Shown one piece after another: positions 1-64,000 of a stretch of DNA of 64,000 nucleotides (position 1 is the first letter of the stretch; each line of letters opens with the position of its first letter). Source of the DNA: an uncultured Thermoleophilia bacterium (GTDB taxonomy: Bacteria; Actinomycetota; Thermoleophilia; RBG-16-64-13); contig CAVVNF010000021.1 of the NCBI GenBank assembly GCA_963749535.1, positions 3,413 through 67,412 on the forward strand. Direction: 5' to 3'. Below the pieces are notes generated by a model, which was not told the origin of the DNA, made no database searches, and saw nothing but the letters and a program-made list of their open reading frames with translations. Position numbers and translations under genes: made by a program.

Positions 1-137
1 ACGACGGTGAGGTTGCTAAGACCAAGCTTGGGATATTCATACGTTCTCAATGACCGCTCCTTGCGAATGCATTTGGTCATCGTAGTGGCATCATTCGCGG
101 CCTGTATGCTTCTCTTAATCTACCAAAGGATAGAGCC

Positions 138-923
138 ATGCCAGACACGTCGAGCCTCGATCCGGGTGCGCTGTCCAAGCACGCGGCACGCAACAGAGAC
201 CAGTGGGATAGCGACAGCGACACCTACCAGGCGGACCACGGTCCGCAGCTGGCCGCGTCCGGAGGTCTGGCTTGGGGAGTGTGGCAGATTCCCGAAAAGG
301 AACTGGGTGCGCTCGGCGACGTTGCGGGGCGCGACATCCTCGAGTTGGGATGTGGCGCCGCTCAATGGTCGATCGCCTTGGCCAAGACCGGCGCTAATCC
401 GGTGGGCCTCGATATCTCGGAGAACCAACTTGCGCATGCCCGTAAGCTCATGGCGGAGGCGGGCGTCGAGTTCCCTCTCGTGCACGCAAGCGCTGAAGCC
501 GTGCCGCTTCCGGACGAGAGCTTCGACGTAGTCTTCTGCTGCCACGGGGCGATGACGTTCGCCGATCCCTACGCGACTGTGCCGGAAGCATCACGTCTCC
601 TGCGATCGGGAGGGCTCCTGGTCTTTAACGGCGCCACTCCGATACTCCACATGTGCTATCCCGACGGCGCCGACCATCCCGAAGACCGACTGCTCGTCGA
701 CTATTTCGGGATGTGGGAGTTCCGGTACGACGACTACGTGGAATTCATGCTTCCTTACGGAGCATGGATCCGGCTTTTCCGCGCCCACGGCTTCGCGATA
801 GAGGACCTTATCGAGCTGCGGCCGGGCCCGAACGCCACGAGCAGCTTCTGCGACGACGAGGACAGGGAATGGTACCGCCGCTGGCCAGGCGAGCAGATCT
901 GGAAGGTTCGCAAAGAAGGATAG
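138..923 (+). CDS. class I SAM-dependent methyltransferase
   Basis: 261-aa ORF. It has SAM-binding motif I (DILELGCGAAQWSIALAKTGANPVGLDIS) and typical class I MTase length and layout. Confidence 0.85.
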   Translation: MPDTSSLDPGALSKHAARNRDQWDSDSDTYQADHGPQLAASGGLAWGVWQIPEKELGALGDVAGRDILELGCGAAQWSIALAKTGANPVGLDISENQLAHARKLMAEAGVEFPLVHASAEAVPLPDESFDVVFCCHGAMTFADPYATVPEASRLLRSGGLLVFNGATPILHMCYPDGADHPEDRLLVDYFGMWEFRYDDYVEFMLPYGAWIRLFRAHGFAIEDLIELRPGPNATSSFCDDEDREWYRRWPGEQIWKVRKEG

Positions 924-996
924 GGCACGTATCATCCGAGCCGCCCCGGTTGATAGCATAGGCAGCCGGTACTGTCTTCTGTACGGACGGTCGCTC

Positions 997-1839
997 ATGA
1001 TGGGAAGACGTCGATCGAACGTTGCGCGGCTCCGCCTGGGATTCACGGAGCGCTACGGCACCTGGGCGTTGATTGCCGGTGCCTCCGAAGGCCTCGGCGC
1101 TGCCTACGCCAAGGCGTTGGCGGAACGCGGCATGAACCTCCTCCTGGTGGCGCGACGCAGGGCCCCGCTCAACCAACTCGCCGAACACCTCCGCGGCACC
1201 TTCGGCGTCGAGGTCCGCTGCTGCGAGGGTGATCTCGCGGATCCGGCGTTTCTGGAAACGCTGCATGCCACCTGTTCTGGCCTCGAGATCAGCCTCATCG
1301 TGTGCAACGCCGCGCAAGCACCGATCGGCGAGTTCGCGTCCCGGGATGTGGACGAGCTCATGCGCGTGGTCGATGTCAACGTGCGGGCCCCGGTGGCGCT
1401 GCTCCGGGCGTTTCTGCCCGATATGACGGCGCGCGGTCGGGGCGCGGTCGTGATCATGACCTCTCTCACGGGCAACCAGGGTACGCCAAGGATCGCGGCC
1501 TATGCGGCGAGCAAAGCCTTTGCGCGGGTGCTCGCCGAAAGTCTGTGGTTCGAGCTGAAGGACCACGGGATAGACGTGGTCGCGTGCTGCGCCGGGGCGG
1601 TCCGCACGCCCGGGTATGCGATGGCGGCCGGCAAGGACGCCCCGGGGACTCTCGATGCGGAGAAGGTCGTGGAGCGAGCTCTTCGCGCGCTCGGCCATGG
1701 ACCCGTGGTGATTCCCGGGTTCGTCAACCGAGCCGCCACTGTGTTCATGACGCGCCTGCTGCCTCGGCGAACGGCCATCGCAATCATGGGAACGTCCACC
1801 GACAGCCTCGCCGAGCTGAGGGAAACAAAGGGCTCCTAA
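997..1839 (+). CDS. short-chain dehydrogenase/reductase (SDR) family oxidoreductase
   Basis: 280-aa ORF. It has the Rossmann motif LIAGASEGLGAAYAKAL and the catalytic YAASK (YxxxK). Confidence 0.85.
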   Translation: MMGRRRSNVARLRLGFTERYGTWALIAGASEGLGAAYAKALAERGMNLLLVARRRAPLNQLAEHLRGTFGVEVRCCEGDLADPAFLETLHATCSGLEISLIVCNAAQAPIGEFASRDVDELMRVVDVNVRAPVALLRAFLPDMTARGRGAVVIMTSLTGNQGTPRIAAYAASKAFARVLAESLWFELKDHGIDVVACCAGAVRTPGYAMAAGKDAPGTLDAEKVVERALRALGHGPVVIPGFVNRAATVFMTRLLPRRTAIAIMGTSTDSLAELRETKGS

Positions 1840-1849
1840 TGACCACTTC

Positions 1850-2927
1850 GTGAGCGGCTTTTTCGCGCCCTGGATCATCTGCGCATTCATCCTGGCTCTT
1901 CATCTCGTCCTGCCCGCACGGAAGGTGGTCGGCTACGTCCACGATCCGCTTACCGACAAGCCCCTGGAATACCGGCTCAACGGGCCGCTGGTGCTGACCG
2001 CGCTCGTCGTGCTCTGGGCAGTGACGGGTGGCACGGGCGTTTTCGCCTGGGACTGGCTGTATGTTCACCGCTGGCCGGGCCTGGCGGGTTCATGCATCCT
2101 GGGACTGGCCTTCAGCCTCGCGATGGTGCTGTCGGCCTCGGGCAGCGGCCGCCCGTTCCTGGTCGATCTGTACCTAGGCCGCTCGGAGAACCGGCAATTC
2201 TTCAAGGCCAAGGTGGACGCCAAGATGTTCCTCTACTTGGTGGGCGCGGCCATGCTGGCTTTGAACCTCCTCTCCTTCGTGGCGCACCACATCCTGACAT
2301 TCGGATCGAGCGCTCTCGCCCGGGGTCCTGCTGTACTGCTTCCTCTTCTTCTGGTTCATCGTGGACTACCTCGTATTCGAGAACGTGCACCTCTACACGT
2401 ACGACATCTTCGCGGAACGCGTCGGGTTCAAGCTCGGCTGGGGCTGCTTCACCTTCTACCCGTACTTCTATGTGGTGGGGCTCTGGGCGACGGCCAACCT
2501 GCCCGATCCCCACACATCCTCGGGGCTGCTTGTCGCTATTCGCCATCGTCTTCTTCGCCGGCTGGACCCTGTCGCGGGGCGCCAACATGCAGAAATACTT
2601 CTTTAAGACCGACCCTCAGCGCGCGCTCCTCGGCTTCATCAAACCGAAGAGCTCTGAGCGACGGCGAGAATTCACTCCTATACAGCGGATTCTGGGCGGT
2701 TTCCCGACACGTGAACTATCTCGGCGAGATCCTGATGGCGACCGGGCTGACCCTGGTCCTTGGGCTGGCCCGGTCTGTGGGTGGTCTGGCTCTATCCCCT
2801 GTATTACGTGGCGCTGCTCGTCCCGCGGGAGCGCGCCGACGAGCGGCGGTGCGCCGCAAAGTACGGCGCCTTATGGACGGAGTACGTACGGCGCGTGCCG
2901 CGGCGGATCATTCCCTGGGTCTACTGA
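1850..2927 (+). pseudogene. ERG4/ERG24-family sterol reductase-like membrane protein, about four frameshifts as assembled
   Basis: Family-typical sequence runs on across changing frames. 1850-~2310: LYLGRSENRQFFKAKVDAKMFLY. ~2298-2520: FIVDYLVFENVHLYTYDIFAERVGFKLGWGCFTFYPYFY. ~2520-2650: FFAGWTLSRGANMQKYFFKTDP. ~2650-2770: LLYSGFWAVSRHVNYLGEILMATG. ~2760-2927: WLYPLYYVALLVPRERADERRCAAKYGALWTEYVRRVPRRIIPWVY then TGA. Confidence 0.7.
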
Positions 2928-3088
2928 GTTCCCTGAGCGCAAGAATCTAGCTTGCTCTCTCTGTGTCCCTAGCAGCCCTTGACCCGACGAAGACGCTTCT
3001 CTTCGTACATCATCGCGTCCGCTCGTTGGAGCAGCTCCTCAATGGGGAGAGGGGCTTGTGGATCGTAGCTAGCCGCACCGACGCTGAG

Positions 3089-4933
3089 CTACAACGTGAA
3101 GGGTAGATCGGCGGACCGGTTGTGCTCTTCCACGACGTCATTCAGACGATTCAGGATCACCCGCTCTGTTTCGGGATCGCTCTTTGCGATCAGGACGACA
3201 AACTCGTCGCCGCCCAGTCGGGCCAGAATGTCCGCCGCTCGGAAGGTCTGACGCAAGACCTGCGCGGTCTGGCGGAGTGCGCGGTCGCCTTCTCTGTGGC
3301 CGAGTTCGTCGTTGATCGCCTTCATGCCATCGAGGTCGATGTACAAGAGCGACGCTCCGTGCCCCGCGCGATCACAGACTTTCAGCTGTTGCTGGGCAAG
3401 CAGTGTGAATCCCCGCCGGTTGTTCAGGCCGGTCAGCTGATCGACGAGCGCGAGGGATCGCAGCCTCTCTTCGGCCAGCCGGTGCTCGGTGATGTCGCGG
3501 ACTACCAGTTGGACCACGGCGGTTCCCCCCGTCAAGAAGACACGGCTCCATAGCATGTCCACCGACACGGGCTTTGCGTCGGCTGTGACCAACTCGGCAC
3601 TGGACAGGAACGCGCTGCCCTTCTCCAGGGTTGTAGTAAGGGCGTTCTTCATGCGCCGAGTCCGGTTCGGCGCCACCAGGCTGATGACGCTCTTCCCGTG
3701 CATCTCTTCCGCGGTCATGCGCAGCATGCTCAGCGCCTTGCGGTTCATCTCGACGATCACACCACGCTCGTCAAGGATCAGGATGGCGTCACCGGCCTCG
3801 TTGATCAGCACGCGGTATTTCTCCTCGGACACCCGAAGTGCGTCCCGTGCGCTGACCAATTCCTCGAAGGACCGCGCGTTGCTTACCGCCAACGCCAGGA
3901 CGCGGGCCAGGCCGATGGCGAGGTTCAGATAGCGGTCCCCGTATCGTGGAAAGTAGAAGTCTCCGGCGGTGAGAATCCCGAGGGGCTCCCCCGGCTGCCC
4001 GACCTTGACCCAAAAGGTCGTGCCTTCATCGTTCCAGCCGTACTCTGCGGCAGACCCCAAAGCCTGCGCGATCAGCGGGCCGTCCGCCTCAGCCGCCCGC
4101 TCAACGGGAACATATGCGGAATCCCGGCTGCCGAAGAGCCGCGTGGCGAGATCCGCGATCCCCAAAGTCAATTGATCTTCGGAACGCACTGAGGCCATCT
4201 GGGCGAGTAGGTCCATAGCCATCGCATAGTCGGCGAGCTCGGTGCGCAGGTCCTCATCGGTCGCGGCCGGAGACTCCACCAACGAGCCCGTCGGTCCTAC
4301 GGTCGCCTCCGACCGGCATTGCTCGAGGCGCCACTCCGCCACCGTCCTGGCCAAGAACAAGCGAACGTAACCGAGGCTCAGCGGGAAATGTTGGGATGGG
4401 AGCCCGAGGAAAGCGGCCACCTCCGTCAGACGTTGGCCGCTCTCCGGATCCACCTGTGTGTCGAGTAAGACCATCGACGAGCAGCAGTCGTGAAAGAACT
4501 CGCGCGCCTGCTCCTGGGAGAACCCCCAGCCTGCCATCCTCTCCGGCCAGTGAGACAGCCATCCGGGAGTGACCACGTACGCGCCTTCGGCGATCAACGA
4601 GCTCAGGAGCTCCCCGTCGGCCAGCGGTCCCCAGCAGTGCTCGGTGGCCACGATCCTCAGCCCCTCGTCCCAAAGATCGGAGAAATCCTCGCCGGTGACG
4701 CAGGGCCCTCCGACAGCCACCACCCGTTTGTACCTGCGAAGCAGATCGTCCGCTTGCTCGCGGAACGCCGCCGCCTGGGTGATCCCCCCAAGACAGCGAG
4801 CTCGGAGGGGTACTACGTCGACGTTGTCCAGCCCTTCCGCTGCCAGGGCGTCGGCCACTTCCATCCCGATGTTCTCGCAGTACACCAGGCAGAGGCCGCC
4901 GCGAGAGCCGGAGCTGTCCTCAGACGTCCTCAC
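3089..4933 (-). CDS. signalling protein: DUF1638-like N-domain, PAS and GGDEF diguanylate cyclase. It ends at an in-frame TAG, and the frame continues to 2969.
   Basis: 614-aa ORF. The N-terminal ~200 aa resemble DUF1638 (AYVVTPGWLSHWPERM). A PAS-like segment follows (ILILDERGVIVEMNRKALSMLRMTAEEMHGKSV). The GGDEF domain has an intact active site (RLGGDEFVVLI) and an RxxD I-site (RAAD) 5 residues upstream. The last ~39 aa of the domain (LSVGAASYDPQAPLPIEELLQRADAMMYEEKRLRRVKGC) lie in frame after TAG 3089-3091. Confidence 0.8.
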   Translation of the reverse strand: MRTSEDSSGSRGGLCLVYCENIGMEVADALAAEGLDNVDVVPLRARCLGGITQAAAFREQADDLLRRYKRVVAVGGPCVTGEDFSDLWDEGLRIVATEHCWGPLADGELLSSLIAEGAYVVTPGWLSHWPERMAGWGFSQEQAREFFHDCCSSMVLLDTQVDPESGQRLTEVAAFLGLPSQHFPLSLGYVRLFLARTVAEWRLEQCRSEATVGPTGSLVESPAATDEDLRTELADYAMAMDLLAQMASVRSEDQLTLGIADLATRLFGSRDSAYVPVERAAEADGPLIAQALGSAAEYGWNDEGTTFWVKVGQPGEPLGILTAGDFYFPRYGDRYLNLAIGLARVLALAVSNARSFEELVSARDALRVSEEKYRVLINEAGDAILILDERGVIVEMNRKALSMLRMTAEEMHGKSVISLVAPNRTRRMKNALTTTLEKGSAFLSSAELVTADAKPVSVDMLWSRVFLTGGTAVVQLVVRDITEHRLAEERLRSLALVDQLTGLNNRRGFTLLAQQQLKVCDRAGHGASLLYIDLDGMKAINDELGHREGDRALRQTAQVLRQTFRAADILARLGGDEFVVLIAKSDPETERVILNRLNDVVEEHNRSADLPFTL

Positions 4934-5552
4934 TCACCCACTCCAGGGGGTAGCGACCCCAGCGCGATACCGCTTCGGCTACCGTCTCGAGCGTCTCTTC
5001 GGGCACCTGCCAGGGTATCTCTCCGTGGTTGTCCGCCAGTATGAAGCCGCCCCCGCGGCCCGCCGTAGCAATCGCCGATTTGACCTCCGACTCGGTCTGC
5101 TCCGGGCCCCAATGCCGCATCTGGATGCCGTTGAGATTGCCAATGAGCGTCAGGCGGCCTGCGCTGGCCTGCTTCAGCTCGGCCAGATCCTCCTCTGCGC
5201 TGACCCCGACAATCGCGGTGCCAGTTGTCGCAAGGTCGTCCATGATAGCGAGGCAGCGCCCCGAGGCGAGGTGAGTGGCGGTGGGGCCGTGGATCCGCCC
5301 GAGTGTGCGCTGCGCCACAAGCATGCCGGTGCGCCTATAGAACTCGGGCGGGACGATAGTCGGACTGGCTACCGGGTCGAAGTAGACGATGGCCGTAGCG
5401 CCTGCCTGCAACTGCGCGTTCGCCCAGGCGACCTCGAACTCTTCGTTGACTTCCATCAGGCGCTTGAAAAGCTCCGGTCGTTCGAGCATAACATCGAGGT
5501 AGTTGTCGAAACCCAGTTGCATCACGGGCAAAGAGAACGGCGACATGACCAC
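4920..5552 (-). pseudogene. URO-D (MtaA/CmuA-like) family methyltransferase, C-terminal ~2/3 only
   Basis: 210-aa ORF. It starts mid-domain (IPIIGVVMSPFSLPVMQLGFDNYLDVMLERPE when read upstream in frame) and ends GGGFILADNHGEIPWQVPEETLETVAEAV. The N-terminal ~120 aa of the fold are missing. It overlaps the downstream GGDEF gene by 14 nt. Confidence 0.6.
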
Positions 5553-5920
5553 GCCGATGATAGGTATCCCGCAGCGCGCAGTACGGAGATCACGATGCGC
5601 TTGCCCAGACTGTGGTGATCGAGCAACACCCCAATGGCCACGGTTGCTGTCGCCGTCCCTTCCGCCGTGCGGGCGAAGGTGCGCGCTCCCGCCAATTCCT
5701 CACATATGCGGCTGGCCGTGTAGACCTGGGAAAGCGAGTAGCGGCCCGTCTCCCATCCTGCGCCGACAGACTCCAAGGCAGGAACGATCAGATCTTCCGC
5801 TGGACCGTCGCCCACCTCACCGTCACGAAAACCGTCGAACAAGTGTCGCGCGGCCACCCTGTTCATGTCCAAGAGGGCCTCGACGAATTCCAGAATGACG
5901 TCGCCTTCAGATGTCTGCAC
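5522..5920 (-). pseudogene. cobalamin-binding corrinoid protein, N-terminal fragment (cap helices plus first Rossmann strand)
   Basis: 132-aa ORF. It has a B12-binding cap region and the DxHxxG motif (VLLDHHSLGKRIVISVLRAAGY). It then runs straight into the URO-D fragment at ~5565 with a 1-nt frame offset. The rest of the B12-binding domain is missing. Confidence 0.6.
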
Positions 5921-6324
5921 CCAAGACCTCGCTTCCCGGTCCCGCCGGTATCAGCGACGGTGAACTTCCCCATGCATCGAGGTCCTCGTCCAAGCTTCCG
6001 CGTGGGCGATCGCCTACGGTTAGTACCCACATTTGTGCATTACCCTAACTGGCGTGAGGCAAGAGCCCGGACGGCCGCCGATCAAGAGACATGGGCACCA
6101 TTCTGCGCCGGAGGCCCAAAGTCATCATCCGCCGACCGCTCGGAGAACGCGTCCTAGTTCAGTGGCGCCCCCTCCTAACGCCGGACTCGTAGTAGCGCCT
6201 CGACGATCTGAGGATCGAACTGCCGGAAAGCACCCGCGCCGTGCAGGCAGCGAACAAGCCACTCGCTCCGAGAAGAGCTCCCCACTGTGGAGCTTGGAAG
6301 CTACCGAAGGGGCTTCCGACCAAG

Positions 6325-6987
6325 TTAGACGAGACGATTACTGTCGCTATCGGACCTTGGTTGCATCCGCTGTTCCTCGGTGGCCAGAGCTTGATGGCTC
6401 CATAGTCCTTCCCTCAGCGTCTCGGCGAACTGCTTGTTCTTTTCGGCACGCTCCTTGCGGCTCTTGATAAGGTCACGGGCCTCTTTCTCAACGCTGCTAT
6501 TGATTTCCTCAATCGCCTTGTTTAGGTCCTCAACAGCCACGATCACTTTCTTCACGTCTTCGCGGTAATAGAACTTCACGCTTGCCTCGTCAAGCCGCTC
6601 CATCGTGTACACGAGCCAAGCCTCATCGTCGCCCACTTGCAGGAGCCCATAGAGTGCTGCTGGATTACGCGCGGGCACATACTCCAGAACATGAGGATCG
6701 CCAGACGCGGGAAAGCTGAACCAAACCGAAGTCTTCTCGACACCTGACTCGAAGAGTGGCTGCGCCATAACCTGCGTCACGGCAGGGTCGAAGTCGATCG
6801 AGAACCCATTCTGTTTCACGTACCTTTCGAAATGGTCTTGCACCATTCCATTCAGTTCCACGATCGAGTGCTCGAGGAGGCTCGCTGGAGATATTCCATT
6901 GATCCATGTCGTCATGTGGCCCATTCGGGAGCTCCATAGATCCTTTGGAGACTTCCGAAAGAACCCAAGTTCGGCGGTTGTCGTCAC
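6325..6987 (-). CDS. hypothetical protein (no family recognised)
   Basis: 220-aa ORF with a coiled-coil-like Lys/Glu-rich C-terminus. It sits in a segment of visibly lower G+C flanked by ~400 bp and ~280 bp of non-coding DNA. Confidence 0.55.
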   Translation of the reverse strand: MTTTAELGFFRKSPKDLWSSRMGHMTTWINGISPASLLEHSIVELNGMVQDHFERYVKQNGFSIDFDPAVTQVMAQPLFESGVEKTSVWFSFPASGDPHVLEYVPARNPAALYGLLQVGDDEAWLVYTMERLDEASVKFYYREDVKKVIVAVEDLNKAIEEINSSVEKEARDLIKSRKERAEKNKQFAETLREGLWSHQALATEEQRMQPRSDSDSNRLV

Positions 6988-7263
6988 GTCGATCCTTCCC
7001 TAGTTCTTACCCTTGCTAGAGCACAAACAGGAAACTACACCTAGCTTGACTTTAAGTCGAGAAAGCGAAGACCCCGGCGCCACGTACAGCCCCGAGTCTT
7101 CTTCTTCCCACGCGCCATGTCGGGGCGAGGAAGCGGTGGGGGCGGTCCTGCAGAGTGACGGTCTCCGCGGGGCCGTTTGAAGACATCCCTACGATCCGAA
7201 TGGATTCGTCCTAGTGCCCTCGCGTCGTTTCTCGTATGAAGACGCCGGGGAAGATCGCTCGCC

Positions 7264-8229
7264 TCACGACATGAGCGGCTCCAGATCTGCGTAGAACCGG
7301 GCCTCGTTGATGTGAGTGAGCACAGCCTTCTCCAACGGCATCACGCCGAAGTCGTAGTCTTCCTTGGCCAGGGCGCTGCTGTACCTCCAGGGCAATTCGC
7401 AGTCCTCGGATTCGGTACCATAGCTGATGACCGCATCGGGGATGAACTTCTTGACCACCGCGCCGACGTCCTTGAGACTGTATGGGGGTCCGCCGAGGTT
7501 ATAGGCCGAATGGGGCGACGAGGTGGTCTTGAGGACTCTGCGGGTGAACTCGGCCACATCGTCGGATAGGACGAGCGAGAAACGCCAGTCGCCGGTGCAT
7601 TCGAGATTCACCGGCTTGCCGATCGCTGGCAACGAGACGATCTCGGAGAACCACCTTACGAACTTCGGGTCTTTGCCGCCGTGACCGTATCCGATGCCGG
7701 GACGGAGGGCCGTCGACTCGATGCCGTAGAGCTCGCGGTACTGCTCTCCCATCACCTCGGCCAGGCACTTGGCAAGAGCGTAAAAACTGCCGGTGAAAGG
7801 CATTAGCCGCACATCCTCCGTGACATCCCTATCGCCGTAGTCTTTCTGCTCGCCGTACACAGTCTCAGAGCTCGCATATACCACGCGTTTGATCCCAAGG
7901 AGACGAGCCGTTTCCCAAACATTGCAGGCACCGAGAAGCCCGACCCTCGTGTTGAGCCGGGGATTGGGAGCCTTGGATAAGATCATGGCCCAGTTCACGA
8001 TGCGATCTACGCCGTTGTCATATGCCGCGTTCATGACGTCTTCCAAGTGCCCGATGTCTCCAGGCACGAACTTGAACCGACTGGCGTAAGGCTCGATGGC
8101 CCTGTAGAAGCTCGCCGGAGGACGGACCACATCCATGGAGACGACCTTGTCGAACCCCTCGTCCTGCAGCAGGGTCGAGCAAGTCTTCTTGCCGAAGAGG
8201 CCGCTCCCGCCGATCACCAGAGCTCTCAT
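7264..8229 (-). CDS. NAD-dependent epimerase/dehydratase family protein (extended SDR)
   Basis: 321-aa ORF with N-terminal MRALVIGGSGLFGKK (GxxGxxG), a YALAK catalytic motif and typical length. Confidence 0.85.
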   Translation of the reverse strand: MRALVIGGSGLFGKKTCSTLLQDEGFDKVVSMDVVRPPASFYRAIEPYASRFKFVPGDIGHLEDVMNAAYDNGVDRIVNWAMILSKAPNPRLNTRVGLLGACNVWETARLLGIKRVVYASSETVYGEQKDYGDRDVTEDVRLMPFTGSFYALAKCLAEVMGEQYRELYGIESTALRPGIGYGHGGKDPKFVRWFSEIVSLPAIGKPVNLECTGDWRFSLVLSDDVAEFTRRVLKTTSSPHSAYNLGGPPYSLKDVGAVVKKFIPDAVISYGTESEDCELPWRYSSALAKEDYDFGVMPLEKAVLTHINEARFYADLEPLMS

Positions 8230-8341
8230 ATCAAACCTCCAGCTTCGATCGGTTTACTGTTCGCAAGAAACGGGGGCCGGCCGGTCCCGCACCTTGGGAA
8301 CCTCCCCGGCCCTGCATTCAGACTTGCGCGCTTTTCCGAAC

Positions 8342-9334
8342 TCAGGCCCGGGATCGCAACTTGTCTCTCTTCTTGATGCACTCCTTCACCGAGACAACCA
8401 GGTCCTGGGCGCTGAGTGCGAAGTGCTCCATCAGCTCGTCCCTTTCCCCGATTATCAGCCCCGACTGCCCGAACTCATCTTCCACACCGACCTTCACGAG
8501 AGGCGTGGGGAGGTTCTCGGACAGAACGCAAGCCACTGCGTCGCCCAAACCGTTGATGTCGCTGCAATTCTCGGCCGTGACGATCGCGCCGGTGCGCGCA
8601 ACTGCCTCGATGATGGCCTCTTCGTCGATAGGCTTGATGGTGCAGACGTTGAGGAGGCCCACGTCAAGGCCCTCTTTCTCCAGCATCTCGACCGCTTTTA
8701 TGGCCTCGGTGACCATGTAGCCGGTAGCGACGATGGTCGCGTCCTTACCGTCCCTCAGCAAGTACGCCTTGCCGATATCGAAGGGGTAGTCGTCGGTGAA
8801 GATCGTGAAGGGATCCGGGCTCAGTTCCTGGCGGATCATCACCGGCCCGATGTACTGCATCATCGCCTCGGTCGCCTTCTCGGCCTCGACTGCATCCGCC
8901 GGGTTCATAATCACGAGGTTGGGAAGGACACGCAGGCTGCCAATCCCCTCGACAGTGGCATGCGAGACGCCCACTTCTCCCCATACGCCCTCCCGCGCGA
9001 TGAACTTCACATTGAAACGGTCGACCAGGATACTCTGCCGGATCTGGTTGTACGCCCGGCTCATGCTCGCGAACAGGAAGTTGTTCAGCACCGGGACGAA
9101 GCCCTCGGCGGCCAGAGCCGCCGCCACGCAGGCCCCGTTCTGCTCGGCGATGCCGCACTCGATCATGCGGTCGAACATGTTGTCGGTGAACCACTCGATC
9201 TCGGGGAACTGCATGTCCTCGAGTATGGCGAGGGCCTTCGGATCCTTAAGGAAAGCGGCCTTGATGGCTTTGCCGATCCCCTTGCCCGTCATGGCGGGCT
9301 CGCCGATCGCCACATGCTTATTCCACGTCGCCAT
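8342..9334 (-). CDS. transketolase, C-terminal (pyrimidine-binding/C-domain) subunit
   Basis: 330-aa ORF with FTDNMFDRMIECGIAEQNGACVAAALAAEGFVPV, typical of split transketolase subunit B. It overlaps the N-subunit gene by 17 nt. Confidence 0.85.
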   Translation of the reverse strand: MATWNKHVAIGEPAMTGKGIGKAIKAAFLKDPKALAILEDMQFPEIEWFTDNMFDRMIECGIAEQNGACVAAALAAEGFVPVLNNFLFASMSRAYNQIRQSILVDRFNVKFIAREGVWGEVGVSHATVEGIGSLRVLPNLVIMNPADAVEAEKATEAMMQYIGPVMIRQELSPDPFTIFTDDYPFDIGKAYLLRDGKDATIVATGYMVTEAIKAVEMLEKEGLDVGLLNVCTIKPIDEEAIIEAVARTGAIVTAENCSDINGLGDAVACVLSENLPTPLVKVGVEDEFGQSGLIIGERDELMEHFALSAQDLVVSVKECIKKRDKLRSRA

Positions 9335-10220
9335 ATTTGGCTCTTCCTTCCCTCACGCCCTTCATCATTTCTTCGCCGCGGCCGAGGTGCATGTGGAGTT
9401 CCTCCCAGTTGGAGACTCCCCGGCCTTTGACTGTGTGGGCGATGATGACTTTGGGCTTGTTGTCGCCATACTGCTTGGCCACCAGGTCGAGTGCATCGAG
9501 GATCTGGCGCAGGTCGTGCCCGTCGATCTCGTATACCGACCAGCCGAAGGCCTTCCATTTGTCGACCAGCGGCTCGATGGGCATGATGTCGTTAGTGGGG
9601 CCGTCGAGCGACCATTTGTTGTAGTCGACGATGCCGATCAGGTTGTCGAGCTTGAACTTCGCGGCGAACATGGCCGCTTCCCACACCTGACCCTCGTGCA
9701 TCTCGCCGTCGCCCATGATGCAATAGGTGCGATAGCGCGGGTTGTAGCGCACGATGTAACGGGGAAGGAACGTGTCCTGCCGCGAGGGCGGGTTGTACTT
9801 CATCTTGAGCTTCTCGGCGAGGGCGAGCCCGGCCGCAAAGGAGAGTCCCTGTCCCAGCGAGCCGCCGGAGAAGTCGATGCCCGGCGTGCACCAGCGGTCG
9901 GCGTGCCCCTGAAAGGGCGACCCGTAGCAGTAATAGGTACCAAGCGTCTCCTCCGGATACATGCCGAGCTCAACGAGGGCCGCGTAAATCGCCTCGCAGC
10001 AATGGGCCTTCGACATGATCAGGCGGTCCCGTTCCGGCCAATCGGGATTCTTGGGATCGAACTTGAGATGATGGAAGTAAAGCGCCGAGACGATCTCAAG
10101 GACCGACATCGTGCCGCCGACATGGCCCTGGCTGAACGTGCAGAACTGCGTCAGACAGTGGTTGGCCAGAATCTTGGTCCTGGCCTCTAGTTCCTGTACG
10201 AGGGCATCGTTATGACCCAT
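9318..10220 (-). CDS. transketolase, N-terminal (thiamine-diphosphate-binding) subunit
   Basis: 300-aa ORF with a ThDP motif (IMGDGEMHEGQVWEAAMFAAKFKLDNLIGIVDYN) and SKAHCCEAIYAAL. Confidence 0.85.
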   Translation of the reverse strand: MGHNDALVQELEARTKILANHCLTQFCTFSQGHVGGTMSVLEIVSALYFHHLKFDPKNPDWPERDRLIMSKAHCCEAIYAALVELGMYPEETLGTYYCYGSPFQGHADRWCTPGIDFSGGSLGQGLSFAAGLALAEKLKMKYNPPSRQDTFLPRYIVRYNPRYRTYCIMGDGEMHEGQVWEAAMFAAKFKLDNLIGIVDYNKWSLDGPTNDIMPIEPLVDKWKAFGWSVYEIDGHDLRQILDALDLVAKQYGDNKPKVIIAHTVKGRGVSNWEELHMHLGRGEEMMKGVREGRAKYGDVE

Positions 10221-10413
10221 GGGTGGCCCGTTTCTTGATCTGGATCTTCACGGAGGTCTGCGATAAGGCGGCTCCGCATCGTGGACAGGCCTCGTTATAT
10301 GCGGCCAGAACGGCCGCTTCATCGGGGATGGCGCGCATGTAGAGACGTCGCTTAATCTCCTCCCCGAAATACAGCAGCATGCCGCAATTGCCGCAGGTGA
10401 TCTTTTCACTCAT
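10210..10413 (-). CDS. small zinc-ribbon protein
   Basis: 67-aa ORF with two CxxC pairs (CGNCG ... CPRCG). It overlaps the transketolase N-subunit start by 11 nt. Confidence 0.6.
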   Translation of the reverse strand: MSEKITCGNCGMLLYFGEEIKRRLYMRAIPDEAAVLAAYNEACPRCGAALSQTSVKIQIKKRATHGS

Positions 10414-10474
10414 TCCGTGACCTCACTTTGCGCTTGACCTTACTCGGGGTGTAGCACTCAAAGCTTGACCGGCA

Positions 10475-11494
10475 TCAGGGCTTCACCAGGATCTTGATGG
10501 CCGTGCTGGTCTTCCGGCCGGCGAGGGCGCGGTCGATCCCCTCTAGGGGAACGATCTCGCTGAGCAGCGGATCGAGATCGAGCTTGGACAGGAGCTTCAC
10601 CGCCCGGGGAAACAGATAGGGTGCCAACGTGGTCGAACGCAGGGTCAACTCGTTCGCGAACAGGTAGTACGGCGTGATGGCCAATTCGGCTTCCTCTGGG
10701 TAGACGCCTGCCCAGACAACGGTGCCGCATTTGTCGGCCAGACCGATGCACTCCTTGGCGGCGGTCAGATTGCCGCTGCACTCGAAGACCGTGTCAAAGC
10801 CCCGGCCCTCGGTGAACGCCCGAGCGGTGGCTCGCACGTCCTGGCTCAGCGGATCGACGGTCCAGTCCGCTCCGAGCCTCTTGGCCAGTTCCCGCTTCTC
10901 TGGCATCGGGTCCGATACGAACACGCAGGCCGCTCCCGCCCGCATCGCGATCTGCATGACCAACTGGCCGATCGTCCCGCCGCCACTGATAGCTACGGTG
11001 CGGCCGGGGATGACATTCCCTTGGTCCACACAATGCGCGGCGATCGTCACCGGCTCCAGGAACGCGCCATGCTCGAGGCTCAGTTCGTCCGGCAAATCGT
11101 AGACGGCCGCTTCTCCGTAGATCGCATACTCGGCGAAGCCCGCTTCGTAATTGGTGATGTGCTCGCATTGATGCTCCCGCATCGAGCGGCAGTAGTAGCA
11201 TTTGCCGCAGTAGGTGCGGAAGTTCATCGCCACGCGCTGGCCTACCTCGTGCTCCCCCACCAGGCCGGGACCGAGCTCCACGATCACGCCCGAAGCCTCG
11301 TGGCCCACCGTAAAGGGCGGCTTCGGCCACCATGGCTCTTTCAGGAGGCCGAACGAGCCATCGTAGATGTCAGGATCGCTGCCGCAGATGCCGCAGTAAG
11401 CGATCTTGACCTTGATCTCGCCCGGACCCGGAGAAGGTTCCGGCACCTCCTCCACCCTGACGTCATAGGGAGCGTATTGACGAGCTGCCTTCAT
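10475..11494 (-). CDS. zinc-dependent alcohol/polyol dehydrogenase (MDR family)
   Basis: 339-aa ORF with a catalytic Zn motif (GHEASGVIVELG), structural Zn cysteines (CGKCYYCRSMREHQC) and a Rossmann motif (ISGGGTIGQLV). Confidence 0.85.
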   Translation of the reverse strand: MKAARQYAPYDVRVEEVPEPSPGPGEIKVKIAYCGICGSDPDIYDGSFGLLKEPWWPKPPFTVGHEASGVIVELGPGLVGEHEVGQRVAMNFRTYCGKCYYCRSMREHQCEHITNYEAGFAEYAIYGEAAVYDLPDELSLEHGAFLEPVTIAAHCVDQGNVIPGRTVAISGGGTIGQLVMQIAMRAGAACVFVSDPMPEKRELAKRLGADWTVDPLSQDVRATARAFTEGRGFDTVFECSGNLTAAKECIGLADKCGTVVWAGVYPEEAELAITPYYLFANELTLRSTTLAPYLFPRAVKLLSKLDLDPLLSEIVPLEGIDRALAGRKTSTAIKILVKP

Positions 11495-11495
11495 G

Positions 11496-11957
11496 CTACG
11501 GCTCCCGCAATTCGATGGCGAGATTCCCGATGTCTGAACCCTCGAAGTAGACGAAGCCGGGCTGACCCGGCACGATCGAACTGCACCACACCTTCGCTCC
11601 CCGGGCCGTGGCTCTATCGATCTCGGCCTGCAGGTGAGTGGTCAACCAGCCAATGTGGTGGAGACCCTCGCCTTGAGAGTCAAGACTCTCCTTCAGCGCC
11701 TGGTCGCCCTTGTAAGGCTCGAGCAGTTCGAGTTCGATCTCGCCCATCTTGGCGTTGCTGATCTTCGTGGTCCACTCCGCTGGCGTGCCGTGAAGCTCGC
11801 CTTTGAAATCGATCGCGAACACCTTGTGCTCGTCGTCGAACCTAAATGGGCCGAAGCCGAGCGACTCCAGGTGAGCTATGGCTTTGTCGATGTCCTTCAC
11901 GACCACGCCCACGTGATGGGGCCGGGTGTTCTGGAACGATCGCTCTATTTCAGACAC
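11496..11957 (-). CDS. VOC (glyoxalase/dioxygenase) family protein
   Basis: 153-aa ORF with HHVGVVVKDIDKAIAHLESLGF and GEGLHHIGWL, typical paired VOC modules. Its stop lies 1 nt from the ADH start. Confidence 0.75.
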   Translation of the reverse strand: MSEIERSFQNTRPHHVGVVVKDIDKAIAHLESLGFGPFRFDDEHKVFAIDFKGELHGTPAEWTTKISNAKMGEIELELLEPYKGDQALKESLDSQGEGLHHIGWLTTHLQAEIDRATARGAKVWCSSIVPGQPGFVYFEGSDIGNLAIELREP

Positions 11958-12261
11958 AGAGAGTCCTCCTCTCCCTATGACGCGGTTAACAGGAATTCGC
12001 CTACGCGAGAGGTGTCGGCGCGTCTTTCTGCGAGGGACCGCGACAAGTGAGACTGCGGCACGCGCCTCAAACCCATCGGTACCCGCGATCTACCGTGGTG
12101 CCATGGGGGGGTAGAGCCTTGAAATGCAGCTGACCGTGGCCTCGCTCGCCGATGCGATCGACCACACCTCTCGGCTCATTGCCGTCGCAGACGAGGTGAT
12201 CAAAGCTTGCATATGACCCGTCCCACCGCCGGGTGACAGCCAGCGGACTGCGGCTGCACTC

Positions 12262-12987
12262 TCACAGCCCCAGGTAGGCCTTCCGAATGTGCTCGCTGTC
12301 CATGAGCATACTGCAGGCGCCCTTGAAGGCGACACGGCCGTTCTCCAGCACGCACGCACGATCGGCGATATTCAGAGTCTGCCGCACGTTCTGCTCCACA
12401 AGGAAGATAGTGATCCCTTGGTCGCGGAGCAGCTTCACGATCTGAAAGACTTCTGTGACTACTTTGGGCGCCAGTCCGTTCGAGGGCTCGTCGATCATGA
12501 CGAGCTTCGGCTTGGACATGATGCCGCGGCCCATCGCCAGCATCTGCTGCTCGCCCCCGCTCAAGGTCCTGGCAAGCTGGCCGGCGCGCTCCTCTAGCAG
12601 GGGGAAAAGCGCGAAGACCTGCTCCATGGTCTTGTGCCGTTCTTTCCACGACCGTGAAGGGTAGGCGCCCATCTCGAGGTTCTCGCGGATAGACATGTCG
12701 GTGAACAATTTACGGCTCTCAGGAATGTGTGAGAGCCCCATGTCGACGATCTTGTTGGGAACAAGCCCGTCGATTCTCTTTCCCATGAAGGTCACAGTAC
12801 CGGAAGTGGGCCTGAGCACGCCGGAAATGGTCTTCAGCAATGTGCTCTTGCCCGCGCCATTCGCTCCGACGAGGGCGACTATCTCGCCTTCCTCAACGTC
12901 GAAGCTGACGTCCCAGAGGACCTGCACCCGGCCGTAAGCGGCACTAAGACCGTCGACTTCAAGCATTGGCATGGACTTCTTCCCCAA
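12262..12987 (-). CDS. livF: Liv-type (HAAT family) ABC transporter ATP-binding protein, LivF-like
   Basis: 241-aa ORF with Walker A (GANGAGKST), signature (LSGGEQQML) and Walker B (LVMIDEP). Confidence 0.85.
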   Translation of the reverse strand: MGKKSMPMLEVDGLSAAYGRVQVLWDVSFDVEEGEIVALVGANGAGKSTLLKTISGVLRPTSGTVTFMGKRIDGLVPNKIVDMGLSHIPESRKLFTDMSIRENLEMGAYPSRSWKERHKTMEQVFALFPLLEERAGQLARTLSGGEQQMLAMGRGIMSKPKLVMIDEPSNGLAPKVVTEVFQIVKLLRDQGITIFLVEQNVRQTLNIADRACVLENGRVAFKGACSMLMDSEHIRKAYLGL

Positions 12988-13696
12988 GATAGACTTCGAT
13001 GACCTTTTCGCTCTTCGCTATTACCTCGGGCGTGCCGTCGGCTATCTTGCGCCCGTGGTCGAGCACGATGATGCGGTCGCTGATGTTCATGATCGCCTGC
13101 ATCACGTGCTCGATCATAATCACCGTGATCCCGCTCGTCCTGATCTCCCTGATGTCCCCCATGGCCTCGGATATCTCGGTAGCCGTCAGGCCCGCCATCA
13201 ACTCGTCGAGCAGCAACAGCTCCGGCTGGGAGGCAAGCGCGCGAGCGACTTCGAGACGTTTCTGGTTGGCCAGGGTGAGATCGCCGGCCGGAACATCCTT
13301 CAGAGGCGTCAGGTCGACGAACTCGAGGGTTTCCTCAGCCTTCTTGAGAGCCTCGCGCGAACTCATTCTGTGACCTGTCCCGAAGAGCGCCCCGACCATG
13401 ACGTTCCTCACCACGGGGACATGGGGGAAGATCTTGACCGTCTGGAACGTGCGGGCGATGCCTAGGCGGCAGATCGCATAGGCGGGCAACGGGGTGATGT
13501 CGCGTCCCTTGAATGTGATCTTGCCCGGCTTCGGCTTCAGCGCTGCCGAGATGAGGTTGAAGAGCGTCGTCTTGCCGGCGCCATTAGGCCCGATAAGTCC
13601 CAGTATCTCGCCCTGGTCCGCGTAGAAGTCGACGTCAGCCACCGCGGCCAGGCCGCCGAAATACCGGGTAACCCCTTCACCCTCAATCAGGTGCAC
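12959..13696 (-). CDS. livG: Liv-type ABC transporter ATP-binding protein, LivG-like
   Basis: 245-aa ORF with Walker A (GPNGAGKTT), Walker B (LLLLDE) and the LivG-type C-terminal extension. Confidence 0.85.
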   Translation of the reverse strand: MHLIEGEGVTRYFGGLAAVADVDFYADQGEILGLIGPNGAGKTTLFNLISAALKPKPGKITFKGRDITPLPAYAICRLGIARTFQTVKIFPHVPVVRNVMVGALFGTGHRMSSREALKKAEETLEFVDLTPLKDVPAGDLTLANQKRLEVARALASQPELLLLDELMAGLTATEISEAMGDIREIRTSGITVIMIEHVMQAIMNISDRIIVLDHGRKIADGTPEVIAKSEKVIEVYLGEEVHANA

Positions 13697-14634
13697 GTCG
13701 ACCTCCTCTGATCATGCGCCACAATTGCTGCGCCAGCCCCAATATGCCGTTTGGCATGAACAGTATGGCTAGGATCAGGACCACACCGAAGATGAGCAGG
13801 AAAAGATCGGGGAAGTGAGTCAAAAGATAGTCCCCCAGGTAGGTGAACACGCCGGCGCCGATCACGGGTCCGACCAGGTTGCCCATGCCGCCGAACATGG
13901 CCATGAGCACCGGCAGGAACGACCCGTTCAAGTTGAACGCGAGGCCTGGATCGATGTACGAGCGGCGGGTCGCGATGATGGCCCCCGCCATGCCCATGAA
14001 GAACGCACTGGCCGCGAAAATGAGGATCTTAGTCCGGACGACATTGATACCACTATGTGCCGCCGCCTCTTCGTATTCGCCGATGCTCTGCAGCGCAAGG
14101 CCGTAACGTGAGCGCCGGATCAGGGTGGCAGCCACCAGCGTCAGCACCAAGACAATGAGCATGGCATAGTACGCGACGTTCGTGCTTTCCTGCTGAACGA
14201 AACGTCCTCGTGTCCCCGTCACCAGGCGCTCGACCTCGAGTACAACGTTGTTGACCAGGAGTACGAGTGCGAAGGTGAAAATGGCGAAGTACACACCCCT
14301 GAGCCGTAGCGTCAGCGCACCGACCAGCAAAGCCATAATGAAAGCTATGGCGCCGGAGAGGATGATGACCACCACGAAGGGAAGGGGGCCGTTGAAAACG
14401 GCCGCCGATATAGAAGCCCAGACCGAAGAAGGCGGCGGTCGCGAGAGACATGTACCCGGTAGGGCCGGAGAAGATCACCCAGGCGACAGTCAGGATCGCG
14501 TACCTGAGGATATCGGTGAGCTCCGTTATCCAGTAGCCGTTGTAGAACGTGGGAAGCAGCGCGAGCACCACGAAGATGGCCGCGAGTACTGCCAGAGAAA
14601 TGATCCTGCTCTTGGTGAAAGTGTTGTTCTTCAT
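13683..14634 (-). pseudogene. livM: Liv-type ABC transporter permease, LivM-like (one frameshift as assembled, ~14400)
   Basis: N-terminal part is in ORF 14053..14634 (MKNNTFTKSRIISLAVLAAIF...FFGLGFYI). The rest is in ORF 13683..14375, whose frame reads AAVFNGPLPFVVVIILSG upstream. Together they make one continuous LivM-like permease. Confidence 0.75.
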
Positions 14635-14636
14635 GG

Positions 14637-15500
14637 CTACTTACCCAGGATCCCTTTTGGCCTTGCCAGCAGCAGCACGATGAAGATGGCGTAGTAGGCG
14701 ATGAAGGTCATCGTCGGCTGGAAATACGTGACGATCTGCGACACGATCCCCAAGATGACGCCGCCGATGATCGCCCCTGTGATGCTGCCCAGGCCCCCCA
14801 GCACGACCACGATCATCGCGATGACAGTGTATTGAAGGCCCATGCTCGTATCGATCGCCAACACCGTGCTGATCAGGCTACCGGCGATGCCGGCCATAGC
14901 CAAGCCCAATCCAAAACAGATCGCCAGCACGCCGTTGATGTTCACGCCCATCAGTCCGGCCGTGGTGGGGTCCTGCGCAGAGGCGCGGATGGCCTTGCCC
15001 ATGCGCGTACGGGCCAGGAAGACGTAGAAAGCCACCGCTACGACGATCGACGACCCCCAGGGCCACCAACCGGTTGAGCGGGATGTCGGCGCCGGTCACG
15101 TTGCGACTCAAGAACAGGACCTGGTGGGTCTGAGAGCCCCAGATTATCCGGGCTAAGTTCTGTACGACATAGAGCAGCCCGAACGACGCCAGCATCGACG
15201 CACCTTCGAAAACGTCGAGCGAGGGGGCATTATGCCATCAAGCGCCGGAAAAGAGTCGCGTGAAGGAACCAGCCGATCGCAAAGATGAGGGGAGCGGAGA
15301 CCACGAGAGTCAGCGAGTGCGTTGAGGTTATAACTGCTCGTGAGCCAGAACGTGATGAAGGCCCCGAGCATGATGAATTCGCCGTGGGCGACGTTGAGGA
15401 CGCGCCCTACCCCGTACTCCAGACTCAACCCGACAGAGACCAGCGCGAAGATGCCTCCGAGTAACAACCCTGTGATGATGATGTCCCTGACTGCATCCAT
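14637..15500 (-). pseudogene. livH: Liv-type ABC transporter permease, LivH-like (about three frameshifts as assembled)
   Basis: Pieces run N- to C-terminal as follows. 15153..15500: [31 protein letters not shown] short frame ~15240-15330: [22 protein letters not shown]. 14878..15195: [32 protein letters not shown]. 14637..15035: AFYVFLARTRMGKAIRASAQD... Confidence 0.75.
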
Positions 15501-15624
15501 CCAATATCCTTTGTATGACTACATCCACAACAGGGGGCACCGGGGCGTGGCAGACGCGCGCCCCCGGTGGCCCGCTTCAGTTCAACTGCTGCTTCACGCT
15601 CTGCGGCAAATCTCCAACCGCAGC

Positions 15625-17046
15625 CTAGGTGGTGCTGCTCGTACCCGACTTGGTAGCATCCGCCCAGTTCGGTTTCGGATACCAGAGCTTGTCCGTCGAA
15701 CGCTTCGGCTTGTCGGCGACCTCGGGATAGTCATTCTGCCACTGGCCGATCTGGCCGGCATAGCACGAGTTGTCGAGGATCTGGATGGGGTTCATAAACA
15801 TGTTGTCGGTCATGATCGTCTTGTAGTGCGCTTTGCGCATGACCGCGGCGATCTTGGCCCGATCAAGGGTCGCGGCCTCTTCAATGGCCTGCTGGAAGAA
15901 CTCGAGCTCGGCCCTGTAGATCAATGGACCCCAGAAGTCGATATTCGCCGGACCGTTAACAAAGGCAACGAGCTTGTCGTAGTAGGCCTGGATGGCGGGG
16001 CTCTGCTTTTGGAGTCCATGCGCCTTCGAAGAAGATCCCGTCCATCCCGCCTTTGAAGATGTCGTAGACAGCCTGGGTGGAGGTGCCAGGACCTCCCAGG
16101 ATGGCCGGCGGGTTGTAGTTGAGCTGCATCATCGTCCCATAGGTCAGGATGTTCTCCGGCGGGTACTGGAAGGAGCACACCAGGTCCGGGTTCTCCCCCT
16201 GGATCTTCTTGATGATGCTCGACACGTCCTTGATGCCCGCCGGGACAGCGGTGCTGCTCGTCATCTTGGCGTTCAGCGGCGGCGTGCCGAAGAAGATCTG
16301 CGCCTGCGCGTTGTACTCGATGCCGTGCAGGTCGTCGATGTACATGATCGCAAACGACTTCATGCCCAATTCCGCCATGAGGTCCGCCATCACCGGCATC
16401 TGGTTATGGTCGGAGTAGTTGAGGAACTGGAAGACCCAGGGTAGTTTGCCCGCCTCCATCTGTTTCGACAGGGTGGTGGCGCCGCCCTCGGCGCTCATGA
16501 AGATGTACTGGTGGTCGTTCTGGAGGGCGGCCGACGCGAACAGGAACGCCGTACTGCACGGCGCGAACATGAAGTCGACCTTGTCCTGCTCCATGAGCTG
16601 AGTCTGGAGGCGCAGGCTCGTATCGAGGTCGCTCTGGTCGTCGTAGACCTTCATCACGATGGGCAGCTTCTTGCCGGCCACGTTGAGACCGCCGGCGTCG
16701 TTGACGTCCTTGACCCACAGCTTGTAGGCGGGGCCGAAGTGGGCCTGCTCGAAGATCGCGTTCACGCCGGTGATCGGACGGGCAGCGCCGATGGTGATCT
16801 GGTTTTGGGTCGGCGGGGTCGGGCCGGCCGCCACCGATGTGGTAGCAGCCCCCGGCGGCTGTGGTCGTCGGACCCGCAGCTGGTCGTAGTCGTGCCTCCA
16901 CCACAAGCGGCAACCAAGCCGCCCAAGCCGCCACCGACACCGACTACCGCGCCGGCTATCCCCGCGTACTTCAGGAACTCGCGCCGGCTGACCGCCTTAC
17001 CTTCGAGTAGACCTTGTTCTGTGGTTTCCTCGGGATTCATCTTCAT
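15625..17046 (-). pseudogene. Liv-type (Peripla_BP_6-like) ABC substrate-binding lipoprotein with Tat signal (two or more frameshifts as assembled)
   Basis: Signal peptide in 16762..17046: SRREFLKYAGIAGAVVGVGGGLGGLVAACGGG (twin-arginine motif plus lipobox). Body in 15956..16906: ITIGAARPITGVNAIFEQAHFGPAYKLWVKDVNDAGGLNVAGKKLPI... C-terminus in 15625..15924, whose frame reads SPAIQAYYDKLVAFVNGPANIDFWGPL upstream. Confidence 0.75.
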
Positions 17047-17194
17047 CGCGTAGCATCCTGTGGTCCCCCCTTCATGTTACTGACCCTTCTCAACGCGTCG
17101 CAAACCACGTAGCTAACCGCGCACCAGCGTGCTTCCGCACCCATGCCAACCGATCACCTCCCGCAGACTCTCCCCGCCTGTGTCTTGCCTGTGG

Positions 17195-18534
17195 TCACCG
17201 ATACCGACCGTACTCGTGGGCCGTGTCGATCATCGCGTGCAGGTTCTCGTCCTTGCCGCCATCAGCCACCGCGCCGATATCCAAGATGAAACCGCCGCCT
17301 TTTCGGGCGGAATCGATCAAGGCGCGCGTATAGTCGACTGTCTCCGCGGGCGTGCCGGCATAGATGAGGGAAAGGGGCACGTTGCCCTGGATGCAGGCCA
17401 CTTTGCCGATAGTCTGCTTTGCTCGGGCCATGTCGGTCTGGTCGAAGAGCCAGACCGTGCGAGCCTTCGGCAGGTCCATGATGGCCTCGAGCCGCGAGCC
17501 GTAGCGACCCTCCGCGAACAGGAACGGGATAGCGCCCTCTTCGATAAGGCCCAGAAGGACCGCCCTCAGAGTCGGCCAGTAGAACTTGTGGAACTGCTCG
17601 ATCGCTCATGAAGCCGTCCGCGCCCTTGTGAAGCGGGATGAAGACCACCGGAGTCTGCAGCTGCCCGGGACGCTTGAAGACGAAATCGATGGCCACCGGC
17701 ACGAGCCGCTCGCATGCTGCCAGGACCTTCTCCGGCCGGCGGTAGAGATCCGTGACCACACCGCGGGTGCCGCGCAGGCTATCGCCCAGGATGTCGAACG
17801 GGGCCTTAGTCGCCCCTCCGAAGTAAGCAGGAAAGCCCAGGCTCATGAGTTCGCCGATCTTTGCGAAGGTGGCCTGGGCCCAGCCACCGACGTCACGGGA
17901 TGCGGAGGCTAACCTTTCCAGCCCATCCGTCATCTCCGGGGAGCCCCACCCGCCCATGTGACCCGACACGAAGGGCAGCTCGACAAAATCGAAGAAGGAG
18001 GAGAGCCCGGCGAAGCCGGCGAAGGCGCCAACGGTACGGGGCAGATACGTGCGGAGCATGTAGTCCGAGGGATCGGAGATCAGATGATCGTATTCCTCGG
18101 GCAGCATCCATTCTTTCTCGTTGTACTGATAGCTGGACTCCTTGGCAACGCCATGACCAGGCCAGGAATAGAGCTTGTAGTCCAAAACCTCGAAGACCGA
18201 GGCGGGAGTCGTGTAAAGGAGCGGGCTGACCATGGCGTCCGGCTGGAACTCCAGGTTGAAGTCCACCCACGCCTGCGCCGCCGCGGGCGGCATCGTGCAT
18301 GGCTTCGTACGGAGTCATTCCGGCCCTGGCAGCCGGCCACCAGCCGGACGTGATGCTTACGGGCACGCAGTCGGGCTCACGGAGCTCAATCGCGGCCAGC
18401 AAACGGTCCACCCGGGCCTTGTAGGTGGCTTTGGCTTCAGGAGTGGCGAACTCCACCTCCGGGTTTCGCCAGCCCTCGATCCGCGAGGCGAGCCTCTCGT
18501 CGGCGGTCATCTCCGCCCAGGGTTTCTCAGCCAC
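17195..18534 (-). pseudogene. URO-D family, ~445-aa corrinoid-dependent methyltransferase-like protein (two frameshifts as assembled, ~18295 and ~17607)
   Basis: N-terminus in 17893..18534 (MAEKPWAEMTADERLASRIEGWRNP...). Middle in 17262..18293 (QAWVDFNLEFQPDAMVSPLLYTTPASVFEVLDYKLYSWPGHG...PLHKGADGFMS). C-terminus in 17195..17479, whose frame reads EQFHKFYWPTLRAVLLGLIEEGAIPFLFAEGRYGSRLE upstream. Its start lies 3 nt after the stop of the upstream corrinoid protein gene. Confidence 0.7.
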
Positions 18535-18536
18535 GG

Positions 18537-19172
18537 CTACCTCACCCCCACAGTCTCTTTGGCGAAGGCAACGGCAGCCATGGCGTCGTCGCCATAGGCG
18601 TCGGCCCCGGTGTACTTGCGCACGGTCTCGTCCATCTGGCCGCCGCCGATGATGACTTTCAACCCTTTGCGCAGCCCAGCCGCTTCCACCTGTTCGATGG
18701 TGGACTTCATGGAGTCAAAGGCGACCGAGAGGAAACCGGAGAGGGCCAGCACCTGAGGATGATGCTCGTCCACCGCGCGTACGAAGTTCGCCTCAGGCTG
18801 GTCGATGCCGATGTCGTAGACCTCGAAGCCGTTCACTTCCAGCATGAAACCCACGATGTCTTTGCCGATATCGTGGATGTCGCCGCGCACGGTGCCCAGG
18901 ACCACCGTCCCCAGCTTGGCTGTAGAGGTTTGCTGGGCGGCAAGCAGCGGCTTGAGGATCTCCCCGATCTTCTTGAGCATCTCGCCGCTCATGATGAGCT
19001 CGGGCAGGAAGTAGGTGCCTTCCTGGTAGCGCTCCCCCACGAGCTGCATAGCCTCAGAAGAGAGGTCCAAAATCGTGTTCGGGTCTTCTCCCCTGGCCAA
19101 CATGTCGTCAACGAGCTTGAGCGCTTCCTGCTCTCTCATGTTGGCCATCGCTTCAACCAGTTCGTGGGCCAT
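18537..19172 (-). CDS. cobalamin-binding corrinoid protein (MtaC/MtvC-like)
   Basis: B12-binding cap plus Rossmann domain with DxHxxG (GTVRGDIHDIGKDIVGFMLEVNGFEVYDIGID). I place the start at ATG 19172 (MAHELVEAMANM), preceded by AAAGGAG. The track ORF extends to 19226. Confidence 0.85.
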   Translation of the reverse strand: MAHELVEAMANMREQEALKLVDDMLARGEDPNTILDLSSEAMQLVGERYQEGTYFLPELIMSGEMLKKIGEILKPLLAAQQTSTAKLGTVVLGTVRGDIHDIGKDIVGFMLEVNGFEVYDIGIDQPEANFVRAVDEHHPQVLALSGFLSVAFDSMKSTIEQVEAAGLRKGLKVIIGGGQMDETVRKYTGADAYGDDAMAAVAFAKETVGVR

Positions 19173-19293
19173 CGTGGCTCCTTTCGCGCGCAAAGCACTA
19201 CGCTCAACCGGGCCAAACCGATCCATCCGAACGTGAAGTCCCCCCCGGGACTGACCCGATCATCCGCCCCGCAGCGGGTGGGTCGATTTCCGA

Positions 19294-19334
19294 CTATACA
19301 AGACGCTGGGAAGTTGCGCAACCAACTTGTATAG
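19294..19334. promoter_or_regulatory. 41-bp nested palindrome in the divergent corrinoid / gntR intergenic region (candidate GntR/HutC operator)
   Basis: CTATACAAG (19294-19302) and CTTGTATAG (19326-19334) are exact inverted repeats. They flank the perfect palindrome GTTGCGCAAC (19313-19322). The GT-TA-AC-type core is typical of GntR-family operators. Confidence 0.4.
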
Positions 19335-19610
19335 ATGATATTGTGCTATCGATGGCGTCGGATAGATAGTTAACCTGACGGCATGCGCATCGGTCCGGAG
19401 TTCCACATGGATTCGCGCTTTGGTGACCGGATTGTAAGTACATGTGAAGCACGTGGATCATCATATGGTCGCTCTGCATTCGGGCGGTTGTCGCGCTCCG
19501 GATACCTGTTATAGTCCGCCCGTAGCAGGCTCCGCGGCTCATGCAGCATCGGCCGTCCGCTCTTCCTGGGGCCCAAATCAAAGGGTTGTTGCCAAGATGA
19601 GGTTCTCGGC

Positions 19611-20414
19611 TTGAATAGGACATACGCGAAAGATCTGGACTCGCTCGAGATCCCCACCGACGGGCCGCGCGGGGAGGGCGTTCTTCCAGCGTATCTTCGT
19701 ATTGCCACGACCTTGGCCGACAGAGTGACCTCAGGCGTCTACGCCGCCGGCAGCCGTCTGCCATCCGGGTCAGAATTCTGTGCCGAGTTCGGGGTCAGTC
19801 AGATGACGGTTCGCAGGGCGCTCAACATCCTCCAAGACCAGGGACTGGTTTCTGGGATGCAGGGGCGGGGAACCTTTGTTCGCTCGGTGAACCTGAGCGA
19901 CTCAGCATTTAGGCTGGACTCCCTCACCGGTGAGTGGCTGGACGAATCGGCCGAGATACGCTTGCTTTCCGCCTCCATGACCAGAGCGGACGAGAAAGTC
20001 GCGGCCATGCTCAGTGTCGAGCCCGGTGAACGCGTGATATACCTGCGGCGTTTGGTGCTCTATGACGGCAACCCGGCGATGTATCACACGGAGTACATCA
20101 TCTATGACCCGCGCCGCCCGCTCGTCGAGTCCCAGCTCCAATTGACCTCCATGCACGCATTCTTGGATTGCGGCAGAGCACAGCGATTCCCACGAGGCGA
20201 GCTCACCCTGACCGCGGTAAGCCTTGACGCGGAGAGTGCCCATGCTCTGGGGGAATCCGAGGGTGCGTTGGCGTTGTGTCTGGAGCACATCTTCCAGGAG
20301 AGCGACCGCACTCCGGTGAGTTGGGGCTGGTTTCTTCTGCGAGCTGAGTTGTTTCGGCTTCGAGCGCGACTGGGGCCGGAACAGGAGACGGTTGGAGGCA
20401 GGAACCATTGGTGA
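19611..20414 (+). CDS. GntR family transcriptional regulator, HutC/UTRA subfamily
   Basis: 267-aa ORF with a TTG start. Winged HTH (GSRLPSGSEFCAEFGVSQMTVRRALNILQDQGLVSGMQGRGTFV) followed by a UTRA-like effector domain. Confidence 0.85.
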   Translation: MNRTYAKDLDSLEIPTDGPRGEGVLPAYLRIATTLADRVTSGVYAAGSRLPSGSEFCAEFGVSQMTVRRALNILQDQGLVSGMQGRGTFVRSVNLSDSAFRLDSLTGEWLDESAEIRLLSASMTRADEKVAAMLSVEPGERVIYLRRLVLYDGNPAMYHTEYIIYDPRRPLVESQLQLTSMHAFLDCGRAQRFPRGELTLTAVSLDAESAHALGESEGALALCLEHIFQESDRTPVSWGWFLLRAELFRLRARLGPEQETVGGRNHW

Positions 20415-21082
20415 CACTCGTGACACTCGATGCACTACGGGGCGCTCTGATCGAGCTGGACGAGAGCCGTACGCTCGACCTCACCCGGGAGCTCCTGGCT
20501 CAAGGCAAGGCAACGCCGCTTTCGATCTTGAACACCTGCCAGCAGGCGCTGAAGGTAGTGGGGGAGCGCTACGAACGGCAGGAGTATTTCATCTCGGGGC
20601 TCATCATGTCGGGCGAGCTCTTCAAGGAAGTGCTTGACCTGGTTCAGCTACCTCAGGAGCAGACCCCTCCGGGGGAGTCTGCGGGAACGGTCGTCCTTGG
20701 GACGGTTGCCAAGGACATCCACGATATCGGGAAGAACCTGTTTGGTACGTCGCTCAAAGGCTTCGGCTTCAAGGTGATCGACCTAGGCGTCGACGTGTCC
20801 GCGGAGGCGTTCTTGGAGGAGGTCAGCCGATCCCGGCCCGATGTGGTGGGTCTCTCGGGGCTGATCATGGCTGCATTCGAAAGCATGAAGGAAACTGTGT
20901 CGCTGCTGCGGGACCGCGAGGTAGAACTTGGATACCGCCCCCCGGTCATCCTGGGGGGAGCGATAATCGACGGCAGGGTGTGCGAGTACTGTGGAGCCGA
21001 CTCGTGGAGTACGGATGCGATGGAGGGAGTTCGCATCTGTCAAGAATTGGCGGCTCGATCCCCGCATGGCCGATCCACGTGA
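20408..21082 (+). CDS. cobalamin-binding corrinoid protein (second copy)
   Basis: 224-aa ORF with a B12 cap plus DxHxxG (GTVAKDIHDIGKNLFGTSLKGFGFKVIDLGVD). It overlaps the gntR stop by 7 nt. Confidence 0.85.
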   Translation: MVTLVTLDALRGALIELDESRTLDLTRELLAQGKATPLSILNTCQQALKVVGERYERQEYFISGLIMSGELFKEVLDLVQLPQEQTPPGESAGTVVLGTVAKDIHDIGKNLFGTSLKGFGFKVIDLGVDVSAEAFLEEVSRSRPDVVGLSGLIMAAFESMKETVSLLRDREVELGYRPPVILGGAIIDGRVCEYCGADSWSTDAMEGVRICQELAARSPHGRST

Positions 21083-21520
21083 CGATCGCGTCGCGCGCGT
21101 CGCTTGACGGAGGGACCGGCGGCAAGAGCGTCGCGCGCGGCCTGGCGAAGGCGGCCGGCAACCACACCGTGGATTCTGCGCCCTCACTCGCTCGCTGAGA
21201 GGGTTAGAGCCTGCTTGAGCGGTTCGCCGCGCAATAGTGTCTGACTCACGGAGCCGTCGGCGCTCTAACGTCCACCAACCGCTGGGCTAGGACGGCCATG
21301 CTCCGCGCTCACTCATCCTGGCCGGTACTCCGCCACCGTTCCTCCGCCCGCCTCGCACGAGTGGCGAGCACGAACAGTGCGAGAAAGCTGGGGAAGACGA
21401 TGACAGTAATGAGCAGCCAGGACCATCCGGCATTCAGTCCTATGAAGGGGAGCAGCGCGACGCCGAGTGACGAGCACTAACTCGCCGCCATGCGAAGCTC
21501 ACTTCATCAGCCAGAGCCGG

Positions 21521-21940
21521 TCACCGCGCTTGCATCGCTCCCAGCTGCTCGAGCATGAGCGCGCGATCGAATATGGGCCGATCATCCACGATCTTGCCAC
21601 CACGGATCCGGTAGAAGACGTGGCCGGGCACTTCGACCTTCTTGCCGGTGGGCGCGATGCCCATGAACTCTCCCTGATGGGTTCCGCTGAGGACGAAGCG
21701 AACCGCCACCTCATCCCCCTCGGCGATCAGGCTCTCGACGGCGAGGTGAAAGTCGGGGAAGGCCGCCGGGAAAACGGCCATGAACTCTGGAAACGCCTCG
21801 CGCTTCAGGGGCTCGGACATCCCTGGGAAGTGAAGCGCGTAGTCGGGCGCAATGAGTTCGCCTATGAGGTCTACGCGCTGGCGGTTCAGGACCTCCTCGA
21901 TGAACTCCCGGACGATCTGCTTGTTTTCCTCGGCGGGCAC
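21521..21940 (-). CDS. SnoaL-like / ester cyclase family protein
   Basis: 139-aa ORF with N-terminal NKQIVREFIEEVLNRQRVDLIGELIAPDY and a C-terminal GGKIVD motif, typical of this NTF2-like family. Confidence 0.7.
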   Translation of the reverse strand: MPAEENKQIVREFIEEVLNRQRVDLIGELIAPDYALHFPGMSEPLKREAFPEFMAVFPAAFPDFHLAVESLIAEGDEVAVRFVLSGTHQGEFMGIAPTGKKVEVPGHVFYRIRGGKIVDDRPIFDRALMLEQLGAMQAR

Positions 21941-22566
21941 AGTCGGCCTCCTTCATGGAAAGTTTAGGCATATCGGGCCCGGCAAACACCTGGCCTCATG
22001 CTTGTATTCCCGTTCGCCCGCTTCCTGCAACGCCTCGCGTCTCGAAACGAACGACTTGCTTGGCTCCGCCGACCAGAACTACGCCGTCGTTGGCGACTCG
22101 ACGTCGCTGCGATGGATCGGAAGACACCAGGTGCGAAGTGTCTACCGCATCACCGAGTTACCGGATGGTCGCTGGCGGCTCAGACGTTAAGCAGCCAAGA
22201 GGCCGACTGGCACATGCGGATCCCTGTTCGAGGCGTCAAGCCGCGCCGCGGAGCTGGGAGGCTGCTGAAGAACAGCGCCCCGGCCGTCAGGAGCGCACTG
22301 GGCGGCACGATAGCACGTCCTCGGTCGCGTCAATAGCGCCGCTATTCACGCTCCCTGCGTCCTTCTCTCCCGCGTACCCATCGGGCTCTGGCGGCGAGGC
22401 GCCATTCTTCAGCAGCCGCTAGTCGAGAAGCGGCCCAACTGCGAGGTCTTGGTGGAGAAGCGACGGCATTGAGCCGTTGTTCGCGGTATCCGCATGCTGG
22501 CTATCAGCTAGGTTTCAGAAGATTTCCCCGGCCTCAGGTGTCCCCACCGACGAGGAACCGCCCTTT

Positions 22567-22998
22567 CTAAGTGAGCTCGACCTCAGTGGTGGGCCACTCG
22601 AAGCCTTGCTCCAAAAGATAGTCGAGCGCAGGGTGACCCTTACCGAAAGCCAGGAGTTCGTCCTCGTCGCATATGTCGAACAAATCCTGGCCTATTGCCA
22701 TGGCAGCGACGATCATTTCCTGTGAGTAGACCTTGAGCGTGCCGCCCCGCCGCGCTTCCATGGCCGCGTCCAGATCGTCCGGGTCCCACCCCTCTCTTCC
22801 CAGCACGATCACGGGCGCGTCGGACTCGTTCACGTAGATAGCCTCGATCCCGCAGGCCCCCAAGAACTCGTCAAAGCTATGTTCGTCGTACGGACCGTTG
22901 CCCTGAGACGCGACGACGCCCCCAAGAATGCCTCGACAGACCACCGCGTTGCTCGATAGGTGATCCAAAACAAGTTCCCACGGAAAGTCGCTCGCCAC
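22567..22998 (-). CDS. hypothetical protein
   Basis: 143-aa ORF. The GTG start is preceded by GAGGGGGAG, with an in-frame stop just upstream. No family recognised. Confidence 0.55.
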   Translation of the reverse strand: MASDFPWELVLDHLSSNAVVCRGILGGVVASQGNGPYDEHSFDEFLGACGIEAIYVNESDAPVIVLGREGWDPDDLDAAMEARRGGTLKVYSQEMIVAAMAIGQDLFDICDEDELLAFGKGHPALDYLLEQGFEWPTTEVELT

Positions 22999-23329
22999 TA
23001 TCTCCCCCTCTTAGAAAGGCTTGCCAATCGGATTCGTCCCATTGTAGAAGAATAGCGCCGTGAATGGGTGGTCCGGCACGGGGAAGACCTGCCAAGGCCC
23101 TCTCGAACTGAGCCAGACCTTCCCCGGACCCGATTCCCGCGCGGGGCCAGTTCATGTGGCCCGCCTTGCCCACTTCCGCGGTTGCCACGAAGAATGTGGC
23201 CGCACGCGACCCTTTTGTCTACCAGCCAAGTACGTCCTCCGCCGATACCCTTGTTCCTCTCTCAGGTCTACAAGTTTCCACAACAAGGCCGGAAGGCCGA
23301 CGGCTCCGTTTCTTCCTACGATATTTACC

Positions 23330-24871
23330 CTAAGGTCTGGGAACGACCATCATCGACTCGGCCATCGTCAGCAGCTCAGCTTTGCTCGCCGTGTAAGTGA
23401 GAGTGTTCGAGAGGAAATAGAGGACGTTGTTCTGCGTCCACCAAATGTGATCCACGTCTTGGCTCGTGCCCACCAGAGTGAACGTCACCCCGTCTTTCGT
23501 GACTTCCGTGCCCTTGCTGGCGATGGGCGCGCTGAGCCACGTAGTTTCCGTGATACCGAGGTATAGGTCTGATTTGACCCCCTGCGGCTCGTAGCGATAG
23601 ATCATACGCAGCGCGGGCTTGCCCGAATCGCCGGGGACGATGTCGTAGGTGCCTCCCTTTTGTGGCATCCGATCCGAGTACTTGAAGCCCGGGGGGACGT
23701 ACCCGGGCCCTTCGAGTTGGTAGGGGACCATGCCGGCCAAGGCCTTCCACTCGCTGGAGTTCGGCATGGTCTGAACGGTGGTGACTACCGAGGTGCTCGC
23801 AGCCGCGCTCGTGAGAGCCGAGGTGGTGCTCGAGGCAACGTCGCCGGGGACGGTGGTCTTCGAGGCACCCTGGTTGGGGGCGGTCAACGCTGCCGCCACG
23901 TAATCGTGCAGTTGTTGCTTGGGAATGACGACCACCGCTTGGCCTGCGATGGTGGGCGTCGATCCGGTCATGACCACCTGCTTTATCCGGCCGGGGTCCA
24001 GTTTGACACCCCAATAAGCCAGCTTGAGAACGTCGTTGGCACTCAAGGTGGTGGTGACGTTCCGGAAGAGGGCGCTGACCAGGCCGGGTAGGCGAAACAT
24101 GAGGTTGTTCCAGCTCATCGCCTGCTGTCGCAGATCCTGTAGGAAACGCTGCTGACGGGCCATGCGGCCGAAGTCCAGATTCCCGTCGTGTCTGTAGCGG
24201 ACGTACTCGAGAGCGTCGTGACCCCCCAGGAGTTGGTAGCCCGGAGAGAGTTTGATGAGCTCCCAAGTGGGGTCTGCGTTGTAGTAGCGATGGTCGACGT
24301 CGACGTAAACACCGCCCAGGGCGTTGGTTATGTCCTCGAAGGCCGAGAAGTCCACTTCAAGGTATTGGTTCAGGTCGATACCGGTGACGTCTTGTACCGT
24401 GGTGATGGCCAGAGCCGCGCCACCGTAGGCGTATGCCGCATTGATCTTTTGCATGCCGTGGCCCTGCACGTCCACGTAAAGGTCGCGCGGGATGGAAAGA
24501 ATGGACACGAAGTTCTGGGCGCGATCCACGTGGACGACCATCATAGTGTCGGAGCGGCCGTTAGTCTCGTTACCACGATTGTCGGAGCCCAACACTAAGA
24601 TGTTCATGCTGTCCGGAGCGCCGGGGAGCGGGGCCAGCGTGGTACCAGGAGTGGCAAGAGTGGTCGCTGGATGGGTTCGCAGGGCCGATACGGCTGTCTT
24701 GCTCACTCGAGCGTTGGCTTTACCAACCTGGGCGCGGAACCACAGGTAGGAGCCCCCGGAAACAGCGAGCGCCAACACGACAATACCGACGATCGTCCAC
24801 ATGAGGATACGGGGCCACCGCCGCCTGGGCGCGCCGTCGACCTCGTAGACGCTGTACGGCTTGTCACTCAT
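23330..24871 (-). CDS. LCP (LytR-CpsA-Psr) family cell-envelope phosphotransferase with an extended C-terminal domain
   Basis: 513-aa ORF with an N-terminal TM helix. LCP core: NILVLGSDNRGNETNGRSDTMMVVHVDRAQNFVSILSIPRDLYVDV...INAAYAYGG. Confidence 0.85.
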   Translation of the reverse strand: MSDKPYSVYEVDGAPRRRWPRILMWTIVGIVVLALAVSGGSYLWFRAQVGKANARVSKTAVSALRTHPATTLATPGTTLAPLPGAPDSMNILVLGSDNRGNETNGRSDTMMVVHVDRAQNFVSILSIPRDLYVDVQGHGMQKINAAYAYGGAALAITTVQDVTGIDLNQYLEVDFSAFEDITNALGGVYVDVDHRYYNADPTWELIKLSPGYQLLGGHDALEYVRYRHDGNLDFGRMARQQRFLQDLRQQAMSWNNLMFRLPGLVSALFRNVTTTLSANDVLKLAYWGVKLDPGRIKQVVMTGSTPTIAGQAVVVIPKQQLHDYVAAALTAPNQGASKTTVPGDVASSTTSALTSAAASTSVVTTVQTMPNSSEWKALAGMVPYQLEGPGYVPPGFKYSDRMPQKGGTYDIVPGDSGKPALRMIYRYEPQGVKSDLYLGITETTWLSAPIASKGTEVTKDGVTFTLVGTSQDVDHIWWTQNNVLYFLSNTLTYTASKAELLTMAESMMVVPRP

Positions 24872-25101
24872 CGTCGCAGCTGAAGGGACGATTCAAACTA
24901 TTATTCACTCCTCCTCGAATCGCCCACAACGACTGCGGTGGATGGTATGTCGTCCAGATGAATACCCGATGAAGGAACGATCCGCGGGGCCACCGGCCAT
25001 CCCCGGGACCGCTGAGCCGCTTCCCGCGAGCGCCGCTGAGATGCCGGCGCCCCGGTCAGCAACAGACAGCCGTCGCTCAGGCACCTGATCGCTTCGGCGT
25101 T

Positions 25102-25788
25102 TCAAGCTTCCGTAGGGCGTCCTGACCGCGACCGCTGCCATCTCGCTCCTAGCCACCAGCCCATAGGCAGAGCCATGACGTGGGTGGCTGCGTCGATCAG
25201 ACCCTCCGGGGCGGTGCGCGCGTGAAAGGCCGCCCACACGACCGTCCCCGCCAAAACCGCGCCAACAACGCAGACCACGTACACTTGAAAACGCTGGGAG
25301 AAGTAGGTCAACACGACGCCGAGACAGGCGAGGTATCCGGCCGAAGGCCCCACGCTTCGCAGCTTCACGAGTTCCTCGAGCAGAGCCGAGTTGACCAGAC
25401 GAGACGCGGCTAGCCCAACAATCGCTTCGATTATTCCGGTGCCGAGGTGAACGCTCCAGAACGCAAGCGCGGTCCGCCGAACCCCCGCCCACCACTCACA
25501 TGCTCCGACTGCAATACCGAGCGCGACCAAGTTGAACCAGAAGTAGAAAGCGCCCGGAGTTAGGAGAACCGAGACCGGAAGCCTCCAACCACGCCTCGGG
25601 GAAAGATCTGTGAGCGCGAATCCCAGCCTCTCTAGCCAGACACTGGAAAGCGGGTGGAGAACGGTGTTGCTGATTATCGCGCACGCAATGTAAGCCGCGA
25701 GTACCCAAAGGGTGAACGGGGCGGGCGATATTCTCGGCCGCGTCTTGAGGCAGGCGGTTATGCTTGAAAAGCGGTGCTGACGATCCAT
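25102..25788 (-). CDS. polytopic membrane protein, rhomboid-like
   Basis: 228-aa ORF with about 6 TM helices. It has a WR motif (GWRLPVSVLL), a GxSxG-like motif (VGPSAGYLACLG) and a late His (ATHVMALPMGWWLG). The TM2 His residues of canonical rhomboids are not obvious. Confidence 0.45.
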   Translation of the reverse strand: MDRQHRFSSITACLKTRPRISPAPFTLWVLAAYIACAIISNTVLHPLSSVWLERLGFALTDLSPRRGWRLPVSVLLTPGAFYFWFNLVALGIAVGACEWWAGVRRTALAFWSVHLGTGIIEAIVGLAASRLVNSALLEELVKLRSVGPSAGYLACLGVVLTYFSQRFQVYVVCVVGAVLAGTVVWAAFHARTAPEGLIDAATHVMALPMGWWLGARWQRSRSGRPTEA

Positions 25789-25825
25789 CAGGCAATCGTA
25801 CAGGAAGCGCGGGACGCCGCAGCGT

Positions 25826-27490
25826 ATGATGAGGCCAGTGAAAGTCTCGGCACATCAGTCACAACCAATCGTGTCCTCGGCACAGAGCGTCTGGCCCGTG
25901 CGAATGATCAGTCTCGTTGTCTTCGTCGCCGGGTGCCAGGTCCTCTTCCACTCCCTTCTGGCGCGGCTACCCTCAGAGGTACGCTTCGCCGATTCGGTGC
26001 TGCCATTCAACACCCTGCATTGGCACCGGTTGGCGACCATAGTCATCGGGTTTCTGCTCGTGTATCTGTCGCTGCACCTGTACAAGCGGCGGAGAGCAGC
26101 GTGGTACGTTGCAACGGCCGCGACCACCCTGTTGCTCGCTCTCCACATGGGCCGATGGCATCTGGCCGTAGGACCGGCCGTATTGCTTGGTCTCCTTCTC
26201 CTTTGCAGAAGCCACTTCACCGTCCGCAGTGAGCCGAGGAGTGTCCTTCGCGGACTACTCTTGGCGCTGGGGATACTGGTGATCGCGGTGATCGTGGGCA
26301 CGGTCGGCTTCGAACTGCTCGACCGGCGAGATTTTGGTGCCGACTTCGGGCTGGCAGAGTCGCTGGTCCGGACTCTACGCCAGTTCGCGCTCGTAGGAAA
26401 CCAAGACCTCTCGCCGCTCACCCGTCACGCGCACTGGTTCACCGAAGCACTCACCATACTGGGCGCCTTCGCGGAGATCCTTGCCGCGCTCAGCTTCTTC
26501 AGGCCGGTGGCATTTCGCATGGCCACGCTCCCCCGCGAGCGGCAGCGGGCGGGGAACATCGTCGCTCAGTTCGGCCGCTCCCCCTACGACCATTTCAAGA
26601 TCGGGCGGGACAAGTCGTTCTTCTTCTCGGGAAACGGCCGCTCATTCATCGCGTACAGGACTGTTTCCAACGTCGCCTTGGCCCTCGGGGACCCGGTGGG
26701 ACCGGAGGAAGATCTCGGGAACACTATCGCCGGTTTTGTGAACCTCTGCCGGCGCAATGGCTGGACGGCGGCGTTCCTGATGCCGGAGATACCCGCCGTC
26801 TATCGGAAGCACGGACTCTCAGTGGTCAAGATCGGCGAAGAAGCCGTCATCGACTTGGACCGGTTTCTCGCGCAGACGGCCAAGGGAAAATACTTTCGCT
26901 ATGTCCGGCGCAAGCTGGAGAGCGAGGGGTACGTCGTGACCCGGCACCTTCCTCCTCACGACAGAACTCTGCTGGCCGAGGCGGAGGAGGTGTCAAACGA
27001 ATGGCTCTCACTCCCTGGTCGTCGGGAGTTTGGTTTTTGCCAAGGGTCGTTCGACCGCGATGCCATTGCCGCTGCACCTCTCTTCGCGCTCAGGAACTCG
27101 ACGAGGAGCATGGTGGCGTTCGCAAGCCAGGTCCCGTCGTATCGGCCCGGAGAGGCCAATTTCGATCTCATGCGGCGCCGGCCGGGAACCCATTGGGCCG
27201 GGATGGACCATCTGTTCCAGGAGATGCTCCGGACTTTGCGGGACGAGGGCTACGTCACCTTCAACATGGGCATGGCTCCGTTCGCCGGATTAGCGAGTAG
27301 CCCAGAGGCCTCGTGGACAGAAAAGGGGATGCGCGAACTCGCGGAACATGTGCGGTGGCTCGCCTCTCTCCAAGGCCTACGCACGTACAAGTCCAAGTTC
27401 GAACCCATCTGGGAAGAGCGCTTCCTCGTGTACGACGGCGGGCCAGTCTCTCTACCCAAAATCGGCCTGGCAATGGCCCGGGCGATGTAG
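25826..27490 (+). CDS. aminoacyl-phosphatidylglycerol synthase (MprF C-terminal/DUF2156-type domain) with N-terminal TM region
   Basis: 554-aa ORF with QFGRSPYDHFKIGRDKSFFFSGNGRSFIAYRTVSNVALALGDPVGPEE and LMRRRPGTHWAGMDHLF, typical of the LPG-synthase C-domain. Confidence 0.8.
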   Translation: MMRPVKVSAHQSQPIVSSAQSVWPVRMISLVVFVAGCQVLFHSLLARLPSEVRFADSVLPFNTLHWHRLATIVIGFLLVYLSLHLYKRRRAAWYVATAATTLLLALHMGRWHLAVGPAVLLGLLLLCRSHFTVRSEPRSVLRGLLLALGILVIAVIVGTVGFELLDRRDFGADFGLAESLVRTLRQFALVGNQDLSPLTRHAHWFTEALTILGAFAEILAALSFFRPVAFRMATLPRERQRAGNIVAQFGRSPYDHFKIGRDKSFFFSGNGRSFIAYRTVSNVALALGDPVGPEEDLGNTIAGFVNLCRRNGWTAAFLMPEIPAVYRKHGLSVVKIGEEAVIDLDRFLAQTAKGKYFRYVRRKLESEGYVVTRHLPPHDRTLLAEAEEVSNEWLSLPGRREFGFCQGSFDRDAIAAAPLFALRNSTRSMVAFASQVPSYRPGEANFDLMRRRPGTHWAGMDHLFQEMLRTLRDEGYVTFNMGMAPFAGLASSPEASWTEKGMRELAEHVRWLASLQGLRTYKSKFEPIWEERFLVYDGGPVSLPKIGLAMARAM

Positions 27491-27504
27491 CTGGGTTCCA
27501 AGCC

Positions 27505-28536
27505 ATGAAGACGCGGGGCCCGCTCCGTAGGTGGCGGCAACTCCTTCTGCTGGCCATGTTCTTGGGCTTTAGTGCCCTCGTCGTCACCCAGTTCACGGAC
27601 GCGAGGAATTTCGCTCAGACCCTGGGTTCCGCGGTTTGGTATTGGGTTCTCGCCTCGATCCTCCTCTTTGCCTTTTCCTTCTATCTTTACGCGATGCTTT
27701 ATCGGATCGGGTTCCGGGCGGTCGAACTCAAGGTGGCCACCGTAAGCATGCTGCCGCCATTGATGGCGTCCATCTTTCTCAACACCTTCGCCCCGGTAGG
27801 CGAGGCCATCTTCGTCCAGGACGCGGTCGAACACGGGAGGTCCGGGGCCAGGACCGCGCCGGGAGTCCTGCTCGTGCTAGCCGTCGATCTTGGAACGTCG
27901 CTGCCTTTCATCGCCGTAGGCATGGCCTTCCTCAAAGCACACGCAGCCCTACCCTTCTACGACATCGTGGCCAGTGTTCTCTTCTTTTTGGTCGTCTTCA
28001 TCTTCGTGGCGGCACTCTGGCTCGGCAACGTCCGGAAGGGCTGGTTGGAGAGATTCCTGGGCTGGGCCCGGGGCGTGATCAACTGGGTAGGCGGGTTGTT
28101 CCGGCGCCCCGATCTCGTATCCCATTCCTGGGTCGAAGGGAGCGTGGACCAGTTCTCGGAGGCCTCCTCCGGTATCGCTCGCCATCCGGGCATCCTGGCG
28201 AGTCTGCTGGTCTTGGGGTTGGTGATGCATGCCGTGAACGCAGCCGGACTTTACGCCCTCTTCTTGGCGTTCCATCAACCGGTCGGTGTCGGCACGATCA
28301 CAGCCGGTTTCGGCATGAGCATCGTCTTGTACGTCATCGCGGTGACGCCGCATGGGGTCGGCGCGGCAGAGGGCGTGATGTCTCTGCTGTTCACTTCCAC
28401 GGGCGTCCCGGGCGCGACCGCAGTGGTCGTGGCGATCGGCTATCGGATATTCAACGTCTGGATCCCGGTTGTAGTCGGCTACTTCTTTACACGGAGAATG
28501 CGGGTCTTCAAAGGGACTGCGAGCCGGCGTCAGTAA
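27505..28536 (+). CDS. lysylphosphatidylglycerol synthase TM-region (UPF0104/flippase-like) family membrane protein
   Basis: Start placed at ATG 27505 (MKTRGPLRRWRQLLLLAMFLGF), 12 nt after the upstream stop. The track ORF starts at 27313 inside the previous gene. About 8 TM helices, with a typical family C-terminus (VAIGYRIFNVWIPVVVGYFF). Confidence 0.7.
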   Translation: MKTRGPLRRWRQLLLLAMFLGFSALVVTQFTDARNFAQTLGSAVWYWVLASILLFAFSFYLYAMLYRIGFRAVELKVATVSMLPPLMASIFLNTFAPVGEAIFVQDAVEHGRSGARTAPGVLLVLAVDLGTSLPFIAVGMAFLKAHAALPFYDIVASVLFFLVVFIFVAALWLGNVRKGWLERFLGWARGVINWVGGLFRRPDLVSHSWVEGSVDQFSEASSGIARHPGILASLLVLGLVMHAVNAAGLYALFLAFHQPVGVGTITAGFGMSIVLYVIAVTPHGVGAAEGVMSLLFTSTGVPGATAVVVAIGYRIFNVWIPVVVGYFFTRRMRVFKGTASRRQ

Positions 28537-29216
28537 TTGGTCAATACTTCATCCTCGGCCACACCAAGGCGGCAAAACTCATCTCGGCTCTCATCCATCA
28601 TCGCCTTCATGCCGCAGACCAGGGCCACCGGCTTCTCCAGCCCTTCCAAGGCCTCGCCGCAATGCAGCGTGACGTAGCCTGACTTGCCAGACCAAGCCGA
28701 TCCTTCGGGACGGCTCAGGGTCAGCATCGTGGTGATACCGGCTTCGTTCCAGCCGTCCAGCTCGCCGGTGAAGGGGAAATCCGTGGGCACACGAACACCG
28801 AAGATAGCCGTGACCTTGCCGAAATCAGCTCTCCTCCGGGTGACGGAACGGATAACCCCTCTCATCGGGGCTATGGCGCTACCCACGGCGGTGATGACCA
28901 GATCTCTGCCCTTGTAGTCGTCGATCGGAAAACCCTTGCCCATCGGACCTTTGACCTGCAAGGTGTGGCCTTCCTTGAGCCGAAAGATGGCTCCCGCGGC
29001 TCCCCCGCCGTCCTTGACCAGAAACTCCAGGATGCCCTTATCCTCCGGAGCTGAGGCGATCGCAAAATACGATTCGCCCACGCCCTCGACCCCGAGAACG
29101 CAGACCTGACCCGGTATGAACGTCCAGGCAGGTTCCGCTGTCAAGGTGAACAATTTCAACTGGGGCGTTTCATCCGACACTCGCTGGATGGTCATGACGC
29201 TCGCTTGAGTTTCCAC
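28530..29216 (-). CDS. FNR-like FAD/NAD(P)-binding oxidoreductase
   Basis: 228-aa ORF with a flavin motif (ESYFAIASAP) and an NAD(P)-binding motif (LVITAVGSAIAPMRG). There is no C-terminal Fe-S cysteine cluster. Confidence 0.7.
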   Translation of the reverse strand: METQASVMTIQRVSDETPQLKLFTLTAEPAWTFIPGQVCVLGVEGVGESYFAIASAPEDKGILEFLVKDGGGAAGAIFRLKEGHTLQVKGPMGKGFPIDDYKGRDLVITAVGSAIAPMRGVIRSVTRRRADFGKVTAIFGVRVPTDFPFTGELDGWNEAGITTMLTLSRPEGSAWSGKSGYVTLHCGEALEGLEKPVALVCGMKAMMDESRDEFCRLGVAEDEVLTNY

Positions 29217-29491
29217 GCTATCTCCCTCCTTGACTAAGAGCTTTGCGCAGCGCGATGTGACCTAACGGGATATCTGAAGCTTAACAGCGATCTTCAGACT
29301 ACCAGGAGACGATACCAACGCCGAGCCAGGAGACCATACCAGGGCCGGGGCTGACCAGGCCGCGGGGTGATCGCTTCGTCGCCAAAGTGCGGAAGGCCCG
29401 CCGGCCGCAACCGCCCTCGCGCTCCGTCCACCTGGTCGCCCGGAGGCGCGGGTTGGGCACGGGCGCGGACACCAGACAGAAAGGCCCAACG

Positions 29492-30291
29492 TCACCTCGC
29501 GGGCGGAACGACTCGCTTCTTGGCCCTTCGAACGAGCCAGTAAGCCGCAATCGGCGCCAGGATGATCCCCGCCACGGCGAACAGCTGGGCCTCCCTCATG
29601 CCCAAGAAGATGATGTTGTTCACCCGGTAGAACGAGATGAAGAAGCGGCCGAAGGAGTAGAGCCCGATGTAGGCGAGGAAGGCCAGACCGTCGGTCTTGA
29701 GGCGAGGGATCGAGATACAGGAGTATGCCCAGCATCACGAGCAGCCATAGCTGCTCGTAGACCGGAGTTGGGTGCGTGGGGACTCCCAGCAGGTTGGCGG
29801 GCAGGAGAGCGTTCGGGTTGGTGTAGGTGAAGCCCCAAGGCAGCTTGGTGGGCGGTCCCCAGGTGTCGCCGTTTATGATGTTCGCGCAGCGGCCGATGAT
29901 CTGGGCCACCGGGAAGGCCAGAGCCGTGCGAGTCGAGCACCCTGAGCACCGGGAGCTTCTTCCAGCGGCAGTAGATGACCAAGCCGAAGATGCCACCGGC
30001 GATCACCCCGTAAATAGCAAGGCCGATGAGCTGCCCGCCAAAAATCTGTCCGGGGTGGTGCCAGTAGAAGCTGAAGTTGTCGAAGACGTGGAAGAGCCTG
30101 GCCCCAATGACCCCCAAGGGCACGGCAAAGACGGCGATCCCCCAGGCATGGTCTGGTGAGATGTGGCGCCGCTTTAGTTGACCGGCAAGGATCCAGAGGC
30201 CGACGATGACCGCCACCGCCATGATCACGCCGTACCAGCGGAACGTAAGGGGACCCAGCTTCCCGATGATCGGGTCGATGCTGATGGTCAT
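29492..30291 (-). pseudogene. lgt: prolipoprotein diacylglyceryl transferase (two frameshifts as assembled, ~29960 and ~29700)
   Basis: N-terminus in 29620..30291 (MTISIDPIIGKLGPLTFRWYGVIMAVAVIVG...GARLFHV...[11 protein letters not shown]). Middle in 29262..29996 ([35 protein letters not shown]...[12 protein letters not shown]). C-terminus in a third frame ([41 protein letters not shown]...[15 protein letters not shown] at 29492-29494). Confidence 0.8.
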
Positions 30292-30484
30292 GCGGAGCTA
30301 TCTCCGCCGACGGGGAGGCCCGTGTTGACCCCAACGGCTCCCGCAAGCTGGCCCGCGCGACGGCTGAGCGAACGGATGACCAAGGATTGCAAAGCTACCT
30401 TCCTGATGAGTGTGTCTGCTCAATAGCGGCTTCTGAAAACCCCCGCTCGATCACGGTCATTAGGTGCGGCATTCGCTCAAGATC

Positions 30485-32260
30485 TCAACCCGCACCGATC
30501 GGCCTAGCCCCTTGCCACAGGCGGGAGGCGCCGAGCACGCCAAAGTATACCGCGGTGGCCACGGCTAGGATCGCGAAGCTGGGTGGCACCCGGGGCACGC
30601 TGTAGCTAAGGATGAGGCCCACCCACATCTCCCCCACCGAGAGGACGGCGGAAAGAGCGAGGGCGAGATAGGGTCGCGCCGTCAAGCGCTGGGCAGTGCC
30701 GGCCGGAGCCGCCAAAAGCCCGAGCAGAAGCAGAGCGCCCACGGCTTGAGCCGAGAGAGCAGCGGCCGCTCCCACCAGCGCGAGGAAGCCCACGCCCAAC
30801 GCCCGCACAGGCACGCCTCGGGCCGCGGCGACGGACTCATCCACGCTCGCAAAGAGAAGGGGTCTCGCCACCAGGAGCAGCAGGACGACCACGGCCAGAG
30901 CGGAGGCCGCGCTCAAGACCGCCTGTCTCCCGCTCAGCCCCAGGATCGACCCGAAGAGCACAGAGACGCTGGCACCGCCGGTCCGCGCGCTCCGCGAGGT
31001 AGTGTAGATGGAGAGGAAAAGGACTCCCAGGCCCAAGATCCAGGCGAAGACACTGCCGATGACCGCATCGTTCGCGCGGCCCTTGGGACCGATGGCGCCC
31101 ATCAGCAGACCGACAGCGATAGCCAGAGCGAACAGCCCGACGCGAGCGTCAAGACCAGCCGCCAGAGCCGCGAGAGCACCGGTGAAGGCCACGTGACTCA
31201 GAGCATCCCCGGTGAACACTTGGGCCCGCAGCACCACGAAGTATCCGACGAGACCAGAGGCCAGAGCTATACCACTCCCGGCCAGGAAGGCGTGCTGCAT
31301 GAATGGCTGGCTGAAGAAGCTCACCCGCGGCTCCGAGAGGGTACGCCTGGCTCCGTCTTGACGTCGGCCCTCGGAGACTCGGACAAGCCTGGCCGCAGCC
31401 ACGGAATAGAGCACCGCGAGCAGATAGATGGCGAAGGCGAACGTGGTCACAAAGAAACCCACTGGATAGGGGGTGTAGAAAGCCACTCCCAGAGCGAGCC
31501 AGGTGACGACGATCCCGATCACCACCGCCAGGCCCAAACTGAGCGCCGGGCGGACGGTCAGGCGCTGGGCAGTGGCCGCCGGCATGACGAGCAAGGCGAA
31601 CACGAGGAGCGCGCCGGTTATCTGGCTCACCTCCGCGACCGCGACACCCAGAAGCAGGAGGAACGCAGCCGAGAGTAGCCTCACCGGAACGCCGCGGGCC
31701 TCAGCCGCTTGGGGATCGACACTGGCAAAGAACAGGGGCCTACCCAGGAAGGCAAGGAGGACCAGAACCAAAGCTGCAGCGCCGAGGAGCACGAAGACTT
31801 GGGTCAGGCTGATTCCCAGGAAGCTCCCGAAGAGGAGAGCGTCAAGCCCGCTCAGGAAGCCGGGGTAAAGAGCCACGAACAGGAACCCACAGGCAAGCAC
31901 GAAGGCTTGCACGGTGCCGGTGACGGCGGACTCCTCGCCCCTTCGCCTGCCGCCGCTCCCGGGAAGAAGAGCGATGGCAAGAGCCGCCAGGATGGCTCCG
32001 CCGAAGTATCCGTAGCTCACGCTTATGCCTAGAAGAGCGGCGCCCGCGGCCCCGGGAAAGCCAACGAGGGCGAGGGTATGCCCGGCGAAACTCTGCTGGC
32101 GGAGCACCATGAACCAGCCGACGATTGCGGCAAGCACCGCGACGATCGTGCCCGCGGCCAGAGCGTGAACCATGAAGGGGTAGGAGAAGAGTTCCTGGAC
32201 GTCCTTGAAGAGATTCCAGGAGAAGCTATCGGCGGGGCTCACAGCATTCCTGCTCCGCAT
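30485..32260 (-). CDS. metal ABC transporter permease, tandem fusion of two ABC-3 (ZnuB/TroCD-like) domains
   Basis: 591-aa ORF made of two homologous halves, each ~280 aa with 8-9 TM helices. First half: FMVHALAAGTIVAVLAAIVGWFMVLRQQSFAGHTLA. Second half: FMQHAFLAGSGIALASGLVGYFVVLRAQVFTGDALSH. Confidence 0.8.
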   Translation of the reverse strand: MRSRNAVSPADSFSWNLFKDVQELFSYPFMVHALAAGTIVAVLAAIVGWFMVLRQQSFAGHTLALVGFPGAAGAALLGISVSYGYFGGAILAALAIALLPGSGGRRRGEESAVTGTVQAFVLACGFLFVALYPGFLSGLDALLFGSFLGISLTQVFVLLGAAALVLVLLAFLGRPLFFASVDPQAAEARGVPVRLLSAAFLLLLGVAVAEVSQITGALLVFALLVMPAATAQRLTVRPALSLGLAVVIGIVVTWLALGVAFYTPYPVGFFVTTFAFAIYLLAVLYSVAAARLVRVSEGRRQDGARRTLSEPRVSFFSQPFMQHAFLAGSGIALASGLVGYFVVLRAQVFTGDALSHVAFTGALAALAAGLDARVGLFALAIAVGLLMGAIGPKGRANDAVIGSVFAWILGLGVLFLSIYTTSRSARTGGASVSVLFGSILGLSGRQAVLSAASALAVVVLLLLVARPLLFASVDESVAAARGVPVRALGVGFLALVGAAAALSAQAVGALLLLGLLAAPAGTAQRLTARPYLALALSAVLSVGEMWVGLILSYSVPRVPPSFAILAVATAVYFGVLGASRLWQGARPIGAG

Positions 32261-33013
32261 CCGCGGGATGCCAATCCCCGCCTACCGGCACCCCCTCCGG
32301 CTGACCCACCACCAAGAGCCGCCCGTCGGAGGTGCGGTGAACCTCTACCGGAGAGCCGTAGATGCGGGTGAGGGTGGCGCTCGTTATGACCTCGGCCGGG
32401 GTACCCGACACGACCCCTTTTCTTGCGATGTAGACGACCTTTTGGGCCTGGCCGAGCACGGGGTTCACGTCGTGGGTGACCATGAGCACAGCTTATCCCC
32501 CGCTCGCGCGAGATGCGGCCCACGAGCGCGGTCACCGCCATCTGGTTGGGGTAGTCCAGGCTCGACAGGGGTTCGTCCAGAAGCAGCACCTCCGGCTGGT
32601 GCACGATCGGACTGGGCGATAAGAAGACGCTGCTGCTCGCCTCCGGAGAGCTCTCCGATCGGACGGTTGGCGTACGCGGAGGCGCCCACCAACTCGATCA
32701 CTTCGTCTACCCGGCTCCCCCCGTCGGCGCGATGCGAACCGAAGAGCCGGGGAAGAGGCACGCCCCAATGGTCGCCGTCGAGGCCCAGTCGTACGAGGTC
32801 CACGCCCCGCACCCGCACCGAAGTGTCGAAGACCCGGCTCTGGGGCAGATAGCCTACCCGGGAGCGGGCCTCCCGCGGGGGCAGCCCCAAGACTCGCACC
32901 TCTCCCTCGGCGGCTGGCACAAGCCCCAAGATGACTTTGAGCAGGATTGTCTTGCCCACCCCATTGGGACCGAGCAGGGCGGCGAATTCCCCACGCGACA
33001 CGGAGAGACTCAC
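32226..33013 (-). pseudogene. metal ABC transporter ATP-binding protein, ZnuC-like (two frameshifts as assembled, 5' end uncertain)
   Basis: Walker A in 32465..33013 (GPNGVGKTILLK) and signature LSGGEQQRLLIAQ. Walker B in 32239..32604 (EVLLLDEPLSSLD). H-loop and C-terminus in 32226..32489 (MLMVTHDVNPVLGQAQKVVYI). Conserved upstream residues (GKRVIWQDVSLSV) lack an in-frame start. Confidence 0.75.
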
Positions 33014-33096
33014 GTCTTGCCAGATGACTCGTTTGCCGAGACGAGCGCTTGCTTGCTGAATTCCACAGCGAAACCGTGTGAGGGGGCTCGTTCAGG

Positions 33097-34086
33097 TCAT
33101 CTGCCTGTCGCTTGGGCGAGGGCGGCCTGGATCCGAGTAAGCTGGGCGACCTGCCAGTCCTGGAAGGTGGCGGTCGCCGGGTTCAATGTCTCGGTGATTG
33201 CGACCACCGGTATCCCGGCCGCCTGGGCTTCGGCCACTTGAGTCTGGATGTCGGGAGTGGCGTTCTGGGAGTTGTAGATGTAAACCTTGATCTGCCTGTC
33301 TTTGATCTGCTGGTCGATGGTGGCCTTGTCCTGGGCCGTCGGGTCGGTGCCTTCGCTTACGGCGTTAAGGAAGGAGGCCGGGGTAAGCAGGTTGAGCCCC
33401 AGGGCCTGGGCCAGCGGAGCCATGATGCTCTCCGAAGCCCCGATGGGTGTGCCCGCGTACTTGGCCTTTATACCGGCGATGAGGCCGTCGTAGGTGGCCA
33501 ATGTCTTCGTCTCAAAGAGCTGCCTCTGCTGGTCGAAGTAGGTGGCGTCTTTGGGATCGAGGGACTTGTAATCGGCGGTGATCTGCGCGATCACCCTGTG
33601 CACGTCATCGGGGGAGTACCAGCGGTGAGGGTTGCCGCCCGGCTTCACCCCGACCACGTCCCCCACGTTGAGCACCAGTCTGCCGCTGACCGAGGAGGCG
33701 CCGAGCAGGCGGTCCACCCAGGGATCGTAGCCGACCCCGTTCTCGATCACGAGCTCGGCGGTCGCCATCTTTATAGCGTCCTGCGCTGTAGGCTCGTAAT
33801 CGTGGGGGTCGGTATTGGGATTGCTGATGATGCTGGTTACGTCTGCGTGCCGGCCGCCCAGTTGGGCCGCGATGCTCCCCCAGAAATTCTCGGCAGCGAT
33901 GACGGCTATCGGCGCGGCGTTGGTTGCTGATGCAGGAACGCCTACGGAAGAACAGCCGCCGAGGCTCAAGGCCACAAGAGCGACAAGAGCCACCGCCGGC
34001 ACTGCCAGTGCTCCACTCGCCAAGCCAAGGCGCCGCGGACCCGGTCTCGCCGCTCGATCACGAGTAGATCCTCCCGCCGCCCCCAC
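33097..34086 (-). CDS. metal ABC transporter substrate-binding lipoprotein (ZnuA/TroA family)
   Basis: 329-aa ORF with a signal peptide and lipobox (LVALSLGGCSS). Family motifs: IAAENFWGSIAAQLGG and NPHRWYSP. Confidence 0.8.
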   Translation of the reverse strand: MGAAGGSTRDRAARPGPRRLGLASGALAVPAVALVALVALSLGGCSSVGVPASATNAAPIAVIAAENFWGSIAAQLGGRHADVTSIISNPNTDPHDYEPTAQDAIKMATAELVIENGVGYDPWVDRLLGASSVSGRLVLNVGDVVGVKPGGNPHRWYSPDDVHRVIAQITADYKSLDPKDATYFDQQRQLFETKTLATYDGLIAGIKAKYAGTPIGASESIMAPLAQALGLNLLTPASFLNAVSEGTDPTAQDKATIDQQIKDRQIKVYIYNSQNATPDIQTQVAEAQAAGIPVVAITETLNPATATFQDWQVAQLTRIQAALAQATGR

Positions 34087-34087
34087 A

Positions 34088-34549
34088 CTAATCTCCGTGG
34101 GTCGTCAGAACGACCGCCGCGGTTACACCGTTAGCCTGACACTCGGCACAAATCCCTGCCAGCTCCAAAGAATGAGCACTTATCTTGAAACCGGTTTCCG
34201 TTGCCGCCGCCTTCTCGACGGAGACCATGTCGCAGCTCGAAAACTCCGCCACCCGCCCGCATCCGAGGCACACCACGCTGTGACCGTGCCCAGCCTTCGC
34301 GCCCACGACAGTCGCGCAGCCCTCAGACGTGTGAATGCGACGGGCTATCCCGAGGCTGACTAAGAGGTCCAGGGCCCGGTAGACAGTGGTTAGACCGAGC
34401 TCCGGACATTCCGCCTGGGCCGCGTAGAGGATCTCCTCGGGGCTGAGCCCTCGTTCAGCCCGGCCGAGGGCGGTGAGCACGGCCGCTCGCTGGCGCGTAA
34501 GCCGGATACCTCTGGCGCGCAACTCTTGTATTGCTTTTCCCACGTCCAC
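34088..34549 (-). CDS. Fur family transcriptional repressor (putative Zur)
   Basis: 153-aa ORF with a Fur-type wHTH (RLTRQRAAVLTALGRAERGLSPEEILYAA). Metal-site residues include HGHSVVCLGCG and CAEC. It lies 1 nt upstream of the metal ABC genes. Confidence 0.8.
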   Translation of the reverse strand: MDVGKAIQELRARGIRLTRQRAAVLTALGRAERGLSPEEILYAAQAECPELGLTTVYRALDLLVSLGIARRIHTSEGCATVVGAKAGHGHSVVCLGCGRVAEFSSCDMVSVEKAAATETGFKISAHSLELAGICAECQANGVTAAVVLTTHGD

Positions 34550-34610
34550 GCTCGCCCGTCCTCGCAGCCGCTATCTTCGATACCCGAACCGGGTCTGCCT
34601 CGATCCCAGT

Positions 34611-34625
34611 TGAAAATCTTTCTCA
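34611..34625. promoter_or_regulatory. candidate Fur/Zur box upstream of the regulator-transporter operon
   Basis: TGAAAATCTTTCTCA lies 62 nt upstream of the regulator start. It is an imperfect 7-1-7 palindrome resembling the TGAAAAT-N-ATTTTCA type of Fur-family operator. Confidence 0.45.
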
Positions 34626-34767
34626 TTTAGATGCATTGTAAACCTCCGGATCGCGCGCCGCGAGCCCGTACGACGAAATGCTGAAGCACCCATCTCCAAG
34701 CACCGTTTGTTGCGACACACGGCGGGGCATGCTCACGGACGATCGCGCTCTGGACGCAGAGTGACCG

Positions 34768-37098
34768 TCACGGCAGGTCGTCAACCTCACCCGGCCCAGG
34801 CCCTCGGCCCAGCGAAGCCGGTCGAGGCGAGCGCCTATTCTTCCGCTTCCGCCATCCCACCACGCGCCAGCTACCGATGCCCGCGAGCACGAGCCAGCCG
34901 ATCACTTCCAAGATCTGGCCCGCGTTGTTCGCGTTAGTACGCCCGTAGTAAAGCGTCACGTGACTCTGAGTGGGGATGACCATCATGAACGATGGAGACA
35001 CGAGATAAGGACCGTCCGCCCCTTTCACGTGCCAGTTGGGAAAATAAGAGATCTTGATCCAGTGCGGCACGCCGATGGCGGTGGTGTCGAAGGTCAGCGT
35101 GTTGTCGGTGAGCCGCTCGTTCGTGACCGCACCGCCGGTCTCGATGGGAGTCACCGGCGGATTCGTGACCTTCTCCGCGGAAGCCGACTTGAACTGCCTG
35201 AGCGCCGATTGCCCCTGGTCCCAAACAAGCGGAGTGGCCAGATCGGCCGGATTCTCATACCACGCCACGGCCAAATCCTGCCACGCCGCCTGCGGCACAG
35301 CCAGGCGGACCGGCTGGTTTTGCATCACCTGCACGTAGCCGGTGGCACCCGCGATGCGAAAGAGGTTGTACTGGCCCCAAGTGGCCAACAGGGAGGCCCG
35401 CGGGTCGGCCTTCACCCGATTCGCCACCTCGGGCGTCGCCGTCAGCAGATAGGGGATGTTCATGAGCTGCAGGTGAGTGAGTCCAGCCGCAATGTCCAAC
35501 GAGGGATATTTGACGCCGAGAATCGCGTCGCTCGGTTCTTCGGACAGCTCTGCCTGATTGATGAAATGGAACGGAGCGGTAAGCGACGCCTCCATGAGCG
35601 TCCCCTCCATGGTCGGCTGGGCCACTCCGTTCCCTTCTTCGGCGTCCAGTTGCGTCCAATAGGGAATGAGCTCAAAGGCCCTCAGGGTCCCGAACTCCTC
35701 TATGGTCTGCGAATGTTCCACCATCACCCTGCCGGGCGGAAGGCTGGCGATGAAGCTGTTGATCTGTTGGTACTCCGAGTTGCTGGGCTTGCCTTCGTAG
35801 CCGCTATAGTTCCATTGGATCAGCGCGGCCGGGGTCTCGCTGCTCAGTCTCTCAGCCCTCTGCTTGTCTACGCCGAACACGCCGCCAATAGCCTGGAGCT
35901 CGGCACGCACCACCGTTGTCTGACCGGTCAGGACGATCGCTACCCCGAGCACGATAGCGACGACGGGCACATACACGCGGCCCGCCGTCACGCCACTCGT
36001 CCGGAATACGCGACGAACCGCCGCGGCGAAAGGACCCATGAACCACACGGCGGCGTACGCGGTCCAGAGGTAGAGCGAGAACCAAAAGAAGGGCATCACC
36101 CGAGCGTTCCATAAGCGTCCGTTCGGCAGCGCGTATATCAACACCAGCGAGACGAATGTGATCCAGGCCAGGGGGAGGAGTCGCCTGTCCTTTCGCCTCA
36201 GCGCGTAGGCCATGCCGGCGAGCCCGAGCACGGCCACCGGAAGGACGGCGGTAGGCAGCAGGTCGTGGAAAGAGTGCAGTTGGATCCAGTCCATCTTCGC
36301 CGACCACTTCAGATCGGCGACAAAAGGCAGGGACCAGAACGCTGTGAGGGCAAAGCCCACTGCACCGATGCCGACCAGATAGAGGAGCGCACGCCGGCGC
36401 CAGTGCACCAGCAGGAGGCCCCAGACCAGGAACACCAGCACGAACGTGGTCACGACATGTGAAAGCACGATGGCCAGGAGCAACAGACAGTTGACCACGA
36501 ACAGCCAGTCGAACTTGGATCCTCGCTCCATGCCCTTGTGCACCGTCCCCAGGAAGAGGAAGCAGAGGGTAAAGCTCAGCATGTAGCTGAACTCGCCGGC
36601 CAGGGTGCTCAGGATGTTTCCGCCGTAGATGGAATAGCTCTGCAAGAAGAGGAAGACGAGAGCAAGTACCGCCGCGAGCGCCGGGTACGGACGCCGGATG
36701 CGAAGCAAGCGCGCAAAAGCGTACGTGACGACAGGCAGCGCGAACACCCCCAGGACGGTCACGATCTTGAATGCGATCTGGTAGGGGATGATCCACTGTA
36801 AGAAAGCGATGAGCAGGAACGGGAACGGGAAGTAGAAGGTGAACATCGGCATCCCCGCGTACCAACCGGGAGCCCAACCGGTGAGCTTGAAGTGCGGAAG
36901 CAGATCCTGAATGAGGAACTGCATCGGGTAGTGGTACGCGCCGGTGTCTCCGCCGGTCGTGGTGGTCATGCTGAAGAGCAGATCCGGCCGGTAGAAGACA
37001 AGAAGAACCGCGTAGATGGCGAGAAAGGCGACAAGCGTGGGGATCCAATCCCACAGGCCTTTTCGTCCTACCGAATCTCCGTGGTCGGGACCCTGCAT
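34768..37098 (-). CDS. large polytopic membrane protein with C-terminal extracytoplasmic domain (possible GT-C-type glycosyltransferase)
   Basis: 776-aa uninterrupted ORF. It has ~12 N-terminal TM helices with an early loop (TTTGGDTGAYHYPMQF), a ~330-aa soluble domain and a C-terminal TM anchor. The function assignment is weak. Confidence 0.6.
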   Translation of the reverse strand: MQGPDHGDSVGRKGLWDWIPTLVAFLAIYAVLLVFYRPDLLFSMTTTTGGDTGAYHYPMQFLIQDLLPHFKLTGWAPGWYAGMPMFTFYFPFPFLLIAFLQWIIPYQIAFKIVTVLGVFALPVVTYAFARLLRIRRPYPALAAVLALVFLFLQSYSIYGGNILSTLAGEFSYMLSFTLCFLFLGTVHKGMERGSKFDWLFVVNCLLLLAIVLSHVVTTFVLVFLVWGLLLVHWRRRALLYLVGIGAVGFALTAFWSLPFVADLKWSAKMDWIQLHSFHDLLPTAVLPVAVLGLAGMAYALRRKDRRLLPLAWITFVSLVLIYALPNGRLWNARVMPFFWFSLYLWTAYAAVWFMGPFAAAVRRVFRTSGVTAGRVYVPVVAIVLGVAIVLTGQTTVVRAELQAIGGVFGVDKQRAERLSSETPAALIQWNYSGYEGKPSNSEYQQINSFIASLPPGRVMVEHSQTIEEFGTLRAFELIPYWTQLDAEEGNGVAQPTMEGTLMEASLTAPFHFINQAELSEEPSDAILGVKYPSLDIAAGLTHLQLMNIPYLLTATPEVANRVKADPRASLLATWGQYNLFRIAGATGYVQVMQNQPVRLAVPQAAWQDLAVAWYENPADLATPLVWDQGQSALRQFKSASAEKVTNPPVTPIETGGAVTNERLTDNTLTFDTTAIGVPHWIKISYFPNWHVKGADGPYLVSPSFMMVIPTQSHVTLYYGRTNANNAGQILEVIGWLVLAGIGSWRVVGWRKRKNRRSPRPASLGRGPGPGEVDDLP

Positions 37099-37499
37099 TC
37101 TCCTCCTTCTAAAGCAGCAAGCGCAATCCTAGCAAGCCGTGACATCACTTCGCCGCGTTTGCTGAGATTCACCAAACTAGGGTAGAGCAACCGGCAATGG
37201 CCTCGGTCGCATTTGTGTCCGCGGGCGGTGAGTCGCAGGAGGGTCTCGAGCGGGGGGTTCGCCGAGGCTCGGCCGACTTTACTCTTCTTCGCGCGCCCGC
37301 AAGGACCAGATTGCGCCACATGCCCGCGCTGCTACACTTGGGCGATGCTTGTCGTCTTGGAGGTGCGGCTGACGCCGCCAGCCAGACTCACGCTGGGTGC
37401 GGCCCCTTGGTGTCCCGACAGATTCTGGACGCGCGCCGAACACCCGCGAGAAGGCGAGAAGCCGAACGTGTTGGGGCGAATCGGAAAGGAATCAATGCC

Positions 37500-38084
37500 G
37501 TGGAGCAAAAGGAAGACAAGGAACTCGTCCAGGTCCTCATGACACGAGCGAAGCTGAACCAGTTCCACCAAGAGAAGCTTTCGAGGGACGCTCTCTACAA
37601 TGCTCACGCGGCGCAGAAGCAGGTCGCCCGGGCGAACATGCTGAGTGCCAAGACCCTTCTCAAAGCTGTTGGCGTAGAAGAAGCGGTCAAACTCACTGAA
37701 GAGACAAGCTATGAGTTCAACTACATGATGGGCAGAAAACGTGCCGAGGCGCTGGGGAATCCAAAAGACTTGGACTCCATGCTGTACGCGTATATCGGTG
37801 AATTACTGGATGCGATCCCGTGGGTTCCAAATGCTGAATTTATTGAGAGATCAGAGAAGAAGATCGTTTGGGGAAACACAAAGTGCATGTATGCGGATTA
37901 CATAAACGAGTGGAGAACTGAAGTGCCAGAGTTCTTGACTGATGATGTTTATGAAGTGATGTGCGCTCGTTGTTCGCATGACCACGGATGGGCCAACGGC
38001 TTCAATCCAGATATAGAGTTCAAGAGGGTACAGTTCAAGTTGGATGGGGACAAAGGCTGCTTCTTCGAGATGACGGCTCCGTGA
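37500..38084 (+). CDS. hypothetical protein with Cys/His-rich C-terminus
   Basis: I place the start at GTG 37500, preceded by GGAAAGGAA; ATG 37539 is an alternative. The track ORF extends to 37197 through non-coding-looking sequence. G+C is visibly lower than in the flanks. The C-terminal motif CARCSHDHGW...GDKGCFFE faintly resembles the ATC-hydrolase family. Confidence 0.5.
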   Translation: MEQKEDKELVQVLMTRAKLNQFHQEKLSRDALYNAHAAQKQVARANMLSAKTLLKAVGVEEAVKLTEETSYEFNYMMGRKRAEALGNPKDLDSMLYAYIGELLDAIPWVPNAEFIERSEKKIVWGNTKCMYADYINEWRTEVPEFLTDDVYEVMCARCSHDHGWANGFNPDIEFKRVQFKLDGDKGCFFEMTAP

Positions 38085-38155
38085 GCCACACGAGTGACGA
38101 GCACACGCTCAAAAAGGGTGGCTGACTTACAAAGCGATCATCCGATACTTAGCCC

Positions 38156-39427
38156 ATGACGGAAGCTAATGAGTATAGCCACCCTCTCCAATTGGGAAGA
38201 TACCGCAAGCCGACCAGCACGTTCGGGAAATACGACAACGCGCGGAGATTCTGGGAAGACCATGTCACCGGAGTCTTCTTAGCGCCCCACCTCGAGAAGC
38301 TGCTGGCGCGTTGCAAGGGGCGCGGCACAGGCCTCCGTATCCTCGATCTGGGATGTGGCATCGGAGACGGTCTGGACCTTATTCAGCGGATCGCCCGGAG
38401 CCAGGGTCGGGAGTTCGGCGCGGCCGGCACGGAACTCGTCCCTCTAGAATCGCTCGGAGAATATGTCGGCGTCGATATCAACGACGATCTGCTTTGCCAA
38501 GCGGAGGAATGCTATGCCTCCGCGAGCAACGTGCGGTTCGTGAGAGGTGATCTTTCCGAGGGATTGCCAGAGGAGATCTTCAGAGATCACCGGCCGTTCG
38601 ATCTGTATTTCACGTCATATGCCATGCTGTCTCATTTCCACGACGACCAATTTTTGACCATATTAGGGGATGTCTGCAGGCATGCGCCAGAGCGCGCCCT
38701 CTTCGTCGGCGACTGGCTCGGTCACTACTCCTATGAGTGGCCGCGGTTCTGGCTCGATGCCCCCAGAGCCGACTACTTCGTCGATTACCGCATGTCGTAC
38801 CTTTATGACGAAGCCGAACGTCGAACGAACGATATACCCTCCTTTCCCCTGCGGCTGATGACAAGGGATGAGGCCCTGGGGCTCGTCAGAGAAGCTTCCG
38901 AAGAATCGGGCGTTCCGATTCTTTCTCTGGTGACGTTCGATCGCTCCATACTGACGGGGCGGCATACCGATACGCGCGAGTACAACCCCACATCACCACC
39001 GCTGCGACGTGCGATCAACTCGCTCTTTGAGCCGCAAACTCGGACCGACCTCGAGCAACTCTTTGTTGACTACGTGCCCCGGCAGGGCTTTGATGCGGTG
39101 AACCGCTTCTACGACGGTTTCTTTCGAGCCACCAACGACCTGGTCAGCTACACGGTTGCGCTGCTCGAGAATCCCGCGCAGGCGGAACGGGAGTCATGTT
39201 TCCTGCAACCTCCCTGCCTGGACCCCTCGCCTCTCAGGGACAGCATGGGAATCATGCGATCACTGATAGGAGGCCTGAGATCCGTTGCATGGGGGGATGC
39301 CCGCGCGAATCTGATCGAACCTGCGCTCGCCCACGCCCTGGAACACCTGGAGATCGGGATGCAGCAGGGCTTGGGCATGGGTCACAGCCTTGGCGTTGTT
39401 GCAGAGATCGCAAAGGACGTGGACTGA
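38156..39427 (+). CDS. class I SAM-dependent methyltransferase with a long C-terminal extension
   Basis: 423-aa ORF with motif I (LRILDLGCGIGDGLDLI) and motif II (VRFVRGDL). Confidence 0.75.
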   Translation: MTEANEYSHPLQLGRYRKPTSTFGKYDNARRFWEDHVTGVFLAPHLEKLLARCKGRGTGLRILDLGCGIGDGLDLIQRIARSQGREFGAAGTELVPLESLGEYVGVDINDDLLCQAEECYASASNVRFVRGDLSEGLPEEIFRDHRPFDLYFTSYAMLSHFHDDQFLTILGDVCRHAPERALFVGDWLGHYSYEWPRFWLDAPRADYFVDYRMSYLYDEAERRTNDIPSFPLRLMTRDEALGLVREASEESGVPILSLVTFDRSILTGRHTDTREYNPTSPPLRRAINSLFEPQTRTDLEQLFVDYVPRQGFDAVNRFYDGFFRATNDLVSYTVALLENPAQAERESCFLQPPCLDPSPLRDSMGIMRSLIGGLRSVAWGDARANLIEPALAHALEHLEIGMQQGLGMGHSLGVVAEIAKDVD

Positions 39428-39525
39428 ACCGTTACAGGCCTCCGCTCCCGGCCGCTTCAAGGTTGAGCGGAAATCCCGTCCGGAACTGTGCACCAATCGT
39501 CGGCGTCCGGACACATAAGGGGTGA

Positions 39526-40884
39526 GTGAATCTTTCCAGGAGGACCGACGTGAAGTGTTGGGCAGGGCGCTCAGTTCTCTTGTTGCGAATACTCGCCGCG
39601 TGTCTCGCCGCATCCGCTGCACTTCTGCTTTTCGGTTGCGGCCAGGCCTCGCCGTCCGCTGAGTCCTCGTCTTCCGCTCATTCTCTGCAATCCACCCAGT
39701 CTTCACTTTCGGTCGGCTCCGCTGGCAGCCGACCGATATCCGGCAAGCCCTTCGAGATCTATCGCGTCACGGCCCAAGAGGACTTCTGGGAGAGTTGGAT
39801 CTCGGGAGATACAGTCGTTTGGCTCGAAAGTCCAGGACCGGGGACCGGCGCCGGTTACGGCATGATCTCCGCCGCGGCAAGCTCCGGCACCATCCTTCGC
39901 TCCTGGTCGCCGGAGACCGGAAAAGTCGAAGATGTCCCCGGCTCCAAGCTCGCAGCCCCAGATCTGCCGCCCGAAGGCGCCACGTACATGTCGACACTAC
40001 CGAGTTCCTGGGCTGCCGTCCTTTCCGGCGGCACTGGAACTCCGAAGGTCGTCTGGGCGGAAGGACCGAAGGAACTCGGGGACAACTACATCTTTCGCGG
40101 GCTCTGGAGCTGGGTCCCCGGCACCGAGCCGAAGCAGCTTCTCCCCGAGTCTTTCGGCTCTAGCACCCATCTTGCCGCCGGAGACGCGCTCGCCATATTC
40201 GTTCCCTCTGCTGCCTTCCTTTCTCACCCGCAGAATCATGACCCATCTGACCCGGCTAGTTGGCAGAAGGTCCTACTCATGACAGCGAACATGGATGCCC
40301 CGATCGAGGTCGACCCCTCCCACCCCGAACTGCCTGCTTCAGCCTTAGAGGGACTTTCCCCCTACTTCTCGTTCTGGTCGGGGACGTCGCCGGGCCAAGA
40401 CGTCTACGATCTGCGGACCGGTGCCAAGCTCGCGGTCCGCGTACCGGACCAGGGTTCGCTCATAGCCGGTCACTGGGCGGCCTCGTACAAAACTGATCCG
40501 TCCTTCGGCCGCACGAACAACGTGGATATCGTCCTCACCGACTTGGAGACGGGCGAGTCGAAGACAGTGACGAGCTTCGGCGTCGAGCAGTACTACTCGC
40601 CCGTTTTCGCGCTGAGCGCGGACTGGTTGGTAGTCCTGAAGCCAGGCAAGGAAGTCCCGACCAACGTCGACTCGACCACCACTCTCCCGGACCAGCACAT
40701 CGGCGCCGACCTGGTCGCCGCAGGCCCGGAGAGCCAGCGCAGTCCGCGCCAAAGCGGCACCTGCCGAGCGAGTGGCTCGAGCTACCCCACCCGGTGCTCT
40801 TTGCGCACCACCTTACGCGCCCCGGCGTGCCACGACGTGCTCCAATCCTTGGGCGGAACCACTTCATCCAGCCGGTCCAGCTGA
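39526..40884 (+). CDS. secreted lipoprotein, hypothetical (3' end uncertain)
   Basis: 452-aa ORF with a signal peptide and lipobox (AASAALLLFGCGQ), then a Ser-rich linker. The last ~35 codons overlap the convergent metV gene and look non-native. Confidence 0.6.
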   Translation: MNLSRRTDVKCWAGRSVLLLRILAACLAASAALLLFGCGQASPSAESSSSAHSLQSTQSSLSVGSAGSRPISGKPFEIYRVTAQEDFWESWISGDTVVWLESPGPGTGAGYGMISAAASSGTILRSWSPETGKVEDVPGSKLAAPDLPPEGATYMSTLPSSWAAVLSGGTGTPKVVWAEGPKELGDNYIFRGLWSWVPGTEPKQLLPESFGSSTHLAAGDALAIFVPSAAFLSHPQNHDPSDPASWQKVLLMTANMDAPIEVDPSHPELPASALEGLSPYFSFWSGTSPGQDVYDLRTGAKLAVRVPDQGSLIAGHWAASYKTDPSFGRTNNVDIVLTDLETGESKTVTSFGVEQYYSPVFALSADWLVVLKPGKEVPTNVDSTTTLPDQHIGADLVAAGPESQRSPRQSGTCRASGSSYPTRCSLRTTLRAPACHDVLQSLGGTTSSSRSS

Positions 40885-41453
40885 TCGATGCTCTTGAGGC
40901 GCGTGTAGATGAGTTGCCAGGCACAGGGGCGATCCGGGTCCACCTCGCAGTGCGTCTCGGTCGAGCCCCCGCAGGGGCCGTTCAGGAGCCGCTTGGCGCA
41001 GCGCGTGACGGGGCAGATGCCGCCGAACTGGGCCAGCATGCAGTCGCCGCAGCCCAGGCATTTCTCGGTCCAGATCGCCTGCTCCTCCAGAGTCCCCATG
41101 AACTGGGTGTTGAGTCCGGCGTAGACGGGCTTGTCGGGGAATCTCTCGGCGATGGCCTGCACGCCCACGCCGCAGCCGAACGAGACGATGGCGTCGACGT
41201 CAACCGCCGGCTCCGCCAGATCCTTGATGAATTCGTTCTCGCACTGCCGCTCGATGGTCACCTGGGTCAGCTCCAGGGCTTCGCCGTCAAGCCTGCGCGC
41301 CATGCGGATGGCGTAGGAGGCAATGCCCACCTCACGCTCACCACCGGCCAGGCATACCGTGACGCAGGTGCCACAGCCCACGAACAGCACCTTGCTGTGA
41401 CCCGCGATGAGGTTCTTCACCTCGGTGATCGATTTCGGGGAAGCGACGATCAT
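40782..41453 (-). CDS. metV: methylene-THF reductase-associated zinc-ribbon/Fe-S subunit MetV (MTHFR C-terminal-domain family)
   Basis: 223-aa ORF with cysteine clusters (GCGTCVTVC, CLGCGDC) and the hallmark LLNGPCGG motif. It shares an ATGA start/stop overlap with mvhD. Confidence 0.85.
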   Translation of the reverse strand: MIVASPKSITEVKNLIAGHSKVLFVGCGTCVTVCLAGGEREVGIASYAIRMARRLDGEALELTQVTIERQCENEFIKDLAEPAVDVDAIVSFGCGVGVQAIAERFPDKPVYAGLNTQFMGTLEEQAIWTEKCLGCGDCMLAQFGGICPVTRCAKRLLNGPCGGSTETHCEVDPDRPCAWQLIYTRLKSIDQLDRLDEVVPPKDWSTSWHAGARKVVRKEHRVG

Positions 41454-41947
41454 GATGTTCCTTCACTTTCCAATTGCCGGGTCTCCCTGAGCGGGCTCGG
41501 CCCCAGCGCCTTGACCGTGTCAACCATCTCCTGCACGCTCTCGACGAAGGTGGGGGCCATGGCGGCCGAAAGGTTCACCATCTTGAGCCGTTCGTCCCCG
41601 ACGCCGATCTCGGCGAGCATCTCGCGGATGCGGTCCGTGCGCTTGCGCGCGCGCAGGTTGCCCTCGAGGAAGTGGCAACCCCCTTCCAGGCAACCAGCCA
41701 CAAGAATCCCGTCGATGCCCTTCAGGAAAGCCTCCAGGATATGCTCCATCTCGATCTTGCCGGTGCACGGCGCGTGGATGATGCGAACGTTGGCCGGGTA
41801 CTGCATCCGCTTGGAGCCCGCAAGGTCCGCCGCGGCATACGCACAGTAGTTGCAGCAGAAGGCGATGATCTCGGGTTCCCAGTCGGCGCCGAGCGTCGCC
41901 GCGGTCGCGGCCGCTTGCATCATCTCGGGCATCACAGCCTCGCTCAT
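41450..41947 (-). CDS. mvhD: MvhD/FlpD-like [2Fe-2S] electron-transfer subunit
   Basis: Start placed at ATG 41947 (MSEAVMPEMM), forming an ATGA overlap with the hdrA stop. The track ORF extends to 42148. Motifs: IIAFCCNYCAYAAADLAG, IHAPCTGKIE and LVAGCLEGGCHFLEGN. Confidence 0.85.
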   Translation of the reverse strand: MSEAVMPEMMQAAATAATLGADWEPEIIAFCCNYCAYAAADLAGSKRMQYPANVRIIHAPCTGKIEMEHILEAFLKGIDGILVAGCLEGGCHFLEGNLRARKRTDRIREMLAEIGVGDERLKMVNLSAAMAPTFVESVQEMVDTVKALGPSPLRETRQLESEGTS

Positions 41948-44900
41948 AGCCGCGCTCCATCCACCAACAGCTCGTCCAGCATGGCGACCAGCGCCTCGTC
42001 TTCCTGGTGCTGCAGGGTGATCGTCCTGGCCGGGCAGGAGGCCGCGCAACTGCCGCAGCCCATGCACATCGCGCCCTGGATCTCGGCCTTCATAAGCTCG
42101 TTGATCATGGGAGCGCCGTATGGGCAGACCTTGACGCAGGTGGCGCACGCCACGCAGTTCTCCGGATCGACCTTGGCCACCTGTCCGGGGATCTCAAGGA
42201 ACGCCTTGGACAGGACCGTCGTGGCTCGTCCGACTGTAGCCTGGGCCTGGGCGATGGTCTCGTCCATGAACCGGGGCGAGTGGGCTAAGCCGCAGAGAAA
42301 CTCGCCCTCGTTGGCCAGATCCACCGGCCGGAGCTTGGGATGCGCCTCGAGGAAGAATCCGTCGGCGGTGAGGGCACTGCGCAGCAGTCCGGACAGCACC
42401 GGGTTGCCGGCGGCCGGAGCAATGCCGGTGGAGAGCACCAGCAGATCGGGCCGCAGCACCAACTCGCGGTTGCTCGACGCGTCGTGCACGGTCACCTGGA
42501 GCCGTCCGCCTTCCTCGACCACGATCGGGTCGCCCTTTTCGGGATGGCGCACGAACAAGATCCCTTCTTCTCGGGCCTTCTGGAAGAACAGCTCCCGGAA
42601 TCCGTACGTTCGGATGTCCCGCCCCAGTACCGCCACGTTGGCGTCGGGCACAAGGCGCTTGATCTCCAGCGCGTTCTTGACCGCTTCGGAGCAGCACACC
42701 CGGCTGCAATAGCCGTGCTCCTCGTTGCGGCTCTCCACGCACTGGATCATCACCACGGTGGGACTCTTCTTGCCTTGCAGCTCAGGCGGAAGATCGCCCC
42801 CGGCCAGCACGGCCTCCAGCTTGCTCTGGGTAGTCACGTGCGGGTTCTTGCCGTTGAGGTACAGGTCGGTGGAGCGCTCCTGGCCGCCCGTCGCGACAAT
42901 AACGACTCCGTGACTGATTGGCAGCTCGCTCCCGGCCACGTTGAGAACGCTCTTGAAGTTGCCGACGTGTCCGGTGATGCTCGCAGCGGTGGTGCTCAGA
43001 TAGACCTCGATGCCGGGATGGGCTTCGACCTTGTCCACCAATCGCTGAAGATACGCCTCAACGTCGGCACCCTCGAGCGTGGTGTGCACATCGCGAAGCA
43101 ATCCGCCCAGGGCGGGCTCCTTCTCCACCAAGTGCACGTCGAACCCTTGGTCGGCGATGCCCAGCGCCGCGGTCATGCCGGCCAGTCCGCCGCCCAGGAT
43201 GAGCGCTGAGGCCGTCACCGGCAGTCGCCCGGTCTGCAGGGCCCTCAGATGCCGCGCCCGTGCCACCGCCATAGCCATCAGGTCGACGGCCTTTTCGGTA
43301 GCGGCGACGGGGTCGTCCTTGTGGACCCAGGAACATTGGTCGCGGATATTGGTCATCGCGAACAAGTACTGGTTCAGCCCGCTCTCGCGCAGCGTCTCCT
43401 GGAAGAGGATCTCGTGGGTCCGCGGCGAGCAGGAGGCCACGACCAGCCGGTTGAGCCGGTGCTTCTCGATCATGTCCTTGATGTGCTGCTGGTTGGTGTC
43501 CGAGCAGGTGTACATGCTGGCTTCGGCGTGACGCACGTTGGGCATGAGGGACGCCCTCCGGGCCACTTCCTCCACGTCGATGACCGACGCGATGTTCTGG
43601 CCGCAGTGGCAGATGAACACGCCCACCCGCGGCGCTTCGTCGGTGGTATCGCGCTCCCAGGGGTATTCGTGCCGCTGGATCAGATTGCCGCGGGCTTGGG
43701 CCAGTTGGTCCATGGCGCACGCCGCGGCCGCCGACGCCTGGGCCACCGATTCGGGGATGTCCTTCGGCTCCTGGAATGCTCCGGCCACGTAAAGGCCCGG
43801 TTTGGACGTCGCCAGCGGAGCCAGCCGCTCGGTCTGGGCAAAGCCGAACTCGTTGAGCTCCAACCCCAGCCGTCCAGCGGTTTGCCGGACACTGGCGGGA
43901 ACCTGCATGCCCACGCTGAGCACCACCAGGTCGAACTCCTCCTGCCGTTCGATCCCCGCCTCGTCGAAGTAGCGTATGCGCGGGTTCTTAGTGCCGGGCA
44001 TCTCGACCACCCGCGAGGGGATGGCCCGGATGTACTTCACACCGTGCTCGTCGCGAGCGCGGTTCACGTAGCTATCGAACTCCTTGCCGAAGGCGCGCAC
44101 GTCCATGCAGAAGATGGATACTTCCAAATTCTGGCCACGCGCGTGCTCTAAGGCGACCATGGCCTCCTTGGTGGCGCTCATACAGCAGATGGACGAGCAA
44201 TATCCGTTGCCTCGGGCGGCGTCGCGGCTGCCGACGCATTGGATGAACGCGATGCGTTCTACCTCACCGCCGTCCGAAGGCCGCTGGACATGTCCGCCGG
44301 TGGGACCCGCGGCCGAGAGCATGCGCTCGAATTGGACGCTGGACAGCACGTTCGCGTAGCGCCCGTGGCCGAACTCCCCGCGCAGAGAACCCTGGAACTC
44401 CTCGAAGCCGGGAGTCAGGATCACACTGCCGGCATCGATCTCGATCTCCTCGGGTTGCTGGTCGTGACACACCGCGCCGGCCGTGCAGACCTTGACGCAC
44501 TGCATGCATTCACTGCAAAGTCCGCAAGCGAGACAACGCTTGGCCTCCGCGACGGCCTGATCCACGCTGTAGCCCAGGTCGATCTCGGTGAAGCCGTCCA
44601 CGCGCCCAGATGGGTCGGCTTGCGGCATCTTCACGCGCTCCTGCCGCGGGGCGTCGGGCGTGGGGTTCTTGGCCTGCTCCACCGGATTCTCGGCCTCCGC
44701 CGCGCCGGAAGTCGCTGCCAGCTTGGCCCCTCGTAGGTAGGCGTCGATGGCCTCGGCGGCCTTGTGACCGTGCGCCATTGCATCGACCATAGAGGCCGGT
44801 CCCAGCACCGCGTCGCCGCCTGCGAACAGACCCGGGACGCCGGTGGCGAGCGAATCTTGGTCGGCCACGATCCGCCCGCCGGGGCCGGTGGCCACGCCCA

Positions 44901-46530
44901 GCCCGGCTGAGTCGATTCCCTGGCCGATGGTAACGATCACCGTGTCAGCAACCAGAACGGCGGTCCGCAGATCGTCGAACTGGGGATTGAAACGCCCCTG
45001 CTCGTCGAACACGCTGGTGCAGGCCCGGAAGGACACTCCCGACACCTTGCGCCCGCTCGTCTCGATCCGCGTCGGCCCGAGGCTGTTGTGGAAGACGACT
45101 CCCTCCTCAAGCGCCTCGGCTGCCTCCCAGGAGTGGGCCGGCATCTCCGCGCGACTCTCGAGACACGCCAGATGTACCGAAGACACACCGGGCAGCCGGC
45201 GGGCGCAACGCGCGGCATCCATGGCGACGTCGCCGCCGCCGATAACCAAGACGGTGGACCCGAGAGCCGGTGTCTCACCACTGTTGACCCGGCGCAGGAA
45301 ATCGAGACCCTCCCAGACGCCCGTAGCCTCTTCGCCGGCGATGCCCAGTTTCCGGCTCACCCAGGCTCCCGGCGCTGCGAAGACAGCTTTGAACCCGGAC
45401 TCCAGGAGACCCGCCGGGTCGGCGACGCGCGTGCCCGTCTTGGCCTCCACGCCCAAGTCGAGGATGTACTGGATCTCCTTGTCCAAGACGTCCTTGGGCA
45501 GTCGGTAGCTGGGAATGCCGTATCGCAGCATGCCCCCCAGGTGCGGCTGAGCCTCGAACAAGGTCACGCCATAGCCCAACAGGGCCAGGTCGGAGGCCGC
45601 CGTCAGGCCGGCCGGGCCGCCGCCGATGACTGCGACCTTGGCATCCAACTTGACGGCGGCGGGCTTGGCCGGCGGATACTCGCTCGGATTCGACTCAATG
45701 TAGTCGGCGACGAACCGCTTGAGATCGCGCACAGACACGGCCTCGTCGATCTCGCCGCGATTGCAGCTATCTTCGCAAGGATGCTGGCAGACCCGTCCGC
45801 ACGCAGCCGGGAGCGGGCAGCGCTCACGGACCAGCTCGTAAGCCTCCTTGAACTTGGACGCGGCAATGAGAGCCACGTAGCCTTGAGCGTTGACGCCGGC
45901 GGGACAGGATGACTTGCACGGCGCGCGTCCCGCGGCCTTAGAGATACCGAAGACGTTCGGAATCGCCTGTGGGTAGGGGCGGAAGATCGCCTTCCGCGTG
46001 CCAAGCCGGCGGTCGAACTCGCTTGGCAGATCGACCGGGCAGGCATCGGTGCAATCACCGCATGCGTTGCATTTGGCCAGATCCACGTAGCGCGGGTTCT
46101 GGCGCAGCTTCACCTTGAAGTTGCCCGGCTCGCCCGAGATCCCCTGCACGTCGGCCAGCGTGATGATTTCGATGTTCTTGTTCCGCGCGCATTCCACCAG
46201 CTTGGGCGAGATGATGCACATTGCGCAGTCGCCGGTGGGGAAGGTCTTGTCCAGTTGTGCCATCCTCCCACCGATCGCGGGCGAGGAGTCCACCAGATAG
46301 ACTTTGAAACCGCTCTCGGCGAGGTCCAGGGATGCCTGAATGCCGGTGATGCCGGCTCCGCAGACGAGTACGGCGCCTACGGCCTCGGGGCCGTTGGCTC
46401 CATTCCCATTCGGTCCCTTCCCGTTGCCTCCGGTGTGGCCGCTCATGGCCGCACCTCGGCCTTGGTTCGTGCCTCGGCCCTGTTTCGTGGCTCGGCCCTG
46501 TTTCGTGGCTCGGCCCTGTTTCGTGCTCAC
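41944..46530 (-). CDS. hdrA: giant HdrA-like flavoprotein: HdrA module interrupted by a GltD/NfnB-like NAD(P)H oxidoreductase module, followed by a second complete HdrA module
   Basis: 1528-aa uninterrupted ORF. aa ~50-200: FAD fold (VLVCGAGITGIQASLDLAESG) plus a ferredoxin motif (CNACGDCTDACP). aa ~200-605: GltD-type N-terminal Fe-S region (RERCPLPAACGRVCQHPCEDSCNRG) and two dinucleotide folds (VAVIGGGPAGLTAASDL...GMLRYGIPSYRLPK; VLVIGGGDVAMDAAR; LFAGGDAV). aa ~660-950: rest of HdrA-1 (FIQCVGSRDAARGNGYCSSICC). aa ~965-1528: HdrA-2 (VFICHCGQNI, ILGGGLAGMTAALG, MIQCVESRNEEHGYCSRVCC, C-terminal 2x[4Fe-4S] CVACATCVKVCP / CMGCGSCAASCP). Confidence 0.9.
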   Translation of the reverse strand: MSTKQGRATKQGRATKQGRGTNQGRGAAMSGHTGGNGKGPNGNGANGPEAVGAVLVCGAGITGIQASLDLAESGFKVYLVDSSPAIGGRMAQLDKTFPTGDCAMCIISPKLVECARNKNIEIITLADVQGISGEPGNFKVKLRQNPRYVDLAKCNACGDCTDACPVDLPSEFDRRLGTRKAIFRPYPQAIPNVFGISKAAGRAPCKSSCPAGVNAQGYVALIAASKFKEAYELVRERCPLPAACGRVCQHPCEDSCNRGEIDEAVSVRDLKRFVADYIESNPSEYPPAKPAAVKLDAKVAVIGGGPAGLTAASDLALLGYGVTLFEAQPHLGGMLRYGIPSYRLPKDVLDKEIQYILDLGVEAKTGTRVADPAGLLESGFKAVFAAPGAWVSRKLGIAGEEATGVWEGLDFLRRVNSGETPALGSTVLVIGGGDVAMDAARCARRLPGVSSVHLACLESRAEMPAHSWEAAEALEEGVVFHNSLGPTRIETSGRKVSGVSFRACTSVFDEQGRFNPQFDDLRTAVLVADTVIVTIGQGIDSAGLGVATGPGGRIVADQDSLATGVPGLFAGGDAVLGPASMVDAMAHGHKAAEAIDAYLRGAKLAATSGAAEAENPVEQAKNPTPDAPRQERVKMPQADPSGRVDGFTEIDLGYSVDQAVAEAKRCLACGLCSECMQCVKVCTAGAVCHDQQPEEIEIDAGSVILTPGFEEFQGSLRGEFGHGRYANVLSSVQFERMLSAAGPTGGHVQRPSDGGEVERIAFIQCVGSRDAARGNGYCSSICCMSATKEAMVALEHARGQNLEVSIFCMDVRAFGKEFDSYVNRARDEHGVKYIRAIPSRVVEMPGTKNPRIRYFDEAGIERQEEFDLVVLSVGMQVPASVRQTAGRLGLELNEFGFAQTERLAPLATSKPGLYVAGAFQEPKDIPESVAQASAAAACAMDQLAQARGNLIQRHEYPWERDTTDEAPRVGVFICHCGQNIASVIDVEEVARRASLMPNVRHAEASMYTCSDTNQQHIKDMIEKHRLNRLVVASCSPRTHEILFQETLRESGLNQYLFAMTNIRDQCSWVHKDDPVAATEKAVDLMAMAVARARHLRALQTGRLPVTASALILGGGLAGMTAALGIADQGFDVHLVEKEPALGGLLRDVHTTLEGADVEAYLQRLVDKVEAHPGIEVYLSTTAASITGHVGNFKSVLNVAGSELPISHGVVIVATGGQERSTDLYLNGKNPHVTTQSKLEAVLAGGDLPPELQGKKSPTVVMIQCVESRNEEHGYCSRVCCSEAVKNALEIKRLVPDANVAVLGRDIRTYGFRELFFQKAREEGILFVRHPEKGDPIVVEEGGRLQVTVHDASSNRELVLRPDLLVLSTGIAPAAGNPVLSGLLRSALTADGFFLEAHPKLRPVDLANEGEFLCGLAHSPRFMDETIAQAQATVGRATTVLSKAFLEIPGQVAKVDPENCVACATCVKVCPYGAPMINELMKAEIQGAMCMGCGSCAASCPARTITLQHQEDEALVAMLDELLVDGARL
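46454..46525 (-). repeat. four tandem 18-bp repeats at the hdrB/hdrA junction, encoding (TKQGRA)-like hexapeptides if translated
   Basis: Plus-strand units: cctcggccttggttcgtg, cctcggccctgtttcgtg, gctcggccctgtttcgtg, gctcggccctgtttcgtg. They sit between the GTG at 46530 (GTGA overlap with the hdrB stop) and an alternative ATG at 46446. Confidence 0.9.
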
Positions 46531-47420
46531 TTTTCGTGCCTCCTGCTTCGTGTCTCAGGCCCGGAGAACCCTATTGATTCCAGAAGTTCTTGCGGCTCCA
46601 CGACAAGGCTTTCGAGCGACACCTCACTCGTTGAGCAACCCATGGCCAGGCCAAGCAATTGCGTGAAATAGAAGATCGGTAGGTTGTACCGGCGTCCGTA
46701 CTTGGCCTCGATGTCCTTCTGCCGCATATCCAAGTTGAGCTGGCAAAGCGGACAGGCGGTCGCGATGCAGCCGACCTCGGCGGCCTGCGCCATCGATAGG
46801 ATCCTGTCGCTCAGTTCCAGGACGATGCTCGAGTCGGCGATGGAGAAGCTCGCCCCGCAGCACTCGGTCTTGTGCGGCCAGTCCACGACCGTGGCTCCGG
46901 CGGTCTCGAGAAGCTGGTCCATCAGCGTGGGGTTCTCCGCGTCGTCGAACTGCGTGACTTCGGGCGGACGCGACAGCAGGCAGCCGTAGTAGCAGGCCAC
47001 CCTGAGCCCAGTTAGCGGGCGGCGGATGGCCGCGGCGACTCCCGGCCCCACGTCCCGGCCCAATATCTCCAACAGATGCCGGACCGGCGTCTGGCCGTCG
47101 TAATCTCCTCCGATCACCTGCGCGACCTTGATGCGCGTGCCGACGTCGCCGGCGATGTGGTGATTGGCCATCTTTAGGCGGCTGTAGCAGGCGGCGCATG
47201 CTACGGCGACAGTCCGCCCGCGAGCCGCACGCAAGTTTTGCGCCGGCAACGCGTCGGCTAGGAGAGGATCGCTGCTGTGGGCGGCAGTCGAACCGCAACA
47301 TATCCAGTCCTCTAGCTCGGGCAGCTCCAACCCCAACTTGGCTGCTACAGCCAGTGTCGAGCCATGGAAATCTTTGGCTGTGCCATCAAGCGAACAGCCC
47401 GGGAAGAAGGTGTAGCTCAA
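46527..47420 (-). CDS. hdrB: heterodisulfide reductase subunit B-like (two CCG domains)
   Basis: Start placed at TTG 47420, preceded by AAGGAGG and forming a TTGA overlap with the hdrC stop. The track ORF extends to 47765. Motifs: YTFFPGCSL, WICCGSTAAH, YYGCLL, KTECCGASFS and ACPLCQLN. Confidence 0.85.
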   Translation of the reverse strand: MSYTFFPGCSLDGTAKDFHGSTLAVAAKLGLELPELEDWICCGSTAAHSSDPLLADALPAQNLRAARGRTVAVACAACYSRLKMANHHIAGDVGTRIKVAQVIGGDYDGQTPVRHLLEILGRDVGPGVAAAIRRPLTGLRVACYYGCLLSRPPEVTQFDDAENPTLMDQLLETAGATVVDWPHKTECCGASFSIADSSIVLELSDRILSMAQAAEVGCIATACPLCQLNLDMRQKDIEAKYGRRYNLPIFYFTQLLGLAMGCSTSEVSLESLVVEPQELLESIGFSGPETRSRRHEK

Positions 47421-48001
47421 GGCTCGCCTCCTTGTGTTGCCCGGCGAAACAGTTTCTCGCGCTCTTTCCGCCCGCCGACCCGCGGGCCCAGCAACGGCAG
47501 TTTGCCCTTTGCCATCATCATGGGCGCCTTGCTGGCATCCTCGAAGAGCCGCCTGGTGCGCAGCTTGAATTCGGCCATCAACCCCAACTCGTACACCCGG
47601 CCGCGCTTGCGAACGCTTTTCAGAAATGCGTCGTTGAACACGGGAACGGCCGTGCCCGCCGCCGCCAGTCCCTCGCTCAGGCTGAGTGCCCGCAGCGCGT
47701 CGTTCATGGCGGGGATGTCCACATTCTGCGGGCAGCGCGTGATGCACGTCTGGCACGACGTGCACTCCCAGATAAAGCGACTGGTGAGCACCGACTCGCG
47801 CTGGTCCATCTGTACAAGCCGTACGACCTCATGTGGTTTGAGATCCCCGCGGTTGGCGACCGGACAGCCGCTGGAGCACTTCGAACATTGCAGGCAGCTC
47901 ATCGGCGAGGCGCCGCTCGAAACCTTCACCTCGCTGGCCAGGCTGCCGCCGATCTCTTCGATCTCTATCGTTACCTGGGTCACCGTCGTTGCCGCGGTCA
48001 T
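47417..48001 (-). CDS. hdrC: heterodisulfide reductase subunit C-like (2x[4Fe-4S])
   Basis: Start placed at ATG 48001 (MTAATTV), forming an ATGA overlap with the upstream stop. The track ORF extends to 48736. Motifs: CLQCSKCSSGCP and CTSCQTCITRCP. Confidence 0.85.
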   Translation of the reverse strand: MTAATTVTQVTIEIEEIGGSLASEVKVSSGASPMSCLQCSKCSSGCPVANRGDLKPHEVVRLVQMDQRESVLTSRFIWECTSCQTCITRCPQNVDIPAMNDALRALSLSEGLAAAGTAVPVFNDAFLKSVRKRGRVYELGLMAEFKLRTRRLFEDASKAPMMMAKGKLPLLGPRVGGRKEREKLFRRATQGGEP

Positions 48002-49407
48002 TTCTTCTCCTCCGACCCAGCCAGCACCGATAACTTGACGGCACTGACCTTGCGATAGACCTCCTGCGGGATCCGAAGCTCGCCGTCGACCCTCAGCAGG
48101 TCCTCCACCCGGATGCCGAATAGTCGCTCGTTCTCTTCCAAATAGCCGCGGATCAGCCGCCAGTCCTTGTCGTCCAGTGGCGAGAACACCCCACCATTGA
48201 GCTGGCGCTCGACCACCTTGTAATGCGGGTCGCGGATATAGATCGCGCCGCCGCTCGCCAGAGAGAACAGGTTGCTGCCCGGGTACGGAGCCGCCTGGGG
48301 AACCATGCGGCCGCATCCGTCGAACTCGATGCCGTTCAGGATGACGAACCCGCCGCCGGCCAGAGGATCCCCGGCCATGAACGACTCCGCCAGGAAGTCG
48401 AGACAGGTGCCGTTGATGACCACCCGTGGTCGTCCCACGGCGTTGATCAACGGCCGGCCCGCCCCGTTGCCCAAGACGAACACGTCGCCGCCCTTGGCGC
48501 CATACATGAAAGTCTGTCCCACGTCGCCGTAGATCACCAGCTTGCCGCGCTTGGCGATCTGGGCCACCTGGTCTTGGGCGTTGCCGTGAATGTGCAGCTC
48601 CAGGCCGTCCATGCCACTGGCGGTGTAATCGCCGTTGGAGCCGTAAAGATCGATGCGCACGCCGTCGGTTCTCGCGCCCAGACCCACTCCGTGGAAGCGT
48701 TGTCCCCGCAGCCGATAGACGACGAACCGCTTCCACCCCGCCCGGTACGCCTCACGCAGCAGGACCGCGTCGCAGTCGTCGCCCTCGGGCGGGAAGCCCT
48801 GGCTATCGAGGCACAGCAGCTCCTCGCCGGACCGCGGAGCCGCCACCCGATCACGGGTGTCCCAGGTGATCCGCCGCCAGAAACCCGCCGTAGGATCGCC
48901 AAAAAGCGGGGCGGCGTCGAAGAGTTGGTCGAGTGTCTCCTCGATCACCTGGATAACCGTCGCGCGGCGTTTGTCTCCGGTCGGGAAGGGCCGGTCGTGA
49001 AGCTTCGTTAGCGTCTCGATGGCCGCGGCGCACGATCGGGAGTTATCCGCCCCTGCCAGCACGGTCTGGCAGAACCGCCGCAGCCGGCCGGCCGGCCAAG
49101 AGGGCATTTCCCGGGCCTCGGCGATCAAAGCCTCCACCTCACCTCGGCGCAGCATTTCATGGATGCCGGCCGCGGTCAGAGCTTGGATGGGCGCACCGCC
49201 GGGCGGCGATCCCTCCTGGTGGCTCTCGATGCCCGCCGGGCCAGTCGTCAAGCCGGTCACCGGGTCAGCCGCCGAGTCAGCCGGTACGTCGCAGCGCACC
49301 GTGCCCGTGTCGCACTTGACCTCGTGGCCGAACTTGTTGGTGCACGAGAGCCGCATGTGCTCGACTGTCGCCGTCGCTCCCCGGCGCCACGGTGAAGATG
49401 AACGCAC
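47998..49407 (-). CDS. GXGXG-motif protein (glutamate synthase alpha-subunit C-terminal domain / FwdC / MgsB family) with ~200-aa N-terminal extension
   Basis: 469-aa ORF. It has a beta-helix repeat region: LRGQRFHGVGLGARTDGVRIDLYGSNGDYTASGMDGLELHIHGNAQDQVAQIAKRGKLVIYGDVGQTFMYGAKGGDVFVLGNGAGRPLINAVG. The 5' end overlaps the upstream amidotransferase ORF by ~130 nt in another frame, so this is either a fusion broken by a frameshift at ~49390 or a separate gene. Confidence 0.75.
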   Translation of the reverse strand: MRSSSPWRRGATATVEHMRLSCTNKFGHEVKCDTGTVRCDVPADSAADPVTGLTTGPAGIESHQEGSPPGGAPIQALTAAGIHEMLRRGEVEALIAEAREMPSWPAGRLRRFCQTVLAGADNSRSCAAAIETLTKLHDRPFPTGDKRRATVIQVIEETLDQLFDAAPLFGDPTAGFWRRITWDTRDRVAAPRSGEELLCLDSQGFPPEGDDCDAVLLREAYRAGWKRFVVYRLRGQRFHGVGLGARTDGVRIDLYGSNGDYTASGMDGLELHIHGNAQDQVAQIAKRGKLVIYGDVGQTFMYGAKGGDVFVLGNGAGRPLINAVGRPRVVINGTCLDFLAESFMAGDPLAGGGFVILNGIEFDGCGRMVPQAAPYPGSNLFSLASGGAIYIRDPHYKVVERQLNGGVFSPLDDKDWRLIRGYLEENERLFGIRVEDLLRVDGELRIPQEVYRKVSAVKLSVLAGSEEKK

Positions 49408-50683
49408 CCCCGTCTGTCGACGAGCCGCCTCGAGCGTTCCAGTATTTGTCGGCCACCGGACAGAAGCGCGGATCGTCCTCCGCCAGGCTCCGCAGAGTTG
49501 CGTCGATGGCCTGCTTTTCCGAGCAGATCAGGCCGATCTGGACTTCGCCGCTGTCCGAGAGCGCGAAGACCTGCGGGCGCAGCATGGCCGTGTCGGTGAT
49601 GCCCAGCAACTGGAACCGGTCGCCCTGGCTGCGGGCGATGATGAAGAACCAGGGACCATCCGGCGACGCATGTATGTGGGTCGCCTGGATCTCCCGGTAA
49701 ATGAGCTGCTTCTCCGGCGGCAGCTTGTCGAAATCCAGCTCGGTGGTGGGAGCCAGCGCCTCGATGATGTACTCGAGTCGATACTTGTAGACGCGGTCCC
49801 ATAGGTCGAAGAGCTGGACGGACACCTCCGTGTCCGTGAGGAACTGCTGCCGGATATTGCGCTGGCGCAAGTACTCGCAGACCGAGTGGTAGTTGGCGAA
49901 GTCGCCGTTGTGTACCAGCGCCTCGTTCATGCCGACGAACGGGTGAGCTCCTCCGGGGTGCCACACGCGGCCCTTGGTGGGATAGCGCTGATGGGCGATC
50001 CACACATGGGCCTTGAAATCCTCGAGTTGGTAGTACTCCACGTTTTGCTCGGCGTATCCCACCATCTTGAAGACCAGCAGATTTCTCGAATGAGAGAGCA
50101 CGAAGGCACGCTTTTCGCCCAGCGACGCGTAGTACTCATCGTTGAGCCGGTAAGAGTTGCGCCACACGAACTCGTCTTCCAGCGCGCGCGGCGCGAGATC
50201 TTGCAGCCCCGTCGCCTCGGCGAAGGTCTTCAGGACACTCGGCTTCACGCGCGCCACATAGCGGTGAACGTCTGGCGGACGGACCTCCAGCCCGGCGATG
50301 TCGCGATAGTCGTCGACGTGCGGCTGCCGCGTGGCCAGGGCGATGTCGAAGTTGGGCAGGATGAACTCCCGCTCCAGCTCGGCATGGCAGTCGGTATCGA
50401 GCAGGGCTATCTGGAGCAGATAGTGACTTGCGAGCATCTCGTCGGTGATGCCCAGTTGCTCGGGAACGAGGCCCGCCGCCGCGATGCCGCCGCCTTTGCC
50501 GTTGCCGCGGTTCTGCATCTGCTTCGACGGCTCGTAGATGAATCGCCCTTTCACCGGCACCGTGCAGGCAAAGCCGGTTACGCCGCACCCGCCTTCCTCT
50601 ACGCGCTCGGATCCGATCGGCTCTTCGGGACCCGAATAGACCTGCGACCGGCTGGCCAACAGACGTTCGGCGGATTCGCTCAC
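49277..50683 (-). CDS. class II (Ntn-type) glutamine amidotransferase-like protein (glutamate synthase domain-1 / MgsA family)
   Basis: Start placed at GTG 50683, forming a GTGA overlap with the upstream stop. The candidate nucleophile Cys sits in EEGGCGVTGFAC after a ~30-aa leader. Other motifs: NRGNGKGGGIAA and AHQRYPTKGRVWHPGGAHPF...ALVHNGDFANY. Confidence 0.75.
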   Translation of the reverse strand: MSESAERLLASRSQVYSGPEEPIGSERVEEGGCGVTGFACTVPVKGRFIYEPSKQMQNRGNGKGGGIAAAGLVPEQLGITDEMLASHYLLQIALLDTDCHAELEREFILPNFDIALATRQPHVDDYRDIAGLEVRPPDVHRYVARVKPSVLKTFAEATGLQDLAPRALEDEFVWRNSYRLNDEYYASLGEKRAFVLSHSRNLLVFKMVGYAEQNVEYYQLEDFKAHVWIAHQRYPTKGRVWHPGGAHPFVGMNEALVHNGDFANYHSVCEYLRQRNIRQQFLTDTEVSVQLFDLWDRVYKYRLEYIIEALAPTTELDFDKLPPEKQLIYREIQATHIHASPDGPWFFIIARSQGDRFQLLGITDTAMLRPQVFALSDSGEVQIGLICSEKQAIDATLRSLAEDDPRFCPVADKYWNARGGSSTDGGAFIFTVAPGSDGDSRAHAALVHQQVRPRGQVRHGHGALRRTG

Positions 50684-52381
50684 GGGGACACCTCCCCGGC
50701 CATGGCCGGCTCGTCGCTGAGGTAGCACAGCACGTCGCTACGCCCTCGAAGCTCGCGGATCGACGCCATCCCCAGGTGCCCGAGCACCACCAGCATCTCC
50801 TCGCGCCAGGCATTGTTGAGGTTGATCAGCCGCTGTGTGGCCCACTCGAGGCTCATCTGCATCATCATTTCGGGGTCGGTGGTAGCGATGCCGCGCGGGC
50901 AGCCCCGGCCGCTCTCGCAGCAGGCACAGCGCACGCAGCCCAAGGCCACCAGCTCGGCCGTGCCGATCACCACGCCGTCGGCGCCCAAGGCGATGGCCTT
51001 CAACGCGTCGTAGGCCGTGCGGATGACCGCCGGAGGCGATTAGCGTGATCTGATCCCGGATTCCTTCGGCGACCAGGAACTTGTGCACCTTGGGGATGGC
51101 GTACTCGATGGGCATGGCGATGTTCTTCTTGGCGATGTCTGGCGCCGCGCCGGTGCCGCCGTAGCTGCCGTCCAGATGGATGATGTGCGCTCCCGCGTAG
51201 TAGCTGCCCACCGCCACCATATCCACGTCGGTGGGCGTCGAGACCTTCACGCTCACCAGACAGTCAGGGTTCACTTCCTTGATCCAGTCCACGTGCTTCT
51301 TGTGGTCTTCCACGCTGTAGACGCTGTGGAAGGGGAACGGGCTGAACAAGGCGTTGCCGGCCACGGCCTCGCGCATGCGGGCGACCGGCGGCGTGTTCTT
51401 GTCGCCCAGCAGATGGCCGCCCAGGCCCGGCTTGGCGCCCTGCGCGTACTTGAACTCCACGATCCGCACGCGCTGGATGGTCTCCTCGCGCACACCGAAC
51501 AGGCCCGTGGCGACTTGCGTGATCACGTGGTCGTCGTAGGGCCTGAGGCGGTCGTGGTACCCGCCCTCTCCAGTGCAGGTGAAGCTGTTCCAGGCCGCAG
51601 CCGCGCGGGCCTTCGCCAGGATCGTGTGGATGCTCACCGAGCCGAAGCTCATCCCGCCCCCGTACATGGGGATGTCGAGATGGACTTGCGGCCGGCCGTC
51701 GCCGCGTCGGTTCAGATCCAGACCCGTGTCGATTTCGACGGCGCTGCCGGGCCGGCGGCGACTCGGCGGCGTGACCGAGGCTGCGCGTCGAGGCGGCGCG
51801 GCGACTACCCGGGCCGGAGCCTTCGATTTCGTCGCTTGGAACTTGAAGCGCAGCCTGTCGAACCCGCCGCCCGAAGCACCGTGCCGATATTCGAGATGCG
51901 GCGGCGCGGCATGCCCGGTGGCGGCCTGATGCCAGGTGGACAGGATCAGATCGCTCGACCAGCGCGGATCGCCCATGCAGTCGGCAGCGGGATTGCGCCG
52001 CATCGTGAGCGCCTTCTGAGGGCACTGCGCCACGCATGACTCGGCCGTCTCCGCGCACTCCGGGCCGATGCACAAATGGTCCTGGGGCCGAAGAGTGAAG
52101 GCATAGCCCTCGGGCTTGACATGCACTCCATGACGGCACACCTCCACGCACCGGCCACACGATGCGCACCGAGCCAGGCGGTCGATCTTGTACTTGCCCA
52201 AGACGTTGCGGTAGCGATCGGGGGCCGGGCGGATCTCCCGGTCGACCTGCCCCTGCGGCCATGCGCTCTGGCCCAGATGCGAAGCCGATGCCTGCGCAGG
52301 CTCGTCCCGGACTTCGGCCGAGACTTCGCCCGCAGCTTCGACCGGGACTTCGCCAGGAATGGTTGCCGCGTCCATCGTCAT
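50680..52381 (-). pseudogene. ferredoxin-fused glutamate synthase FMN-domain (domain-2) protein, catalytic-looking paralogue (one frameshift as assembled, ~51000)
   Basis: Start at ATG 52381, forming an ATGA overlap with the upstream stop. N-terminal Cys motifs: CASCGRCVEVC and CIGPECAETAESCVAQCP. TIM-barrel motifs: IPMYGGGMSFGSVS, VEFKYAQGAKPGLGGHLLG, HLDGSYGGTGAAP and LIASGG. After the shift, ORF 50680..51003 reads ALGADGVVIGTAELVALGC...CCESGRGCPRGIATTDPE. Confidence 0.8.
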
Positions 52382-53802
52382 GCACACACCTGACCCTGAG
52401 ACACGCGGGCCAGATCGCCGAATGCCTCCTTCTCGATATCCTCCATGAAGATGGCTCGTCCCACTTCGCCACGAAGGCGGCGGACTTCGCGGATGCCCAT
52501 GGCGCCCAGCACCTCGATGAGCTGGCTGTGCCACGCGCCCATGAGGTTGACCATGCGCTGGGCAGCGTAGGCAGAATCGCCCGAACCGATCTCGGCCGGG
52601 CAGGCGTTTTCGGAGTTGCATCGGCGGCCCTCACGGCACACCCGGCAGCCCAGAGCCACCAGAAGCGGTGTGTCCACGGCTACCAGGTCGGCCCCGCAGA
52701 TGATCGCCTTGGCCATGTGCTCGGCCAGGGCGATCCCGCCGGAGATGATCAGCGTGACCTCGTCGCGGAGCCCTTCTTTCACCAGTCGCCCGTGGACCTC
52801 GCGGAGGGCGTCCTTGATGTGCCGGCCGGGGCGCCCGTCATCCAGCAGCTCGCGCCCGTGCTGGTCGGCGCAGAGTTGAAAGACCTTGACGCCCGTCCGG
52901 CCCAACTCGACGATGCGGTCGGCTGTCGCGTGACACAGCACCAAGCGGACGGAGACCACCAACTGCTTGTGGGCGGCTTGGATCTCGCCGGCCAACTCCG
53001 CCGTATCCGAACCGTCAACCACTTGCACCATGCGCACGGCTTGGAGGAGGTCCTGGCTCCGTTCGATGTCGTCTTTGCCCAGCAACGGGCACCGCGAACG
53101 GCAGTAACTCTGGCGGCAGCGCGGACGCATCGGCTGCCGGCATCACGGCCACGGAGCTGAGCTTCATGGCCGCCACAGCGCGGGCAGCAGCCATGTGCTC
53201 GCTCTCAACCGGCCAGGCCGGCATGTCTAGGATCGCCGGAAGCTGGATCTCCAGCAGATGGGAGGGCGGAGTGAGCAGCTTGCCGTCGGGGGCGAACCTC
53301 AGGCGCATGGGCTTGGGGCCGATGTCCACCGAGGTGGAGATGTACTCGCGACCGTGGATTCCGTCGCGCGTGGGCCGGACGATCTCCGACATGTCCGTCC
53401 AGATGGAGTCGAAACCAGGGCCGTAGAACCGTCCGCGATAGCCCGCCCCGGAGACGGGGATCCTGCCGGCATCGGACTGGTTCCAGGTGGTGAGAATGAT
53501 GTCGGGCTTCCAGTACTCGTCGCCCATGTCCAGGAACTCCGGGTTGACCGAGATGCTCAGCAGTCCCTTGGTGCAACCCTGGACGCAGGACAGGCAGGCC
53601 TTGCATTCGTTGAGCGTCTGGACCGAGGCCAGCGGGTCGCGGTTGTAGGTCGCTTCGTTCCGGTAGACGTCATAGAGGCAACGCAGCTTGACGCAGTTGG
53701 TGCAGCGGGAGCAGTCCTCGCGCCAGTCGACGTTGCCGAACTTGCCCACCCGGCGGAACCGCGGGCCGTGGGAACGGCGTGAATGTGGTAGCGGTCGGGC
53801 AT
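52378..53802 (-). pseudogene. ferredoxin-fused glutamate synthase FMN-domain-like protein, degenerate paralogue (two frameshifts as assembled, ~53780 and ~53110)
   Basis: ATG 53802 (MPDRYHIH) matches the PDRY segment of the downstream paralogue. It then shifts to ORF 53015..54253 (RFRRVGKFGNVDWREDCSRCTNCVKLRCLYD...CKACLSCVQGC...IPVSGAGYRGRFYGPGFDSIWTDMSE). The C-terminal half is in 52378..53130 (LIISGGIALAEHMAKAIICGADLVAVDTPLLVALGC...ACPAEIGSGD). The GGTGA and KPGxGG motifs are not recognisable. Confidence 0.7.
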
Positions 53803-53814
53803 GCCTACGTCCCC

Positions 53815-54677
53815 TTACGCCAGTCCGGCTGCCTCGATCACCTGGCCGGCAAGCGCTTCGCAGCCGCCGCTGAGGATGTGGATGCCGCGGACGCCCGGCA
53901 TCGTCTTGAGCTTGGCGGCTATCTCGGCTGCCATGGCCAGGCCCTCCTTGGCCGCGTCGGGGGCGCTGGCCAACCGGGCGACCACGGTTTCGTCGAGCGG
54001 TCCGTAGGTCTGCTGTTGCCGCAGGTGCTCGGCCTGCTCGACGCTGGTCAGGGGCAGCACGCTGGCGATGATGGCCGCCCGCTTGTCCAGTCCGGCCGCC
54101 CGAACCGAATCCATCCACCGAGTGAAGCCGGCAAGGTCGAACACCGGCTGCGTGAGCAGGAAGTCCGCCCCGGCCGCGATCTTCTTCTTGAGCCGGAGCA
54201 GGTTCAGCTCCATCGGCTGCTGATGGGGATGGGCCACCGCCCCGACCAGCCATCTCCGCGCGAGATCCAAACCCTTACCATCTGGGCTTGCGCGAGCTGG
54301 GTGGAGTCGATGTCGTTGACCCCGGCCGCCTGGGGACAGACCCCGAGAGACTGGTGATTGCCGCTGAGGCAGAGGATAGCGCCGATGCCCAGTGCCGCGG
54401 CCCCCAGAGCATCGCTCTCCAAGGCGATGCGGTTGCGGTCGCGGGTCACCATGGACAGAACCGCCTCGCGGCCTTCGCGGGCCAGGAGAGCCGCACACGC
54501 CAAGGCCGAACCGTGGATCTCGTCGGGGTTGTCCGCCACCACCACCGCGTCCAGGCTCGGCGACAGCGCGGCCGAGAGCTTCTTGACAGCCTCCGCGCCG
54601 CCGGTGCGCGGCGGCAGGCACTCGGCCGTTAGAACGAGTTTGCCGGAGGTCAATGCCTCGCCGAACTTAGTCTTCAT
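53815..54677 (-). pseudogene. metF: methylenetetrahydrofolate reductase, small acetogen-type MetF (one frameshift as assembled, ~54260)
   Basis: ATG 54677 (MKTKFGEALTSGKLVLTAECLPP...VVVADNP...LSMVTRDRNRIALESDALGAAALGIGAILCLSGNH) in ORF 54204..54785. It continues in ORF 53815..54621 (LVGAVAHPHQQPMELNLLRLKKKIAAGADFLLTQPVFDLAGF...). The start overlaps the upstream gene by 11 nt. Confidence 0.8.
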
Positions 54678-55272
54678 TGGCGTCATCGCTGGTATCCAGT
54701 TCTTGGTAAGGGTCCTCGGCCGCTTCGGGTACATCGATGTCGAAAGGAGTGGGGGCCAGGCCGTCCAGCGCCAGCAACACTGCATCCCGGATGGCCGCGA
54801 CCCGGGCGTCCCCGGCTTCGGCCGTGCAAACCGGCACGGATCTTCCTGCGCCCAGCGCCATGTCTTCGGTGGCAGTGCCAGGCAGGTGAAAGAGCATCAA
54901 ACGCTCCCCTCCAAGCCCAATCTCGTCGAGGATCGCCCGAAGATAGTCCACCCGGCGAGCGCATCGCATGCTGCCTTCCAGGTAGTGACAGTTGTCCTCC
55001 TGGCACGCGACCGCGCAGACCAATCGGGCGCCGGACTCAAATGCCTTCAGGACGTGCTCCGGCTGGATCCGCCCCGTGCAGGGCACCAGCACTTCCCGCA
55101 CCGAAAAGGGCCAATCGAACCTCGGGACGATCGGACGCGACCGATCACCGGAGTTCGGCGCCTCGCTCGGCCGCGCGCAATTCATGCAGACAAAGGCCGT
55201 CACGATCGTGGCGTCGGCGGCGGAGTCGGTCGGCTGCTCAACATCGGAAAGAATCGATGGAGGAGCCATCAA
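54667..55272 (-). CDS. divergent MvhD/FlpD-like protein (first gene of the operon)
   Basis: 201-aa ORF with VTAFVCMNCARP, VLVPCTGRIQPEHVLKAFESGARLVCAVACQEDNCHYLEGS and an acidic C-terminal tail. GAGGAAGGG lies upstream of the ATG at 55269. Confidence 0.7.
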   Translation of the reverse strand: MMAPPSILSDVEQPTDSAADATIVTAFVCMNCARPSEAPNSGDRSRPIVPRFDWPFSVREVLVPCTGRIQPEHVLKAFESGARLVCAVACQEDNCHYLEGSMRCARRVDYLRAILDEIGLGGERLMLFHLPGTATEDMALGAGRSVPVCTAEAGDARVAAIRDAVLLALDGLAPTPFDIDVPEAAEDPYQELDTSDDANED

Positions 55273-55919
55273 AGCCCGTGCCCTTCCTCAAAGACCCTCT
55301 TCAAGTTCACCCGGAATACTCGCGAAGCTGTCAAGAAAGCCAAGGACGTCGACGAACGTGAGGCGGACGAGCTTGCTCTGTTTCTCCTCGGCGGGGCGAA
55401 GGACGTCCTTCTTGCTCAGTTCTTCTCCTATCGGATGCTCTTCTCAGTCCGTGGACCGTTTAGAGTAGCAGCAGTTGCAACGGGGTGGTTTGTCCAAAAG
55501 GCCAGTATTTAGCTGGGAATAGTTGGACCTATGTATTGCCCGAGGAGTTCCGAAGAAAACCCGAGTTACGGAGCGGTGGGGACCGAGACTGACAGCGGCG
55601 ATGACCAAGAATGTCAGCTTCGCGCACCGCGCTCCGCCTCGTGGTGCAGGGCAGCGACGTCTACAACTATCCGAATCAATGGCCGACGAATGCTCACGAG
55701 CGCACTGTCAACAGCGGCGAGCGCCTGATCTACGCGGGAGGCTAGTATGATTCGCACCTTCTTGCGCCCGTTATCCCCGCGAAATGAGGCCAAGCCGACT
55801 GTAGCCCTCGAGCAAAGCAAGGAGGCCCGGGAACTCGCCGGGCTTCCTTGCCACCCGAACCCCCCAATGACTCTGCTTCGAAGGAGCTACTGGCGGATCG
55901 AACCTCTACCCCAATGCAC

Positions 55920-56860
55920 CTACCCCTCCCTAGTTCCCAAGGGGGGAAAGATCGCCTGGGGAGCGCCATATTGCTGCCCCCAGTCCAGCCAGGCGACGTC
56001 GGTGGCGCCGACGTTGTAGGTGAGCACCTTCCAGACCGCCGTTCCAGTGAAGAAGCCCCATCGCTTCATCACTAAAAGCACCGGCTTGCACGTCCTGAAG
56101 GTAGGGAGTCTTCGAGTAGTCGATGGGGGCGCCGCTCGGCTGAACCGTCTGGCCCAGCACGAAAGCAAAATCGTTCTCCACTTTGAAGGTGTCGATCACG
56201 AAGAGGACCGATTGGTTCAGCTCCTTTTCGACGGGGACCCGAAGCACATCCAGGATGGCCTTCCGTTCGGCCGAGCCGGACGCGGGCGTATGCAGACGCG
56301 GCTCGGGAGCCGGAGCCAGGGTCGTGGTGGTGGTCGAGGGAAGCGAGGAGGTGGTGGTCGAGGGAAGCGAGGAGGTGGTGGTGCTTTCGGTGTCGCTGGA
56401 GCTGGTGGAGGGGATGGTGACGGTGGTGGACACCTGCGGCCAAAGTGCTAGTGGAGGACTCGCTGGACGACAGTCGTCGACGAGGAGGCCGTCTTGCCAG
56501 AATCGTTGCCGCGCAGGCCGAAGTAAGCGCCCAGCCCCGGCTCCGGCCAGCACGATGACTGCAGCCACGACGATGCCTACGATCAGCCCGGTACGCCGGC
56601 GCGGCGGCGGTGCCTGCCAGCCTGGCGTGTATCCCGATGGGGCGGCGATGGAGGTGGCGCGTAGCTTATGCGGCGGTGGCGGGACTGAGCGGGATCCTGG
56701 CGGCTCAGAGGAAGCGGCCGGCCTGACTTGGGTCGCATCTAGTCCGGACTCCAGCCCGGCGGCTCCCCCCGTCCTCTGGACCTGGGGGGCAGGCGCCCCG
56801 CATTCTTTGCAGAATGCCGCGCCCTTCATCGATCGTCTTGCCACAACTGGAGCAAAACAT
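55920..56860 (-). pseudogene. double zinc-ribbon, single-pass membrane protein with Ser/Thr-rich linker (three or more frameshifts as assembled)
   Basis: N-terminus: MFCSSCGKTIDEG (frame of 56705..56917) then AAFCKECGAPAP (frame of 55930..56901). TM helix: LIVGIVVAAVIVLAGAGAG. Linker: TTTSSLPSTTTSSLPSTTTTT. The C-terminal domain finishes in the frame of 55920..56168 (TAVWKVLTYNVGATDVAWLDWGQQYGAPQAIF). Confidence 0.55.
56331..56378 (-). repeat. perfect 24-bp tandem duplication inside the Ser/Thr linker
   Basis: tggtcgagggaagcgaggaggtgg occurs twice back to back (56331-56354 and 56355-56378), encoding the repeated SSLPSTTT. Confidence 0.85.
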
Positions 56861-57127
56861 CGGATCCCCTCCCCTTTCGCAGCCCTGGGCTCCGCATCCA
56901 TCGATCATCCAACGCAAGCGTAAGACATGCGCGCGCTGTAGTCCATACCTTGCGGTGCCCGCGTGCGCGGCAGATACCCGCTGGGATGGCGATTACTGAG
57001 GCCACCATTAGCGGCGTCTTGCTCGCCGACGCGCGAAGGTGCAACTTTGACGGCTTGTCGCCCAGTTCCGCTCTCCGATGTGGCCGGCAGCTTGGTTACG
57101 CTCGCGCCTCGACCCGACACGCGCTCG

Positions 57128-57163
57128 CCCTTTGGTTTGAAGCGGTTTGCCAAAGGGTATAAT
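57128..57163 (+). promoter_or_regulatory. candidate promoter with embedded inverted repeat
   Basis: The consensus -10 TATAAT (57158-57163) directly abuts the inverted repeat CCCTTTGG (57128-57135) / CCAAAGGG (57150-57157). A -35-like TTGAAG (57137-57142) gives a 15-nt spacer, which is suboptimal. It would drive plus-strand transcription toward the small ORF at 57494. Confidence 0.3.
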
Positions 57164-57493
57164 GATATTTGGTAGGGATTTACCCTGCTCTCAGAAGGGC
57201 CAGAATGGGCACCCTAGTTTGTGAGTTGCAGCGTAGCTTGCGCGACCACACCCTACCTTCCCGTCCTCTTCCTCCTCCGCAAACTCAAAGTGCGTCGATT
57301 GCTGTGCGCCGAACGCTTTCGGGGCCCAGCGATGAGCCACAAGCCAGAAAGGAGAGTCCCAGAAGCCGGACCGATCGATGAAACTGGCCGGGTGAGCTGT
57401 CAGGAAGCATCGAAAACCGGCTTGGTGCAAAGAAACGGGCATCTTCGCCCCGATGAGCACGCATCACGTAGTTTAGACAGGAGATAAAGAATC

Positions 57494-57592
57494 ATGGCAG
57501 GCTTCATTGCTCTTATGGCCTCGGCACTAGTTGGTGCAGCCCTTGTGGTCTTCTTTTCTTTGCAGGACAGATGGGCGACCAGGGGTCTCTAA
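57494..57592 (+). CDS. 32-aa hydrophobic small protein, paralogue 1 (not in the ORF track)
   Basis: ATG preceded by GACAGGAGATAAAGAATC. It encodes MAGFIALMASALVGAALVVFFSLQDRWATRGL, then TAA. It is 21/32 identical to the ORF at 59461, with synonymous differences at conserved residues. Confidence 0.6.
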   Translation: MAGFIALMASALVGAALVVFFSLQDRWATRGL

Positions 57593-57639
57593 CCTCGAGG
57601 ATCCCGGCATGTCCGTCACCCGCCATTCTTGTTCAGTGA

Positions 57640-58272
57640 CTACCAGGACGTATCGCCTGGGTTGGGTACAGCTAGGGGAAGGGGGATTTCGGCCTCTGCA
57701 GGCGTGGCAGTCTGAAGCAGCGGTAGCCCGTCATGCTGGTGAATCGCGGGCGCCCTCGGCAAGACGCGGACGGACGACGTTAGCGCCATCGGGCGTTTTG
57801 AGGGCGCGTTGTGGCGTGCTGCCAGAGGGCGAAGGATAGGGCCGCGGAGGCATTTGGCCTGCGGTTCTGCCGTGCCGGGCTTCCCTCGAATCACGCCCCT
57901 GTTGTCGGCAAGCCCCTGCTCTGGGCACGCCCTTGGCGTGCCGGCTGAGCGTTCCCGGTGCTCCCCGCCGGATAATTCGCCCGGGTCGGCATCAGCGGGT
58001 CGAGCCATCAGGTCCTGAAAGCGCTGAGCCATTTTCTCCTGCTCAGCGTCCTGCGCCGCGCGCACCCGGGAAGCCGCCTCGTCGAGGGCCAGCTTCTTTC
58101 GCTGGGCAGTCGCAAGCAGGCCGTCGATCGTGACCGGTGCCTGGTCCTTGGCCGCCTCCTTCAGTATCTCCAGCACTTCCTCCTGAAGCGACCGCTGGTT
58201 GTAGGCCGCGCGGCTGCGGAGTCCGCGGGCAACGTCGTCGGGCACGTTCTTGATGGAGAGGTTGACGGGCAT
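57640..58272 (-). CDS. ribbon-helix-helix (Arc/FitA/VapB-like) DNA-binding protein with a long non-native-looking tail
   Basis: The N-terminus MPVNLSIKNVPDDVARGLRSRAAYNQRSLQEEVLEILKEAAK is a typical RHH antitoxin/repressor motif. The remaining ~160 aa are Ala/Arg/Pro-rich and match no recognisable fold, so the true stop may lie earlier. Confidence 0.55.
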   Translation of the reverse strand: MPVNLSIKNVPDDVARGLRSRAAYNQRSLQEEVLEILKEAAKDQAPVTIDGLLATAQRKKLALDEAASRVRAAQDAEQEKMAQRFQDLMARPADADPGELSGGEHRERSAGTPRACPEQGLADNRGVIRGKPGTAEPQAKCLRGPILRPLAARHNAPSKRPMALTSSVRVLPRAPAIHQHDGLPLLQTATPAEAEIPLPLAVPNPGDTSW

Positions 58273-58441
58273 GCGGGTTGCTCCTCTCTGACTCCCTCAA
58301 TCGGTTCGTTCTTGTCGATTGTAGCCTGGACATCGGCTGCTCGGCGTCGTCGATGAGGCTGCGGGAGCCGAGGCATGGTTGCGAACAATACATCCAAAAC
58401 GGCCTGGCGCCGCGCCTCGGGTCAGAAGGTCTTCTCAGCCT

Positions 58442-59173
58442 CTAGCCTGAAACTGTACTCGGAGGCTCTCCACCAGGGTACGTGACCACCGGGCACAGCT
58501 TCAGAAGCTTTCGTATCTGCTCGAGCTCACTCGGTTCCATGGCTTCCTGCGGTCGGTTGGCGATCCCGTCGAGGAGTTGATTGAGCAGGGTGGTCGAACG
58601 ACCCGCAGTGACGAACTGACTCAACCCCATGACGTGGGCGATGTCCTCGGCCCACCACACAGCATGCAGTGCCCAGGCCACCTGTTCGGAGTCGACATCG
58701 GGGCGGATAGAGCCCTGCGCCTTTCCTTCCTCCACGGTGTTTGCGACCGACCGGATCATCTCGAGTTGCTTCACTGCCTGGGCTTCCCGAAGTCCAGCCT
58801 CTCGCGGGGCAGCGAGGAACTCGACGAAGGGATACACGAACGTCCCCTGATCCGAGGAGATGAGATCCGAGTGAACGTGACCCATGGCGCGCAGCCGCTC
58901 GAGCGCGTCGGGCTTGTCGGATGACTCGAGAACCAATTGCCGGATGCGCTGGTAGAGCGAATCAAGGGCGGCAAGCAACACCTGGTTCCTGTCGTCGAAG
59001 TGCCGGTAAAGGGCCGCGGGGGTGATCCCAGCCGCTTGCGCGATGCGGGCGTTGGTGGTCCCCTGGACGCCCTCCGTCGCCAGCAGATCGAGGGTGGTCT
59101 CAGCGATCTGGCGTTTTCTCTCTATTCCTGTCATCCGGGCCATGGCGCCTACCAGTCTACCCTGTTGAGTCAT
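58442..59173 (-). CDS. TetR/AcrR family transcriptional regulator
   Basis: 243-aa ORF with an N-terminal HTH (RKRQIAETTLDLLATEGVQGTTNARIAQAAGITPAALYRHFDDRNQVLLAAL). Confidence 0.85.
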   Translation of the reverse strand: MTQQGRLVGAMARMTGIERKRQIAETTLDLLATEGVQGTTNARIAQAAGITPAALYRHFDDRNQVLLAALDSLYQRIRQLVLESSDKPDALERLRAMGHVHSDLISSDQGTFVYPFVEFLAAPREAGLREAQAVKQLEMIRSVANTVEEGKAQGSIRPDVDSEQVAWALHAVWWAEDIAHVMGLSQFVTAGRSTTLLNQLLDGIANRPQEAMEPSELEQIRKLLKLCPVVTYPGGEPPSTVSG

Positions 59174-59270
59174 TCCCCGTCCAATGGTCGGTATAAGTGA
59201 CTCCTAAGTCATAATTACAAAAGTCTAGTCGCTCTATTATGGGATAATCTCCCTAATAATCAGCAAATAC

Positions 59271-59314
59271 ACGATATAGTGGGGATTGACCTTTGGGGAT
59301 TGTTAGTATATCGT
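59271..59314. promoter_or_regulatory. candidate TetR operator/promoter in an AT-rich divergent intergenic region
   Basis: ACGATATA (59271-59278) and TATATCGT (59307-59314) are exact inverted repeats. They bracket a direct repeat GGGGATTG (59281-59288 and 59295-59302). TTGACC (59286-59291) with a 17-nt spacer to TATCGT is a possible plus-strand promoter for the small ORF at 59461. Confidence 0.35.
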
Positions 59315-59460
59315 TAGTAACAATAAATCAGGATGCCGAACGTAGGCAGCCGGTTTGCTCTGTTTCCAAGTATCGGCTAGGGGCAGAGAGGTGGGGCAGC
59401 TTTGCCCGAATGGGCACACGCCCGGTCTATCCAGTCTATTTAGACGGAAGGAGGTAGATC

Positions 59461-59559
59461 ATGACAGGCTTTATCGTACTCATGGCCGCGGCAGCAGCGG
59501 GCGCTGCCCTCGTGGCTTTCTTTACTTTGCACGACACGTGGTTGAGCAGAGGGCTCTAA
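59461..59559 (+). CDS. 32-aa hydrophobic small protein, paralogue 2 (not in the ORF track)
   Basis: ATG preceded by a strong RBS (GGAAGGAGGTAGATC). It encodes MTGFIVLMAAAAAGAALVAFFTLHDTWLSRGL, then TAA. It is divergent from the TetR gene. Confidence 0.65.
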   Translation: MTGFIVLMAAAAAGAALVAFFTLHDTWLSRGL

Positions 59560-59588
59560 ACTTAAGTTCCTTACGCTGGGTCGTCGGG

Positions 59589-59965
59589 TCAACTAGTCCC
59601 GGGCGCGTGGCTCTGAAGGATGGCAAACGCGCTCTCGGCGGGTGCATTGTAGGCTGCGATCGACTTCTCCTGCACCCCCTGGCGTCGTGGTAGGTGATGT
59701 CGAGCACCTGCATCGCGCCAAGGTGGCCCGGGTGAGGTAAGAGCTTCACCGAGATGATCGAGGCATAGGGGATCTCGAAAGAGGCGTCTCCCCGTCGCCG
59801 CCTGAGAAGAGGAAAGCCAGACTTTCGACTTCCCCTAAGGGAATGCTCGGTGAGTTCGATCAGAAAGACGTTCTGCCATTGCCACTTGAATACAGCGTAG
59901 GGTCCATCGCACACCGAGACGCCGAAAGGCCCGAAGCTGAGAAGCGACTGTTCCGTGTCCACCAT
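59589..59965 (-). pseudogene. hypothetical small protein (possibly PH/GRAM-like), one frameshift at a C5/G5 run
   Basis: MVDTEQSLLSFGPFGVSVCDGPYAVFKWQWQNVFLIELTEH...MQVLDITYHDA in ORF 59522..59986. After the homopolymer at 59675-59679, a second frame reads GVQEKSIAAYNAPAESAFAILQSHAPGTS, then TGA (59589-59591). Confidence 0.5.
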
Positions 59966-60236
59966 GCAGACCTCCCTGCTGGACATCCACGCGGGCCATC
60001 GACCCTGATTTTGTCCGCCTCACTTAGTGCCCTGCATGCACTCCTTTGGATCGATGGCCCCCAGGCTCTCGAGGAGAAGATGAGCGGGTCACATCCCTGT
60101 CCCTCGTATTGCTCTGGGCAACTCGCCGACGCCGCGGCCAGGCACCGCAAGCCATGGGACTTTGGTTGTGGCGAGGTCCCGTATGGCTCGGCGAGAACGG
60201 CGGGGCCGAGGGATTATTTCAACCAGGGGCACTGAG

Positions 60237-60521
60237 TCAGGCATCCATGGAAAGGAACTCGTCGATGACCTCCGGCTTGACGTCGGAGCGGTCGCCAGCC
60301 CAGCCGATGAGTTCCCGCAACTCGGTGGAGTCCGCGAATTTCCGGGCTTGTTCCACATTCTCAAATTCAAGGAGAGCCACAAGGAGCGTAGAATCCGCCG
60401 GATCGCGGAAGAGACGGGCACCCTTGGACCCGCCTGCGCGACGCCGACCGGCGTCTGACTCAAAAATCTCCTTCAACTGGTCGACGTTCTTCACCTTGTG
60501 ATGAATCAAGACATACGGCAT
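60237..60521 (-). CDS. small alpha+beta (ABM/Dabb-like) protein, hypothetical
   Basis: Start placed at ATG 60521 (MPYVLIHHKVKNVDQLKEIFESDAG...LLVALLEFENVEQARKFADS). The size and pattern resemble a ferredoxin-like-fold stress or monooxygenase-type domain. Confidence 0.5.
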   Translation of the reverse strand: MPYVLIHHKVKNVDQLKEIFESDAGRRRAGGSKGARLFRDPADSTLLVALLEFENVEQARKFADSTELRELIGWAGDRSDVKPEVIDEFLSMDA

Positions 60522-60966
60522 TACTCCACCTCTCTCGCGAACCGATTGGAGTCCTCGCATCTCGTGAGTGCGCCAACACGCCGCATATATACCAGATTGA
60601 TCGGTCCAGCAAAACAGTGCAGATCCTCGCGAAGGCTACCTTGTCGAAGCCCGCGCCGCGGCGCTCTCGTCGCTGAGAGCCTTCCCCGTGGTCGAGCCTG
60701 CAGCTACCGCAAAGGGGCCTGCGGCCTTTTTGGTCGGAGTCGTGCGTCGAAGCCTATGTGGTCGCCGCGCAGCCCTCCCCGCAGACCGAGCATTGGGAAA
60801 TCGACATGGGGCAACCGGCTAGGGATCGAAACTGGCTCACGCCGGCCGCTCACATCCCGATCACGAGCCCGGTGCAAGTCAGTTCGCCAAACAGGCAGTC
60901 TTCTCGCAGGAGTTATGCGCCGTCTTCTCGCAGAAATCCGTCGATCTCCTGGCCGCCGGGCCCGGC

Positions 60967-61638
60967 TCATTCTTTCACCGCCCTCCTGCCCATGCGAATA
61001 GAGATGTACATCACCACTCCGGCGACGGTGACAAAAAACAGCACCATCCACAGGGCCGACCCATAACCTCCTTCCATCGATTTGGAATAGATGGCCATAG
61101 GCATGGTTTGAGTCTTGCCGGGCCAGTTCCCTGCCACCATGATCGTCGCGCCGAATTCGCCCATAGCTCGGGCGAAGGCCAAGGTTGCGCCGGCGACTAT
61201 CCCCTGCCAAGAGAGAGGGATGACCACCCGCAGCGCAGTCTGGAACTCGGACCGGCCAAGCATGTAGGAGGCGTTGACAAGTTCCTGGTCGACATCCGCC
61301 ATTGTGGCCCGAGCAGTGATCAACATGAGCGGGAAGGATACGACGAACGACGCGATCACGGCGGCATACCAGGTAAAGACAATGCCCAGATAGTGTCCCG
61401 TGATGGCGTGGAACAAGTGGCTGAGCGGATAATTCTTGCCCAGCAGAAGCAGCAGCAAGTAGCCGGTCACCGTCGGTGGAAGGACCATGGGCAAAAGTAA
61501 CAGCAGGGTTACGACGTCCTTCCCCCTGAAACGCTTTCGGGCCAGCACGTAGGCGACGGGGATGCCCACGAGCAAAGTGACCAGGGTGGCGCAGGTCGCC
61601 ACCTGCAGCGAAAGACGTAAAGGAAAGAGCACGCCCAT
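60967..61638 (-). CDS. modB: molybdate/tungstate ABC transporter permease
   Basis: 223-aa ORF with a CysTW/ModB-type EAA loop (ASYMLGRSEFQTALRVVIPLSWQGIVAGATLAFARAMGEFGATIMVAGN). Confidence 0.85.
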   Translation of the reverse strand: MGVLFPLRLSLQVATCATLVTLLVGIPVAYVLARKRFRGKDVVTLLLLLPMVLPPTVTGYLLLLLLGKNYPLSHLFHAITGHYLGIVFTWYAAVIASFVVSFPLMLITARATMADVDQELVNASYMLGRSEFQTALRVVIPLSWQGIVAGATLAFARAMGEFGATIMVAGNWPGKTQTMPMAIYSKSMEGGYGSALWMVLFFVTVAGVVMYISIRMGRRAVKE

Positions 61639-61798
61639 CTAGCCTCCGATAACGCGCTGCGATCGCGGGGTCACGGCCAACATCAGATCGACGGCAGTAC
61701 AGTGCCCGCTCTCTGGCCCGAACAAGCGAAGAACCGGGGAGAGAGCAACCGGTCAATCCGGCGCTCTCTCCCCGGTGTCTGGCGTGAGCTAGCCGTCG

Positions 61799-63046
61799 CT
61801 ACTGACCAAAGCCCCCGAACTTGAGGAACCCGTACTTATGCAGGATCGCCTGACCATAGGGGCCGTTGACATAGTCGCAGAACGCCGTCGCCAAGGCCTG
61901 GTGCTTGCTTTCCGTGAGAGTCGCGATCGGATAGACGATCGTGCTATACCAGGTGGGTGAAGCCACGGCCACGATCTTCACCTTGCTGCCGGCGCCGTAC
62001 GCCTCGGTGTTGAAGAGGATGCCTGCGTCCACTTCGCCGGAGACCACCCACTGCGTAGCCGTCGCCACGTTGGGAGCGTATATCACCTTGGGCTTGACTT
62101 GGCTAAAGATGCCGAGCGTGTGGAGGATCTGTTCTGCATATACTCCGTTAGGCGCGACCGCAGGGTCTGCGTAGCCCACCTTCTTCACACTCGATTTGGT
62201 CAGATCCAGGAAGCTCGTGATCCCCAACGTTGAGTTAGCCGGCACCACCAGGCACATCTGGTTGCTGGCGAAGTACCTGACGGAACTCGGCACTGCGAGA
62301 TTCTCCTTCAGCAGAGCGTTGACTTGCGTCAGGGCTGCCGAAGCGAAGGCATCCACGTAGGCGCCGGCCTCGATCTGTTTCTGCAAAGTGCCCGAGGCGT
62401 CGAAGTTGAAGGTGGTCGCCGAGTGGTGTGACTTGTCGAACGCCGCCCCTATCTCGGTGAAGGCCGCCGTGAGGCTGGACGCGGCCGATATCTTCAACTC
62501 TGTCTTTGGCTGGGTTCGCAGCGTGTAGAGCATCCAGGCGACTTCACCGCGGGTGGCGTTACCCGTGGATTGCCAGCCGGCCGGGGTACTGCCGGAGCCC
62601 CCCGCTCGCTCCACCATGGTGAGCACCTGGGCCCGGGTGATGTAGGCGAGCGGTGCGAAATGATAGGTGTCCGTGCCTTCGGTGTAGCCATCGGCGGCGG
62701 CGGCGGCCACATAGCCGCTCGGATATGGCCAGGCGCTGGCCACGTCCCAGAAGTGGTTCTGCGCTGCCGGCAGAGGACTCTGTCCCAGCGAAAGGACGAT
62801 CATCTTGGCGAACTGCTGCCTGGTGACCGGGTTGTTGGGACCGAAGTTGCCGTTGGCATATCCACTGATGATGCCGCTGGCGGCCAGGTTGGTGATAGCG
62901 GTGTGGTAGGGATTGGAGCTGGGAACGTCCGGGAAGCTGGTGGTGGCAGCGAAGCTTGTCGAGACGGCTAGGCCCATGATGAGAATGGCTAGCAACGCGG
63001 TGACGATGACTAATGCAACGGGATACCTGAACAGTCTTTTGCGCAT
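61799..63046 (-). CDS. modA: SLH-domain-anchored molybdate/tungstate-binding protein (SLH x2 + ModA)
   Basis: 415-aa ORF. A signal/TM segment is followed by two SLH-like motifs (FPDVPSSNPYHTAITNLAASGIISGY; FWDVASAWPYPSGYVAAAAADGYTEG). A ModA-type domain follows (LKISAASSLTAAFTEIGAAFDK...FNFDASGTLQKQIEAGAYVDAFASA...ADPAVAPNGVYAEQIL). Confidence 0.8.
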   Translation of the reverse strand: MRKRLFRYPVALVIVTALLAILIMGLAVSTSFAATTSFPDVPSSNPYHTAITNLAASGIISGYANGNFGPNNPVTRQQFAKMIVLSLGQSPLPAAQNHFWDVASAWPYPSGYVAAAAADGYTEGTDTYHFAPLAYITRAQVLTMVERAGGSGSTPAGWQSTGNATRGEVAWMLYTLRTQPKTELKISAASSLTAAFTEIGAAFDKSHHSATTFNFDASGTLQKQIEAGAYVDAFASAALTQVNALLKENLAVPSSVRYFASNQMCLVVPANSTLGITSFLDLTKSSVKKVGYADPAVAPNGVYAEQILHTLGIFSQVKPKVIYAPNVATATQWVVSGEVDAGILFNTEAYGAGSKVKIVAVASPTWYSTIVYPIATLTESKHQALATAFCDYVNGPYGQAILHKYGFLKFGGFGQ

Positions 63047-63273
63047 TGGACCCCTCCGAGCGTGGTACCATCGAAAGTATTATATTGTCGTGAGTATAAC
63101 GATTCGGCTTGAAGACAGCAAGTTCATGCGGACGCGGTCAACGGAAGTCTTGAGGCAGCCGAGCGAGCAAACCGCAATCGCGGAGCGACGGGAGTCTCTT
63201 ACGTTATGATTGCGTGTAGCGAGGTAGTTCGGCAGCTGCGCCGCCAAGGCCGGCCGGAGGAGGTTGTATCAGG

Positions 63274-63766
63274 ATGCGGGTCATGAAACGAGCGAGAGTC
63301 CGACTTGTGCCACTCGGCGTGCTCGTGGTGACGCTCATCGTGATGGGAGCGGGCTGCGGAGGATCGTCGACCAACACGACTGTGGCCCCAGCGCCTTCGA
63401 TTCCCTCCCTCCCTGCCCCTGCTAATGCAGACACCATCGCCGCGAATTACGTGATGTTCTTCGACGGCACCCAACCCGTCGCCAATAAGATCGGGTTGCT
63501 TGAGAACGGCCAGCAGTATGCACAACAGCTTGAAGCCCAAGCCGCCTCACCGCTGGGGAAAACGGTATCGATCACCATCTCCTCGGTCACCATCACGTCG
63601 TCCACCACGGCAGCGGTCAAGTTCTCCATCCTCGGTCAGCGGCAAACCGGCTTTCCCCGACCAGACGGGGAAGGCGATACTGCAGGATGGCGTATGGAAA
63701 GTCGGGGCAGACACCTTCCTGGCCTTGCTGGCGCTGGAACAGGGATCCACTACGCAGTCCAGCTAG
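63274..63766 (+). pseudogene. hypothetical lipoprotein (one frameshift as assembled, ~63633)
   Basis: Signal peptide and lipobox (LVVTLIVMGAGCGGS). The body runs to KFSIL in ORF 63274..63930, then continues in the frame of 63500..63766 (VSGKPAFPDQTGKAILQDGVWKVGADTFLALLALEQGSTTQSS). Confidence 0.55.
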
Positions 63767-63793
63767 AAACCGCAGATGACCCCCGGAAGGCCC

Positions 63794-64000
63794 CTACAGG
63801 CGAACCGCCTTCCAGCAGCGGCACGACATGGGCACAGAAACCATCTCGCCATCGGCCCCCGCGAAGTGAGAGTCGAGGAAACGGCGGGCACGAGCCAGCA
63901 CCTCGGCCCGCTCCTCAGGCGGGAGGATGATGACCGAGCTAAACGTGCCCAAGGCACCGAGCAGGTTATGTACGTTCGTTCTCCCCGTCCAGGGAATAGT
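63794..64000 (-). CDS. C-terminal fragment of a probable SAM-dependent methyltransferase (5' end outside window)
   Basis: Open frame from the window edge to TAG 63794-63796. It reads TIPWTGRTNVHNLLGALGTFSSVIILPPEERAEVLARARRFLDSHFAGADGEMVSVPMSCRCWKAVRL, a pattern typical of the C-terminal segment of small class I MTases. Confidence 0.4.
   Translation of the reverse strand, partial: TIPWTGRTNVHNLLGALGTFSSVIILPPEERAEVLARARRFLDSHFAGADGEMVSVPMSCRCWKAVRL

Follow-up and report, generated by a model that had tools for sequence, protein, structure and literature searches.

Small membrane proteins are systematically overlooked by annotation. Among the closest described counterparts of the peptides analysed here are AcrZ, MgtS, KdpF, CydX and MgrB of enterobacteria, which share with them a length of ~30 aa, a single transmembrane helix, a short polar tail, and a helix face of small residues and glycine fit for packing. 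The acrZ gene is co-regulated by MarA, Rob and SoxS, and expression tied to a stress-responsive regulator is a further likeness of the AcrZ type to the present family. However, the family has no sequence relationship to these proteins and no partner complex encoded nearby, and, in place of a larger regulon or operon, it has a TetR repressor of its own or a leader RNA. The LexA-regulated TisB and DinQ peptides of E. coli are also hydrophobic, ~30 aa long and encoded by free-standing genes under a promoter-bound repressor (predicted in the present case), and they resemble the family in being multi-copy and confined to one lineage. They differ from it in that an antisense or divergent small RNA is not evident from the sequence here, toxin models give no match, and the repressor is a TetR protein of the ligand type rather than LexA.

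The gene arrangement has two further parallels. As in classical TetR divergons (tetR-tetA, ttgR-ttgABC and acrR-acrAB), a repressor with a TetR_N domain is encoded divergently, and palindromic candidate operators overlap the promoters. Here, however, the sole conserved target is a peptide of 29-36 aa and not a transporter or an enzyme, and the repressor subfamily (225-248 aa) is longer than its paralogues of ~200 aa. In Rgg/SHP and similar pairs of Firmicutes, a short hydrophobic peptide gene is likewise strictly adjacent to, and often divergent from, the gene for a cytoplasmic regulator, but the regulator has another fold, and the polarity of the peptides described here is reversed, with a hydrophobic N-terminus, a polar C-terminus and no basic export region.

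An undescribed family of short peptide genes

The window, meaning the whole stretch of 64,000 nucleotides that was analysed, includes two such genes on the + strand. Peptide gene c1 (57494..57592) encodes MAGFIALMASALVGAALVVFFSLQDRWATRGL and c2 (59461..59559) encodes MTGFIVLMAAAAAGAALVAFFTLHDTWLSRGL, each of 32 aa. Both had been proposed as 32-codon ORFs in an earlier note made from the sequence, and their coordinates and translations match, as do the identity of 21 of 32 residues and the synonymous codon differences at F4, I5, L7, G14, L17 and G31. Judged by searches of the genome sequence, the likeness of c1 and c2 is far beyond chance. A family profile run against the six-frame translation of the 2.75-Mb genome matched only c1, c2 and two further paralogues, c3 and c4 (E = 1e-14 to 1e-19; E = 1.4e-18 for c1 in the HMM search), and a 75-nt degenerate codon pattern occurs at exactly these four sites and at no other. 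The genome thus carries four paralogues, not two as claimed. The view that the genes had been missed by the ORF track applies to c1, c3 and c4, three of the four copies, which are absent from a collection of 15 billion proteins; it does not apply to c2, which is called by some pipelines.

The search of related genomes suggested in the earlier note, with a record of neighbouring genes, returned homologues, some of which keep the linkage to TetR. In all, 17 members were found, spread over six genera of a single bacterial family, and none was detected in ~340 other genomes of the class. Within the family, a peptide gene is present in 9 of 61 genomes, a narrow and patchy distribution, and at least 23 metagenome contigs carry one. 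On the sequences searched, the peptide family is restricted to one family of uncultured soil actinobacteria. A scan of the sequence collection with the degenerate pattern gave only two genuine metagenome contigs. A profile built from the four paralogues of this genome and run against 1.84 billion representatives added two members, and the collection contains more.

The peptides are 24-36 aa long and conform to the consensus M-x-G-F-I-x-L-M-(small)-x-x-x-V-G-(A/G)-x-(I/L)-V-x-x-F-x-L-x-D and end in a short tail of polar or basic character. As predicted earlier for c1 and c2, each has one hydrophobic helix and then the polar tail: the mean Kyte-Doolittle value of residues 2-23 is 2.1-2.3, and charged residues occur only from residue 24 onward. 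The highest conservation is found in the hydrophobic N-terminus and at Gly14, and not in the tail. With E up to 1-10 allowed, scans against Pfam, NCBIfam and PADLOC yielded nothing beyond chance-level matches to unrelated families, in line with the initial impression that the peptides belong to no known small-protein family.

Start, length and stop position are retained in the 17 members, with the stop codon varying between TAA, TAG and TGA. Orthologues of c1 in L031 and L035 keep start, frame and stop, and among the orthologues of c2 (G002, L029 and L035) the stop changes from TAA to TAG without a change of position. Third-position changes prevail, and dN/dS, which was to be computed between copies and orthologues, is 0.1-0.45 in pairs of family members (0.20 for c2 and its G002 orthologue), consistent with coding; in distant pairs dS is saturated (1.4-1.8). 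These values bear out the proposal that selection acts on the peptide rather than on the DNA, and on this comparative evidence c1 and c2 are genuine, selected protein-coding genes of an undescribed family of membrane peptides.

All 17 members have AGGAG or GGAGG 6-10 nt upstream of the start codon, which in 16 of them is immediately preceded by ATC or GTC. The Shine-Dalgarno sequences described before are indeed present, AGGAG for c1 (57479..57483, + strand), inside a conserved GAC-AGGAG-N-ATC-ATG initiation region, and AAGGAGG for c2 (59448..59454, + strand), as is the TTTAGAC..GGAG core common to the two upstream regions. The proximal 5' UTR of c1 (57417..57493, + strand) is homologous to that of c2 (59373..59460, + strand), with ~70% identity over ~80 nt, and the c2 region is retained in G002, where the flanking sequence has diverged. 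Similarity between c1 and c2 ends sharply at the stop codon.

The TetR divergon of c2

A gene for a TetR-family repressor lies on the - strand at 58442..59143, with the start probably at MARMTG (59143); the longest ORF begins at 59173. Its product matches Pfam TetR_N (PF00440, E = 2.7e-10) and also includes TetR C-terminal domains. All its relatives in the PDB are TetR proteins, and the nearest solved ones, Mce3R, TtgR, KstR2 and FadR, are binders of lipophilic ligands. As reported earlier, c2 is divergent from this gene across an AT-rich spacer with an inverted repeat.

The full-length, long TetR subfamily was found in 7 of the 61 family genomes, these being the best seven matches, and in all seven a peptide gene is adjacent and divergent. 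At the 23 loci of shorter TetR paralogues, no peptide gene is adjacent. The divergent pair occurs in G000, G002, G008, G080, G169, G245, G092 and L035, and also on seven of eight metagenome contigs shown (the eighth ends at the TetR position), out of at least 23 with the peptide gene. The pairing of c2 with TetR, first noted in the window, therefore represents a conserved functional unit.

A promoter-like site for c2, TTGACC-17-TATCGT (59286..59314, + strand), is the single sigma-70-like match in 3.2 kb and is conserved in G002, L029 and L035. Overlapping its -10 region is a perfect inverted repeat, ATTGTTA-N12-TAACAAT (59299..59324), the candidate TetR operator, which lies where the earlier note had pointed (59271-59314). 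An AT-rich palindrome is located over the -10 region in most of the seven divergons, with a positive scan in G002, L035, G169 and G092, and a conserved AGTGAATATACT block at -10 identified by eye in G080, G008 and G245. The operator-like repeat is one of the few conserved islands within otherwise diverged spacers. A second site, of the TAAGTGA type, is found near the tetR start (59194..59218) and is a candidate autoregulatory operator. Equivalent palindromes adjoin tetR in G169 (TAAGTG-N6-CACTTA), G080 (AAGTGA-N4-TCACTT) and G092 (TTAGTAAG-N10-CTTACTAA). Given the gene linkage and the operator-like repeats conserved among orthologues, the c2 locus is a divergon of the TetR type, in which TetR would repress c2 at the candidate operator. 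A search of the literature on TetR-controlled small membrane proteins found nothing comparable.

The leader RNA upstream of c1

For c1, the convergent RHH gene reported before is present and is FitA-like, but it is not a conserved partner, contrary to the claim that a small DNA-binding regulator adjoins each peptide gene. No RHH gene accompanies the related copies with a leader in G018, L095 and G006, and hence its position beside c1 is incidental. As judged from its conservation, the partner of c1 is instead an upstream leader RNA of ~130 nt (57170..57299, + strand), preceded by promoter-like TTTGAA-N16-TATAAT (57136..57163, + strand). This leader had been overlooked in the earlier note.

The leader consists of a 5' hairpin, an invariant purine tract (CAGAAGGGCCAGAAUGGGC), a variable hairpin and an invariant CU tract (CCCGUCCUCUUCCUCCUCC). 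The c1 copy matches the covariance model with 132.5 bits (E = 1e-25). Leaders were identified in 12 of the 61 family genomes, from seven genera, each time with a -10 box upstream and an ORF downstream, and none was detected in the sampled genomes of the class outside the family. Of the 15 leader loci read, most have TATAAT, TATACT or TATAGT as the -10 box, and blocks of 43 nt and 36 nt are identical across genera. In the model, 96.7% of cells are paired, but only three pairs covary (five cells), the main helix being invariant on both sides, and covariation thus gives weak support to the fold. An Rfam 15 scan of the window and four other loci at E up to 1-10 gave no match.

Protein coding on the minus strand was considered for this element and rejected, as the 43- and 36-nt blocks do not differ even between genera in which the synonymous sites of the peptide genes are saturated, and the element is in every case downstream of a -10 box and upstream of cargo ORFs that vary. 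The stretch 57300-57490 was considered as a degraded remnant of the 57-aa cargo gene but gave no tblastn signal. The leader stands directly before peptide genes in G018 and G006 and would be co-transcribed with c1, although the gap of 190 nt between them in this genome counts against this. By conservation of context, a gene of the family is found next to a TetR repressor of its own or downstream of the conserved leader.

Predicted role of the peptides

The best reading, to which we give about an even chance, is that of an inducible peptide that spans the membrane once and modulates a membrane protein or some property of the membrane. The peptide would be made solely on demand through one of the two control devices. 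At c2, the TetR repressor would bind the inverted repeat over the -10 region and the related site at its own promoter, and its release by a probably lipophilic ligand would lead to a short, monocistronic mRNA in which the ribosome-binding site is strong. At c1, transcription would proceed through the ~130-nt leader, in which the CU-rich tract may pair alternatively with the upstream purine tract or with a Shine-Dalgarno sequence; the leader may therefore be a translational switch. The peptide would then insert in the membrane. Its N-terminus would probably be outside and its tail inside, an orientation that is weakly indicated because in this genome the tails of the four paralogues have a net charge of just 0 to +1. 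A face of small residues around the invariant Gly14 may pack against another transmembrane helix, and the peptide would modulate its target, much as AcrZ or MgtS do, during chemical stress. The four paralogues and the copies in five other genera share no membrane complex or transporter as a neighbour.

A less likely alternative is that the peptides are depolarising and similar to type-I toxins, such as TisB and DinQ, in which case they would be held off by TetR or the leader, perhaps together with an antisense or trans-acting RNA that escaped detection, and would lower the proton-motive force and cause growth arrest or dormancy. Their small size and single helix with a short polar tail fit this idea, as do the presence of four divergent copies in one genome and the patchy distribution. 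The peptide genes are also free-standing and monocistronic, as concluded in genus g7 from a GC-rich hairpin and T run directly 3' of the ORF; c3 adjoins a transposase fragment, and c1 the orphan, antitoxin-like RHH gene. The 5' UTR of c1 and c2 is conserved, and a weak terminator-like hairpin is found on the minus strand opposite that of c1 (57450-57437). However, type-I toxin models of Pfam and NCBIfam gave no match even at E up to 10, and no conserved opposite-strand element was found in the g7 orthologues, where synonymous sites and the 5' UTR vary freely, which argues against a conserved cis-antisense promoter or RNA over the gene. Compared with shuffled sequences, the c2 transcript region shows no better folding on either strand (z = -1.2 and -1.75), and the TetR-linked copies have strong Shine-Dalgarno sequences with no visible sequestration. 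To our knowledge, type-I systems have not been described as strictly paired with a dedicated repressor of the small-molecule type. A regulatory peptide is favoured over a type-I toxin.

By analogy with the peptides encoded beside Rgg regulators, the product could be a signal, secreted or released from the membrane, that the adjacent TetR senses, and the strict, divergent pairing of a hydrophobic peptide gene with a cytoplasmic regulator would agree with this, as would C-terminal tails that vary by genus (RGL, KFWRSR or RLFHR) alongside diverging regulators. Such a role is very unlikely, given that the regulator is not an RRNPP protein, the N-terminus is uncharged and without a positively charged export region, the tail is not the most conserved part, and the copies with a leader RNA have no adjacent regulator. 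It is highly improbable that the peptides are accessory subunits of ABC transporters of the molybdate/tungstate type, as c1, c4 and the copies in genera g7, g15, g17 and g5 are not near such genes, and orientation and spacing in the window exclude co-transcription. This idea draws on the location of c2 1.4 kb from genes for a ModB-like permease and an SLH-ModA-like binding protein (60967-63046), and of c3 1.3 kb from a second ModABC-like locus, behind a ModE-like regulator; the link was rejected, being confined to c2 and c3 and absent in other genera. The least probable explanation is that the ORFs are untranslated and conserved as part of an RNA or DNA element. Conservation does reach ~80 nt beyond the ORF on its 5' side in c1, c2 and G002, but the substitutions are codon-periodic with dN/dS well below 1, the peptide motif is retained in c3, c4 and other genera despite diverged DNA, and the shared 5' UTR of c1 and c2 has neither covariation nor excess stability as signals of RNA structure.

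Two features of the family are unusual: a dedicated TetR repressor has a peptide as its sole conserved target, and the same peptide family is also under a second, RNA-based control element. The family would contribute a Gram-positive, high-GC case to a field in which nearly all small proteins are enterobacterial, and the candidate operator, the repressor with a screenable ligand and the leader RNA, which can be probed, offer experimental handles on an uncultured lineage. In a broader and rather doubtful interpretation, the 30-aa membrane peptide may be the sole effector of two independent switches that respond to small molecules, the dedicated TetR and a new riboswitch-like leader, which together would form an unrecognised chemical-stress module in anaerobic soil actinobacteria. 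The peptide would alter membrane energetics or permeability, for example through regulated TisB-like dormancy or protection in response to plant phenolics. If this is true, the leader would represent a new riboswitch class with an identifiable ligand.

Peptide genes and their relatives

Both 32-codon ORFs of the earlier note are present in the window exactly as translated there, c1 (57494-57592, + strand) encoding MAGFIALMASALVGAALVVFFSLQDRWATRGL and c2 (59461-59559, + strand) encoding MTGFIVLMAAAAAGAALVAFFTLHDTWLSRGL. The 21/32 identity of the peptides was reproduced, and the synonymous codon differences listed for the two genes were correct. The count of two copies was too low, as a tblastn search of the whole assembly containing the window (a 2.75-Mb MAG, 63% GC) identified two further paralogues on other contigs, c3 (C40:1656-1745) encoding MAGFIGLMACAGVGVLLVAYFFVEDKLHAR and c4 (C16:5666-5580) encoding MPGFIVLMGAALIGAIIIGMFVYRDSHAR, giving four in the genome. 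A 75-nt degenerate codon pattern derived from the invariant residues matched exactly these four in the genome, and c1-c4 had profile E-values of 1e-14 to 1e-19 in a six-frame search of it. At the nucleotide level c1 and c2 resemble each other from ~80 nt before the ATG up to the stop codon, where the similarity ends abruptly. The peptide ORFs are also present in independent assemblies.

Homologues, sought with their neighbouring genes as the earlier note had proposed, were found in several genera of the same taxonomic family. Orthologues of c1/c2 occur in the sister species G002, on the short metagenome contigs L029 and L031, and on a syntenic 95-kb contig, L035. Iterated profile searches of the 61 family genomes added four further genera, whose members are 32-36 aa long (genomes G169, G080, G008, G245, G092 and G018), and a 24-aa member with a GTG start was found via the leader search described below in a fifth (G006). 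Outside the family, ~340 genomes of the class gave no member with an early profile that was narrower than the later ones. Public protein collections list some members under the name 'hypothetical protein', one of them on at least 23 contigs, while the sequences of c1, c3 and c4 are absent from the public protein collection. None of the Pfam, NCBIfam and PADLOC models matches a family member, and the peptides remain outside the known small-protein families, as first reported.

Nei-Gojobori dN/dS was calculated over 20 pairs, of which 16 had an estimable dS and four were saturated beyond estimation. Fourteen of the 16 pairs gave values of 0.11-0.45; the other two were c3 versus c4 (0.69) and a nearly identical pair whose changes are too few to be informative. 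Third-position differences predominate, and distant pairs show saturated synonymous divergence (dS 1.70 and dN 0.19 for G080 versus G008, for instance). This agrees with the earlier view that selection acts on the peptide rather than the DNA. Start, length and stop position are constant among members, and the stop codon itself varies between TAA, TAG and TGA. The Shine-Dalgarno sequences noted for the two ORFs extend to the whole family, 17/17 members carrying AGGAG or GGAGG at 6-10 nt ahead of the start codon, within a conserved initiation region GAC-AGGAG-N7-ATC-ATG. The ORFs are coding genes, and a non-coding reading is unlikely. No charge occurs within residues 2-23, a strongly hydrophobic stretch with a mean hydropathy of 2.1-2.3; charges begin at position 24, and Asp25 is nearly invariant. 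Gly14 is invariant with small residues on both sides, which on our reading of the alignment may form a helix-packing face. The peptides are a real, undescribed, lineage-restricted family of small membrane proteins.

Several features lie near these genes. A C-terminal transposase fragment (integrase-core-like, ..WENGHVESFNGKLRDE..; C40:1793-2176, - strand) is directly downstream of c3 and convergent with it. The 3' end of c2 is overlapped by 38 nt by a 154-aa ORF without a family match (59522-59986, - strand); the orthologous contig L029 has a 1-nt indel near 59680 and L035 has no called gene there, and this ORF is probably the product of gene decay or mis-assembly. The genome also has a pair of paralogous loci for ModAB(C)-like ABC transporters, one in the window (60967-63046, - strand), whose ModA-like binding protein carries N-terminal SLH domains, and one at C40:859-5303, which includes ModE-like HTH and FmdE-like genes. 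One such locus lies 1.3-1.4 kb from c2 and the other at that distance from c3, probably by coincidence.

The TetR-peptide divergon

A gene for a TetR_N protein (58442-59143 with a probable start at 59143, - strand) lies upstream of c2 on the opposite strand. This divergent arrangement, already described for the window, is kept with spacers of 186-384 nt in G002, G169, G080, G008, G245 and G092, and also on L035. On metagenome contigs carrying the G092-type peptide, TetR is divergent in seven of the eight shown, and the eighth contig ends at that gene. When the TetR of the window was used as a query against the 61 family genomes, only the seven best matches covered the full length of the longer subfamily (225-248 aa; pairwise identity 51-88%), and their genomes are exactly the seven with a TetR-adjacent peptide gene. 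At 23 further loci, which hold shorter TetR paralogues, no peptide gene lies within 1.5 kb. The genes beyond tetR and downstream of the peptide gene vary by genus (thioesterase, TPP enzyme, methyltransferase, RHH), and the conserved unit is therefore the TetR-peptide pair itself. This TetR would be a conserved, dedicated repressor of the peptide family. Its solved relatives are distant, and most of the named ones (Mce3R, TtgR, KstR2, FadR and AcrR) sense lipophilic ligands.

The sole sigma-70-like site in 3.2 kb, TTGACC-17-TATCGT (59286-59314), is overlapped at its -10 region by a perfect inverted repeat, ATTGTTA-N12-TAACAAT (59299-59324). Compared with the more distant G002, the c2 spacer has diverged outside four islands, namely the promoter-like site with its candidate operator, a stretch of 14 nt immediately following them, the proximal 5' UTR and the Shine-Dalgarno region. 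In most other divergons the -10 of the peptide gene is covered by an AT-rich palindrome whose half-sites resemble TAAGTGA/TTAGTAAG, and a second lies near tetR, as in G092 (TTAGTAAG-N10-CTTACTAA), G080 (AAGTGA-N4-TCACTT) and G169 (TAAGTG-N6-CACTTA). The palindrome scan was empty for G008, where a conserved AGTGAATATACT block at -10 was identified by eye. In genus g7, AGTGAATATACT at -10 is invariant, the rest of the 5' UTR and the synonymous sites are variable, and a GC-rich hairpin with a T run directly follows the peptide ORF. This pattern points to a compact, self-contained transcription unit under candidate repressor control.

The c2 orthologue of G002 (L058, ~5760-5890) has ~130 extra nt in its 5' UTR, part of which resembles the 5' UTR of c1 (ATCGATGAA..CCGG..). 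This suggests a longer ancestral UTR and a deletion in c2 of the window.

The leader RNA upstream of c1

The FitA-like RHH gene converging on c1, which the earlier note had set beside it as a regulator, is not conserved as a partner. This gene (57640-58272, - strand) is of antitoxin type with no toxin partner nearby, and its 210-aa product has a low-complexity tail, as against 99 aa called for the L035 orthologue, owing to loss of a stop codon or to an indel in the assembly.

Within the 330 nt preceding c1 is an element with a nearly identical counterpart in another genus (G018), 25 nt ahead of the family member MGIYLVMAFTLVGGVAVAFFFFQDAIAAKKSS. The region 57136-57299 (+ strand) holds a promoter-like site and a conserved ~130-nt leader RNA (57170-57299) with no Rfam match. 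Searches by DNA and by covariance model placed the leader in an identical set of genomes (12 of 61 in the family), as a single copy except in G310, which has three, and neither search found a leader in any sampled genome of the class outside the family. A TATAAT-like box always precedes it. As cargo, the leader has a gene for a hydrophobic peptide in genera g1, g17 and g5 and a 55-60-aa soluble ORF with the motif ..STSERPLWVWRVW..GRL.QGF... in g7, g11 and g14. The latter, the usual cargo in other genera (consensus M[KR][IV][EQ]V.E..STSERPLWVWRVW..GRL.QGF..[ST]EKDA..), lies ~180-250 nt after the leader core at loci L067-L070 and L063-L065, has no Pfam or PADLOC match, and has a distant paralogue at C16:47533-47700.

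The predicted fold has three elements: a hairpin at the 5' end (one covarying pair), a long helix formed by two invariant tracts, one of purines (CAGAAGGGCCAGAAYGGGC) and one of CU (CCCGUCCUCUUCCUCCUC), and an internal hairpin that is variable and shows two covarying pairs. Pairing holds in 96.7% of cells, and covariation is weak. Complementarity between the CU tract and the Shine-Dalgarno region of every cargo ORF suggests that the leader may act as a translational switch. It is a candidate for an apparently new cis-regulatory RNA or riboswitch. The 190-nt gap between leader and c1 contains the UTR segment shared with c2, and hence c1 probably arose when a c2-type copy inserted behind the leader.

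Possible role of the peptides

The sequence evidence supports an inducible peptide that would act at the membrane. It may be a modulator that packs helix-to-helix on a membrane protein or changes a property of the membrane under chemical stress. This role is favoured over a toxin-like one because the peptide is strictly paired with a ligand-type repressor, the ribosome-binding sites are strong and apparently unsequestered, the small-residue helix face is under purifying selection, and no conserved antisense element was found in the g7 orthologues. A depolarising peptide like TisB or DinQ would fit the size, multiple copies, patchy distribution and the mobile-element surroundings of c3, and is considered doubtful; roles as a signal or a transporter subunit are unlikely. 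Across the family, some copies have a conserved, dedicated candidate TetR repressor and other copies a conserved, apparently new leader RNA.
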